The position numbers were made by a program, and so were the translations under genes. From Sarea resinae (Eukaryota), in NCBI GenBank assembly GCA_026026165.1, contig JAPEUD010000053.1:62001-126000 (forward strand): a stretch of DNA of 64,000 bases. The letters run 5' to 3'. Shown one piece after another: positions 1-64,000 of the stretch. Under the pieces are notes generated by a model, which saw only the letters and a list, made by a program, of their open reading frames with translations, ran no database searches and was not told the DNA's origin. Within the stretch, counting starts at the first letter, position 1. Every line of letters begins with the position of its first letter.

Positions 1-469
1 GTTCTAGACCGAAATGCCAGATACGTTTTAGATTACTGGAATGAAAGTGTACCTATGATATGATTTGATTTGATTTCCAATGCCGATGCCATGAGCATCA
101 CACTCTTACCCGGTTTGTTGAGCTCCAGGGCTGATACGATGGCGCAGGATTGCTTGTGTTGGGCTCTCCCCTTGGATCGAATCAGCCCGTACCGGGTCTG
201 CGTAGCCTCGACGTAGTCGATGACGTTCAAGGCTTTTGCGCATGCGAGCAGCCAAATCCATTCCATCGCCAACCTCGACCTCGACCTTGCTTCCTCCTCC
301 ACTATCCAATCCACAACAATGGCCGGCAACTGGAACATTTCCGATTGACCATTGAAGATCCTCTCGTCTTAATTCGCTTTTGCGGATTACCACCAGTGTC
401 GCGCAAATTCGTTGACGCTCTCTGACCCGCTGCACTTGTTAGAGCGAGTTGAAGTTCAATTCCCCCAAC

Positions 470-1958
470 ATGGCGCACCAGTATTCCCTGCGCGTCACTG
501 CGGGGCCTTCCTATGATCCGAAAACCCATCAGGTCGTCAATGTCAACTCTGCGACCCCGATACATATCTCTCATCCAAACTTCGAGGCTACCGTCAATGT
601 GAGGGTGCAAAACTACAGAGGTAAGCCATTTGCTTTGACGACAATTGGAAGCGCGCGCCCCAAAATCGCCTGCTCTCACCTTAAGACCCCCAAATGATAC
701 GAAAACCATGACGGGAGGCTGATAATTCTTTGTTCTTTTCTGGTACTGTAGGACTTCCCGCCGACTCTCCTAAATCCTCCCCCTACTTCTCCCATCCACT
801 TCACACCTCAGACCAATATTCGCTCGCCTTCTCCTTCGTCTCAAAAGATGCCATCAGCGGCAACGACCTCCTCTTCGGCAACGACTTCGACCACCCCATT
901 CGCGATCGCCTACCCCCAGGTTTCTCAACTGCGTTCCGGTTCGTCAAATGGTGGATCGACCCTGGTTTGGAGGGGGATCCATACGCCGATGAACCATATC
1001 TGTATGGGCCGGCGTTAAGCAGCTTGAATGTCGTAAGAGTGGGCGAAAAGGTCGACAGTCTGGCTTCGAGTGGCATTGGACCGGAGAAGGGTGAAAAGAG
1101 GAATAGTGAGGTTGGTGATGCGGCGGAGAGCGGAGGCAGTGAAGGCGAGGGCGCGGATGGTGACGGTGCGTTGGAAGCCGTCATAGAAGAAGGCGGTGAT
1201 GGCGATGGTGTGGCGCTGCGAGAAGAAAACAATATCCCCGCCGATGCCGCGGCGCGCAAAAAGTACTTTCTCGACGAGAACAATAGGAAAAAGTTCGAGA
1301 TCGAGGCGGGGAGGTTACATCAGGCCGATTTCTTCAATCCGTACTTGGACTTTAATGGTATGGTTCTCGTCATAGTCTCCTTTCGTTCTTTCCGAATGCT
1401 CCTCATTATGCGTGTTTATTTCTTCAATTTCCGGATCTGTTTTATGTTTCAAAGAAGCGAAGAAGGAAAGAGCTGATCCAATTCCAATAGAATTCGCCCT
1501 CCGCCTTCCCGGATTCACGCTCCCGATCATCACACACTGGGACGGCCAACCTCTCCGGTAAGCTTTCTCTCTCATATTTTCAGTCCACCAATGCTTTACG
1601 CCATTTCCCCTTTTCCTTTTCCCAGGTCTATTATCTCTACCCTGCCCTCATACCTCTACATCATCCATCCCCCAACCAAGCAATCTCCACTTCATAATCT
1701 CATCCCCTTCCCATCCCGTTATTGCATTTCATTCCAATCCAATCCATGCGGAGCGACTAACCCTTCCTGCCCGCCCCGTCTGGCGGCGCCGGCGCTGACA
1801 GCTCCCACACGCTTAGATACGTGCTGCGTCATCGCGAGACGAAGCAGCTGTTCTTCTGTGTTCTGTTCTCGCTGATTCCGAAGACGGAGCTCGAGGCCGA
1901 AGAGGCGAGCGCGAGGAAAGGTGGTGATGGCGCCGAGGACGACAATGATGATGATGAT

Positions 1959-2011
<53 letters not shown>

Positions 2012-2144
2012 GGGGGACGAGGAAGGTGGACAGGATGGGCAGGATGGGAAGGAAAAGGAAAAGGAAAAGCAAAAGGAGAAGAAGACGGCTCCGGGTCTGG
2101 ATCTGGATACCAAAGCAGGTGGTGCGGATGACGATCTCGACTGA
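470..2144 (+). CDS. DUF1769-family conserved fungal protein with C-terminal poly-Asp tract; 4 exons (470-620, 752-1357, 1491-1557, 1817-2144)
   Basis: MAHQYSLRVTAGPSYD..., FGNDFDHPIRDRLPPGF, WWIDPGLEGDPYADEPYLYGP, DFFNPYLDFN and WDGQPLRYVLR motifs join in frame across three GT-AG introns. Confidence 0.85.
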
Positions 2145-2329
2145 AATGAGCCCCCACCCCCCCCTTTTTTTTTGTCCTCCTCCGCCCCTCCAATCCCTCT
2201 GCCTTTTTTCCCCACACCCTATCTTCTCCTTGTTTTTCCCTTCACACCACCTCCTTCCCTTGCTACGGTCCGTCTGGTCGTCGGAAACGTCAGCACGTAG
2301 GTATAGGACTAGGAAAAGGAGGAGATGAC

Positions 2330-3230
2330 ATAGGAGTAGGGGTAGAGTACGAGTAGAGTACACTCGATCGTCTGATACTGTGCTGTACTCTACAAACAAA
2401 CAAACAAACAAACAAAGAATGAATGAAAGAAAGAAACCAAAATCTTCTAGCGTGTGAAAAGAAACAGGACAAAACACTACCTACTAAGGTACTTAGTATT
2501 TATCTACTGTTTTCTACTCGAGTCTAGATTCTACCCACTTATATTCTACCTACCTTACCTACTTACCTACTTACCTACCTACATAATCATTATCTACCTA
2601 TCTACCTCTCTCTATATCTAATCTACTAGACTAAACTATATACACACTCATTTATTATTAATTCAGTAAGTAATACAGATGTAGAGCTAGAGGTAATAAA
2701 TAGTAGATAGAAAGTAAAGCAGAGGTTAAGATAAAAGGTAGAGGTGAGAGTAAAAACAAGGTTAAGATTAAAGATAGACGTAGAGGTAGAGTAGAAAGTC
2801 CAGAGCAAGAAAGTGCTTAGAAGTGCTAAGAGCCTGTCAATAGTCTAGTAGTGCGGTGTCGTGTAGTAATACTACCTTAGTTTAGATATAGAACAATACT
2901 TACCTAGGTAGATAAAGCGTAGGACAAAGGTAGGTAAGATAGAGTACCTAAGGGAGAGAGGTATTATAGTAGAGGTTAGAATAGAGAGTGTAAGAGAGTG
3001 TAAGAGAGTGTAAGAGAGTGTAAGAGAGTGTAAGAGAGTGTAAGAGAGAGTATATACTATCTCTTAGTAGGAGTACTATACCTACTATACCTACTATAGC
3101 TACCTACTATAAGTGCTATCTCAACTAGGCTAGAGATATAGAGATGTAGAAATCACTCGAAGAAGAAGAGAGAAGAAAAGAGTGTTGTACTATATAGTAA
3201 CTAAAGAGAGAGAGGTATTTTCATATGTTG

Positions 3231-3292
<62 letters not shown>

Positions 3293-3500
3293 AGCTATAA
3301 TTAAGGTAGGTAGGTAGGTATACTGTACTATACTAGCCCATGCTATACTATACTGTACTATACTAGGCTGCTTCAAAGGTATTATAGGATCTGTTATAAG
3401 ACATATTATAGGATAGAGAAAACGCGGTGATTACGCGTGCTATGCTTTACTGTGCTATACTATACTATCCTATCCTAGGCTGCGAGACACCGAGCTCAGG
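2330..3500. repeat. AT/TpA-rich low-complexity island with SSRs: (CAAA)n, (CCTA)n, 10-mer TAAGAGAGTG x5-6 (2983-3048), (GA)n (3239-3288), (CTATA)n
   Basis: Read directly; TA dinucleotides abundant and CA/TG scarce by eye; no coding ORF. Confidence 0.85.
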
Positions 3501-3831
3501 AAAGGCACAAGAACTTTGAAGATTGTATTTGATTTCTGATTTCATAAAGAGATACTTTTAGATATATCGGCATCGATCAGATGAGGTTGAATCGGATCCA
3601 CTCGATCGACTCTACAACGGAAGAGGACACACACAGAGGGAGAGAAAGCGAGAGAGAGGATCAAGGAGCAGGACTGGAGGACTGAGGTAGATAGATATTG
3701 CACGTAGATTTTTCTCGATCATGGATCATGGATGGCTTGGGTGATGGCTCTTTCGGTATTGGATTCTCTTTTTCTCTTTTTGTCTTTGCTTGGTATTTGT
3801 GGGATAGGGATGAGTTGATTGACTGAAGAAA

Positions 3832-5162
<1,331 letters not shown>

Positions 5163-5208
5163 AGTGAGGCTCAATGCAGCGATGGAAAGCGGTGCAGTGG
5201 TGGTGCAG

Positions 5209-5215
5209 TGAGTCA
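5209..5215. promoter_or_regulatory. Gcn4/CpcA (cross-pathway control) site TGAGTCA
   Basis: Perfect TGA(C/G)TCA about 47 nt upstream of the LYS12 ATG, an amino-acid biosynthetic gene. Confidence 0.6.
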
Positions 5216-5963
5216 AGAAATAAGAAAGAAATCCCAGAGCTGGATGATGCCTGGATGGGGCAACTATGGCCGACTATCGGCGGGCAAGAGTAGCCGAGAT
5301 CGCCCGTCTCGTCCGTCGTCTGGCGCTGCTCGAGAGTACCATGGGGTACCTGGTGGCCCACTCGTGCCACGGCTCCGACTCAGGTACCCGCGCGTTCCGA
5401 CGAGCCACGACCCGAATTCGACGGTTTCCCTGGTGGCTCTGGTGTCCCTTTGGGTCATCACAGAAGGGAACGCACGCCGTCGATGAAAGAGCCATTGCCC
5501 TCATATGACGTGGTCTCATTCTGTCTGATCCTCATCTTCATCTTCATCTGCCTCTTCATCTCTCTGATCCCTTCACCACCGCCCTTCATCCTACTCCTTC
5601 ATCGTCCGTGATTCTTCCCCGCCACTCTCCCATCCCCATCAGCATTCATCCGTTGCCCTTGGATCTCCCTCTGGTGCTGTTCGTCTGTGTGAGTTCCCTC
5701 TTTCTTCGATCCCCCCTGTCTCGGTCCCGGTCCCTGGCTTCGTACTGCGGACTGCGTACTCACTCCCCTCCCTTTCGCTTCCTGTGTTGTGCCCAAACGC
5801 ACGCCCGCTCACCTCCATTCATCTCATTTCCCACCATGAGCCGTCGCTGCTCGCACCTGCAGCCTCCATAATCAACAACCCTTCCCCTCGTAACCACCGA
5901 TGCACTTTCCATCCAGATCTACACTCGGACCAGTCTTGTACTAAGACTGCTTTCTCTACAGCC

Positions 5964-7763
5964 ATGTCCACCAATCGGTCGAGCAGCGGCGTGCGCAACC
6001 TCCGTGCAATGTTTGAGGGCAACAACAACCACGTCAACCACAACGACGGGCCAACTTCCCCGGAGCCCCGCGGTCGCTCGCCCGCTCTGTCAGAGGGCAA
6101 TGGCGTGAACGGCGGTCGGCCCATCTCCAAAGTCCGTGCTAGCTTCGTCTCGGTGGAGAAAAGCGGTGAGATGGGCGCTCAGCTCGGATTGAAGAAGGAC
6201 CACGGGGAGGGTGAGGGCAGTCTCGCGCAAAGACGAAGCAGCTTCTACGCCAATGACCAGAAGAACCCGGAGGCCATCATCGAGGCCAAAGAGACGGTCG
6301 AAAAGGAACTAGAGAGGAGGAAGAGTGTGGCGCCGACATCTCCGGTGCCTGAGATGGCAATCTTGCCCACCCCCGCTGCTACGCCCGCCATCGAGCCTAC
6401 CGAGGCGAACGTCATGTTTGGAAAACAGGCCGAAGATGCGCCAGCGTCTGCAAAGCCGGCCGCTGCAGATAAAGCTCCTGAGGAGATTGCCCTGCCCGGA
6501 GAGAGCACCCCGAAAGCCAACCCGGACAAGCCCACCGCCACGGTCGATGAGAGCGTGTCTTTGCTGCCGTCGGATACGAAAGATGAAGCCGCCGTCTCGG
6601 GAGGAGCTGCCTTGTCTGAGAAGTCAGAGGACCTCAGGGAGAGCCCGAAGGAGGTGACTAGTACATCTGCTTCGACTACTGCTGCACCGACCACCGAGAC
6701 GCAGTCATCCGAACCGACCAAGGCAGACGAGGCTCCATCAACACTGGGGGCGGCTACCGACGGGGCAAATGAGAAGAGCGCCGGAGATGCTCAGGCAAAA
6801 CCCGCAGCCTCCACGGAGAAGTTGACAGAACGTCGGCCTACAGCCATCCATGTCTCCAAGGAGGGCTCTCCTTCAAAGCCTTCTTCCAATTCTTCGTCCG
6901 CAAAGGCCAAGCCCCCCAAAACACCTACCTCGCCAACGAAGTCTTCCACTACAAACAAAAAGCCAGCTCCGTCAAAGCCTGCGTCAACCACCACTGCAGA
7001 GCCTCACAAAGCCCCCGTCAAAAAGCCCAGCAGAGCTTCCGTAGCCCCTACGAGCACGGCAGCATCGGCACCAAAGCCTCGTGTGTCTACCGTTGCGCCT
7101 TCACACAATGTTGCCAAGAAGCCTACCCCAGCTGGTCATTCTCATGATGCCGCACGCCGCCCGAGATCACCCACCAAGCCTGTGCGGGTTCCAGCCGCAG
7201 CTTTAGCCCCTACAGCGTCTTCGGCGGCAAAGACTGGTCCCACCTCACGGTCACCAAGTCGGACAGGTTCTGCCCTTGGCGGCCGTGAGACCTTAGCCCA
7301 CCGACCCAAGCCTGCCGTGGCAGCCAGCAAAGCTCCAACCGTTCGCAAACCAGCATCTCGCGCTTCGCTACCCGCACAACATGCCCCAGCTCCAGAACGG
7401 CCGAGGTCCCGAGTCAGCACTGCAGGATCAGGTGAAGGGTTCCTCGCACGCATGATGAGGCCGACCGCCAGCTCGGCAAGCAAGACACACGACAAGGTCG
7501 AGCCGAAGACTTCGCCGAAGAGAGCCCCATCTGTGAAGCTTGCGAAGAGGAAGAGTGGCGAACCTGCCGGCGAGAAGCCAACCATCAAGCATGAAGAGGC
7601 TGACAAGGAGACTGAGACCTCGAATGGCGTTCGGCCTATCAAGGAAGAGGAACCAGTAGTCGAGGAACAGATAGAAAAGGCAGATCCGACGCCTCAGCCG
7701 AACGGTAAAGCAGAGGCCTCAGAGCCGGCAGGGGAGACGTCCGAAGGTGTTGAGGTACATTAG
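5964..7763 (+). CDS. Uncharacterised intrinsically disordered Ser/Pro/Ala/Lys-rich protein (~599 aa)
   Basis: Long single ORF; ATG in GCCATG context at 5964; motif-like islands GVRNLRAMFE, SKVRASFVSVE, RSPTKPVRVP, GFLARMMRPTASSASK. Confidence 0.75.
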   Translation: MSTNRSSSGVRNLRAMFEGNNNHVNHNDGPTSPEPRGRSPALSEGNGVNGGRPISKVRASFVSVEKSGEMGAQLGLKKDHGEGEGSLAQRRSSFYANDQKNPEAIIEAKETVEKELERRKSVAPTSPVPEMAILPTPAATPAIEPTEANVMFGKQAEDAPASAKPAAADKAPEEIALPGESTPKANPDKPTATVDESVSLLPSDTKDEAAVSGGAALSEKSEDLRESPKEVTSTSASTTAAPTTETQSSEPTKADEAPSTLGAATDGANEKSAGDAQAKPAASTEKLTERRPTAIHVSKEGSPSKPSSNSSSAKAKPPKTPTSPTKSSTTNKKPAPSKPASTTTAEPHKAPVKKPSRASVAPTSTAASAPKPRVSTVAPSHNVAKKPTPAGHSHDAARRPRSPTKPVRVPAAALAPTASSAAKTGPTSRSPSRTGSALGGRETLAHRPKPAVAASKAPTVRKPASRASLPAQHAPAPERPRSRVSTAGSGEGFLARMMRPTASSASKTHDKVEPKTSPKRAPSVKLAKRKSGEPAGEKPTIKHEEADKETETSNGVRPIKEEEPVVEEQIEKADPTPQPNGKAEASEPAGETSEGVEVH

Positions 7764-8411
7764 TATGCGGGAACTCCGTCTGTTTCCTTCGCGCCTTCGC
7801 TTCTACTTTTACCCCGTCTTCATCTAGGGCTCTCGCAAGAGCTCTCATTCTGTTTCAAAGCGACTAGCAAGTGTTCAAAATGCCCAATTCCAACTTCCAG
7901 ATCTTCTTCTTGTTCGTTCCACCCCAGTTTGGTCGTGGGAGTGTGGAGACGTATCGTCCGAAGGGGACCGTTCTTCTTTTCTCCAAGCCTTGGCGGTGCT
8001 ATCGTTTCGCTCAGCCCTCGCATCGAGCACTGGCGTAGAGAAGGAATGTGTTGCCCATCATTGTACTCTAGTTTACCTATCCGACCTCATCTATTACGTA
8101 CGTGAACTCCCAAAGTCAACGTACTGCACTTCACAGTAGAATGCTATATGCAGATGGTAGAGATCACTTGGTTATGACCGTGCCTCTCTGGACCGCAGAG
8201 CGGAAGGTCACAACCCTCGAAAACGGACGAGAAAGCGGTATACCGTTCAATATCCGAACGGAACGTTTCGCACCTTCATCTAAAATACAGTATATAACAA
8301 CTTGCCCAAACGCTCCAATGCGAATAAGTGGCAGTTGTAGCCGCATCCATTGATACCTCTTCCTGATCCTAGTCTCCAGACTTTTCTTCTGTTCCAGACA
8401 CACGCTCCACC

Positions 8412-8915
8412 CTATAACACTCTACAAAGGACCATGCCGCCAATCTTCCTCTCGGCACACTCTCGTGCCTCGAAGATACCCCGATCGGTTGTCACGAAGA
8501 TACACTCGCCCGGCTTCGTCAGCCCCTTCACGTATCCGGCTTCCCTACCCCTCGCAATCTTCCCCAGATCCTCTGAGTTCAGCCATATTCTTTTCGTCGG
8601 CTTCGAGAGCATGCTCATCTTGCTCAGCACGGGCTCATTGTTCCAGTACTTGAGGCCTAGCCACAGTCGCCGCGAGGCAATGTTCTCCTGCGTCACCTTG
8701 GCGTCTTCGGAGTCGACGGAGGGAAACGAGGTGTTGGAGAGAAGTAGGGGTGGCGTAGGTCCGCCGCGTGAGACGGAGGAAAGGAAGCCTTGCGCTTGAA
8801 GCGAGAGCATGAGGGAGAGGATGAGGTTGGTTGACGGGACAGAGGTCAGGCCTAGCCGAGCTTTGGAGGCGTTCTGGAGGTGCGAACACACGTTCGAGAG
8901 AGTGACGAGGGACAT
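8412..8915 (-). CDS. MRPS8: Mitochondrial ribosomal protein uS8m
   Basis: MSLVTLSNVCSHLQNASKARLGLTSVP..RRLWLGLKY..SKPTKRIWL..GECIFVTTDRGIFEAREC..GGMVLCRV, uS8 family; single exon. Confidence 0.93.
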   Translation of the reverse strand: MSLVTLSNVCSHLQNASKARLGLTSVPSTNLILSLMLSLQAQGFLSSVSRGGPTPPLLLSNTSFPSVDSEDAKVTQENIASRRLWLGLKYWNNEPVLSKMSMLSKPTKRIWLNSEDLGKIARGREAGYVKGLTKPGECIFVTTDRGIFEARECAERKIGGMVLCRVL

Positions 8916-9519
8916 ATTGGAGGATGTGAGGGGGGTGTGGAGATGCCGGAAATGGTCGATGCCCCCGTGGGCGCAGATATCCGCGGGGGTTTTCTATTGC
9001 TTTGAGTTCCAGGGGTCGTCACAGAGACAGCTGATCAATTGTTAGGCACGACCTCACTGGCTGATGTTGAGACTGAATGGCGCTGCTTACCTGGGAGGAT
9101 CTGGATATGGGCTCGAACGGACGCTCTGGAGATATTCGGTATTGCTGATGTAGCTTTCAGTAGGAGTTCTGTGAAGCCATTGGTATTCGCGATACTCGCG
9201 AAATTTCATGTTCGGCTCGCGGCAACCCAGCGTTACCCGGCACGTTGCAGAGTGTCCGATCCTCTGTCTTGGACCACATCGATCACCGGTTGATTGGAGG
9301 AAACCCCTCTCTGTAGCCGCCTGAGGGCTGCCCACCAACGGGCCTGCATGCAGCGCCCGCGCATCACACAGAGAGAGGCCTTGAAATATGAATCGAGCCA
9401 TATCTCCCTCTCGGTCCTTTGCTTCTTCTACTAAACGTGATATGCTAATCTAGAAATCTATTTGTTCCTCATCGTGTTCGCATTAGGTCCACCCCTGCGC
9501 AGTGCGCGAGCAAAGTGCC

Positions 9520-11199
9520 ATGGCGAAGTATCCGGAAGAGGAGCTCTTGATGACGCTGTGAGTGCCTTGAAAGACCTGTCTGTGAGCTGCGCTAATCTCG
9601 GTCTGCAGCTATGCCGACGTGCATTATTATTTCTCGAATCCCACTTCGCGACCCGTCCATCATCGATTCGATAGAGAGTCTTATGTTTATCTCCACCGTC
9701 ATACCTCTCAGGGCACTGGGCGCCTCGAGATTGCGAATAATGTCGGAACATCGGAGCAGGATGCTTTTTTTGGCTGTAAGCTATGCCAGGATTGGTTACA
9801 AGGAGCCGTGGGATAGTCATTGACTGAAGCAATATCTTTGGTTGCAGTCCTCGACACTGTCCATCTAGAATATTCATACAAGCATCCTACCCTCGTCACA
9901 TTGACCATCGACGGGCGAGACAGCGGTCATGAGCATGCTTCGACTCCTCCACCCCCTGAGAGCGAGCACGCTTGGTTCCTTCCAGCGCCAGATCGTCATG
10001 GCCAGGGGAGGTATATGTTCAAGATTCGTGTCATTGATATCTATTTCTGGACCGCAGAGAGCGCAACTGAATTCGTGGAAGCGGCCAAGGAGATCCTTAC
10101 GCCGGAGCAGATCCGGCTGCTTCATGCGCCCGCTGCGCCCTCGCATTCACAGCACCAGCACAATATGAGTCCCGTTGTGCGGAAGCTGGAAGAGGCGGCC
10201 GTTTCGGATCGATATCCTCCTGAAGGCGCCCGCGGTGATAACGGTAGTGCAGCGGTTCCATCTTTTGCGCCTCCGCCTCAGAGCATTGCTGCAACGAGCG
10301 ATGAGAGGCCCGCCTCCGAGAGGTCCCCTGTCAATTACACGCCTATTGCATACAATCCGGCCGCCCCAGCTGCTCCAGAGCCGATCCAGTATCGCGAAAA
10401 GACTCCTCCACCGGTGGACGCAGAAGCAGGGACGGGTCTCGCGGCGGCAGCTCTCGGTGAGCAGCTGCAGCAGACGCAGCAGCCGCCGTTCCAGCCCCAG
10501 ACCCAGTTCGCCCCACCACCTACCTTTGGCCCGCCCCAGCCTCAGCAGTCGCAACAGTATTATAGTACTGTACCCCAGCAAGCCAGTCAGCCCTATCAGG
10601 TCCCTCAACAGTCCACTCAGCCCTGTGGTGGACAGTTTGCACAGACGCCGTTGACTCCGTCCTTTGCTCCGCCGCCCCAAAGCCCCGCCCCTGCGTACGG
10701 CGCGCCATACATCACGCCCTCGTTTGCAGCCCCGCCTCAAACGGCAAGTGCAGGGGCGCATTCCTACGGCCACGGCTCTTCAGGCTCGCAGTCCTCCCTG
10801 CCGTACGCCTCGCCATATAGTCAACCACCCCCACAACAGCAACAAAATTACTTCCCTCCGCAAGCATCGCAACATCACCAACGAGCATCAGCCACCTCAC
10901 TCGCATCGGCCTCGCCAGCTTCCAGCTTCACCTCCCCGGGCCTGGCCCACCGAGCCTCGACGCAGTCCCCGCAACAGATCCAAAACCAGGCCGCCGGCGC
11001 CGCCGCCGACCCTTACGACGTGCACTCTCAGATGTACGTGCCCACAGACGACGAGCTGCGCGGCCATCATAAGTCGAAGCGATCGGCCGCGCCGGGCGCC
11101 GGGCCCGGACAGGCGCCGGGCAAACTGGAGCAGAAGGCCGACAAGGTCGAGAAGGGCGTGAATCGGTTTTTGAAGATGTTGGAGAAGCGGGTGGGATGA
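9520..11199 (+). CDS. Conserved-looking fungal hypothetical protein: folded N-terminal domain plus Pro/Gln-rich tail; 3 exons (9520-9557, 9609-9775, 9848-11199)
   Basis: MAKYPEEELLMTL|YADVHYYFSNPTSRPVHHRFDRESYVYL..EIANNVGTSEQDAFFG|FLDTVHL.. joins in frame via GTGAGT..CAG and GTAAGC..CAG introns; C-terminus YDVHSQMYVPT..KVEKGVNRFLKMLEKRVG. Confidence 0.8.
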
Positions 11200-12486
11200 T
11201 GTTGATGTTGATGTGGATGGGATGCTGATGCTTGATGTGACATGCATGCCGTGACGTGACGTGACGTGACGCGATGGGTTGGATTAGGTTGGGCTGGGTT
11301 GAATTGGATTTCGGGTGGATGGCTTTTTTCTGCGTCCTTTGGCCGCGTCTGTATTTGCATGGTCTGAATTCTCTAGGAAATCAATCTCGTGTCGTGTTGC
11401 AAAAATGACTACCATCATCATTATGATTATCATCATCGTTTTTTCTCCTGAATGTTCCTTTGGTTGATTGTTTGTTCCATCGATCGTGCATTCGTGCCTG
11501 AATAACTGGTACGGCCCCCTTTTCTCCCCCTCTCCCCCTCCGCCCCCCGGGCTCTGTTTACCCCCTTTGGCACAGTGTCTTTTGCATCTTTTTTGCTTAT
11601 TTCTGTTTGTCTTTCTTTCTTGTTTGCTTATCTATCTTACCTAAATGACCTACCTACCTTCCTTCATCAGAACCTGGAGCGTAGGACTAAGTACCTAGGA
11701 CCTACTAGTATCTCTCTTCTCTTTCTCTTCTCTTTCTCTCTCTTTTCTCTCTTGCCTTCCCTTCTCTTCTCTTTACTCCCTTCTCTTCTCTCCTCTCCTC
11801 TCCTCTCCTCTCTGTAAGCTAATAAATAAGCAGCCAACAAACAGAGTCCTACCTAAGCAAGCTAACTCTCTCTCTCTATCTCTCTCCTTTATTTTAGATA
11901 CTATCTTATCATCCCTCTTAATCTCTTCATCTCTCTTCTCTATCTCCACATCTTAGAATCTTAGATATACATATATATGTTTTTAGTGAAACCTTATCTA
12001 GTAGGTATAGTAGATAAATATTAGGTCTAGTGAATACCTACCTGACCTACCTTACCTACCTAACCTACCTAGGTAATCAAGGTGTGTGTGCCTGAAACTG
12101 ATTTGTCCTCCTCTAGGTACAGACACGATAAAAAAACAAGACTCTTATAGCCTACCGAATTTGTCTACTAGTATAGGGGTAGAGTAATTACTCTAGAGTA
12201 GCGCTACCTTGTAGTTGAGATACGTTTTTCCGTACTATTTATTACATACTACTATGCGGTGTGGGGTCGGGGGGGTCGGGGGGGGGGTAGGGGTTCTCTA
12301 TTTTTCTGTTTGTTTAGACAAGAAAAGGAGAGGGAACGAAAATAAGAGGAGACGATAGAAGGCAGGGCGGTAGAAAAGCACGAGGGGAGAATAAGGGGAT
12401 TTAAAGTGATAATTCTCTTCTCTTCTCTTCTCTTCTCTTCTTTTCCTTAGGGATTCTGTTTTGTTCTTTGCTATGATTGTAGGCTA

Positions 12487-12517
<31 letters not shown>

Positions 12518-12620
12518 TTGCTTTTCTAGGCAAGGGTTTTAGATCTCTCCCTCTCTCTCTCTCTCTCTCTTTCTCTCTTTCTCTTCATGCTTATCATTCT
12601 CGTCATACTTCTCATTCTCA
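11200..12620. repeat. Low-complexity/SSR island: (GTGAC)n, (CTCCT)n, (CCTA)n, (TCTCT)n, (CTTT)n, (CT)n, G-runs; TpA-rich core ~11630-12260
   Basis: Read directly; lies between two convergent genes. Confidence 0.8.
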
Positions 12621-12768
12621 TCCATACCCGGCCCAAACACGCTAACCGGTCCCTTCCACCCATGCTCAAGCCATCAACAATGTAACATTACGCGCCCAAC
12701 AAGACAGGGACCAAGCACACCAATGCAATCCAGACTCTCAGCCGCCCCAGCCACTCCACCCGACTTCC

Positions 12769-14513
12769 TCAGCCAAACACCGAACCCGCCGGCCCCAGAC
12801 CGGGCTCGGGCACGAGTAAAGCGTCGACGTCGACGCGCTCGTAAAAGGAAATATGTCCGAAATGCTCCCAGTACTGCGCCAGTTTATCTGGCGAGATGAG
12901 GATGAGTTGCGAGGGGATGTACTGATCTATTCGCGCTTCCGCACCAGAGCAAACGTGCGATTAGCAGCTGGGCTTGTGGTAGCAGCGCCAGAGACCACAA
13001 ACAGGGCCCTGGAGTCAAATCGCAGAAGGTAATACAGGAGAGGGGAGGGGGTACGGAGAGAGAGGTAGAGAGAGGTGAGATGGAGGCTTATCTTGGACAT
13101 ACCGTTTTGGTATCCGCGTGCGGCAATGTGGCCGACGCTCCGCACGACGCGCGCGCCTTTGAACATGGGTTCCTCCGCGATGCGGATCAGGCCGCTGTCG
13201 CCAATGTCGTCGGCGATGAACGTGTATTCGCCTCGAGGCACGTTCGGGTCGCCCGTCAATTTGACGGCTTCGAGGCGGCCGTTGTAGTGGCTCGCTGCAT
13301 GCGGGGTATGGTGGCGAGGTGGGGTGGAGCCGTTGGTGGTTGAGGGTCCTGCTGCTGATGTCTCGAAACCGTCGTGACTGTTTTGACTGTCGTGTGCATT
13401 GGAATGGCCTTGAGCATCCCCTTCCTGACCCTCGCCGTCGCTTTCGTTACTACCTCCCGCCTGCGCTTGGAGTTCGTCGGCAAATTCGCCAAAGTCGATT
13501 TCTTCCTCGACCGGCCATGGCGTCTCGGCTTGCAACGAATCGTAAAAGGAGGCGAGACTGACGGGCTTCGGCATCGTGATCGACGGCTTGTCCGGCTGCA
13601 TCACGACCAGAAACTCGCAGCCGTGGCCGGAATAGTCACCCACCCATATCCCCTGGAACGGTTTCTCTTTCGTCGGCGTGTAGACCTCGGGCGCCAAGGT
13701 ACTCCAGGTCGTCACGTCCTCGCCCATGCGCACGCCCACAGGAATGGGCAGACTCCCGAATTCCATCCATCGCCGGATCCGAAACGTCGTCTCGCTAACT
13801 TGTGCGAGTTTCTGTGGGCGGTGCCCGATGCTAGAGAACAGGTCCTGGCTTTCGTTTCGGACGCGCTCCTTGGCCGGTAAAGTGCGCGGTGGCCACACTG
13901 CCGTCGACGGCGTCTGCGCAATCAGAGGAAGGGGCCGCGCGAGGAAGAAACTAGAGAAGATGCCCTGAGACGCAACGCCTCCCGTCTCCATCAGAAGCTC
14001 CTGCGAAAAGGATGATTCGTAGTCACCCGTACCGCGCTGTCCAGGGCCGATTCGCACGACAGGTGAGTCGAGATGTAAACAGACACGCGGCGAGAACGTG
14101 TGAATGATGACGTCGGGAAGCCAATCCCAGACATCAAACGTGTGGGCACCGCGCTCGGCCACGAGTCGATAGGCCTCGATACATCCTCGCCGAGGGTCAT
14201 AGCGAGCAATCGAGAGCTTTCCTGTATGTGGGCTGTCGGAGAACCAGATCTTGTGTTTCGTGAGGAACCAGTAGGGGTGGTGTGCGGCGTAGAGTTCCTT
14301 GAAGGAGGTGTGCCGGGGCGGAGAGAGGACCTGCACGCCTGGAATATTACTTTGGAATAGCTGGTGCCAGAGGAGGTCGCTTTCCGAGTGCGATTTGAGG
14401 CGGCGACATGTTCTCGAGACAATGGCGAGGTCCGTCGGAGGAAGATGGGTGAGGATCTGGTGAAGGAGCTCAGCGGGGAGAGAGAGCAACAGCGAGGGCT
14501 TCTGTTCGGTCAT
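12769..14513 (-). CDS. F-box protein with FBXO31-like (cyclin-D1-binding/DUF3506-type) C-terminal domain; 2 exons (14513-13103, 12926-12769)
   Basis: N-terminal F-box LLSLPAELLHQILTHLPPTDLAIVSRTCRRL; C-terminal GIWVGDYSGHGCEFL, LEAVKLTGDPNVPRGEYTF, GHIAARGY|DQYIPSQLILIS..LAQYWEHFGHISFYERVDVD. Confidence 0.87.
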
Positions 14514-15440
14514 GCTAGGTAGGCCGTGTTATTGTAGTCTTTGTGATTGTCAGTTCGGAATGACTCAGACTCCTGGAAAGATTATCGTCTTCGTACGGTC
14601 ATGACCGTTGACAGAAGCGGTAAGGGTGAAGGCGCGGGACGAGTGCAAGTGATGATGCAAGCCTGCTCGGCACTTATTTACACCTTATCTTATCGCGCTT
14701 ATCTACTCCTCGGCCACGCGGTTTACTCGCTGTCAACCTGCTTTGCAAAGAATTGACAATCATTAATTCTAGAGTGTAAGATTGGCTATTTACGATGGCA
14801 GCAGAGAAGATGAGGAAAGGAAAAGAAGCCGAGGGAGGGTAAGACAAGCAAGCAGACCGTATGCGGTGGAGTCACCACCATACTCATCAACAGCACGCTC
14901 ATCCACAGTATCTCGTCGCCACACAAGAGCGGGACAATTGTGGCCTTCATAGGTGATAGATTATGGAAAGGCTGAACTATACGTATCTACAAATTCCCGG
15001 CAACCTGTACAGAAGCCAAATTCCAAACCTGAGCCATTCTGCGAGGCTCCACCATCACTCTCATCACCAATACAGATACAGCAACGCGAGCAGCCAAATA
15101 CGAAGCAGCCCTGCCATGCCCCGTCTTAGTCTTTTCGGGCATTCGTCCTCCCTCTATGCTGCGATCGGCCCACCCCTGGGCGCTTGAAATGCCCGAGGAA
15201 ATCATCACGCTGTTGAATGCCAGTCGCATGCTTTTCTGTCCTCCAATGAGGCTGTGATGGACAGATGTCGGTCGTCCATCCTGGCCGCAAACCATGACTT
15301 TGAACAAATGAAAAAACTCCAGAATCTCTTGAGCCCAAGGATGACATCAGGAAGACGGCGACATAGATATTCGGCCCACCGCACCTCTTTCATTCTGTTA
15401 CGCGACCACACCGTTGCTACATCCCGAGCGGTCTCTTCCT

Positions 15441-15892
15441 TCAGCCAAACATGCTGGCTCCGCCGCTCTCAATGGCCTCAATCTCAGCCTGCGAGAACGG
15501 GGTCCGTCGGAATCGGCTGGGTAGCTCATCTCGGTCAAAGTACATGCCAGCGGGAGCTTCAACAGGTCCGAGTGACTCGCCCGACCGGGAAGAAGAGGAG
15601 GAAAAGTTGGCGCGCTGGGAGAGAGGTCCATGCTGTTGAGCCTTTTCACGGTAGGCAGCGAAAGAGTCAGGAAGGCGGTTCGATGGAGCGGCTGGGTGGG
15701 CGGCAGGTGTGTGGTCTATGGAGCCTATCAGAGTGTCAGTACGGAGAGGAATCATATTGGATGAAAGTAGAATTGAGCAATGGGTAGTTGAGTAGGAGAC
15801 ATACTCGGTGCGGAGCGTTTGCCCAGGAACCGAATGAGAGGCGTTCTGTGCTGAGCAGCAGCGGCTTGTCGCAGAACCTTTGTTGCGTTCAT
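15441..15892 (-). CDS. KGD4: 2-oxoglutarate dehydrogenase adaptor subunit (MRPS36/Ymr31 family); 2 exons (15892-15805, 15724-15441)
   Basis: MNATKVLRQAAAAQHRTPLIRFLGKR.. plus C-terminal FDRDELPSRFRRTPFSQAEIEAIESGGA family signature; GTATGT..TAG intron. Confidence 0.85.
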
Positions 15893-17015
15893 TGTGGGGA
15901 GATGACTTCGTTCGGCTTCTTGAGGGGAGAAGGGGACTGTTTCTGGGTTCCACTGGATGGCGTTTGCGGCTTGGGCGGCTTTTCACTGGGTTTGGTTTCC
16001 AGATGGAATTTTAAAATGCTGAGATGGATGATCGCGGCAGGAAGAAGTGTCGGAGTCTGGTGAGAAGCAGATGGCAGAGATAGCCCGACGACGTGGGGAG
16101 GGAGAGAGAGATAGATATAGATGCCTGCCGAGGTGGTGTGAGCATGCACGGACGTGTCTGTGTTCTCTCTGTGTGTGTCTATATGATCCGCGTGTCTCCT
16201 GCGATTGCTGCAGAGAGGTAGTGGTGGTTCGGTGTGGAGTTGATGGTGGTGGTGGTGGTTTGGGGTTGGAGTGACTGGAGTGAGTCGGGATGGCGAATCC
16301 ACAGGCTAGCACACATGAGGAATAAAGTAGGCCGAGCCGAGCCAACGTGGGCGGACGTGGGCGGAACTCACACACTGCAGGAAGGGACAGCGATGCCGCC
16401 CGAGTGGCCGACACACGGACGGGAAGACTAAGGTACGAAGAGAGACGGGGAAAAGCTTTGCAATCCATGGATGTTTCCTTGTGCTGCATTGCTGATCCGG
16501 AGACGCAGTCGGCACGCACTCGTTGCTTTTTCCCCCTCCGCCGTCAACATTGACTTTGACTTTGACATTTCCACACTCCTGCATTGCAAGGCAGACGGGA
16601 GAGCTACGGCTCCACCTCAGGCAAGCTGATGGCGTAGAAAGTCGACGTTCTTCCGGGTCATCTCAAGGAAGGCAAGTTACCTTGGGCAGTACATTTGATC
16701 AGCCGCGCTTCTCCGCATAATGACTGTCATACGCCAGTCGGAAGCACGCAAGATGCGAGGCACATGGATGGAAGCCCAAGTCGAGAGCTGGAGCACCGAG
16801 TACGGACCGCAGAAGGCAGTACGGTACTTGGTAGTACAAGATACTGCCGCTGCAGTGCCACGCACACACGACGATCGAAGAGGTATCTCGTGGTACTCCG
16901 GAGTAGTGTCCGCGGACACCAACACTCTCGAACAGCTGCAGCCAGCTCCGCTCCGCTCGAGATCAGATCAGATCAGGTCAGATCATATCATATCTCCGCC
17001 TCGTCCTCGCACGCC

Positions 17016-17230
17016 ATGCCTTGATATCCTCGACATCCTCGACATCCTTGACCTGCTTTGATATTCCCGAGATCATCGAGATCCTTGAAGCTCTACTCCA
17101 CGCCTTTGACCACCGTACATTGGCCAGACTCTTACTCCGTACTTACCTTAGGGAGAAGTACTGACGCGGCAGTCGTCCTGGCGCATCAATTCCATATCTG
17201 GGCCAGGACGTCGTCCGTACATCGGCGTCT
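17016..17230 (+). pseudogene. Possible decayed F-box gene fragment
   Basis: Frame 17048-17164 reads LTCFDIPEIIEILEALLHAFDHRTLARLLLRTYLREKY*, resembling fungal F-box starts; no in-frame ATG seen nearby; continues in another frame (DAAVVLA). Confidence 0.3.
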
Positions 17231-18149
17231 CCCGATAGCATGGTCTGCATGCACTGCACGCCTTCCATCTCCTCTAGGTATTTCTGTAGATATCTCGTGC
17301 TCTTCCACGCTTGATGACCATTCCCCTTCTGCGCCATCACTTGTGCTTTCATGAGTCCAAGTCCTACCATGTTCGATACTGATTTGGTCTCGAGCTGTAC
17401 AGCCAGAGAGTAAACCGTAAACAGTGAGCGGCAAGCCGTCCATGAATATTAGCAGAGACAACCACAGCCACAGACACAAACCGCTCGCTATCCTAGAACC
17501 AAAACCCCCCTATCATCCATCCATTCATCCACCATTCGCGTGACCACCTCAGGCAACTCACAGCGATCCCACCACCACCACCGCCATTCCCTGCCATCCT
17601 TCCTTGCCTCCCCCCTTCTGTCCAGACAAAACACCTCTCGATGCGAGCACATTCTACCATTCTACCATTCTACCATCCAGTGTTTACAAAAACACAGATC
17701 AGCCCACACCACACCCATCCATCCATCCACCCATCTATCCACTCGTCCACCCATCCAATGATCCACTCACTTACTCACTACTCACTACTCACTACTCGGT
17801 AGTCTAGGTAGCCCATCGGCAGCGATATCCCAATAAACATCTCCATGCAGACAAAAACTTACAGTACCTTACAAAACTACAGTACCCCGCCATGTATGGG
17901 AGTATACTGCAGCAGCACTACCACCACCTCGTACATTTCAACCAGTCTCGATTTTGGCTGATGAGAAAGAAGATCGGCACTGAAACCCAAGCAGCCCCGG
18001 GTGCAGCAGACAATTCTCCGGATAAAGATAAGGTACGGGACTAAGAAGAACACGTGAGAGTGCCGCGTCCCGTCGAGATCGATTCGCCTTTCCTGGCTTC
18101 CCTAGCCTAGATCAGACAGACAGGCGGATGGGGTGTGGTGCTTTTTTGT

Positions 18150-18176
18150 GGGGGGGGGGGGGGGGGGGGGGGGGGG
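18150..18176. repeat. Poly-G homopolymer (27 nt) within an SSR-rich stretch 17500-18300
   Basis: Read directly. Confidence 0.9.
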
Positions 18177-18487
18177 TTGTTTGATGACGTGCTTTGCTTT
18201 GTTCTGTTTTGCTTTGTTTTGCTTGCCTGCTTGCTGTCATACTCCGGAGTAGATTCAGAGTTCAGTTTTTTTGACTGACAAATCGCAAAGACAAACAACA
18301 ATTTTTGCCTTTCGGGACATGGCGACACGTTACGCAAGAACGCTAGACCTATTGGGATCCAAGGAGTAAGGAGTAGTTACAGTCATTCTTAACTATTCGG
18401 CGATATATCCCCCATTTCCATATTTTCTTTTTGGCGCTATATAATCAAAAGAAATTTGAAGTTTTATTTCTCTCTGCCAACACTGGC

Positions 18488-20377
18488 TCACGACCCTTGA
18501 AGGGGCTGGCCGTTGCCTCCCAACGTGACCATCTTGACCTTGCAGTACTCGTCGATACCATATTTGCTGCCTTCGCGGCCGAAACCGCTCTCCTTGATCC
18601 CGCCGAATCTATAACACAAAATTTGTCAGTCGCATTACTCCCCAGTGGTAAAAAGGGGCAGATTGGTTGTGGCAAGGGGAAGATGAGAGAACATGACTTA
18701 CGGCGCAGCAGGGTCACTGATCAGACCCGTGTTCACACCAATCATGCCAACCTCCAGCGCCTCCGCAATGCGATAGACGCGCTGAACGTCCTTGCTGAAG
18801 AAATACCCAGCAAGGCCGACCTCAGTATCGTTGGCGAGCTCAATGACTTCCTTCTCCGTCTCAAAAGGAAACAGACCGGCAACGGGTCCGAAGGTCTCCT
18901 CCTTGGCAATGGCCATCTTAGCCGTCATGCCCGTCATCACGGTCGGCTGGTAAAAGTTGCTGCCTAGCTCCGGCATCTTCTGACCTCCCACGATGATCTT
19001 GGCGCCCTGCTTCTCAGCATCTCGGACGTGTGCGTCAACCTTGTTGACGGCGCGGTCGTGGATCAATGGGCCATGGGTGATGCCTTCACCATATCCACCA
19101 CCGACCTTGAAAGCTCGGACCTTCTCCGCAAGCTTCTCGGCGAATGCGTCGTAGATGCCTTTCTGTACGTAGAGTCGATTGGCACACACGCAAGTTTGGC
19201 CAGAACTGCGGAATTTGCTGGCAACTGCACCAGCCACCGCCGCGTCCAGGTCGGCATCATCGAAGACGATGAAAGGTGCATTTCCACCAAGCTCAAACGA
19301 CAATTTTTTCAACGTGTCGGCAGACTGCTTCATCAGAAGCTTACCGATGCCGGTTGAGCCGGTAAAGGAGACTTTCTTGACGGTAGGGCTCGTGCAGAGA
19401 GTCTGGCCAATGATGGGTGTATTTTTGTGACCAGTGAGGATGTTGACAACACCCTTGGGAATGCCTGCACGGTCGGCCAGCTCAGCAATAGCCAAGGAGG
19501 TGTACGGAGTGTCTCCAGGAGTTTTAGCCACCACTGTGCAGCCTGCGGCAAGAGCAGGTCCAATTTTCCGAGTAACCATCGCCGCGGGGAAGTTCCATCT
19601 ATTCGCGCATTAGCTTGGTCTGCTGGCTTACTTTTTGCCTCAAGCTTACGGTGTGATTAGTCCACAAACTCCGACGGGCTCCTTGATCGTAAATATCCTG
19701 TTACCCGGAATAGAAGCAGGAATTGTGTCTCCAGCGACTCGCGGCGCTTCCTCACTGAACCATTCGAAGAAAGCCGCGGCATACGAAACCTCTCCCTTCG
19801 CATCTGCTGTTGGCTTTCCGTTCTCCCACGTTATTATTTTTGCCAGATCCTCCGCATTCTCCGTCATCAGATCAAACCATTTGCGCAACAGACGCGATCG
19901 CTCTCGACCGGTCGTCTTCTTGAACGACTTCAACGCCTCGCTTGCATATTCAATAGCCTTCTCCACGTCCTCTTTGTCGCACTCGGGCACAGCGCCGATA
20001 ATCTTTCCGGAGGCAGGGTCTGAGCAAGACTATTAGCATACGTCCTGCCTGATGATACGACCGGACATGAACATGCCTTTGACCTCAAAGGTCTTTCCCG
20101 ATTGGGCCTTCACCCATTGCCCATTCACGTAGCATGCATCCTTGAGCAGAGACTGGTCTTTGAGCTGTGATGAGACCAGGCATCAGTATGATTGAGGTAT
20201 CGAGCAAGATTCACGGCTGATGAGTGAAAGATCTGCTTGAGGACGACATACCGTCGGTACACTATGAGACAGAGACATGGCGTAACCTCTTGCAATGACA
20301 GATCTAGGGAGACTTGATGGACGAAATTGAGATCGAGAGAAGGAAGTTTTGGAAACAAGTGTGCGGAAGATTTGCAT
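18488..20377 (-). CDS. UGA2: Succinate-semialdehyde dehydrogenase, mitochondrial presequence; 5 exons (20377-20252, 20164-20077, 20019-19650, 19598-18702, 18608-18488); intron 2 is GC-AG
   Basis: ALDH motifs [79 protein letters not shown]. Confidence 0.93.
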
Positions 20378-21249
20378 CACGGGCAGTCAGATATGTATAG
20401 TAGCGTTCCCGAACACTGCCATCGATCAGCTGCAATCGAGAACAGTCAAGGTCGGAAAGGAATAGAAAGTGGTGCTGCTGTTGCTGCTGTTGGTTGGATT
20501 GGAGCTACTGGTCATGCACGGTTACGGGCAAGAGGCGAGTATCAATGTGGGGTACTCTACTTGGATGCGAATATCATCATCGTTACCTTATCAGGAGGCA
20601 AGTGGAGTACTGTGGGAGTACTTGATATCGCATACGCGATATGGCTGGGACACTAGTCACGAGTAGTACCAGTGACCCTCTCGGCAAAAGGTCGCGAATC
20701 TGATGGCTCTGACCCGACGCGGGTGCGAGCACCAAACTCAGGTAGAACAAGTGGAATGGATGAAAATGGATGAGCTCAATGATCGTGCATGGGTCCTCAA
20801 AGGACCAGTAACTCTGTCATCGGCTCCCATCAGCAGAAAAGTCGGCTCTCCTCTCATCCAAGGCGGCTACAAAAAATCAACAATATGAGGGGCATTGGGA
20901 GGAAAACGGCATGGGAACCCTGGGCGAATCCACTGCAACGCAGATAACGACTCCCAGAGCTTTCCCCTTTCTGGTAAAGACATCAGCACACAGCATCGAC
21001 TTCCGGCCTCGGCCCGACGGCGTTAAAGGCGGCGCTTCGATGGTCTGGTCCCATCGGCTGCAATACCCCGATAGGGATCGCCAACCCCCTGTCTTAATTT
21101 CTGTATTATCCTTTTATCGAGCACGGAATTGTATTCGATGCTACATATGCCACAGAGTCACATCACAGCTACCTCGCAATCAACAACCATGCCAACTCCC
21201 TGTTTACGCCTTGGTTGCCCCAATGCCATCAAGCTTCATAGCTAGATGT

Positions 21250-24200
21250 CTACTTGATAAATACCTCGACTTGCACTTCATTGCTCCACCCGCCGTTCAG
21301 ACCCATCTCATGCCACGCCTGCTCGGTATCGATCTTCAAGATGTTGCGAGCATCATCCTTAGCAATTGTGTGGAAAGGAACAGCGCGACCCAAGATCGTG
21401 ACCATGAAGTCATCCTCTAGAGTCCTGCTCTCGAGACCGGATATGTAAAGGCCTTCAGATGGGTCAGAGAGATATCAAAAAGGGAAACCCAGTAGGGTGC
21501 TTACCAAGAACTCCTAACGCCTTCAAAGAGGTCCAGAATCGGAGTCTACCATTGTCTTCAACGTAGATGTCAGTATTGACTATGGCGGCAGCACCAGTCA
21601 TTTTCCCGAGAAGACCGAAATTGGCGATTCGAATTTCATCTCCCGCTTCACGAGTCTTTTGAAGTTTGAACTTTTGGACTGGATGGGCGGAGAGGATCTC
21701 CCACTGTCCAACGTCGATGTCCAGAGCAACTATCGAAGCCCAGCCGTTCCTGCTTACGACGCGACTGACCTGCTCCGTCGTATGCGCGCGTACAATATAT
21801 TCGCCCACTTCTGTACCAGGAAACTCTTCCAAACTCGCCAGCTCACCAAGTCGTCTCTGGCTGACGTTGAAGACGCCAAGTATTCCCGTTCCAGTTCGCT
21901 GCCGTCCAACATATGTACCAATCTTCAAGAGCCTTTCCTCTTCGTAGCCAATATAGGCTTCGATCGTCTTTCCAATATTGTGCGGTCGTAATATGACTGT
22001 CTTACCCTGCGTCGTTTGTGCGGTCATTTGGCGAATCAATTCAAGGTTATGTTTTGCAGGCTCATCAGTGATATAGACTGGACCCCCAGAAACACATCGG
22101 GCGGCTGCATGGAAAGATGCCCATGGGTGTGCTGTTTGGAACATGTCCCAGTCAGGCAGTATGTTCAGGTGCTGTGTGAAGAGGGAGTTATGAGCATTGC
22201 AGAAAATATGCCAAGGATGGGACTCTGGAACGTCCGGGAAGAAATCTGTAAACCGTTCTGATGAGAAGTCTTCTTTAGAGAGTAAGATATATAGCTCACC
22301 GTCTGAATTGCGCACAAGCACTGTCGGCTTGTTGGTTGGCATCTGTGAATGAAACATGATCTGCGGCACCTGTGACATGCCTAGCAGAAGCTAATTAGCT
22401 GTTTGTCATAGACGCGTTTAGTAGCTCGGTCAACAACCTACATGATATAGCTCTGACCGAAAACCATCGAAGACTTTTGATGGTCCAGATATCCTGATAC
22501 GTACTGATCAGCCGTCGACGATCATCTGCATCATCAAGCTCATCCAGGTAGAATTGAGCGTCCGTCTTTACAGAGTCGACACCGGCGCTGGAAAGGAACC
22601 TGCCATTTTTGAGCAATTGAAGCTATTGTGTTAATGGCCTATATATACTGACTGGTAGAAATCCTCGTATAATCGATCAACATCATCCTCGTCAACGACT
22701 GTCATTGAGCCACCGGTAAACTGATCTTTCTTGCGAACAGTGACTGTTTTGTACTCTCGAGCTATCTTGCCTTTAGGAGCGATACCTCCCCAATAGCCAA
22801 GCTTGAAGTATGCCGATTAGCGTCCCTTTCAATTCAAAAATCAATAGTAGATGAGAAAAACGCACAATGGCATGCCAGACAGCGACATGTGCTATGTTCG
22901 GATGATATTGCCGGATCGCGAAAACTGTATGCTTAAGTCCTTGTGGAAATCCTTCTTTATTTGCCTCGAAATCGGCCCAGCCACGCTCAAACTGGGACTT
23001 CCCCTCATTATCCTATTGAAAATTAGAAACGCGTTCGAGTATCTCAGAAGTATAGCTTACCAATGACTGCCAGTTATCATCAATGATGAGATTTGTGACT
23101 GCCGATATATGCTTAGCTGGATGTCATATCAGACCGAAGCAGTGTCTACCTTTAATATTGTCTTTCTTCAAGGCATCTAGAGCATCATATATCATATTCT
23201 CGGTGAGATTCTGGCCAAGGCCATTCCATGTGCAATAGGTCAGGCCGTCATACCAATTTTGGAGCCAATCAGCTTTGACGTCGCCTTCAGTCAGTGCGGG
23301 CGTCTCTGCCTCTCTTTTGTCGTCCAGTATTTCATCTCCTCTGACGAGCTTTCGTGCATGGTACATGACGGCAGCAACAGCAGATTCAAACGTTTTTCCT
23401 ACGGCAGCAGCGGCTCGAGAAATTCCCAGAGCTGTGCGGTCGTTCCTTGCTGAGAGCGCAACGTTGCCCTCGCCGTCGGATTTGAAGAGAGACAAGACAT
23501 CGTCGATGCCACTTATGGCAAGCAAGACAAGGTGCAAACCATCTCGGCGAAGAAAAGAGCAAAGAATGGCTTCTTTCTCTGGGGAAAACTTTCCTCGCCC
23601 GTGGCGCGGAGCAAGCCAAGGAGACCACAGTCGAACAAGAGAGAACCACCTTGCAAAGGCGAGGGGCAAGCCTAATTTGACTTCTGAGAAACCTGAAGAA
23701 CGCCCTTGTGCTGCTTCGACTGGCGCGGTAATACTCCATAGGTTGGTATTTGGGGCTTCACTTGCAACGGCTCTCACATCAAGCTTGCTGTTGAGACCGC
23801 CAATGAATTCAGATAGATCAGGTGATATAGTGGGGTTTTGGAAGATGATTTGTCCGTCCGTTAGAGATGAACTCTCATTTACCCACTTCCACTGTTCTTC
23901 TGGGCTCGACCGAAACTTGACGGTGAAATTGATCGGACCGGACTCAGGCGATGCCCGTATATTTGCAGTGAAGAATCTTTTGTGTAGTCTCGGAGGACTT
24001 TCTTGGCACACAATCAACTACAGCCATTAGCATGGAGATGCGGGATGTGAAAGCTAGAAATCGTACGGGGAGCTCATTATTGGCCACATCGTGCAGAGGA
24101 AGCGCTGCCCATCGACGCTCGGCATGGTTATCATGCCATACGGCAACTTCCCATCTCTTATCGCTTGCTGACAAGTCCGTTTCCAAGAGAATTTTGAAGT

Positions 24201-24320
24201 TAATCTCGAGAAAGTCAGAATTATTTTCTTTAGTTGTCCTTGATCACTGACTGTAGAAGGTTTATATGGAACGATAGTAGCGCGGCCTAAAGGCGGAGCA
24301 CAGATCACATTGGCAAACAT
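21250..24320 (-). CDS. GH36 raffinose synthase/Sip1-like alkaline alpha-galactosidase, multi-exon (~8 introns)
   Basis: RWFSLVRLWSPWLAPRHG, DGLTYCTWNGLG, LIIDDNWQSL, AVWHAILGYWGGI, VKTDAQ, RNSDDFFP, PDWDMFQT, HAAARCVSGGPVYITDEP. Confidence 0.9.
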
Positions 24321-24694
24321 TGCGCGAAAACACAATTCTCAGCAAAAGTCTCTTATGACACTCTGCTTTATGCAAGCTCTTGAAAACAATGATTTTGATA
24401 ACAATGTCGCAAAGAATGAGCGTGCGGCCCTGTACCCGATACCTGCCCTGCTATTCTATGCTGGAAATGCGAGCGTCAGATGGCGATTGGAACACCATTG
24501 AAGTTCACAACAATGACGAATGCAGCAGAACGTGGGGATGACGGAGTTACCCTGCTGAAGCCGAACGACCACCCGGTGTTGCTGACTAATCATCCACTTC
24601 GCGCCGCGCTTGGAGCTATTGCTACAGGAAGGAAGCTTCAGGTACCAAATGTTTTTGCGAATTGCTAGCAGTGCTATATTGCTGCCATACTGCG

Positions 24695-26705
24695 ATGGCG
24701 TCGCCAACTCTTCTGAAGGGTACCGCCCACAAGCATCTATATATATGTAGTAGATGCGAGGCAAGGCAGATCCTCTCTACCACGCACCGCCGGCTCAATC
24801 TGCCTTCGAAAAGATGGATCTCTCAATCTTATCTAAGGAAGCAAGCAAAGGCAGAGGAAGCTTGGCAAGCCCAGGCCAAGGAGATCGAGTCAGGCAAAAA
24901 ACAGTCGATGCTGACGATTTTGGAGGAGAGGGGCTTTGTCAACTCTATTGCGGGGTATGTCTTTGTTGTTGTAAAATGCACGACTGGGCTGACACGATTG
25001 CTTCTAGGGAACGAGATGCGCTTGACCAGCTACTGACCAACAAACGAATTGGCGCCTATGTAGGTATTGATCCTACAGCTCCTTCATTACATGTCGGGCA
25101 TATGCTCCCATTCATGGCATTATTCTGGATGTATATCAATGGTTACCACACTGTATCACTCGTAAGCATGCTCGTTCACTCCTATGGAAAGGAAATTGCT
25201 GAATTCCATCAGCTCGGTGGTGCTACGGCAAAGGTCGGAGATCCGACCGGCCGAACGACTTCACGGACGCTACAACCAGCTGCGGTTCAGAAGGCAAATA
25301 TGGTCAGCATGCACTATCAGCTGAAGAAGCTCTGGCGCAATGTCGAAGATTATGCCCGAAAGTACGGCTATGTATATGAATGGGCATGGCATAGGGAGCT
25401 GGTAAACAACAACGCTTGGATGGGAAAATTAACTATGCTAGAATTCCTCAGGCTGCTTGGTACAGGCGTAAGGTTGGGAACAATGCTCGGGCGGGATACG
25501 TGAGTTCGTTTTGGCGAGGCTTGAAGCTTCTGAACTGGTGCTGATAGGAGTTTCAGGGTTCGCAATAAGATGGAAAAGGGCGACGGCATGTCCTTCGCCG
25601 AATTCTCATATCCTCTGATGCAAGCCTGGGACTGGTGGTACATGTACCAAACCAAAGGTGTTCAAATTCAGATTGGTGGCTCCGATCAATTCGGGAATAT
25701 AGTGGCCGGCATGGACGCCATTAAGTATATCTCCAAGAACCACCACAATCCGGACATCCGACAGGAAAAGGAAGACGAGCGAATGCTTCCATACGGATTT
25801 ACAGTTCCTCTCCTAACCACCTCATCTGGTGAGAAGTTTGGAAAAAGTGCAGGCAATGCCGTGTGGCTAGACAAAGACATGACCAGCATCTTTGACCTTT
25901 ACCAGGTGAGCGGTTGCTTCAAAGCGCTTGAAGGGTTAATCTTCTGACACGGGGTTCATGTTAGTTTTTTTTGCGCTCTAGTGATGCAGACGTTGGCCGC
26001 TATTTGAAGGTCTTAACCTTCATGCCACTCCCCAAGATCGAGCAAATTATGACCACTCATATGGAGGACCCTGCCAAACGGGTAGCACAGCACGCGCTGG
26101 CGCGCGACTTTGTGGAGCTTGTCCATGGTGAAGAAGCAGCCAAAGCGGCGGAATCGCAGCATCGAATGATCTTCCGTTCTAGTTCAGCGCCAGTAACCCC
26201 TCAGGCAGTTACTCCTGGGCCGACCGCATCCCCAGTCGGAGACATCAATCCCTCTCTCAACCGCCGCGCTCCTCAAACTACTCCCAATAACGCCCCTACC
26301 GCTAACCTGATCCTCCCCAAGTCTCTTATCGAGAACCAGTCTGTGGCACGAGTCCTTTACTCGGCAGGCCTAGTCTCCTCCCGCAGTGAAGGCCATCGTC
26401 TCGCGCAGAACCAAGGCGCCTACCTTGGCTCACGTTCCGAGGGCGGCGGTGCCATGGGTGACTCCCTCTCCTTTACTCCGGTCAAGCTTCGGGATCCCAA
26501 GAAGACGCAGGATTACGTGATGGAGGGAGGATTGCTGATCTTGCGGGTGGGGAAGTGGAAGGTCAAGATTGTGCAGGTGGTGAGCGACGAAGAGTTTGAG
26601 CGGCTCGGGCTCGATGCGCCGGGCTGGAAGGAGGATGAGAAGAGAGCGGCGAGGGAGGCAGAAGCCGCGGCAAAGGAAGAGAAGGTCACCAAGAAGAAGG
26701 CTTGA
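24695..26705 (+). CDS. MSY1: Mitochondrial tyrosyl-tRNA synthetase; 5 exons
   Basis: GAYVGIDPTAPSLHVGH (HIGH-like), GGATAKVGDPTGR, FAEFSYPLMQAWDW, QIGGSDQFGNI, EKFGKSAGNAVWL (KMSKS-like), S4-like tail LILRVGKW. Confidence 0.93.
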
Positions 26706-27982
26706 GGGCGGATGAGAAGGAGGTAGACGAGTTGTCAAGGAGAGCCATGTATTATAGTGTAAAAGTCCCCACCCAAAGAAGTCACTCGAGTATTACCCCT
26801 TTACGAAAGGCATCCATGGAGTCTGTGTCTCCCAAATCCAGGGCTCGAGCAGAAAGCTCATCACGGCAATCACCATGATGATGATGATGATGATGATGTA
26901 CTGCGTGCCTTGCGAGCGTACCTAGAAACGAAGTACTTCGTACCTGGGAGTTTTGACTCAATAATCGTTGAACGTCTCAGTGTTTGAGTGTTCTCCTCAC
27001 TCTATGGGCATGATTAGGTGGCCATTGTCAGGTCAAGCCCTAGCGACTCGTTCTTGGGTGAGACGTTGGACGAAGATGGGCCAAGGTCAGTGTGGTCACA
27101 CCAGATGAAAGGGCGGCCGAGGCGCCTCGGGGCTGATTGGCGGCCATGCCCCGTCTCGTCACACACATGGAGATGCAGCGCTGCAGTGACTTGCACTTGT
27201 CGCGGCGCCATCAGGCTCGTCCCGCTCGCGCCATTGGCCTCGGACCCTGTTGCGGGTCCTCGACCGTTTCCTTCCCCAGCTGCATCCCGTCCTGGATCTC
27301 ACGCTGCTCCCCTCGCCTCGTTGCATCCATCTTTGAAGGTATGATGTACTCGGAGCCATAGTAATACATGCCATGCACCTAAGAACAGAACAGCACTGAG
27401 CAGAGCAGACCACTCTCCGTCGATAGGCGCTTGATCGACCAAGTACACCGAGGGTTCGTGTACTCGTCTACTTCATGGCCTACCTTACCCCGTGCAAAGG
27501 CTTTGTACCCTCCCTCGGCGGGCAATCGCTGTGATGCAGCTGCTGCACGGGATCCTCTATCGGCTGCCAATGCGGGCGCCAACCTCCCCCTCCTCATTGG
27601 CCTCGCCCGCCGTCGATCTCACCGTGTGCGATCGAGTCGAGCAGTGAGAGCGCGGCCAGTCAGTGCCACTCGGCCTCTTGATGGCCCACCCTCCTCCCTT
27701 CTCTTAAGCTGTTGGTGTCCGCATCACGACTGTTGCTGTTTCTCGATTCTCCTGCTTCTCGCTCCATCGTTTTTGCTGTCTCTTGTTTTGCTCCTCCATC
27801 TTCTGCCTCCCAAGCAGTATTAGAGCTGGTTTCTGTCTCGTCTTGGACCGCATCATTGTGCGCGCAGATCTATTTCTCCTAGCTGCATTTCTTGCAACTG
27901 CAATTCCCATAACCGTGGCGCTGAGCGCAAAGGAGAACCCTTGATTCCATTTTCGCACTCGGAGGGCCCGTTCATCCCCAAG

Positions 27983-29210
27983 ATGTATTGCTTCGGTCGG
28001 CGGGTCTACATCGCCAAGAGCACGCGGATGCCGAAGACCTTTCTGGTCTTGCTGATCCTCGAGTTCCCCATCACCGTCGCCGCTCTCATTCTCTTCGGCA
28101 TCGCTTCCCCAAACCTCTACCGCACACGTCTCTGGCAAGATGGCGCAGACAACGGCTTCAACAGCAGTCCGAACGAGATTCTTTACGCCATGGCCAACTA
28201 CCGACCCATCACGGTGCCGGTGCCATGGAACCAATTGTAAATCCACCTGCTGCTCAACCCTTCCCATGCTATCCATGGAAAGGTGTACGAAGATAGCAAT
28301 ACTGACTCCAGTTCTCAATACCAGTACCACAACATACAACATGGTGCTTCCGGTAGTCAGCATGTTCGTCATGTTGACCAAGCCAGTGCTCTTCTTCTGC
28401 GGCGCCCTGCCGCCCATCCTCTCCTTCGTCGTCCATGCCGTCCTCATCGCCCTGTACGCCGTTGCACTCCGCAACCAAGCCGGCTCCGACATGAGCGATC
28501 CCGCGCACCCCCAACCCGGTGCGCCTTGGTATCTGACCAAATCGTGCAAAGTCGCTGCTCACCACACCAACATTCACTATTGCCAACAAGCAAAGGCAGG
28601 CTTCGCCGTCTGTGTCGTCATGATGTACGTTCCCACCTTCTCCCCACGCCTCCCTGCCATTATTCTTCTCTCATCCTGCCCCCACCCAGCCCGTGTCCTC
28701 GTCCCCCAACTCCCGGTAACTCTACTGACCGAAACCACCAGTGCCCTCTTCCTCGCCCAGCTGCTCATCGCCTTCTACTCCTTCTGGCCCAACAAGAACC
28801 AAAAGGCCACCTGGCTCCAAGACATCGAAGACGACGAGGAGATCAAGAACTACCAGCCCGACATCAAGAGCTACTCGCCCGACTCCGAGTCCAGCCTCAA
28901 GGGCCACTGGCCGCTCAACGACGTGCCCAAGTCGCCCATCGCCATGTCCACGTACGCCACCCACGGCACCGGCGGCCAGATCCGCCTCGGCGACGACCTC
29001 ACCAATAATAGTTATCCCAGCAGCGGCACCACCACCGCCCAGGAGCCCCGCAGCCCCAGCCTCTGGAAGCGCGGCTTGGCTCCCGTCACCCCGCGCACGG
29101 CCGCCTTTAATATCCTCGGCGGTGCCAGGGACCACGAGACGCCGGCCAAGAAGCACGGCTACAATCGCGAGGAGGAAGCCGGCTGGGGCGATCTGGGCGA
29201 GTTGCCTTGA
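27983..29210 (+). CDS. Hypothetical 4-TM (MARVEL-like topology) membrane protein; 3 exons (27983-28236, 28325-28624, 28742-29210)
   Basis: Four hydrophobic segments; LFGIASPNLYRTRLWQDGADNGFNSSP, NQAGSDMSDPAHPQPGAPWYLTKSC, YCQQAKAGFAV; splices in frame. Confidence 0.8.
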
Positions 29211-29239
29211 TTACTTCTATTCACGCTTCGATTCGGGTC

Positions 29240-29464
29240 GGACGTGTGTGTGTGTATGTGTGTGTGTGTGTGTGTGGCCGAAGCGATGATGCTTGCAAGA
29301 AATGACAGCATTCCAAGCGACTGGAATTCCTCTCGGGGCTGATGAATGAGTGGGGTTGGGTTAAATTAATGTACGGGGCTTCATGGGAACAAGGGGGACG
29401 GGAAATATCACGATCTACCCCTTATGACGGATCCTGTGTGTCTGAACTTGCGAGGCCAGAAAGC

Positions 29465-29504
<40 letters not shown>

Positions 29505-30490
29505 GATGGGAAGGAAGGGAAGGAAGGGAAGGAAGGCGTTTTTTCCTTTTTTTTTATTTTACAATGTTTGGTTGCCGTCTTCTATATCACTGTTTCTAAA
29601 TCGCGCTTTTTCGTGTTGGTTTTCCCCCCCAATATCCCCAAGATTTCAATCTTCAATCTCTCTATCCGTCCCTCCCCCTCTCCCTCTCTCCCTCTCCCGC
29701 CATATCTCCCTCTATATATCTCCCTTCTATTTCTCTCTTCGTCTGAATATCTGAACATCTGAACATCTGAATGTGTGAATGTCTGCATGTCTGCATGTCT
29801 GCATGTCTTACCCGGCTAGCCCCAGCGGCGCGCAGGCCGAAGAAGAAGAAAATGTCAAGAGATTGTTATGATTGATATGATTGAATGAATGCATGAATCC
29901 ATGACTTTGGTTTACAAAAACAGAACAGAAACAGAACAAACACAACTCATTGAGGATAGGGATTCCTTTTGGTCCGCGTGAGGTAGGGTGCGCGTCGCCG
30001 CTGCCCGCCTAGCCAGGTCGTCGTTGTCGTTGTTGTTGTTGTTGTTGTTGTTGTTGAGGAGAAGGAGGAGGAGGAGGAAGAGGAGGACGAGGGGTGTGGA
30101 CCCATCCATCCATCCACTCGGCCAGTCGGCCACTCAGTCAGCTAGTCAGCCAGTCAAAACTATGTCTGGTTCAACATTGTCTGGTTCAACATTGTCGGGT
30201 TTAAATTGTCTGGTTTAATGAGCGAGCGAGTGACATGGATGGATGGATGGATGGGGGCGTCGTGATGCTAGCTCGCTCGCTTGTCCTGCTGTGCTTGTTG
30301 CTTGTTCTGGTAGTGGTGGTCTTGAGGGGGAGTTGGGGGGGGGGGGAAGAGATGTTATTGATACTGATACTATGTCTAGCATATAATTTATATCGAGTCT
30401 ATCGTAGTCTATCGTAGTCTATCGTGGTCCTGCTAGTCGTCGCCTCGCTCGCTCACTCACTCACTAAGTCATACACTCACTCTCTCCCAC
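29240..30490. repeat. SSR island: (TG)n, (CAAG)n, (GGAAGGAAG)n, (TCTGAACA)n, (TGCATGTC)n, (GTT)n, (GAG)n, (GGAT)n, 15-mer duplication TGTCTGGTTCAACAT
   Basis: Read directly; between convergent genes. Confidence 0.85.
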
Positions 30491-30502
30491 CCTCCCTCTT
30501 TC

Positions 30503-33052
30503 TCACTCCCTCTCCCCCACCCCATCCCTCCGGCCCCCCTCTCCATCACCGACATCGCGATCCACAACCCACATCCCACTCTCCCACCCATAAGCCCGAG
30601 CAAGCCGTCTGCCAAACTGGCGCGCGACGCGGAACGCGAGCTTGCCGCGCGGATGCGGCTCGTGGAACTGGATGCTGCGCTCGACGGCCATGCCGCGCGG
30701 CGGCGCAAACTGCCACACGGACCCGTAGAGCTTCTCGGGCGAGAAGCCCACGCTGTGCATGGCGGCCAGGAAATCCGTCCAGGCGATCTCACCGGGCGGG
30801 TCGGTGAAGGTCGCGCTGGGGGTCGGGAAGAGGGTTGTTAGGACTTTGTAGGCGCGTTTTGGGACGTGGATTTGGGGTGGCGGGGCGGCGGGGAGGTGGC
30901 GCGGGTCGGTTGGCGTTGTCGTGGTGGTGGTGGTAGAGGGGAAGGGGGTGGAGGGCGTGCCGCGGGTTTTGACTTTCGTCGTCTTGGCTGGGCTTGGGAG
31001 GGTTGAGGGATCTTCTTTGCGGTCGAGGGAGAGTTGGGAGAAAGGCCTGTAGATGGGAGAGTCTTCGGCGTTTGTCTTCGGTTGCTTGGCCGTCGGCGGC
31101 GGCGGCGGCGGCGCGGTCCATTCCGGTGTCCGTTCTATCTGGCGGTCCGTGGTGAGGAGGTGACGGATGGCGTCTTGGAGGGTGCGTCCGGTTCGGGCCT
31201 TGTAGGTCTGATCGACCTTTTGCCAGAAGAGGTCGAGATTGGACTCGGCCTTGCGCATGGCCTCGGTCGTCTGCTGGGTGCGGCGTTTGTCGGACGGATA
31301 ATGGAAGCGGCCGTCGGAAGGCACGCCTAGCTTGAAGCACTGGCCGCCCCGGAGCTTGTTGACGAGGTTCGCCACCTCGGAGAGGTCCTGAGTATACTCG
31401 CTCTCCATCGCCTCTTGGTATTGCATGGCGTCATTCTCGAACCCGTTGGCCCACGGCTGGTACATGTCGATCTGGTGCAGCGCGCCCGCTATGACACCGA
31501 GGGAGCTGTAGACACGCGCGACCCACGAGGTGAGGCGGTCCTTTTGTCCCGGGACGGTCTGGATGGTTCGCTCGATCTCGTCCATGACGTTTGTAAGGCG
31601 CAACAAGGAGAGCTGTTTTTCGTCCCAGAGACACGTGAAGAGGAACAGCAAGAAGTCGTCCCCGATGCCCCCCTTTGTCTTTGTTCTTATGATTGTGGAG
31701 TCGGAATCTTGGGGTAAGTTCTCGAACTTTTGACGAAAGGGGCCAGATGCGACGAGGCCCTGTTTCAAAGAGAAAATTGGGCCTTTGGTTGATTCCTTGA
31801 GAAGGAAGCGCAGCTTCAAGATCGCCTTCAGATACTCTTCTGGAAGATTGTCTTTGGGAGAAATGACATCGGCGTATTTGATTTTGAGCGCTGCTAGCTT
31901 AGTGACTTGTTGGTAGACGAGATCCCAGAAGATAAAAGCTCCATATGCATCCGTTACCACGCTTCCCAGCACATATTCCCAGAACAAAGGCTTATTCAGA
32001 TTAGGATGGGTCTTTCCATGAGTATCCAATAACGTCTCTTGACGGTGTTCGGACCAATCCTTTACAAGGTCTCCAAAATAGCCAGGATCTTCTCGCAAGG
32101 CCCAAATCTGGTCTTCGGCGGCTGAACGCTGTGCAGAAATCAATGCGAGCAATCTATCAAAGTCAAGATGGGCGGGAACACGGTATGGAGCTTCTGCGTT
32201 GATGGCAGCCAGCGTGGGCCATTCTCTTGGGTCTCCGGTGATTGCTGGAGGCTCTGGTTGAGGCGTGAATTGTGGGTCTGTGAGAGAACCCGGGAGCAAA
32301 TCCTGGAGGATGTTCTCACAGCACTCAACAAGGAAACGCATGATCTCTTTCTGAATCTCCAATATCATCAGGGCTTCGCCCGGGTGAAATGCGAGCCCAT
32401 GCTCCGTTACCTGCTGGCTACAGGCTTCGGGATCGTCGTCCCAGGAAACAAGGCGTCCGTAAGTCTCGGGGCTATCCCCGGTGAGATAAATGGAATACTC
32501 ATTGAGAAACGGCGGGATCAGTGCCAGGGTAATGCGGCCCAAATGCGTAGCTTCAAAATCCGAATAAGCAAACATCTGCGGCAGATGACGACCACGAGCA
32601 TTTAAAAAGAGCAATAGAGATTTCCCGGGAGTCAGGTCTTCGAGATTGATATATGGCCACAGATAGGCATCCTTGAATTTGTTGATTTTTGGTTTGCTTC
32701 TCCCCTCCTTACGGAAAGCCACAAAATCGGGCCGGTGAGCGGCCGACATGTTCGGCCATGCCTGAAGCAGGATCTTCTTGCGCTGCTCTTTCGACTTCTT
32801 CATCCATCGCTTCCGGATTACGTCTTCGTGCTTCTCGAGGATTGCTTGCAGGGTAGTCCAGTTCGAGAAGATGTTCTCTGACCGATGCCGTGCTTCTTGC
32901 CGGGCCTTTCTTTCATTGGGAAAGGAGGTTGGCTTTGGCATGCCTTCGCCTATCATTGAGAAGAACGTGGTTGGGTTCTTATATGGGTCCGGGTCGTTGA
33001 GGCCTGGGTGCACGTCCCTCCTGTCCAAGCCGTAGGGGAAGATTGGATCCAT
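30503..33052 (-). CDS. Intronless ~849-aa fungal protein: large predicted helical region plus C-terminal HicA-like domain
   Basis: Uninterrupted ORF, first ATG at 33052; blocks RKRWMKK, WPYINLEDL..LLLFLNARGR, WALREDPGYF, FHYPSDKRRT, KVKTRG; C-terminus IAWTDFLAAMHSVGF..GSVWQF..IQFHEPHP..FGRRLARAYGW. Confidence 0.85.
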   Translation of the reverse strand: MDPIFPYGLDRRDVHPGLNDPDPYKNPTTFFSMIGEGMPKPTSFPNERKARQEARHRSENIFSNWTTLQAILEKHEDVIRKRWMKKSKEQRKKILLQAWPNMSAAHRPDFVAFRKEGRSKPKINKFKDAYLWPYINLEDLTPGKSLLLFLNARGRHLPQMFAYSDFEATHLGRITLALIPPFLNEYSIYLTGDSPETYGRLVSWDDDPEACSQQVTEHGLAFHPGEALMILEIQKEIMRFLVECCENILQDLLPGSLTDPQFTPQPEPPAITGDPREWPTLAAINAEAPYRVPAHLDFDRLLALISAQRSAAEDQIWALREDPGYFGDLVKDWSEHRQETLLDTHGKTHPNLNKPLFWEYVLGSVVTDAYGAFIFWDLVYQQVTKLAALKIKYADVISPKDNLPEEYLKAILKLRFLLKESTKGPIFSLKQGLVASGPFRQKFENLPQDSDSTIIRTKTKGGIGDDFLLFLFTCLWDEKQLSLLRLTNVMDEIERTIQTVPGQKDRLTSWVARVYSSLGVIAGALHQIDMYQPWANGFENDAMQYQEAMESEYTQDLSEVANLVNKLRGGQCFKLGVPSDGRFHYPSDKRRTQQTTEAMRKAESNLDLFWQKVDQTYKARTGRTLQDAIRHLLTTDRQIERTPEWTAPPPPPPTAKQPKTNAEDSPIYRPFSQLSLDRKEDPSTLPSPAKTTKVKTRGTPSTPFPSTTTTTTTPTDPRHLPAAPPPQIHVPKRAYKVLTTLFPTPSATFTDPPGEIAWTDFLAAMHSVGFSPEKLYGSVWQFAPPRGMAVERSIQFHEPHPRGKLAFRVARQFGRRLARAYGWESGMWVVDRDVGDGEGGRRDGVGERE

Positions 33053-33304
33053 GCTGATCTGATAGAAGATACCAAACAAAGATCCGAGCGTCAGACTCGA
33101 TGTTATTTTCCCAAGACGATCGAGGGAATCTAAATGACTCGCGATGATTGATGAAATTGGTAATCGTGAATTGTTGGTGTCTGTGCCTGTTGAATGGGAG
33201 ACGACTTCGCGTGGACTTGGCCCAACCGGCAAACAGCTGTGGTCACTACCTCCTAACCGCTACAGTACTAGAGAGCTGCGTCCGATCTAGGCCGGCATGA
33301 GGGC

Positions 33305-33515
33305 ATGCCTTATCTATATCGGTCGGCGAGACTTCCTGCGAACGCCATTATCAATCTCCCCAAGCGGCAGCTTACAGCAGCTTGATCCCCTCTGATACCT
33401 TACCCCACTGGTGCAACCCCACTATTGATATTGGTAGCTATCGATAGGGGATCCCAGGAAGGATCAATGGAAGCCAGCCTCTGCATGCGTAGCACTAAAG
33501 AAGGCATATCTCCCG
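33305..33515. promoter_or_regulatory. Cluster of GATA elements (possible AreA/Nit2 nitrogen regulation) in the divergent promoter upstream of the amidase
   Basis: TTATCT (~33309), TTATCA (~33348), CTATCGATAG (~33438) and further GATA cores within about 200 bp. Confidence 0.35.
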
Positions 33516-33600
33516 CCATGGAGTTCTACTATATTAGACCCGGGCCCGCCCTGCATGGCCGCATCGGATGCCATCATCAACTCGAGCAACCGCAGTCAGC

Positions 33601-35651
33601 ATGGCAACATCCACCGTCACCACTACAAAGCTACCATGGCAAGAGATTGCTCTCACTGTCCAGAAGCGCCGTGACGAGAGCATTGCTCATGTGAAGCCTC
33701 CGGTGCCCGATGTGCCTGCCGACCTGCCCCGAAATGTCACCGGCATCCCGAAAAAGCTCTTGACAGAGCGGGAGGTCGAGATTACGGAGACTGCTCCGGA
33801 GCAACTGATCACGTCTCTTGCAGCTGGCAAACTCACGGCCACCGAGGTCACTAATGCATTCCTACGACGGGCCGGACTGGCGCAGAAGCTGGTAGCCCAT
33901 ATTCTTCCTTCCCTAAATACCACTGTGTTTGCTGATCGGCCTTGCAGGTCAACTGCGTCACAGACCTCTTGCCGGAGCGGTCACTGGCCCGAGCAAACTA
34001 TCTCGATGAGTACTATGCGAAGAATAAGAAGCCAATTGGGCCCCTGCATGGGATCCCGATCAGCGTGAAAGAGTACGTCGGCATGAAAGGCCTAGACACG
34101 AATGCTGGCTTTGTCAGCTGGGTTGGCAAGACTCAAGACGATGATGCAAACATCCTGAAAATCCTCTGGGATGCTGGTGCTGTCTTTCATGCGCGGACCA
34201 CCCAGCCCCAGACGCTGGTGAGTGATGAATCGTCCTCTTTGCCTTCTGTGAATGCTCAAGCTTATTCTCCCGTGGTGTTCAGATGCACTTGGAGAGCTCT
34301 ACCAATCTGTATGGCGCGACAGTCAATCCGTATAATACAACTCTCACGGCAGGAGGAAGCTCAGGCGGCGAAGGTGCGCTCATTGGCATTCGAGGTAGCT
34401 GTCTGGGCATCGGGACGGACATAGGAGGCAGTACGTATCCTTTCGATGGCAGAAGAGCAATGGCTACAGATTTTAAAACAAATTCCAGGCATCCGTAGTC
34501 CCGCCGCCAACAACGGTTTATACGGTCTCCGACCTACAAGTTACCGTCTTCCTCTACGCGGCTGTGTGAGCCCTATGCCAGGTTCCGAGCACATTGTCGC
34601 CGTCATCGGGCCCCTTAGCACCACTCTCGAAGGCGTAAAGGTGTTCATGAAGACCATCATTGATACCAAGCCATGGTTGATAGAGCCGAGCTTGCTACCC
34701 TTTGAGTGGAAGCCTCCACCGCCAATCAAGAAGCTGAAGGTTGCCATTTTGTGGAGTGATGGCGTGGTCAAGCCTCATCCACCTATCATCCGGGCTCTCA
34801 AAGACGTGGCGGAGAAGCTGAAATCAGCGGGCGTAGAAGTGGTCGATTGGAAACCTTACAAACACGATCTCGCATGGGAAATCATCGTTCGTCCTCCCCA
34901 TTTGCCCTTTTCTAATTATTGTCCCGATCTTTCCTCTCCCTTTTCACGACTAATATCGTACGCCGAAAACACAGGCCAGTCTCTACTTCTCGGACGGCGG
35001 TGCCCTCGAAGCTTCTGCTATAGATGCATCTTCGGAACCCTGGCGCCCGCTATCAACCTTCATATTGAAAGAAAACCCCCACGTGTCCACACACACGATC
35101 CACACACTCTGGCAACAAACCTCGCAACGCGAGAAATATCGCGCCGACTATGCCGCACTGTGGAACTCGACAGCAACGGGCACCGACATCGAGGGTCAAC
35201 CCACTGGCATGGTCGACGTGATCCTCTGCCCTACGGGCCCTGGGGCCGCGCCTCCGCTGGACTGTGCGCGTTATTGGGGCTACACCAGCCAGTGGAATCT
35301 GCTCGATTATCCGTCGCTCGTGTTTCCGCATTCTCAGGTCGATCCCACGGTTGATGTCAAGGAGGATGGATACAAGCCGCTGAACGAGCAGGATGAGTAC
35401 AATTACAACCTTTGTGAGTTTTTCGGACATCTCCTTCTTTTCACGATTCTGGATCTGGAGAAGAAAATAGGATCTGGTTGTCGCTGTCTTCTTTGTAGCT
35501 TTACTGATCCGTCTCCCTATGTATAGATGAGCCGGAACTCTACCGTGATGCTCCCGTGTCCTTGCAGCTCGTCGCCCGACGCTACGAGGATGAGAAGGTG
35601 ATTGCGGCTGCCGAGTATATCCTCAGCAAAACCGGCCCGCCGAAGGTGTGA
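33601..35651 (+). CDS. Amidase-signature enzyme (acetamidase/general amidase-like); 6 exons
   Basis: [89 protein letters not shown]. Confidence 0.92.
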
Positions 35652-35899
35652 GACTTAGATGCGAGTCCAAGATGGAAACCAAAGGTGTGAGCCGATGGTG
35701 TGAGATGAAATAAAGATCTGCTGCTCACAGCAGATTGGTCGGGGGCAATTTCTCTCCGGATGATTCACCAACTGAAGATCCAGCAAAGCACCTAATGGCC
35801 GAAAGTTGGGGAAAGAGACGGGCAGACGGATGAATGAACAGATGAAGATACGGAAAAAGGATGAGAAAGACATAGGAATGAATCCAATCTACCCATTCT

Positions 35900-36900
35900 C
35901 ACCAGAAAGAACAAATCCACCCGATCCTCCTAAACCTCGCCCTCGTCCTCGTCCTCTCCCTCGCCCTCGCCCTAGTCCAAGCATCGGGCGGATGGGATAG
36001 TCTCAATCGCCTCTGTAGCAAAGCCTTGGATCTGAATCGTACATCCATGCATCCATGCATCCATCCATGCATCCATTCATCCATCCATACTCCCATACTC
36101 CCCGTATCCTCACTCTGCTTTCTCTCCCCTCCCCTCCCCCGGCCTGTTCCCTATTAATCTGGTGTGTGTGTGTGTGAGCTCGTGCCTTGGCTGGAACAGA
36201 AACCGACTGTGAGGTCCGTGTCGTGCGTAGTACATTCAGGAAGGAGGCTCGTGAGTGGTTGGTGATACGCTGCAATGTAAAGCTATAGGCTAGGCCAGGT
36301 TGGGCCAGGCCAGAAGGGAGGGATGGAGCGGGGAGGGAGGACGGAGGAGTTTGTGAGGTTACTGTAGCTGGTTTACGCGTGTTGTATGGCGGTGTATGGG
36401 GTGCATGGGGTAGCTGGCTAGGAACCGCGCCGAGGACAGGGTAGGGGATAAGAGGTAGTATAACAGTGGTGGTGGTGATGATGATAATAATAACGTAGTT
36501 AAAGGCATTCTATTCTACCCTACCCTACCCTACCCTACCCTACCATATCCTACCCGACTTAAAAAATCAAAGCACGGAGACATGCATGGGCATCCGTGGT
36601 ATCTTACTAGGAGAAAAGTTCAAGGAATGGAAAAGGGGGTCGCGGACATTTTCTATCCCCTTTCTACCTACCTTCCTTGCTCTTCTCTTTCATTTTCCTT
36701 TTCCTTTTTACCTGCTCCAAGCTTTCTTCCTCTCGCTCCCTGCTGCCCCGCCCCGCATTTTCTAAACCCCGACCCGAGGCCGTCTTTCTTCCGTATCTTC
36801 TCGAGGGTTTTGCACTCTTGTGCTTTTCTCGTAGCGCACGATTTCGTATATCATTCCGAGAAACCAAGCCCCTTAGCAACAGCAACAACAGCAATGACGA
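35900..36900. repeat. SSR-rich intergenic island: (CCTCGY)n, (ATCC)n, (TG)n, (CCCTA)n, (GGCCA)n
   Basis: Read directly; between the convergent amidase and SWP1 genes. Confidence 0.75.
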
Positions 36901-36916
36901 CGATAATGGCACACGC

Positions 36917-37974
36917 CTATCTCAATCCCGCCAGCCGCCTCTCCTGCACCTCGCTAAGCGCGCGGCTACCGCTGAGGAACGCCACGGACCCCACGACCGC
37001 GGCCGCGGGCAGCGTCTGGAAGAGGTTCCACGTCGTGTAGTAGAGGAAGAAGATGCCCTCGAGCGCGACGACGGAGCCGAAGAAGAGAAGGTGCGGAATC
37101 GGGGCGTTTTGGAGGGCCGTAGGGAGGTGCGAGAGGTTGGCGCCTAGTGTCACCCACTGTTTTCTCCGTGTCAGTGGTGGTTGATGGTGCTCGTTGGACA
37201 TGAAGGGGTAGGCTTTGGTCTGAGGCAATTTTTGGACATGAGGAAAGGGGGAATGGGAACTTACCACGCCCAATAATAACGGCACAGCTGCTATGACGGC
37301 GGCCGTGAAGAGGAGCGTGAGGATCTTGGGAGGGTTGGTCGGGTCCGATTTGAAGATGTGGTGGATCTCCGGTTGCGGACCATAGCGCAGCGCTTTCTCC
37401 GGCTGTGCAATAGGATTCGCCGAGTCGAGGACCGGGGTGATGTCGAAGACGTGCGAGGTGTAGGGCTTGGAGGTGCCGAAGGAGGCAATGGTCAACGTTG
37501 CGCTCAGGGGATGTGCGGTTGTTAGGAATTGGGCGGGAAGGTCTTTTTGGGTGATTTCGACTTTGCCCTTGCCGCTGTCTTTGACGCTCAAAGCATACGA
37601 GGTTTCGAGACCTGTGGAGGGGTCGCGCAGTTGGAGGAAGGCCTGGTGAGGTCGTTTGGGGGCTTTGTCCTCGCGGGCCGTGAGGATGATTTTGAGCGTG
37701 TCGGATGCTCCTAGTGTGATGGGTGATGAGAGGGGAGAGGCGGGTGATAATCTAAACCATCCGTGTTAGCTGCCTTGGTCAATGTAGTAGAGCAATCGAG
37801 AGTCTTGAAAAAAAGCAAAACAATTGAGGCATACTTGTCTTTGAAGCCTCCCCCGATTCCAGCGCCCTTGGGTTGCACAGAGATGGTCGCGTCGTCGAAA
37901 CCCCACGATGCTCCCCAGGCGGTGGACAGGCCCGCAAGGAGCAACGGCAGGTGGGCCAGGCGTAGGAATCGCAT
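36917..37974 (-). CDS. SWP1: Oligosaccharyltransferase subunit delta (ribophorin II); 3 exons
   Basis: Signal peptide MRFLRLAHLPLLLAGLSTAWG; KRPHQAFL; LRYGPQPEIHHIFKSDPTNPPK; three C-terminal TMs ending FLSGSRALSEVQERRLAGLR. Confidence 0.9.
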
Positions 37975-38782
37975 GGCGGGTTGTCTAATGTGTGGATGGT
38001 CGAGGAGATGATTCTTGAGATGCAAGAAGCTCAGCGAGCTCTGAGATAGTCAATACATAGCTCTGCGTACACACCTCCATGGATACGTCCACGATGAGGC
38101 AACGTAAGCAGGTAAGGTGGAAGGTACTAGGACGTAGGTATCTCGTTCCTTGGGCGTGGTTGTCGGCAAGTGCCGTCTGTGTGTGTCGATCAACGTTCGC
38201 TATCATCGATATCGTGCCAGACATACTCATAGGACGTTGAATACCCAGGCATCCCATCCTGACAGACGGAATCTCCACGCCACTCGTGCCTCCCTTCAAA
38301 AGGACGACTCGGCACTCAAGCATAGGCATAGCAATTGATCTGCAGCAGTGAATAAATTGAATAGAAGCAATTCTTGCTGCCTGGCCTTGCGGCGCGTGGG
38401 CGCACCACAGGGCGTAACCGACTAAAAGGCGTTAGTGTGGGCAACTTTCTTCGTCCCTCACCGAGTGAATCGGATTCGACACACATTCACCGAAATTCAG
38501 GCCAAAAGGCCAGTAATTCCCCCGCGATTCCTGCCCTGTCTCCAACATCCTTTCGTCACCGCATGGGAGCAGCAATAGTAAGTATATGCTCCTCAATAGC
38601 AGAATCCAGATTTGCCTTCGCACTGTTGCCCTATCGTGGCTTGCCCGGTTGCTAGTAGAAGAAAATGGGCCCAAAGTGATGGCTTAGGTCTCAGGTCTCA
38701 GGACACTGCAATCATTGCGATACTAATACTGCCTCCTCTTCTAGTGACAGAAGTTGGGAGGCGAGCGTCTGTAGCGTCAGCA

Positions 38783-40985
38783 ATGAACCGATTGCAGACT
38801 CGATCGTCCTCCCTCTCTAACCCGATCGCCGACATGAACACCTCGCATTTTCAAGACGTCGGTCAAGGATTCCCCGCCTCCGAGGTTGTCTTTCCGGCAG
38901 CAGAAGGGCATCGGCCAAAACGGATTAAGATCGAGGAGCCTGCGGGAGAACTGAATTCGTTGGAGAATATTCCGGAACCATCAGTCAGTGAAAATGGGCT
39001 ACCGACCATGACCGGCATCACTACAACATCAGAAGAAGCAGAGTACAATGGAGAGAATCAAGGGTTCGATATTGATGCGCTGGCAGCGTTGGCGGCACAA
39101 TCAGCTATGGCAGACCTGAATGGCAATATGGCAATGGCGGAACCAAGTCAGGCCAGCGATTATACGAGCCAAGATCAAATGAATGGCACGGGAACCAATG
39201 GGGCAAGGAACGTTCAGGGCCAAGCATCAGCTGAAATAGACTTTTCCAGCGCACCATCTGATCCCACCGAGCTCGCTCTATGGGTTGCCAAACAAATCAG
39301 CAATATCCGAAACGAGGACAGGGACAGTTATGATTCGGAAGATCTTGTGGCTCGACGGAGGCTGATGGCGCAAGGGCCTGCTATATACAATCATCGACTG
39401 GATGAGGACGACGATCCCGCTAAGGCTGCCGAGAGAGAGAGAATCCGTGAGGAGAATCGAGAAAGAAAGAAGCGTTGGAGACAAAGCAATGCTGAAAGAA
39501 GTAAGTATCCATTGAGCCTCTTGGCATCGTAAGCAACCTCTTACAATAGCCTCAGACAAGGACAACGACCTCCGCTGTCGCATAAACAAACGCGCCAAGA
39601 AACTCTACGGCATTGGCCAGTCAGCAGAGAAGTCGGCCTGGATGGAGTCAGAATTCAATAAGCGGCGAACGAAGCGGGAGAATAAGGAGCAGGTTCGAAC
39701 ATATGGCGGCGATGTTTTCCCTGGCTTTGCATTTGCTCCAGGATTTGGCAGTACGCTCTTCCCAGCTCCCGGAGTTGGACCCAATGGAGAGACGAATGCG
39801 GCTGGTTTGCTCCTCGCAAATGCGCTGCTTGGTGTTGGAAACAGTGGCGGCGGACCCAATGCCGAAGCAGCAAATGCCCTCAAAGCAGCGCTAGAAAAAG
39901 GAGCTGTTGATCCGAGGCCATTCACTGAGGCGTTGCGAACAATGGCTTCGAATCCGGAAATCATGAGTGGTATAAATGCCGTCCTTGGTGTTGGCTACGA
40001 TGAAGACGGAGACGGTAACAGTGGAGACGAAAACATGGATACCGTCATCCAATCGACCGAGCAGCATAATGGGGAAGGGGAAGTGCAGGTCCCCGAGAAT
40101 ACGAATGATGATTCCAATGAGATCATCAAGGCTCTCAATGCAGCGACGGCTATCTTGAACGAAATGAACGAATCAAATACAGATGGCGGCTTTGCCGAGG
40201 GCCTATCTAACGCTATTAATGGATTTAATGCAGTCACTGAATCGATGGATCTGCGCCAAGATGGCGCCTCGGCCATCAAGGCTAACGACCACGGCCTCGA
40301 TCAGTCCCAGATAGATGCACTCCTGGCGTTGGCCAACGGAGGCTCTTTGAACGGAGATGGAGAAGATAATGTCAAGACGGAGATGCCGCCAACAAGTGAA
40401 CTGCAGCCGGATCGCACCACTCCTCAGCCTGACGACGACATCACAGCAACTCTGCAACGGATTGTACAGCAGCTGATGGCCGAGAGAGAAGGACAAGGTG
40501 GACCAGCAGATCAGAACGAACATGCGGGGCCCGAGGACAGCGACTTCGCGACCAGACACGGAGAGACTAACTTGAGTCCAATGCCCGACCCTACTACTTC
40601 CATCAATACAAAAGATCCCGCCACGACATTATCTTCTCTTCTTCATGGCGCAGGCATGTCGATCAATACAGTGATACCTGCGGCTCAAAGTCATGCCACT
40701 TCTCAGCTTTACAGTCGCCTCTCTACTCGAGCGCGCTCCTCCACACCCTCTGGAGGGATCAATCCTGCCCATGCTAGCGCTTATGGCAGCACGGCGCAGA
40801 TGAATCAGAAGTTGCTCTCTAGACCCAACGGTAATCGTCAGAAGGTTCAGAGCGCAAGTCCGAAGCTCAATGGAAGGGGTGGCTCTCCAGACCCCAGACG
40901 TCTAGAAGAGGAACGTAAGGTCAAAAGCTTTGGGTTTCCACCAATGCCGGGAAAGCGCTTCTTGATGAAGAAGGATAAGAATTGA
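38783..40985 (+). CDS. DUF3020-domain putative nuclear protein; 2 exons (38783-39500, 39556-40985); start may be 38833
   Basis: ERERIREENRERKKRWRQSNAER|NKDNDLRCRINKRAKKLYG..KSAWMESEFNKRRTKR; C-terminal KVKSFGFPPMPG. Confidence 0.82.
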
Positions 40986-43014
40986 TCTTGACCTAGAAGA
41001 TGGGATATACTATGACTCTGGCGTATCGAAGCCGATGGAAGTGGCTCTTTTATGAATGGGACCGGCGTACTTGGCTGAGCTTTCTGGAATCTGCAGCAGG
41101 GCTGGCAATGAACCCGACATGCGAATTGAGATCTATGAGGAACGAGAGACGAAGTTGGCGCCCCTGGGTCTTTTGACTGGTTTGCGTGGTTAGAAAGCAG
41201 CATTTATCGGTGCGATTTGCAGCATTATCCGGCGGGTTTTGGTTTTCAATTCTATTTGATCTTTTCATGCGACAGCCGAGGCGTCCGTGCCAGTGTGACG
41301 TGACCTCTATGAGAAAGCTCAGCTGTGAAAGTGTCTCTGCCCATGATATAGGTCTCCCGAGCTGCTTGCTCGGTCTCCCGTCCTTGACCTGCATCTGTTC
41401 CTGTGATTCCGCCAAATGTAAAGAAATCATTCGTACAGAGTAAGGACAGCCGCAACTACACGCAATTGAAGGCGGTTGGTGTCAGTATATTTTCCCAGCT
41501 CGGAGCTCGAGCTCCCTCCCCGAGGCATCGAGGTCTGGAAGAGGCCTACTAATACGTATGTAAGTGGGTGCTGCTCCATTGGATACCTCGGTCAGGTAGA
41601 CCGGTAGGGGTCCGGCTTGCCCCGTGCGCCCGTAGCTCAAGGGGCTGGTCTACTGAAGTAACTTCCTTTGTCTTGGGGGGAGCCCTCTCGCTGAGCCGCA
41701 ACGCAGATCACTATTTACTTTACTGGAGTCGGTCGCGTTCGTGATCTTGGGGCTCTTGCAATGTCCAGTGGGCTCTGACTTGTAGATACCATCTATAGAA
41801 ACTCGAATTTCGAGGCCAGGAGCAGTACATGATCAAAGGGGACCATTGCAGAGCATTTGCAGCATTGGAGAGCTTGGCCGTCGATACGGAGGAGTAGAGT
41901 ATCTGTGGTTCGGGAAGAATGATGGGTGATGGATGGATGGGTGAAGGGTCTTCTGGCCAATAGTGAGGGTCAAGCGAGACTCGTGGTGGGCATCACTACT
42001 CACGACAGGGGATTTCTGGAGGCTTCATCTGCATCGGCGTCATCCCTGAATCGCCACCATTCAGCTGGAGATGCGGTGCGGTCATGCTTGGTCGCCGTGC
42101 CTCGATTGGCTCCCCCGGCTCTCCAGGCTCTCTGCAGGCTGCGCAGGCTGCGCAGGCTGAGCAGCCCGAGTCCTCTACTGTGAGTAGAGTAGGCTCCAGG
42201 CTGATGTTGCTGCGGTCGTGCCACTTTGCGATGCTGCTGCTGATGATGATGATCTCCTTCATCCAGGCCGGCGGGGTCTGGAGTGGCAGACGGATGAACC
42301 CTGCAGACCCTTGCCCTGGAGAGATTGGACACTATTTACTCTCCTCCTACATGATGACTTGCTGCCTTGCCGGCTTGACGGCCCCATGCATGTTCAAAGC
42401 GCGGCGATTCCTACTCTACCAACTCATGGTATTTTAGTACTCTAGTGCTTGGTGCTTGATGCGATGCTAGTCTGCCTCCTAACATCCTACCGGATCCTCG
42501 GAGGAGACCACGATGTCGCTTCCCCCCGTCAACACCATCTCTCCGGCACCGATCATTGGGCCCTCGGTCGTGCATTGATCAGCCCGTTGCCGGTGGTCAG
42601 ATGGAGAATGCTTCTCTGTGCTCTGTTCTCTGGCGGCGCGCAGATGCCGAACTTTGGTCGGTGGATCAGCGTGCTTGGGGCCCGTCATGGCCTCTCTCGT
42701 GCTAGCATTCGTTGATCCACATGGCTACGACGACCGATCCCACTGGGCATCCTCCTCCACATCCTCTTCTTCTTCTCGAAAGCCAAGAGTAGTGGAGTTG
42801 CACTTCTTCTTTTCTTCTTATCGTGACTTGTCGCGGTGACCATTTTCAGAATCGGGGGGGCAAGCGTCCGAGCTGAGTAGCAAGGTCTTGCTAGCACGCC
42901 TTTCTTTCTTCTCTTTGATCCGTCATGGGATCAGTCGCTCGTTGAAATATTTGAAGCTCCGACGGGGAGCTGTCGTACATTCGTTACCATTTATCGTCGC
43001 TCTTTAAAGTCAAG

Positions 43015-45714
43015 ATGCTGAATCTTTTCATCACTATTATTTGGTTTGCGGTGGTTGTCGTGCAGGCGCAGAGCACGGACTACAGTCAATATGTTACGCC
43101 TTTGTGAGTCTCGCTCTCTCTCTCATTGTTTGCATCTGCTCATGCGCACCTAGTTTCGGGACAGCGAATGGGGGAAACATGTTTCCTGGCGTGATAGCCA
43201 GTCCCTTTGCCATGGTCAAACTTGGGCCGGACGTATACACTGGAACCGATTCCTACTCCGGATACCAACCGACAGGAAACGTGACGGGGTTTTCGATGTT
43301 GCATGAGTCTGGGACTGGTGGAGCTCCAAAATACGGCGTGGTCTCTCAATTCCCGATCCCCGGCTCCGTTCCGAACCCGTTATTGAACGCCTCTTATGCG
43401 AGCCCTCGGGCCACTGGAGATGAAGCTTCAGTCGGATACTACAAGTCGGTGCTCACATCCGGCGTCACGGTCGAGCTAGGTGCTACAGAGCATGCCGGTC
43501 TCTTCCAGTACGCCTTTCCGACAGGCCAGGCGGCAAATATCATTGTGGATGTATCGCAGGTGCTGCAGTCATATCGAGGTTTGGGGTGGAGTCAGGGCTA
43601 CGCTGGTGGGAACATCTCCGCCTATCCCGACGGCCACTATGAGGGTAACGGTACCTATAATAATGGCTGGAACTCTGGTATGTTTGAATGCCATGTTGAT
43701 CGGTAGCTTGTCGCTGATTCGGATAGCCCCGGACTGGACAATCTACTTCTGTGGACGCTTCAGTACTCCACCCCAGTCGCAAGCCTTTTCTGGTTCGAAC
43801 ACGACCATTTATCAGTATGGAGGTAGTTCGGCGTCGAGCTCCAGTAACAGAGTTGGCATGGTTTTTACCTTCAACCAGACTTCCATCACATCGAGAGTGG
43901 GAGTGTCTTTCATCTCTTCGGCCAAAGCGTGTCAGCACATCGACGATGAGATACCAGCCAGCACTTCACTCCAGACCTTGACCTCTGCCGCGGTTGATAA
44001 ATGGAATAGTCAAGTGCTTTCGAAAGTCACGACCACTGAGGTAGGATATATTTGGCTTTTGGCAGAGTAGCACTGACAACATCAGACGAACACTACCACT
44101 CTACAACTACTCTACACGGCCATATACGGCATGTATATCATCCCGTCCAACAAAACGGGAGAGAATCCCTCATGGACTTCTAGTGAGCCTTATGTAGGTA
44201 TTAAAGATGTCGTTGAACATTGATTCCGTCTAATGCACCATCAGTACGATGACATCGTAACCTTCTGGGACACTTCTCGATGCCATACAGCTTTGATGCA
44301 ACTCCTTCAGCCAACCGCCTACGAGGAGTTCATTCGCTCTCTCATCGACATCTGGCGCCACGAAGGCTACCTTCCCGACGCGAGGTCCTCCAACTACAAC
44401 GGCAAAACGCAAGGAGGGTCCAACGCCGACGATGTCCTCGCAGACGCCTATGTCAAGGGCGTCCGTGGCGCCATTAATTGGGCCGACGGCTACTCGGCCA
44501 TGCTCAAAGACGCCACAGTCCAACCGCCCAACAACAACGACCCGCTCGCCCCAGACTCCTCCACAAAGGAAGGTCGTGGCGCTCTTCCCGACTGGTTGAA
44601 ATACGGCTACATCACGCCCACCTATACGCGCGCCGTCTCCCGGGCCGTTGAATATGCCGTCAACGACTTTTCCGTCTCACAAGTCGCTGCGGGACTCGGC
44701 AACGTCGCAGACGCATCCCTGTACCTGAACCGCTCCCGCAACTGGCGCAACCACTGGTCTCCTGGCGCCACCGCGTTCAACGTCTCAGGCTTCGTCGTGC
44801 CGCGCTTCTCGAACGGTTCCTTTGCTGCTCAGGACCCTCTCTCATGCGGCGGCTGTTACTGGCCCGACGCCTACTACCAAGGCACCCCCTGGCTATATTC
44901 CCTGTACGCCCCGCACGACACTGCCACCCTGGTATCCTACTCTGGAGGTGCGGCCGCGTTCCAAGCCCGACTAGACGCGACCTTTAACAACAACCTCTTT
45001 GACGAGAGCAACGAGCCCGGGTTCAACATCCCGTACCTGTACAACTTCATCAACGCCCAAGACAGCACGGTCAACCGCACGCGCTCCATCGGCCTCATGT
45101 CGTACGGGCCGGGCGGCTCCACCGCCGGACTACCAGGCAACTCGGACGCCGGCGCCCTGCAATCGTACCTCGTCTGGAACATGATCGGGCTGTACCCGAT
45201 CACCGGCACGACGACGTTCCTGATCGGCTCGCCGTGGCTCCCATCCCTGAGCATCGACCTCGGTGGCGGCAAGACCTTTACCGTGTCTCAGACGGGCGGC
45301 GATCTCGAGACCAACTTTTACGTCCAGAGTCTCAAGGTCAACGGGAAGAGCTGGAACCAGAACTGGCTTTCGTTCTCGGACGTCTTCGCCGAGGGCGGCA
45401 CCATGGAGTTCGTGCTCGGTGCGCAGCCCGTCGGTTGGGATCGCGCGGGCGCCGTTCCGCCCAGCCCGGCTTCTACCGTCAAGAGCTCCTCTTATGCGGC
45501 GGTCCAGAAGGGCGCGGTGAAGAGGGCCAGGGTAGCCGCGGGCGGACTGCAGGAGAGCGACGAGAGTGCAGCTTCGAGGCTGAGGGAGACATCTTCGAGG
45601 CTGAGGGAGACATCTTCGAGGCTGAGAGCCAGAGGCAGACGACGACGAAGCGCAGGGGCCGGAGCGGAGCCAGTAAGAGGAACGCGATCAAAGGGTATCA
45701 GGTTTCAGGGGTAA
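43015..45714 (+). CDS. Secreted GH92 alpha-1,2-mannosidase; 5 exons
   Basis: Signal peptide; GGNMFPGV..PFAMVKLGPD, FSMLHESGTGGAPKYG, WDTSRC, GKTQGGSNAD, KEGRGALPDW, SRAVEYAVND, NEPGFNIPYLYNF, GLPGNSDAGALQS. Confidence 0.92.
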
Positions 45715-45729
45715 GAAGAACTCAGGGAC

Positions 45730-45904
45730 CAATTCAGATAGTGAGGTACCTAGGTTAGATAGCTACTACATACAGGTAGGCAGGGGGTGTATGTAGCAGG
45801 ATCGTACACGACCCGACAACCTTGACGTCAAATGCTTTGTTTGTTTCATTGTCGTTTTTTCTCTTCTTGTTGATATTACTTTGTTCTCCCTTTCTCTCGG
45901 TTTT

Positions 45905-45969
<65 letters not shown>

Positions 45970-46516
45970 GTCTCTCTTTCTCTCTCTCTCTTTCTCTTTC
46001 TCTCTACAGATCTGCCTCTTGACTCTGGCTCTTGTTGAATAGCGAATAGCCAACAGCCAACAGCGAACAGCCAACAGCGAACAGCGAACAGCGAGTGACT
46101 CTTGAGTATATAGCAGAGACTAGGCATAGCACAGCATAGCACAGTCTAGCACAGCACAGTATAGCATATATCAGTCTAGCATAGCATATAGCATATAGCA
46201 TATTACATACCCTACAGCTCTACTCCGTCGTAAGCTAGGCCCCCTCCAAAAAGAAACAACGAACGAAAGAAACACGACAGGATAAAAATATCCTCCTACC
46301 GTAGTCCAGTCCAATCCAATCCAATCCAATCCAATCTGGTCTGGTCTGGTCTAGTCTAGGCTAGGCTAGGCTACCTAGAAATAGGTAGGTAGTAAGTAGG
46401 TAGGTAGTAAGTAGTGTAGCAGATTATTTAGTTAGGTAAGTAAGTGTCCAAGTAAAAAAATCCTACTGCCTTTTTTTTTTTTCTTTTTTGGAGTCAAGAA
46501 GAGTATGTGGATGTGG

Positions 46517-46560
<44 letters not shown>

Positions 46561-46740
46561 TATATATGTGAGGAAGTGTGTGTATCTGTGTAGATGTGTG
46601 TGTGTGTGTGTATATATGGACATGTATATCCCTCTATCTATCCAAGCCACGCAATAATGTCACTTTTCCGCGAAGATTCGAGGCGTCGCTGCCATTGCTG
46701 CTGTTGCCGTTGCTGCTGTTATTGGTGTTGTTGGGATGGG
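45730..46740. repeat. SSR island: (CT)n 45906-45965, (AACAGCS)n, (AGCAT)n, pentamer series 46305-46372, (TAGG)n, poly-G 46518-46558
   Basis: Read directly; between convergent genes. Confidence 0.88.
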
Positions 46741-46745
46741 GTGGT

Positions 46746-48084
46746 TCATGCTCTCCCTGTCCCTGTCCCTGTCCCTCTCCCTATCCCTGTCTCCGTCCCT
46801 GTCTCAGTCACAGGTTGCGCTAATGGTGGTTGCGGTGATGGTGGTGGTGGTGACGGTGGTGGTCTGATCAGGCTTTTTCGCTCCTGTCCCATCACCACTG
46901 GAGAGACGTTTGTGGTTAGCGATATGTGCGATTAGAGAGACGGGTTTGGGGGCGGGGTCGTGGTCGGGATTAGGGGCGGGGCAGGGGAAGGAGAAGGAGG
47001 AGATGGAGAAGGAGGAGATGGAGAAGGAGGAGATGGAGATGGAGATGGAGATGGATATGAGAGTAGGGGGAAACAAGGCAGGATGATCGAGGAAGACGAG
47101 AAGCCGTGAATATCTAACGACGACGGTGAGAAGACAGGAAAGCAGTATAATCACAGCAGACAAGAGAAGACAAGGAGGCGATGTAAGGAGGAAAAGACAA
47201 GAGACCTAGGCAGGCAAAGAAAGGGGAGGGAATGAGATTTCAGGAGCAGGAGGGAAGTAAATTTTGAAAGAGAAAAGAGACATGCCTCTTTCCCATAGCA
47301 CCCAACTCGTAACGATGGCAATGGGCATCGCGACCATGACGAGAGTGACCCTGTTGTGGATTGGAGTGTTTGATTAGCGCTGTGTCATCTATGTTTCTCT
47401 CTCTATCGTTCTTCTCGATCTTTCTCCTATCCTTCTGCCCTTTGACCTTCCCGCACCACACACACCCTTCCCCAATACCATCCAACCACGCATCTTCCTC
47501 GAACCTCGTATACCTAGGACAGGACGGGGAAGCCAAAAAATGAGTCAAAAATCAACCTACTTTCTCGCCGTAGAAGCATACCCCGTGGGCAACTCGCCCG
47601 GTTTCCTCTCCCTCTTCCTCTTCCTCGTCTCGTCCCCCATAGCTTCTTCCTCGCTGTCTTCCCCACTCCCTCTTCCTCCCCCTTCGCCTTCGCCGTCGCC
47701 TTCGCCGTTCATCCCGGCCCCAACCCTCACCGTGTCCCTCGTCGCCCCGTCCGTCGTCCCTTCTATCACTTTCGGCCCCGCCCCTGGACCCGTCCCAGTG
47801 CCCGTCAACGGAGAGATGTCAGACGGCCCCCTCCTCCGCTCCTTCGCCTTCGCATTCGCCTGCACCTGCGCCTTCGCCCCAGACGCCCGCCTCGAAGCTT
47901 TCGAAGCAAGCCGCACCCCGAGCACCCCAAACGGCCTCGGCCTCAGCCGTAGTGGTGCCGTGGCGCACGAACCCGCGACCGAGATCGAGCCCCCAGACCA
48001 CGCGCGCGCAGGGAGCTTGAAGAAAGACGGCATGGAGGAAGAGGAAGAGAAGGAGGAGGAGGAGGACAAGAGTCGAGCGGCCAT
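46746..48084 (-). CDS. Hypothetical single-TM, probably mitochondrial protein; 3 exons (48084-47561, 47350-47286, 46897-46746); intron 2 is GC-AG
   Basis: Arg/Ser-rich presequence-like N-terminus; spliced core LPTGYASTARK|VTLVMVAMPIAIVTSWVLWER|VVMGQERKSLI; both introns have GCTAA(T/C) branch sites and CAG acceptors. Confidence 0.72.
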
Positions 48085-48860
48085 GGTTCCGCGGGCGCTG
48101 GCTGGCTGGCTGGTGGGTGGGTGGGCTGAAGCCAAGCCAAGCCAAGCCCGAACCCGAACTAGCTTGTGGTCAAGGGTCAAGGGTTCAAGGGTCAATGATC
48201 GAAGAGGAATTCTGTGGTAAGTACGCTCTTTCTCGCGGCGGTGGGAGATGTTCGAGGAACGAAGCCCCCGTAGAGACGGGACGGGGCGGTTGGCTGGCTC
48301 GCTCTATGTAATTATGTGGTTGCGCGATGTGCAGGGACGTTTCGAAATCGTGCGGGTCGGGTTGGGTTGTGTTGGTTTGGGTTGGAGTGCAAATGAAGAG
48401 TATGTCGTTTGACTTGCGATAGGGGGCCGGAAATGGAATCTGGGATATTTTATTTCAGAGATCTCGGACTCGTAGGCGGTGGGCTTGGATTGGTGCTGCG
48501 CGATGCTCGATGCTCGAGGCCGCGAGAACTCGGCTACATCTGGCTAGCTGCGCTTATAGGAACCCCTCGGCGACGGTCTATTCAGCAGGGCAGAGAACTC
48601 TCACTGCAGGATTCACCTCGAAAATAATATCACACCCCTGGCTATGTATTCTAATTTACTTGACTTCTGTAGGAGACCGACTTCTGGAGTGAGTCGAGTG
48701 CATGTTCATGACTGCTGCTGCATACTTTGTACACATCCTCAACGTCTTTAACAAAACACAAAGCTCAAAACGCCCGTCCTCGTCAATATATATAGGATGC
48801 AAATATCCAGAGTAGTGTGATTTCGTAACACATAGCATAGCCAAACCCGCTTGTCCTGAA

Positions 48861-50749
48861 CTACAGCTTCATACCCAGAACCTTATGCACCCTCAGCGCC
48901 TGCCGGATACTCAGATCCAACATGATCTCCTCGGACCCACCAGGGATAGCATAAGCCCTGACGTCGCGATACAGCCGCTCGACCTTGGCGCCCTGTCCTC
49001 CTCTGCTATAACTCAAGCCACCGAAGATCTGGCTGGCCTCGCGGGCGCAGAACTCAAACGTCGTGGTGGACTGCGCTTTGAGCCCTGCGATGGCGCCACC
49101 GAGCTTCAACATCGCTTCCGTCTCGTCCATCTTCTGGCATTGGTAGATCAGGTTCTCAAGCCAGTTGTACGAGGCTTCGATCTGACGGGCCATGTGGGCG
49201 AGCTTGAGACGGATGACGGGATGCTCGATGAGTTTCTTGCCGAAGGTCCGGCGTTTGTGGGCGTATTTCATAGATTCCTCATAGCAGACGCGCGCGAAGC
49301 GGATGCACTGGATGATGATGCCGATGCGCTCGTGGTTGAAGTTGGTCATGATGACTGTTGTAACGTTAGATGCACGAAATGCAAGGAGCTTTAAATCAGC
49401 ACTTACCTTTGAACCCTTGATTCTCCTTGCCGATCAGGTTTTCAACGGGGACTTTGACATCTTCAAACGTGACATATGTCGTTCCGCTGCTCCAAACACC
49501 TTGGCAGTCCATCCTCCGGGTGCTCACGCCTTCCTGCTCGCGCTCAATCAACAGCACGCTGATTCCACCCATTCCTTCACCGCCGGTACGAACCGCGGTG
49601 GTAAAGTAATCAGACCAGATACCATTGGTGATCCATTTCTTCTCACCATTGACGATGTAGTGCTTCCCATCTTCTGTTAGCTTGGCCTCGCAAGAAATGT
49701 TTGCAACGTCGCTTCCAGCATCGGGCTCGGTGATGGCCAGGCATATTCTCTTGTCGCCATTGAGAATACCCGGGACAATACGTTCGATGAGGGCCTTCTT
49801 CCCATGCTTGACCACAGGTGGGCATCCAATGCCGAATCCACCGATCATGTTCCAGACAAACCCACCGCTGCCAGCCCTTGAGAGCTCATCCGTGAGCAGC
49901 ATCTCGTGAAAGAGATCCCATTTCTCTGGAGCTACACTCTTGATAGTATTTTTGGTCAGATGCGTGGGATAGTGTACTCCCATCAGGCCAGCAAGATATC
50001 CGCGCTCGCCCATTTGCTTGTAGATGGCGTCTGGCACCTTCTTAGCTTCGTCCCATTCCGTGACGTTGGGCTGGACCTCATTGTCCATCCACTCGCGAAC
50101 TTCGGCGCGGAGAGCGGCATGAGACTCGGTGAAGTATGGTGAGTGATACTGAAAATTGCTTTAGACATGTGCTTTCGAGGGCCTTTTTGGATTGTGGAGA
50201 TACTGACACTTTGGTACCAGGAGGGATCTGCGTAGGGAATAAGGTCGCCATAGGGGTCGAGTGCCTCCACTTCTTCTTCGGCAGCCTCTGTGGGTTGAGG
50301 AGCAGCAGGACCAGCTGCGTCTGGCTTCACCAACTCCTTCTTTGTCTTCTCCTCTGGCGGAGGAGTCGCTGGTGGGGTTGGAGGGGCAGCCTCCTGCGGC
50401 TTGCTGTCCAAAGACCCGATCTGTAGCTGGGGCTTGTACTTCTTTAAGATGCTTTCATTGTGATATTTCCAGAATTGTTTTGATGCATCCTTTCCGGCAA
50501 CTCTTTGCAGAACTATAATATAGATTAGTGGATCATTCGAAGAGCTGATAGCTACTAGGTGTCGTACTCTTCTTGCCGCCTGTGAGCTGTCAGCGTTTGA
50601 TCCCCTTTGCTGGGATGCCCGCGGTCAAACTTACCCGGATGCTCGTCTTGGAACTTGCTCAAGTCATAAACATCGTCGTCCACTGTAATCCACAGGCTAT
50701 CCGGCTTGTTGTGCGATGCAACATCGCTCTTCGAGAAAGTCTTGACCAT
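48861..50749 (-). CDS. Acyl-CoA dehydrogenase with N-terminal cytochrome b5-like domain; 5 exons including a 12-nt microexon (50579-50568)
   Basis: DVYDLSKFQDEHPG|GKK|ILQRVAGKDASKQF; ICLAITEPDAGSDV, VNGEKKWITNG, NFNHER, QIFGGLSYSRGG, YAIPGGSEEIM. Confidence 0.92.
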
Positions 50750-51773
50750 TGTGTGTGGTAGGGTGATTTCGACGTCAGTGGGCTCGAGTCGTAACAGGAC
50801 AGAAGATGGAAGTGGCTCGGTGTTGAAGAAATTTAGAGCAAGGGGCAGGAGAACGAGGACGAATATCCCACAATGTGTGTTCGGCGCTGAGAGACCTTTA
50901 AGGGAAGCTGAATACTGGATGATGAACACGGCAATAATGGCCGCTTATGCCTAGGCTGGCTGACAAATACCGCGCACTACCTCACCGCTGCGCCAGTGGT
51001 CCGAGCAAGATATGTACCTTCAAGTACATCCTGGGATTAGATTCACATGCTAGTTCTACCCCACAAAATCTCCAACCCTTTCAAGATCAAGACTCTACTC
51101 GTACTCTGCACACCAGATGATCTGCCTTCACTGCCGCCGTATGCCGCCTCCACTTCCGCCTTCACCTCCTTTTGCTCTCCAAGGCGGAGAAGAGAGACGG
51201 AGATAGTGTAGACCCAGCCCCACCCCACGCGCGCTAACCCGCATCTCACGGAATATCAGTCCCTTCGTAGGCCTGGAAAAGGACATAGCAAAGCCTCAAA
51301 GATCAGTATCATAATTCGAATCATCATTCATTTACCTTCCTTTCTCTCTATTGAATTTCCTCCCTTCTTGGATCTACGTCTTACCTCCGCCATCTATTGG
51401 GAACGTCTTCTGGTATCATTGCCCAATGGCAGGCAGTACCATAAGAAGCTGAAGGAAGATCCCTCGGCTGCTGGTTTGCTGACGACATCATACATGTCAC
51501 ACTGGTCGCCGTGCCTCGGTCCTCGGCAATGTCCTATTCGGGATAGTTGGTGACTGCCACCACCCCACGACTACGAGAACGGATAGCTTTGTGCTCAACT
51601 CCCGCAAGGTAACCGAATCCAATCTTGAGCCGCGGTGTTGGGGGCACGATCGCATTACACATACAAACTCACTCTAAGAAAGCACTACGTCTCTTGTTTT
51701 CTTCTGATTTCAGTTCATCATCGTTGATCTTTTTTACAGGAAATGTACAACACGGCCCCTCTCCAACCTTCCC

Positions 51774-53211
51774 TCACGAATATATACTCAGTGTGTCAGT
51801 CGAGTTAGAGTAGGTAACACCACACTTCTGAGAGAATCCCGAGAACGTATCCTGTCTTCCTCCAAGCCACTGCTGGAACCCCTCCCGTGAACAACTCTCC
51901 GCAGGCCCATCGGTGCATCCAACAAGAGGCTGGGGGCTCGAGTTGACAAGCACGCGGTAGAACTCGCCATCAGTGTTGTCTTCGTACCCATAGCTATCGC
52001 ACACCATCTTCTCCACAGCGATATTGGTCAAGAACGGAAGGATGTCTGATGAGATCCACGATCGGTGATAGTTGATGGCATCTGTCGGCATGGTCGCATT
52101 GACATTGTTGGCGCCGGTGAAGGCCGAGTTGTTGAAGAGACCCATTGCCACGAGGACAGTGGGTGGAAGCTCCCGGTGGGTGAAGGAGACGTAGAGGTCC
52201 TGGTCCGTGGTATTGGCGAGGAGAAGATTGGCCGTGGCATTAGCCCACGGTAAGCCTATGACGCCGCTCAATTCGTTGCCGTATCCTATATTGTGATGGT
52301 ACATGATATCGTTCGTGTACTCGAATGCAAGCCACTCGTCCGGAGTGAACAAGTCGAGGTTGCAGAATGGAGAGGAGCCGCGGACCACTGTCTCGTATCC
52401 GCAAAGCTGTTGCATGCCGTAGACGTCATTCGCCGTGAAATTAAAGCCCGACGCTTGCGCATTGAATCGCGCAATTATGGGACGGGTATATCGCTTCTGG
52501 AATGCCTGTGGGCCAAAGACAGTCATATCAGCATCTCCTGTAAACAGCAATGTTCGTCAGAAATCAGTGTCTACACACCATCGACTGACTGCTCCCTCTC
52601 GACGAGCTATAGCCCGGACAACTTTGGTAGGGAGTCAGAGAGTTTGCTCCCTCCTTCTTTCCCTCGTTGATCTCGACCAGACTGGTCTCATTCTCCTGTT
52701 TCGCCAAACCCTCAATCAAGGACTGCGCGCTTCTTGTCGTCCTCTCCGCCGTTGAAGACCAAACCTTCTGAGGCGACCTGAAGGTCGGATAGCGTTGAGA
52801 GAGTTCAATGCCGAGTCGCTCCGATTCGATCTCTCCAACCTTGGTGAGCTGCTCCTGATCCGAATCCTCAATCGGCGTCTTCCAGCTCGAGAGAAACGAG
52901 AGATCGGGTGCTTGAGACCAATTCACGCTCGTGTTACCGAGTTTCTCCACAAAAGGTTGGATGTATTCCTCGTAATCGAAGTCATTGGCGTAGATAGCCG
53001 CATGGCGCACGAGATAGGCCGCGCGGGTGACGTTGCATCCTTGAGGCGGAGAAGGATCCTTTGCAGGATCAAGAGGGTCGAAGTAAGGCGCAATGCCCGC
53101 TAGATGCTCCAGGGGATCGAAAGAGTAGACATCGGTCACTTGAAAGACGTTTGGGACAATGGCTTGCGCAAGTTGGGGCAACGCCGCAGAAAGAGCAAAC
53201 GCGAGCAACAT
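51774..53211 (-). CDS. Secreted histidine acid phosphatase / phytase-like protein; 2 exons
   Basis: Signal peptide; FDPLEHLAGIAPYF, PPQGCNVTRAAYLVRHAAIYAND, GANSLTPYQSC, QQLCGYETVVRGSSPFC, LYVSFTHRELPP. Confidence 0.88.
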
Positions 53212-54034
53212 GATGACGGAAAGAAGGAGACTGGAGGTTGCAACGATATAAGCACGAGCCGCTTCATCTTCTCGAGAAGTGCCAGGACGTAGGGAGCCTT
53301 ATATGAGGATGACCAGGCATCTGGCGACTTTCCTGCTGGACGTCGATCTGCATGCATATTTGCATAAAGTAACCCATTTCGAGCAATTGCTCTCGTGCCC
53401 TGCAAGGTCCAACAAAGCGAAGCTGAAAGCATCCATGATCCATGATGGGCAATGATTACAGAAATCAAGGAAACAATAGGCGTGAATATGCGTGGTCCGT
53501 CAAGGTACGTCAATTAGCGTCCATCCATCGCGCGCGTTCCTGACAACAATGACGCACGGATACGACCACGTCCCCGGTCAAGCATGCCTGCTAGTAAATC
53601 GAACCATCAAAACAGCGTTAGAGGGAGCAAGTGCTGCGACGATTTCAAGGCAAATAGGTAACAATTGCATAGGCCAAGAAATCCGATGGCCCAACCATGA
53701 TCGTACCCACATTTGCATACATGCCCGGTACTTACAACGCTGGACGGCTACAAATGATGATGCCTCTACCAGACCAGAGTACTGCGGTACAGAGATCATC
53801 GAAGCAACCAGGTCCAGTTATTCAGCTTGGTTGAATTATTTTTGTAAGCATGCGCCGAATGCTTGAACCTACCCTCCCTCGAAAGTCCGTCTACGTATAT
53901 ACAGCATACTGAAGAGGAGAAAGTGAAAGCACGAAAGCAGATGGCAGATCCTAGCATGACCGCCTCTTGCCATTAAACGTAATCAAAGACCAACACCCAG
54001 CATCCAGAACCCTTCCGCCGTCACAACCACAACC

Positions 54035-57000
54035 TCAAGGACTCGGTGTGCCTTCCTCGTACCTAGGTTCGTCATCGCCGCCATTGGCGCCCCAGGCGGC
54101 CGGCGTCTCAGGATTGTAGCCGGCGGGAGTTGGTGCTCCGTAAGCGCCTGGCCCTCCATGCGACGCGCCTGGAGTCGGTGCAGTCAATGCCGCAGGGGTG
54201 GGGGCAGAGTCGCCTCGCCAGGCTTGACCACTGCCCCATGATGGCCCACCATGCGGCGTCGGTGCAGACGCCGCTGGGGTTGGCGCGTTAAAGGCCATCG
54301 GTGTCGGAGCGCTGAAAGCTCCAGGCGTAGGTGCTGTAATATTAGCCCCAGGCGTGGGGGCATCGTAGGGTCGAGAGCCTTGAGCATTTCCGTTCGTGCT
54401 CGTGTTCCTTCGACCGTCATCGCGGCTATACGCAGGAGTTCTTCCACCGAAATCACTGCTCGGATTCCAAACATCGTCGCCGCTTGGAGGTGCTGGTGTC
54501 CTTGAGCCAGAAGCAAACGAATCGCCAAACCCGGAATCTCCTGCATAAGGTGTCCGAGAACTGGGATTCCACGCAGGCGTTTTCTATATGTAAATAAGTA
54601 AAGGCTGGTACCACAAGGACTGAAGTCCAACACTTACATTCCCACTACCATAGGAGGTTCTGCTGCCGTCCGCGTAAGGATTGACGGTACGACTCCCATC
54701 GCCAAAGCCGCCGTAGCCTGGGGTTCGACCACCTGAAGCGGCGTCCTGCTTCCATGCGGGGGTCCTCACACCAACGCCTCCGGACCAAGCAGGTGCTATC
54801 TCTTGGTTAGCTACATTCCTGTCAAGCTAATGATATGCTCACTTCTTGCAGCCATGCCCCATGCGGGCGTTCGTTGGCCTGAGGCAGCTGCTGATATCGG
54901 TGTGCGCCCACCCTGCCATGCATCGGAATTCCTCGAAGGCGTTCTGTCGCCAAAACCGCCTCTACCGCCTCCACCCCGACCACGACCACCGGCGAAGCTC
55001 TTATAGTCGACGGACTGCCCAGTAAGAGGGCTGAAGAAAGTCAGCAATTGTTGGAATCAGGAAGAGGAATTCAACATACTCTTTGACCCCAAGTGTATCC
55101 TTTGGCACTGTTATGGTCTTGCTCTTCGTGTGTAACTCCACTCGGGCTTCATTGTCTGTAGTATCCTTGACGATACCCAACAAACCCTTGTAAGGCCCTC
55201 GGCGAACGGTGACTGTCTTGTCTATAAGACGATCTCTGCCGTAGGACTTTGGTGGTGGCATTGCTCCGTTCATACCTGCACCACCGTTCCTCTGGAGTGC
55301 AGGATTCATCTTGTTTAGATCAGGGCCCGTGTGCCCACCCGTTAATCTGCCTCCCTTGGCTGCGACTGTTGCTACATTACTGGCTCGGAGTACAAAAATG
55401 CCAGTATTTTCGAGTTGCTCGCGGCTGTGCAAGAAGAGATACGAGCGGTAGATGTGGATGATTCGACCTTGCTTTTGCTCTCCGCTGATTTCCTTCACGG
55501 TGTCATCGGTACGAAGCTCAGAACCATTCCGATCTGTAGCCACAGCATTGCGGCGCTGTTCAATTTTATTGGAAATTTGAGAAGGCATCAGCGTACGAAC
55601 AGAACCATTTTGATCAAGAACTCGGAAAGATTCCTTGTCTAGGTTGATGATGCACGCCACGGTAGAAGGACTAGATCTTGTCAGCAAAAAGCTATAAAAT
55701 GGAGTTATCAAGAGAGCTCACTCAAGTTGGACCAGATCGTGTAACTCGTAGTTTCCAACTTGTCCAGTCACACCAGAATCGGCTGCTTCTCTGAGGTGTT
55801 TGCTGAAGACTGTGATTTCGCTCATGTTGGCATCACTGAGCAGCGTAACTCGGTCGTCACGGATCCGGACGACCATTCCCACTTCATCCTGAAACCTGGT
55901 TCCACCGACGACTTTGACATGATCGCCTTCTCGGAAGCATTTCCGTAGACCTTTGGTTGGGACTTCGATAGTCTGGCCAGCAAGCTCACCGGCAGCCACT
56001 TTGATGGTGACGATGTCACCGTGCACTGCCACGGCTTTCCCTGAAACGCCGCGTTGCTCGCCATCGTAGACCTCCACCATATCCCCCGGGAGATAGTTGC
56101 CAGTAGCCGTACTAGCTTTCAAGCTTGCAGCCAACGCCGCGAGGTCAAGGTTTTCTGTGCCGTCCTCTGCCCCAGCAGTAAATCTCGTGACTTCTCCCAG
56201 CGTGGGATTCACATCTTCTGTCTGAAGATATTGGATCTTCATATCTTTAATGAGGAAGCCGTTCACATAACGTTCTCCAAGATAATTCCAAGTCTTTTTG
56301 TCGTAAGTGGAAGCTGCCTGAAGATATTTATGATGCTTCTTTTTGGCTTCGGCTTCACTAAAAAGTCTCTGGGGAGGGCGGCCGGCAGTACTTCCTCCCA
56401 TGCCTCCTTGCCGCTTTCTCTTGGGAGGTCCTCCATTGACTCCATTATCAACCATCGGGGCATTGGCATCCTCATTGAGACCATAATCAAGACGAGGTAC
56501 GATTCTGAGCTGTACTTCGAGGCCGTTCGTCTCGACCTCGTTCACCTGCGCCAGATCGTCCATGTATTTGCCTCTCTTGATCCGAACGTACATCCCAGGC
56601 TCCAGAGACTTGCTCTTGGTGGTGCGAAGTAGATCTGGCATTTCCTTGATAGGAACCAGGACCATCTTGGTCCTAGGGTAGACATTGCTCAGACCATCTA
56701 ATGCAGAGAGAATATCCGGTTGTTTTCGGGCCTCAACATATATGTATCCCGCCATGGTCCCACCACGCTCGAATGCGGAGGTGATAGCCAATGGTGTCCG
56801 GGTTGTCGCCCTCTCTTCGATGCGCTTCATCAACGCAAAGACTACTTCTCTCTCTTTGCCAGGCTTACATCTCACGCCCCAGATGCTCGGGTCGTTGACG
56901 CTGGGGAGTAGCAGTCGTTTGGGAACGACGACAGAGTCGCTAGGTGCGGCACGGTTTCGTCCATATCGCTCCTTGAGAGCCGCCGCCTGCTTCTCCGCAT

Positions 57001-57677
57001 CCAGCCCAGCCTCGAGCTCCCGTCGCCGGTCGAGCTCAATATGCATCCGATCATCTGTCTCGCCACCAGCAGGAAGATCCGCCAAGTCATCAGGGTGCGT
57101 GTCAGCGATGAATCCGTCGGGCTGTAGTTCGTCATCCTCCTCGTCGGCTTCATCTTCGTCCTCGTCTACTTCTGCTTCCACATCAAGGAACTGATTCCCC
57201 CGACCTCGACGGGCGCGTTTCCTACGATGTCCCTACTTTCCATTAGCAAAGCCGGTCTCGAGCCAATTGCTCCCCTTCAAAGCTAACCGTTATCTCTTCT
57301 TCTTCGTCCTCTTCTTCTTCATCATCATCCTCGTCACCGTCAACCTCATCCTCATCTTCTTGGCCTCCTTCATCCTCTTCGTTGGGACCTCTTCGATCAG
57401 TCTCCCCTGCCGCAGCCTCTTCCTCGTCGCCACTTGCATCTTCATCTCCACTTCGATGGCCTGTGGCTCGTGTTTCGGTGTCCCGATCCTCGTCATCGAC
57501 ATCTACATCGGCTTGTTTGCGTCGCGGCTCTTCATCACGTCTCGCTGTCGGCCTGGATGCTTCGGTATCACTGGCATCTGCATTCTCATCGTCCGAATCG
57601 CCAGCGGGGGCCGGATTGAAGTTGTCATCTTCGGACTCGGATCCAAAGTCCTGATCAAGGAAGTTTGAGGTTGCCAT
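54035..57677 (-). CDS. SPT5: Transcription elongation factor Spt5, multi-exon
   Basis: Acidic N-terminus, [13 protein letters not shown] domain [32 protein letters not shown] repeats ([27 protein letters not shown]), C-terminal G-RTPAW and APTP repeats. Confidence 0.96.
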
Positions 57678-58712
57678 CGCGGCAGAATATTGAGGTTTGG
57701 TGTTCGCTGTTCAGCGCGAGAGCGTGAAGATGTAATGAGAATGATGGTTAAGAGAATGAAGCGATGAGGATAGAAAGATCAAGGAGAATGATGGTGCAGC
57801 AACAGCTTTGGCAGTGACGTCTAAACAGGCGTAGTGGGCCATTCACTTCATTCATTCATTCATGCGTCCACCCTGATCCCTCAATAGTAGCATCAAGGTA
57901 AGTAGCTGATGCCTCCAACGCCTCAACTTTGCCGATGCTTAGTCATCCACAACATTCACTCCAGCTCTCGGACTTGGCGAGCAACGATGAAACAACGGCC
58001 AAGGAGCAACAATGGGGAGATGCTGTGATTGTCAGTAGACGATGGATGCTGGTGGCCTCTGAAATCGATAATCCGAATCCGATTCCAAGTCACCGCGCCT
58101 ATATTCATCTGTCCTTACATGACACCTCACGATGCTCCAGCATTACCTTTGTAGGTATCCTACATAGTAAGTGCTTCTCGACCAACACGACAGTGGAGAA
58201 TGAATACTGTCAATGTGCATGGCACGCAATTTCCTGACTTGTGCCTTTTAGGCAGCAAGAGACTTGCTGTTAGTTGTCTATGCCTTGGCGCTTTCCCTTG
58301 CTTTCGTGGGGTACTTTTTGTTGGATTCCATTGCTTGTTAGAGACGGCGTCGAATAGACCAGGCACTGCCACCACTGGCAAAAGCCCCCTGCTATCATTG
58401 TTACCGTCATCAATATTACTACTATGCTCCCGTATCATGTCTTCCCCGCTCAAAGGATTCCATTCCCTTCCGTGTCAGCGATGACGGCGTGCTCATTTGG
58501 CGGCTGTGTGACCTAGTAGCAGCGGCTGTGTCGATCCTTTGACAACAGTCCGCGGCACAGCGCGGCACAGCGGCAGAGCGGCGAAGACTCCTGCCTACTC
58601 AGAGCAATCTTCCGCAGCTCGCAACTGAAATGGAACGCTCTTGGCAGTCGATATAAGAGAACAGTGTCTGCAATGTTCTTGTAGAGCATCATTGATCAGA
58701 CATGTTGATACG

Positions 58713-59918
58713 ATGTACACGATGTCAGAAACAGAGCCTCCCCCACCATACTCCCAAACCGACCATCTCGCGGTCTCCAGAAGAGCCGCAGAGGCCTCCG
58801 CAGGCCCTTCAAGTAGAAGGCGCTGGTCTCGAGGGTCCTCAAGCTCATCTGGGGCAGACCGTCGCTCGACTCAAGTGCCATCCCAACAAGTTGAAGTCGA
58901 CACTTCGGCCTCCTGGTTCCTCGACAGCCCTCGCCCACAATATCTCAACAGCCCCACCATCCCGCCATGTTCAGCAACTCTCTTTGCCTCTCCGCCGCTT
59001 GAAAGAGGCCCGAAGATTACCCTCTCACCCTTCGAGGTCTGGAGTATAACCCAAACGTACCTATACGGGACGCCGCCACCCTACCTCCGCGAGCAATGGA
59101 ACGCCCTGCCACCCCTAACGCCGCCATCAAAGAGCACCACCCCCAGCCTCCCTGGCGATGCCACATCGGCACCATGTGCCGCCGCCGCTGCCATCAGCAA
59201 CAAGCGCTCCATGGCGCGGAACCTGCTGCCGAAACAATCGGAGGCAGAGGCCAATCACCTTCTCAGCCGTCTCGTCAGCAGGGGTCTGCGATGCCAACGC
59301 CGTATCGACAGTGTCGCTCCTATGACTACTCATCCCAGGAGCCACGCAGATGTCCCATCCTCATCCTGCCATTGCCGGGTCAATTACATAATACCACCTT
59401 TCACGCCACACCCTTCAGCAGCCGCATGGCGGGTCTTCCCTCCCAGCTCCACCTCCAGCTCCACCTCCACCTCTTCCTTTCCCTCTTCCCCTACGTCTGC
59501 CTTTGCCTCACTTCCCAGCACTTCCATCTTCGGCACGCTCGTCCAGCCCCTCCTCGCACCCGCGCTCTTCTCCTCCACAACCCTCTTCCAAGGCTCCAAA
59601 GGCGACAAGGTCAAGATCCTAGCTCTCGTAAGCGGTACCATGCCAACATCCGCCGCAGAAACCGACCTGGAGACAGAAACAGAGACGGAGACGGAAAGAT
59701 TACTCATCGAGTCCGCCACCGTCGAGATGGCGTTCATGCCCGACTCGGCCGCGCTCATCGTCGTCTACCCGAACGTGTCGCCCGGGAACAATGCGGGGCC
59801 TCCGGTCGAGAAGGTCGTTTGTGGTTGTTGTGGTGGTGGTGGTGGTGGTGGTGAAAGCAGAGTGCCTTGTGGGTGGGGCCGTGAGTGTGCGTGTTGTAGT
59901 TCGTGGATGTGTGTTTGA
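58713..59918 (+). CDS. Hypothetical Ser/Pro-rich protein with N-terminal PPPPY motif and Cys-rich C-terminus
   Basis: ~400-codon ORF with ATGs at 58713 and 58722; no recognisable family. Confidence 0.5.
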   Translation: MYTMSETEPPPPYSQTDHLAVSRRAAEASAGPSSRRRWSRGSSSSSGADRRSTQVPSQQVEVDTSASWFLDSPRPQYLNSPTIPPCSATLFASPPLERGPKITLSPFEVWSITQTYLYGTPPPYLREQWNALPPLTPPSKSTTPSLPGDATSAPCAAAAAISNKRSMARNLLPKQSEAEANHLLSRLVSRGLRCQRRIDSVAPMTTHPRSHADVPSSSCHCRVNYIIPPFTPHPSAAAWRVFPPSSTSSSTSTSSFPSSPTSAFASLPSTSIFGTLVQPLLAPALFSSTTLFQGSKGDKVKILALVSGTMPTSAAETDLETETETETERLLIESATVEMAFMPDSAALIVVYPNVSPGNNAGPPVEKVVCGCCGGGGGGGESRVPCGWGRECACCSSWMCV

Positions 59919-60371
59919 GCGAGTGGGCCGGAAGAAGAGTGCGTATCTGAAAGACGGCGAGGGTGGGTGGAGGAAAGGTCGCCAGAGGAAGTAGAGGTTC
60001 GAGGGAACGGGTCTTGGATGTGTGCGAGTCACGGGATATAAGTGGCGGAGTCGAGTCCGCTGGCTGGTTAGTAGGGGGTAGTAGAGGGAGTGGAGAGAGT
60101 GGAGAGAGAAGGGAGGAAAGGAAGGTGAGGATATTTTCACATATATATACATTTTCTGTACATATCTAATCTCTGGCCAGCAAGTTCTATCAAAAACTGT
60201 CGGCATGGCAGCTGTCTGGTCCTCGGGAACAGTCGTTCTGAATCAGCCATGCGTACGTGACGTAGAACTACACCTGACAGCTACCAAAACTTTTCCGTCG
60301 TACTTCCTCATCCTTCGTCCCTTCACCTACAGCATCCCCATCTTCCCACCTCCTGCCTGAGTCGCACAACT

Positions 60372-62327
60372 TCACTTCTCTGAGCCCCTGTCCTTCGCAG
60401 AACCTGCATCAGCACCAACGCCCTCACCCCTGAAAAAGCCAGCCACCAAGAACGCAAGTTCCAGCGCCTGTTTCTCGTTGAGTCTGGGATCGCAGTAGCT
60501 GGTATAGTTGCTCTGCAGATCGCTGTCCGTGAGCCCCTCGCTGCCGCCGATACACTCGGTCACAGCATCGCCGGTCAGCTCAAGGTGTACGCCGCCGAGG
60601 AACGAGCCGTGTGCTGCGTGGATCGCCAGCGACTGGGAGACCTCTGAGAGGATCGAGGTGAAGTGCCGTGTTTTGATTCCTGAGGGTGTGGTAATGGTGT
60701 TGCTGTTGTGCGAGCGAGGGTATTAGCGAGAAAGGTTAAGGGGTTGGTCGAGGTGAAGATGGATGGGGAGAGTAAGGAATAGGGAAAATGGGTGAGGAGG
60801 GATAGAAATAGAGGAGGGACAAACCCATGCATGGGATCACACTGCCAAACGACAACGTGGCCGCTCTTCCTGACAGCATCGATATGCGCGCCCAATAATC
60901 CCTCGATCTTCTTCTCACCGTATCGCGTGATCAGCGTCACTTTTCCGATCTCCTTCCGTGGGTCGACGATGTCCAGCAGCCGCACCAGTTCATCCGTGGC
61001 CATGCTCGGCCCGACTTTGATACCGATGGGGTTTTCGAGACCGCGGAAATACTCCACGTGTGCGCCATCTAGCTGGCGCGTGCGGTCGCCGATCCAGAGG
61101 AAGTGCGCTGAGGTGTTGTACCAGGCTTTTCCATCGTCGTGGGTGGGCTTCGTGGTATTGACGAGGCCTGCTGGTGCAGAGTCATCGGAAGAACGCACGA
61201 AGGAAGGGCGACGTAGGCGACGTGTGAGAGTCTGCTCATACTCGAGAAGCAGACCTTCATGACTAGTATACAAGTCGACGGTCTCGAGGTTCCCCGCGGT
61301 GTCAGCGCCAATGGTGCGCATGAAGCGCAAGGAGTCGGTGATGGAGGAGATAATTCGCTGGTACTGGGCTTTGATCTCTGCGGACTGAACGTGGCCGAGG
61401 CCCCAGTCAAGTGGGGAGTGCAGGTCTGCGATTCCAGACGACAGTTGTGCACGGAGATAATTGAGAGTGGTGGCAGAGTGGAAGTAGGCGCTTACGAGAC
61501 GGGAGGGGTCGGGCGTGCGTTCGGTTGGCTCATAGCCGTTAATGTTGTCGCCCCTGAAGGAGGGAATTTCTTGGCCGTTGACCATTTCGGTAGGGCTGGA
61601 ACGAGGTCTAATCGCAAGTAAACATGGGAATGTCTTTCAAAGGATTTTGCTGCTTACTTGGCAAATTGGCCAGCCATGCGGGCTATTCGGACGACGGGCT
61701 TGTTGGCTCCTAAGTGTTGTAGACAGTTTAGCCAAATCGATTCGCGATGAATGTCAGGGGGTGCCTGGCTAACCCCAGATTAATACCAGACTCATTTGGA
61801 GGAGCAGCTTAATCTTCGAGTCTATAGCACTCTCTTCGCAGTAATCGAAGAGCTCCGCGCAGTCACCTTTGACATTGTCAGATAGACATCCTACGCTCGG
61901 CATATAATAAGCTCACCCCCTTGCAGAAGGAACGTTTTTCCTTGAGCTACATCCTTTAAGCTTCTCTTCAGCTTGGAGATCTACGGTCACTGTTAGACGA
62001 TACCAACGCCATGGAGAGTCCAACGTACCTCTGTCGGCGTAACAAGAGGAGGCAGCCGTTCCAGCTTCGCGAGAGCTTTCTCTACTGCTCCACGGTCTTC
62101 GTATGTCACATCTTGCTTAATAGGTTTCGTGGTCCAAGCTGTGTGTCGTGTTGATTAGTGAAACTGTGTCCATATCTAGGACCGAAGGTCAAGGAAAGGA
62201 GTTGCTCACATGATGGAGACCAATCCTCTGATGTGCTTTGGTGAATGATACCATTGGACGTCCGTAGGGCGGCCGCAATCTCCCCGCTTTTGCTAAGTTG
62301 TGGCGGCGAGCTTGCCAATCCAGCCAT
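60372..62327 (-). CDS. Class II DAHP synthase (phospho-2-dehydro-3-deoxyheptonate aldolase); ~7 exons
   Basis: WSPSSWTTKPIKQDVTY..LPPLV, FLLQGGDCAELF, VRIARMAGQFAKPRS, SFRGDNING, YTSHEGLLLEYEQ, SAHFLWIGDRTRQLDGAHVEY, CDPMHGNT, GVHLELTG, YCDPRLN. Confidence 0.94.
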
Positions 62328-62990
62328 TGTGGATTGGGAATTTGGTATCTATGGACATGTTAGACTTCCTGGTAAAACGGGCTTCAATGTTATTCAGAGC
62401 GAAAAACTTTACGTCCAAATCGAAACAGATCCTCGATGCATGTTGCAGACATATGAAACTTTTGTGCAATAGAGAGAGCGCGCATAAAGCGTCCAATTCC
62501 AGAAACTATACAAATCCTCCAAGGTCACATAATTGCAATGAAAACAGCAAGCATGATTTCAATTTGAATGTGAAAGATTGCACAACGGTGCTTTGACTAC
62601 CCGAGTGATAATGGAATATGGTTCCCTTGGCATGGTTGGACACAAAAAATATCACACGGAGGTAACCGGAGAAGGAGAAGAATGACCATTTAGGACGATG
62701 AAAAGAGGGAAACACCAAGAACGAGTCTCACCTCTTGACAATATATAGTTCGAGGCTATATTATCCAAGACCGTGTCGTGCCGGCTCATTCAAACCCGTG
62801 GCAGAAGAGATGGAAAATATGAAGAAAAATTTGGTGTTGAGCAGGTCAATGACTCGAATGATCGCATTTAGAATATCTCAAACCTATCGGCAAATTCCGC
62901 CACGACATCACCAGCCCGTCGCCAAATATCAACACCATAAAACGTAGCTTCTTGCCGGGTTCCCTCCATTTACCACGAGACACAGTCAAA

Positions 62991-63500
62991 ATGGCGGAAC
63001 CACAACCCTCACAGGTCCACGAAGGCGCCACCGGCCCCCGCGCCGCCGAAATCGAAGAAGGCGACGCGGCACAGCCTAAGTCCGCGGAAGATCGCAAAAC
63101 GGCGGCGGCGCTCTCTTCACTTGACGCCCGTGGGGACGACGATGCCGCTACGGGCAAGGAGATCGATACGGAGGCGCTAGGCAAAGCGATGAAGATTCTA
63201 GATGTTGGCGGAAAGGCGGCCAGCGTGAAGAAGACCGTAAAGGATGAAGGAAAGGAGAAGGAGGAGAAGAGAAAAGCTGCGATTAAGGTCAAGGCCGAGG
63301 ATGTGGGGTTTTTGGTAAGTCTGGCGGTTGGAAAGGGAGCCTGGGGGGCAGAGTGGAAAGCAGTCAGAGTACTAATCATCTGTTTCGCTCTTCAGGTCGA
63401 GGAATTGGAATTAACAAAGGCAAAGGCGACTGATCTGTTGAGGGCGAACGATGGGGAGACGGTCAAGGCCCTCAAGGCATTCGTCGCCGCATCTGCTTGA
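62991..63500 (+). CDS. HYPK-like (NAC-associated, UBA-like C-terminus) small protein; 2 exons (62991-63314, 63396-63500)
   Basis: MAEPQP..KSAEDRKTAAALSSLD..ALGKAM..IKVKAEDVGFL|VEELELTKAKATDLLRANDG. Confidence 0.8.
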   Translation: MAEPQPSQVHEGATGPRAAEIEEGDAAQPKSAEDRKTAAALSSLDARGDDDAATGKEIDTEALGKAMKILDVGGKAASVKKTVKDEGKEKEEKRKAAIKVKAEDVGFLVSLAVGKGAWGAEWKAVRVLIICFALQVEELELTKAKATDLLRANDGETVKALKAFVAASA

Positions 63501-64000
63501 AGTTGTGGCATCTGCATCACCGAATTTGTCGCATGAATAGGCGCTCTTGCTGGTAATTCTCCATTCTCAAAGGCTTCGACTTCTCGGCACAGGCCTATAA
63601 AGTCGCACGGGTCTGAGCCGAGCTTCCAGAGTGATCCTTGATCTACTACCACCATCTTCACTCGAGCCCCACCCATATCATATGAGCAGAAGTCTTGCAT
63701 AATCATGCTGTCCTTCCCCAAATAAAGATTTCTCTGCATTTACCAGAGGCCTTGGATTCGGTCGCGCCTCGCAGGCATGCTTGGAGACAAGAGCTAGAAA
63801 AACCCTTGGCCTTCGGCACTTGAACGTGTGCCTCGCAAAAGCCGTGTCTTGTCCACTCCCTGGGACGTTGTACGAAGTACAGATTCCGTGGTCACGGAGC
63901 TACAATGGCTAGATATTGCAGCCTCGTGGCGGGCAGAGCACGCGCTCGTAGTCAACTCGCGTCGCCTTTGAAGCCAGGAGAGCATCTCCTGTGCAGTTCC

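Follow-up and report, generated by a model that had tools for sequence, protein, structure and literature searches.

The locus studied here raises the question of whether a large fungal protein can carry at its C-terminus a domain descended from the bacterial toxin HicA, and what such a domain would do in a fungus. HicA is regarded as a toxin of prokaryotes and phages, and the parts of the HicA surveys drawn on here deal with prokaryotes only (PMC10865869, PMC11594946, PMC2701414). Full-text searching of the literature turned up no description of a HicA-like domain in fungi. The term "HicA" in the fungal papers retrieved referred to things other than the toxin, namely the HiCanu assembler and, in the matching part of PMC10967133, apparently hydroxyisocaproic acid.

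The window, that is, the whole 64,000-nucleotide stretch of Sarea resinae DNA that was analysed, contains the gene as a single unbroken ORF from ATG to stop. The gene had been read from the sequence alone as intronless, and this is supported: the ORF is continuous, and its homologues align with it end to end, at a query coverage of 69-98%. The protein and its parts are located as follows.

30503..33052, minus strand: whole gene, an 849-aa ORF, with the stop codon at 30503-30505
31097..32980, minus strand: N-terminal body, residues 25-652, nearly all alpha-helical in a confident model
30872..31096, minus strand: linker, residues 653-727, disordered and rich in Pro, Thr, Ser and Lys, with residues 655-721 at pLDDT <50
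30563..30871, minus strand: HicA-like domain, residues 728-830
30716..30724, minus strand: G777-S778-V779 turn between beta1 and beta2, which is G-S-H in canonical HicA, so that the catalytic His position is Val
30650..30667, minus strand: F796-H797-E798-P799-H800-P801 (FHEPHP) at the end of beta3, a candidate functional site
30590..30634, minus strand: basic helix alpha2, residues 807-821, followed by a Y-G-W motif
30506..30562, minus strand: C-terminal tail of 19 residues, rich in Gly, Asp and Arg

The 69-residue segment that first suggested HicA corresponds in the translation to residues 755-823 (30584-30790), so the earlier coordinates of 30580-30790 were off by at most 4 nt. The Pro/Thr linker proposed to precede it was recovered in the full-length model as the low-confidence, Pro/Thr/Ser-rich stretch of residues 655-721. 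The length and sequence of this linker differ between homologues, and alignment columns ~720-810 are weakly conserved. The 19-residue tail is missing in the other 29 aligned homologues (alignment columns 920-937), and residues 834-849 have pLDDT <50.

The surroundings of the gene include housekeeping genes (tRNA synthetase, ribophorin II). The amidase named earlier as a neighbour was confirmed as a gene in three frame pieces at 33936-35523 on the plus strand; both it and the flanking Tyr-tRNA synthetase gene are broken across frames. The ORF pieces at 27383-29286 had no Pfam match. The sequence-only reading had also stated that no antitoxin gene lies nearby, and a HicB HMM run over all six frames of the 64-kb window found no HicB-like sequence (best E 1.2). 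The adjacent or fused HicB of a type II HicAB system was found neither in the window nor in the protein, and the domain, being residues 728-830 of 849, is not a stand-alone toxin of about 55-100 aa.

Direct sequence searches did not connect the domain to HicA. The HMMER match to Pfam HicA_toxin by which the domain was to be recognised was absent at E<=10, both for the whole protein and for its C-terminal 115 aa, and neither Pfam nor NCBIfam assigned any family at this threshold to the full protein or to the last 115 aa. The curated cut-off of Pfam HicA_toxin (PF07927) is 27 bits, and the 849-aa protein lies below it. Among 195 relatives there were only two sub-threshold matches to this family, one in a set of 34 (E 0.036) and one in a set of 161 (E 0.027, 15 bits). 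Searches of PDB sequences with phmmer and with a profile returned only HapC (E 1.3). In 201 proteobacterial genomes the fungal profile had 27 matches, all weak (E 0.05-1) and all away from the HicA places listed (38 were unlisted), and scans for the fungal motif yielded 16 pattern matches in prokaryote genome contigs and 16 in viral contigs, with no relatives in either set.

The bacterial subfamily that the sequence-only reading had described, with the pattern W..GS..F..FHxPHP, does exist. Twelve proteobacterial proteins of ~84 aa carry the pattern (loci L139-L148, L150 and L151), and we refer to them as long HicA. All eight that were scanned scored above the Pfam HicA_toxin cut-off (37.7-44.6 bits vs 27), and in all seven cases scanned the adjacent gene was a PF05534 HicB, with hicA upstream of it. 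Their turn reads GSR, without the His of GSH, and FHRPHP follows beta3. No solved structure of this subfamily was detectable by sequence. An HMM of long HicA, run over the six-frame pieces of the window, had the 849-aa ORF as its best match, at an E of only 0.092.

Profile-profile comparison did make the link. When 303 fungal domains were compared with the 12 long bacterial HicA by hhalign, the probability was 93.4% (P 2.6e-7, score 43.1, 65 columns), and the aligned columns took in the N-terminal helix, the W, the GS and the FH-PHP. None of 150 column shuffles reached this score (mean 11.9, maximum 22.5), and the reversed alignment scored 13.9. Against all 71 HicA sequences pooled, the probability was 90.8% (P 1.2e-6), whereas canonical GSH-type HicA gave only 17% (P 0.0014). 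Among eight HicA groups, the long ~84-aa subfamily was the closest to the fungal domain, and all four of its features (N-terminal helix, Trp, G-S without His, and FH-x-PHP) align in order in the fungal domain.

The predicted structure pointed in the same direction. An alpha-beta-beta-beta-alpha fold had been anticipated; the AlphaFold model has it (mean pLDDT 73.9, core 82-92), and HicA toxins are the structures that match it best. The model comprises a short strand and helix at 732-741, alpha1 at 758-767, beta1 at 771-776, beta2 at 779-783, beta3 at 794-797 and alpha2 at 807-821, with a short last strand thereafter. Against 350,542 PDB chains, Foldseek placed HicA toxins at ranks 1-6 (6g26_E, 6g26_F, 5yrz_B, 4c26, 4p78_C and 1whz, the last of which we take to be a member of the HicA family); the best match, 6g26_E, had E 0.073, prob 0.97 and TMt 0.63. 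VIA-align against 48,161 chains also had HicA toxins as its top three. The fold scores of both Foldseek and VIA-align lie within the range that these tools call common for small domains. No dsRBD protein stood among the top rows shown by either tool, for a domain that itself has no Pfam match. In the ESM Atlas, a cluster of 85-aa bacterial HicA aligns over residues 730-826 (TM 0.76 by that row, 0.64 by the query), and a related (sister) ascomycete cluster bears PF07927 on 26% of its 88 members (Pfam 38.1). The HicA homology of the domain is invisible to Pfam HMM-to-sequence search and shows in the fold, in the profile-profile comparison and in the structure rows of the ESM Atlas.

The domain belongs to a large fungal family. 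Full-length-type matches numbered 543 at E<=0.001, with an identity of 42-54% and a coverage of 69-98% among the 120 listed; a profile search gave 1,921 representative clusters at 50% identity, of which the best 150 were listed. The named members are almost all Pezizomycotina, and at least two species have two family members each among the matches listed. The HicA-like domain is the best-conserved part of the family. In 289 of 304 relatives its end lies no more than 10 aa from the C-terminus of a longer protein or fragment, and wherever a relative has over 150 aa ahead of the domain the architecture is the same (0 exceptions among 320). In this architecture an all-helical body of ~620 aa is joined by a disordered linker of ~70 aa to the HicA-like domain at the C-terminus. 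A whole group of fungi thus appears to have taken up a bacterial RNA-cutting module.

Conservation within the domain is high at the motifs shared with HicA. As the sequence-only reading expected of homologues, the W, GS and HxPHP positions are kept: W758 (300/302), G777 (300/303), S778 (297/303), W780, H797, P799 and H800 are each retained in at least 297 of 302-303 relatives. The replacement of the GSH histidine, read here as GSV, is not confined to this protein; the column of residue 779 among the 303 relatives listed holds V in 256, A in 23, I in 22, G in 1 and His in none. According to section 2.1 of PMC11594946, mutagenesis has shown that four HicA toxins require this His, and the catalytic residues given there are BpsHicA His24, YpHicA3 His28, EcHicA His23 and StpHicA His36. 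The HEPH histidines had been put forward as candidates in its place, and the near-invariance of FHEPHP supports them as a putative site: H797 is found in 300/303 relatives, E798 in 295/303, P799 in 303/303 and H800 in 300/303. A small fungal subgroup has Lys for H800 (4/34). H800-P801 fall on the PHP that canonical HicA and long HicA both have, so the conserved His-Pro after beta3 is present. The FH-x-PHP site would adjoin position 779, where the His was lost, to judge from the strand limits (strand register) of the model. Helix alpha2 is strongly basic, with R811, the R812 position, R815, R816 and R819 nearly invariant. Since the GSH His is missing both in the fungal domain and in its closest bacterial clade, and since that clade keeps its antitoxins, any nuclease activity would rest on FH-x-PHP.

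The N-terminal body (residues 25-652) matched no Pfam family and no PDB fold convincingly; the absence of a known fold is provisional, because the body was modelled within the full-length protein and not by itself. It bears no likeness to HicB (hhalign of HicB vs the full-length family: probability 1%, P 0.053). Weak matches to the immunity-protein family Imm71 occurred just before the linker in 3 of 161 relatives (best E 9.4e-4, below the cut-off), and a search for bacterial Imm71 sequences had 0 of 401 genomes above the cut-off, upon which this lead was dropped. A complex prediction of body 25-652 with domain 722-835 scored 0.02 in a run that had no controls, and it counts neither for nor against contact between them.

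What, then, is this domain, and what does it do? One reading is chance or convergence, in which an unrelated small alpha/beta fold shares a few motifs with HicA. Such a reading would agree with the failure of HMM-to-sequence searches in both directions at database scale and with fold scores in the common range for small domains. Nevertheless, it is highly improbable, as the profile-profile probability was 93.4% with 0 of 150 shuffles at the score, two independent aligners put HicA first out of 350,542 and 48,161 chains, the order of motifs matches along the entire 84-aa bacterial protein, including a helix that lies outside the Pfam model, and Pfam 38.1 tags part of the sister fungal cluster HicA_toxin. 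We consider the C-terminal domain to be very probably a genuine, divergent homologue of bacterial HicA. As to its role, the best explanation overall, which we hold to be probable, is that a long-type HicA was captured as the RNA-directed C-terminal module of a large fungal helical protein. The most economical history would be one ancient transfer of a long-type hicA into a fungal ancestor, after which the gene may have been fused to, or captured by, a gene for a large helical protein. Binding of RNA would then fall to the exposed sheet and to alpha2 with its basic residues, and the helical body might target or control the domain by way of the flexible linker. An RNA-directed function of the domain is reasonably likely, and for actual cleavage of RNA the chances fall somewhat short of even.

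Two other readings accept the homology and differ over function. The domain could be a domesticated, non-catalytic HicA descendant that only binds RNA or protein, as type B dsRBDs do, within a conserved protein of the cell that has no toxin-like role. The change of the GSH His to Val, Ala or Ile, with His in 0 of 303 relatives, favours this reading, as do the very basic alpha2 and the lack of antitoxin-like sequence in the window and in the N-terminal body; the broad conservation, the constant architecture (0 exceptions in 320) and the housekeeping neighbours resemble a cellular gene rather than a mobile conflict element. However, the GSH His is likewise missing from the nearest bacterial clade, which has HicB partners in 7 of 7 cases; therefore, a protein without this His may still be toxic. 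Positions as nearly invariant as H797, E798, P799 and H800 (at least 295/303) are also more often those of an active site or a ligand-binding site than those of a binding surface, and on balance we think a purely binding descendant rather unlikely. The other reading, put forward from the sequence alone, is a single-chain toxin-antitoxin or immune effector, in which the body would inhibit an RNase in cis until a trigger (virus, non-self or stress) frees it. It draws on bacterial precedents with C-terminal HicA on a helical region (classes 13 and 14 and the CapRel comparison, as described in part of PMC10865869), on the ~70-aa flexible linker between the two parts, on the size and diversification of the family (1,921 clusters; at least two species with two members each among the matches listed) and on the weak Imm71 matches in 3 of 161 relatives (best E 9.4e-4). 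On the other hand, the body has no HicB similarity (hhalign probability 1%, P 0.053), 158 of 161 relatives lack the Imm71 signal, which stays below the cut-off throughout, and full-length identity of 42-54% across fungal classes (120 listed) does not clearly fit a conflict gene that evolves fast; we judge such an effector improbable. The same low standing is given to its most specific form, a speculation that filamentous ascomycetes acquired a His-less HicA of the long clade at an early stage and kept it, in a large family of single-chain effectors, as an RNase whose catalytic His moved to FH-x-PHP, with the 620-aa helical part as sensor or inhibitor in cis and mycovirus, non-self contact or stress as trigger. 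If true, the protein would be a eukaryotic counterpart of the fused bacterial toxin-antitoxin defence proteins.

If the domain is a regulated RNase, it would be an example of the toxin of a toxin-antitoxin system taken up by eukaryotes; if it is an RNA-binding module only, it is still a clear capture of a bacterial domain. Because no part of this very large, uncharacterised family of filamentous-fungus proteins is better conserved than the domain, it offers a first functional handle on that family, namely RNA. Moreover, a bacterial clade that keeps its antitoxins without the 'essential' His points to a second active-site arrangement, common to the fungal proteins.

Compared with known systems, the domain shares its general alpha-beta-beta-beta-alpha topology with the dsRBD. 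HicA itself has been described as dsRBD-like, in the part of PMC2701414 used here. In the top rows of the fold searches the fungal domain retrieved HicA entries and no dsRBD proteins. The canonical HicA of B. pseudomallei (6G26, 4C26), Y. pestis (HicA3, 4P78), S. pneumoniae (5YRZ) and E. coli (6HPB) have the same dsRBD-like fold, and their G-S turn and the His-Pro after beta3 align with the fungal domain. They differ in having the GSH His (PMC11594946, in the part cited), where the fungal domain has Val, in lacking the extra N-terminal helix and in a sequence similarity that is marginal (hhalign 17%, P 0.0014). Fused prokaryotic HicA were described as classes 11-14 (Gerdes 2024, mBio, PMC10865869); according to the passages considered, class 13 has a helical part at the N-terminus plus HicA at the C-terminus in 340-440 aa in total, class 14 joins an SMC-like coiled coil to a C-terminal HicA, and fused HicAB were likened by Gerdes to the sensor-antitoxin CapRel. 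The word stem 'fung' is absent from PMC10865869. When we looked in sampled genomes for bacterial proteins of the class 13 kind, three long open frames that span HicA matches proved to be read-through of non-coding or antisense sequence and not fusions. By their description in these passages, the fused proteins resemble the fungal one in being a single polypeptide with HicA at the C-terminus of a mainly alpha-helical protein, which raises the question of control in cis; they belong, however, to prokaryotes, with N-terminal parts that derive from HicB or are SMC-like, whereas the fungal body has no HicB similarity. Long HicA differs in that it stands alone and is paired with an overlapping hicB, while the fungal domain is the C-terminus of a ~850-aa protein without HicB; in the fungal domain, moreover, GS is followed by Val instead of Arg, Glu replaces the Arg of the His motif, the beta2-beta3 loop is longer and alpha2 is far more basic. 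Even so, it is to long HicA that the domain is colinear, the whole bacterial protein corresponding to the whole fungal domain: both have an N-terminal helix with basic residues and an (L/I)F..P motif, an invariant Trp with which alpha1 starts, a G-S turn that lacks His, ER ahead of beta3, FH-x-PHP behind it and then a helix ending in Gly.

The gene was recovered in the ORF listing (standard code) as a single ATG-to-stop frame of 849 aa at 30503..33052 (-). The C-terminal segment to which the sequence-only reading had drawn attention stands as written, with its coordinates, its two motifs and the Pro/Thr/Ser-rich stretch N-terminal to it:

30584-30790 (-), the segment quoted in that reading, residues 755-823
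30716-30724 (-), GSV, at the position of GSH in canonical HicA
30650-30667 (-), FHEPHP

The GC content was 0.62-0.67 in the 3' third of the gene (30500-31500, the linker and the HicA-like part) versus ~0.50-0.53 in the remaining 5' two thirds, a rise that comes at least partly from Pro/Thr/Ala codons. A 19-residue Gly/Asp/Arg-rich tail (30506-30562 (-)) was found only in the Sarea copy, the other 29 aligned homologues stopping before it; it could be due to a shifted stop codon or be a species-specific extension.

Direct searches did not recognize the domain. No Pfam or NCBIfam family was matched at E<=10 by the whole 849-aa protein or by its last 115 residues, and the PDB sequence search with the protein returned nothing; therefore the check that had been proposed from sequence alone, HMMER against Pfam HicA_toxin (PF07927), fails. 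When relatives were scanned singly, two sub-threshold matches to HicA_toxin appeared: one among the 34 short forms (E 0.036) and one among the 161 longer forms, where residues 746-806 of P0303 aligned with profile positions 1-54 of 58 (E 0.027; 15 bits, cut-off 27). Searching prokaryote genome contigs and viral contigs for the fungal motifs yielded no relative.

Bacterial HicA proteins were sampled by searching the Pfam model over 201 proteobacterial genomes, 74 of which had a match. Against 34 canonical (GSH-type) proteins, hhalign placed the fungal domain in the expected register, GF on GW, GS on GS and PHP on PHP, with a probability of 17% (P 0.0014; equally high scores in 0/150 column shuffles). 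Among the weaker Pfam matches we found a distinct subfamily of ~84 aa, here called long HicA, in which an additional N-terminal helix is present, alpha1 begins with Trp, GSR replaces GSH and FHRPHP follows beta3; the HicA subfamily pattern given in the sequence-only reading (Trp, GS, FHxPHP) does exist in this form. Because all eight long HicA proteins scanned scored above the Pfam cut-off (37.7-44.6 bits) and the gene overlapping the end of long hicA was HicB in all seven cases scanned (67-81 bits), these loci are ordinary hicAB cassettes. The 303 fungal domains aligned with 12 long HicA sequences over 65 columns, from within the extra helix onwards, at a probability of 93.4% (score 43.1, P 2.6e-7); none of 150 shuffles attained this score (mean 11.9, SD 3.0, maximum 22.5), and the reversed alignment gave 13.9. 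Long HicA was clearly the top among eight HicA groups, the next having P values of 0.0014 and 0.0018. The fungal domain matched the pooled 71 HicA sequences at 90.8%, and long HicA matched canonical HicA at 86%. The ESM Atlas independently agrees with the profile comparison: PF07927 is assigned to 26% of the 88 members of a sister ascomycete cluster, a bacterial HicA cluster of 85 aa can be superposed on residues 730-826 (TM 0.76 in that row, 85 aligned), and a bacterial HicA-HicB fusion cluster is also matched. The fungal C-terminal domain is thus very probably a HicA homologue, closest among known proteins to the long, His-less HicA clade.

An AlphaFold2 model of the last 115 residues, built with 34 sequences, had a mean pLDDT of 73.9 (core 82-92) and the order short helix, alpha1, three strands, alpha2. 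Foldseek against 350,542 PDB chains gave no hit at E<=0.001; ranks 1-6 were taken entirely by HicA entries, 6g26_E (E 0.073, prob 0.97, TM 0.63 by target), 6g26_F, 5yrz_B, 4c26, 4p78_C and 1whz, the last of which we take to be a HicA-family protein (its PDB title reads 'hypothetical protein'). These fold scores are weak by themselves, and their weight lies in two methods converging on one small family.

The full-length protein had 543 matches at E<=0.001. Among the 120 matches listed, identity was 42-54%, mostly covering 93-98% of the query, and the named sources were all fungi, almost all Pezizomycotina (Leotiomycetes, Eurotiomycetes, Dothideomycetes, Sordariomycetes, Lecanoromycetes and Geoglossomycetes). 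The only basidiomycete label among the matches listed, Amanita rubescens on the full-length P0083, could reflect contamination, transfer or a wider family range. The C-terminal domain was the best-conserved block of the 30-member alignment, and at E<=0.001 its profile matched 1,921 cluster representatives (50% identity clustering), of which 1,075 reached E<=1e-10. The match lay at the C-terminal end in the best 150 of the 1,921 without exception, and the domain ended <=10 residues from the C-terminus in 289 of 304 relatives. All relatives with >150 residues ahead of the domain likewise matched the N-terminal body profiles (0 exceptions in 320, a set skewed towards close relatives). One metagenome/genome protein of 1,751 aa (P0186) carries two HicA-like domains, at mid-length (755-870) and at the end (1627-1751); it is probably two tandem family genes read as one, or a merged gene model, and hints at local duplication.

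As reported in PMC11594946, the Yersinia, Burkholderia, Streptococcus and E. coli toxins depend on the His of the G-S-H turn for their toxicity or RNase activity, and HicB masks this residue. In the fungal family this column holds Val (256), Ala (23) or Ile (22), and His in 0/303; in long HicA it is Arg. H797 (300/303), E798 (295/303), P799 (303/303) and H800 (300/303) are near-invariant, and the second helix is rich in invariant Arg. Lys replaces H800 in 4 of 34 short forms. The short forms P0178, P0180, P0182 and P0183, which read FHEPK and have longer loops both after the motif and between beta2 and beta3, may be a separate paralogous clade. If the modelled strands beta2 (779-783) and beta3 (794-797) pair as a regular antiparallel hairpin, their limits would set V779 opposite E798 and diagonal to H797, so that the shared His motif would sit beside the lost catalytic His position. 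In the 12 long HicA proteins, for which a sequence search detects no solved structure, GSH is replaced by GSR, once by GSS; they have an invariant HRPHP (FHRPHP in 10/12) and an overlapping hicB, and their active site may be unlike the textbook arrangement. Since HicB partners persist in this clade although the G-S-H histidine is gone, both it and the fungal family could plausibly use a relocated active site. We lean towards an RNA-directed function of the fungal domain; that it actually cleaves RNA through the FH-x-PHP site is conceivable, if a little on the doubtful side.

The window contains one HicA-like domain and nothing HicB-like, which bears out the earlier remark that no antitoxin gene lies nearby. 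The assigned neighbours, besides which there are unassigned ORF pieces, are ordinary genes:

24754-26702 (+), Tyr-tRNA synthetase, two frame pieces
33936-35523 (+), amidase, three frame pieces
36920-37765 (-), ribophorin II C-terminal domain
39516-40982 (+), SPP41/DUF3020 protein

Downstream of the gene, a short intergenic ORF (29424-29762 (+)) consists of KQAS and KEG units in tandem and then a run rich in Phe, Leu and Ser; its sequence resembles a microsatellite more than a gene.

In the full-length model (mean pLDDT 77.9, pTM 0.77), residues 25-652 are almost wholly helical and 655-721 disordered. Neither of two fold searches gave a convincing match for the helical body, and comparison with HicB showed no similarity (probability 1%). 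Imm71, a polymorphic-toxin immunity protein, was matched weakly and colinearly in helical sequence just before the linker in 3 of 161 relatives (P0273 31-126, P0194 150-226, P0266 21-90; equivalent to ~residues 515-610, ~31220-31510), all below the cut-off (E 9.4e-4 to 0.04), and in none of the remaining 158. Control of the HicA-like domain in cis by the helical body is a hypothesis that seems unlikely.

Full-text search of part of PMC returned no paper that deals with a HicA-like domain in fungi. The family is not wholly unseen, because databases already tag some sister proteins with PF07927. Gerdes (mBio 2024, PMC10865869) describes 14 prokaryotic HicA contexts, in a text that holds no word starting with 'fung'; in class 13 a C-terminal HicA is joined to a mainly helical region, in class 14 to an SMC-like protein, and control of such fused toxins is raised with reference to CapRel. 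The layout of the fungal protein is like that of classes 13 and 14, but the protein is eukaryotic and its body is unrelated, or at least unrecognized.
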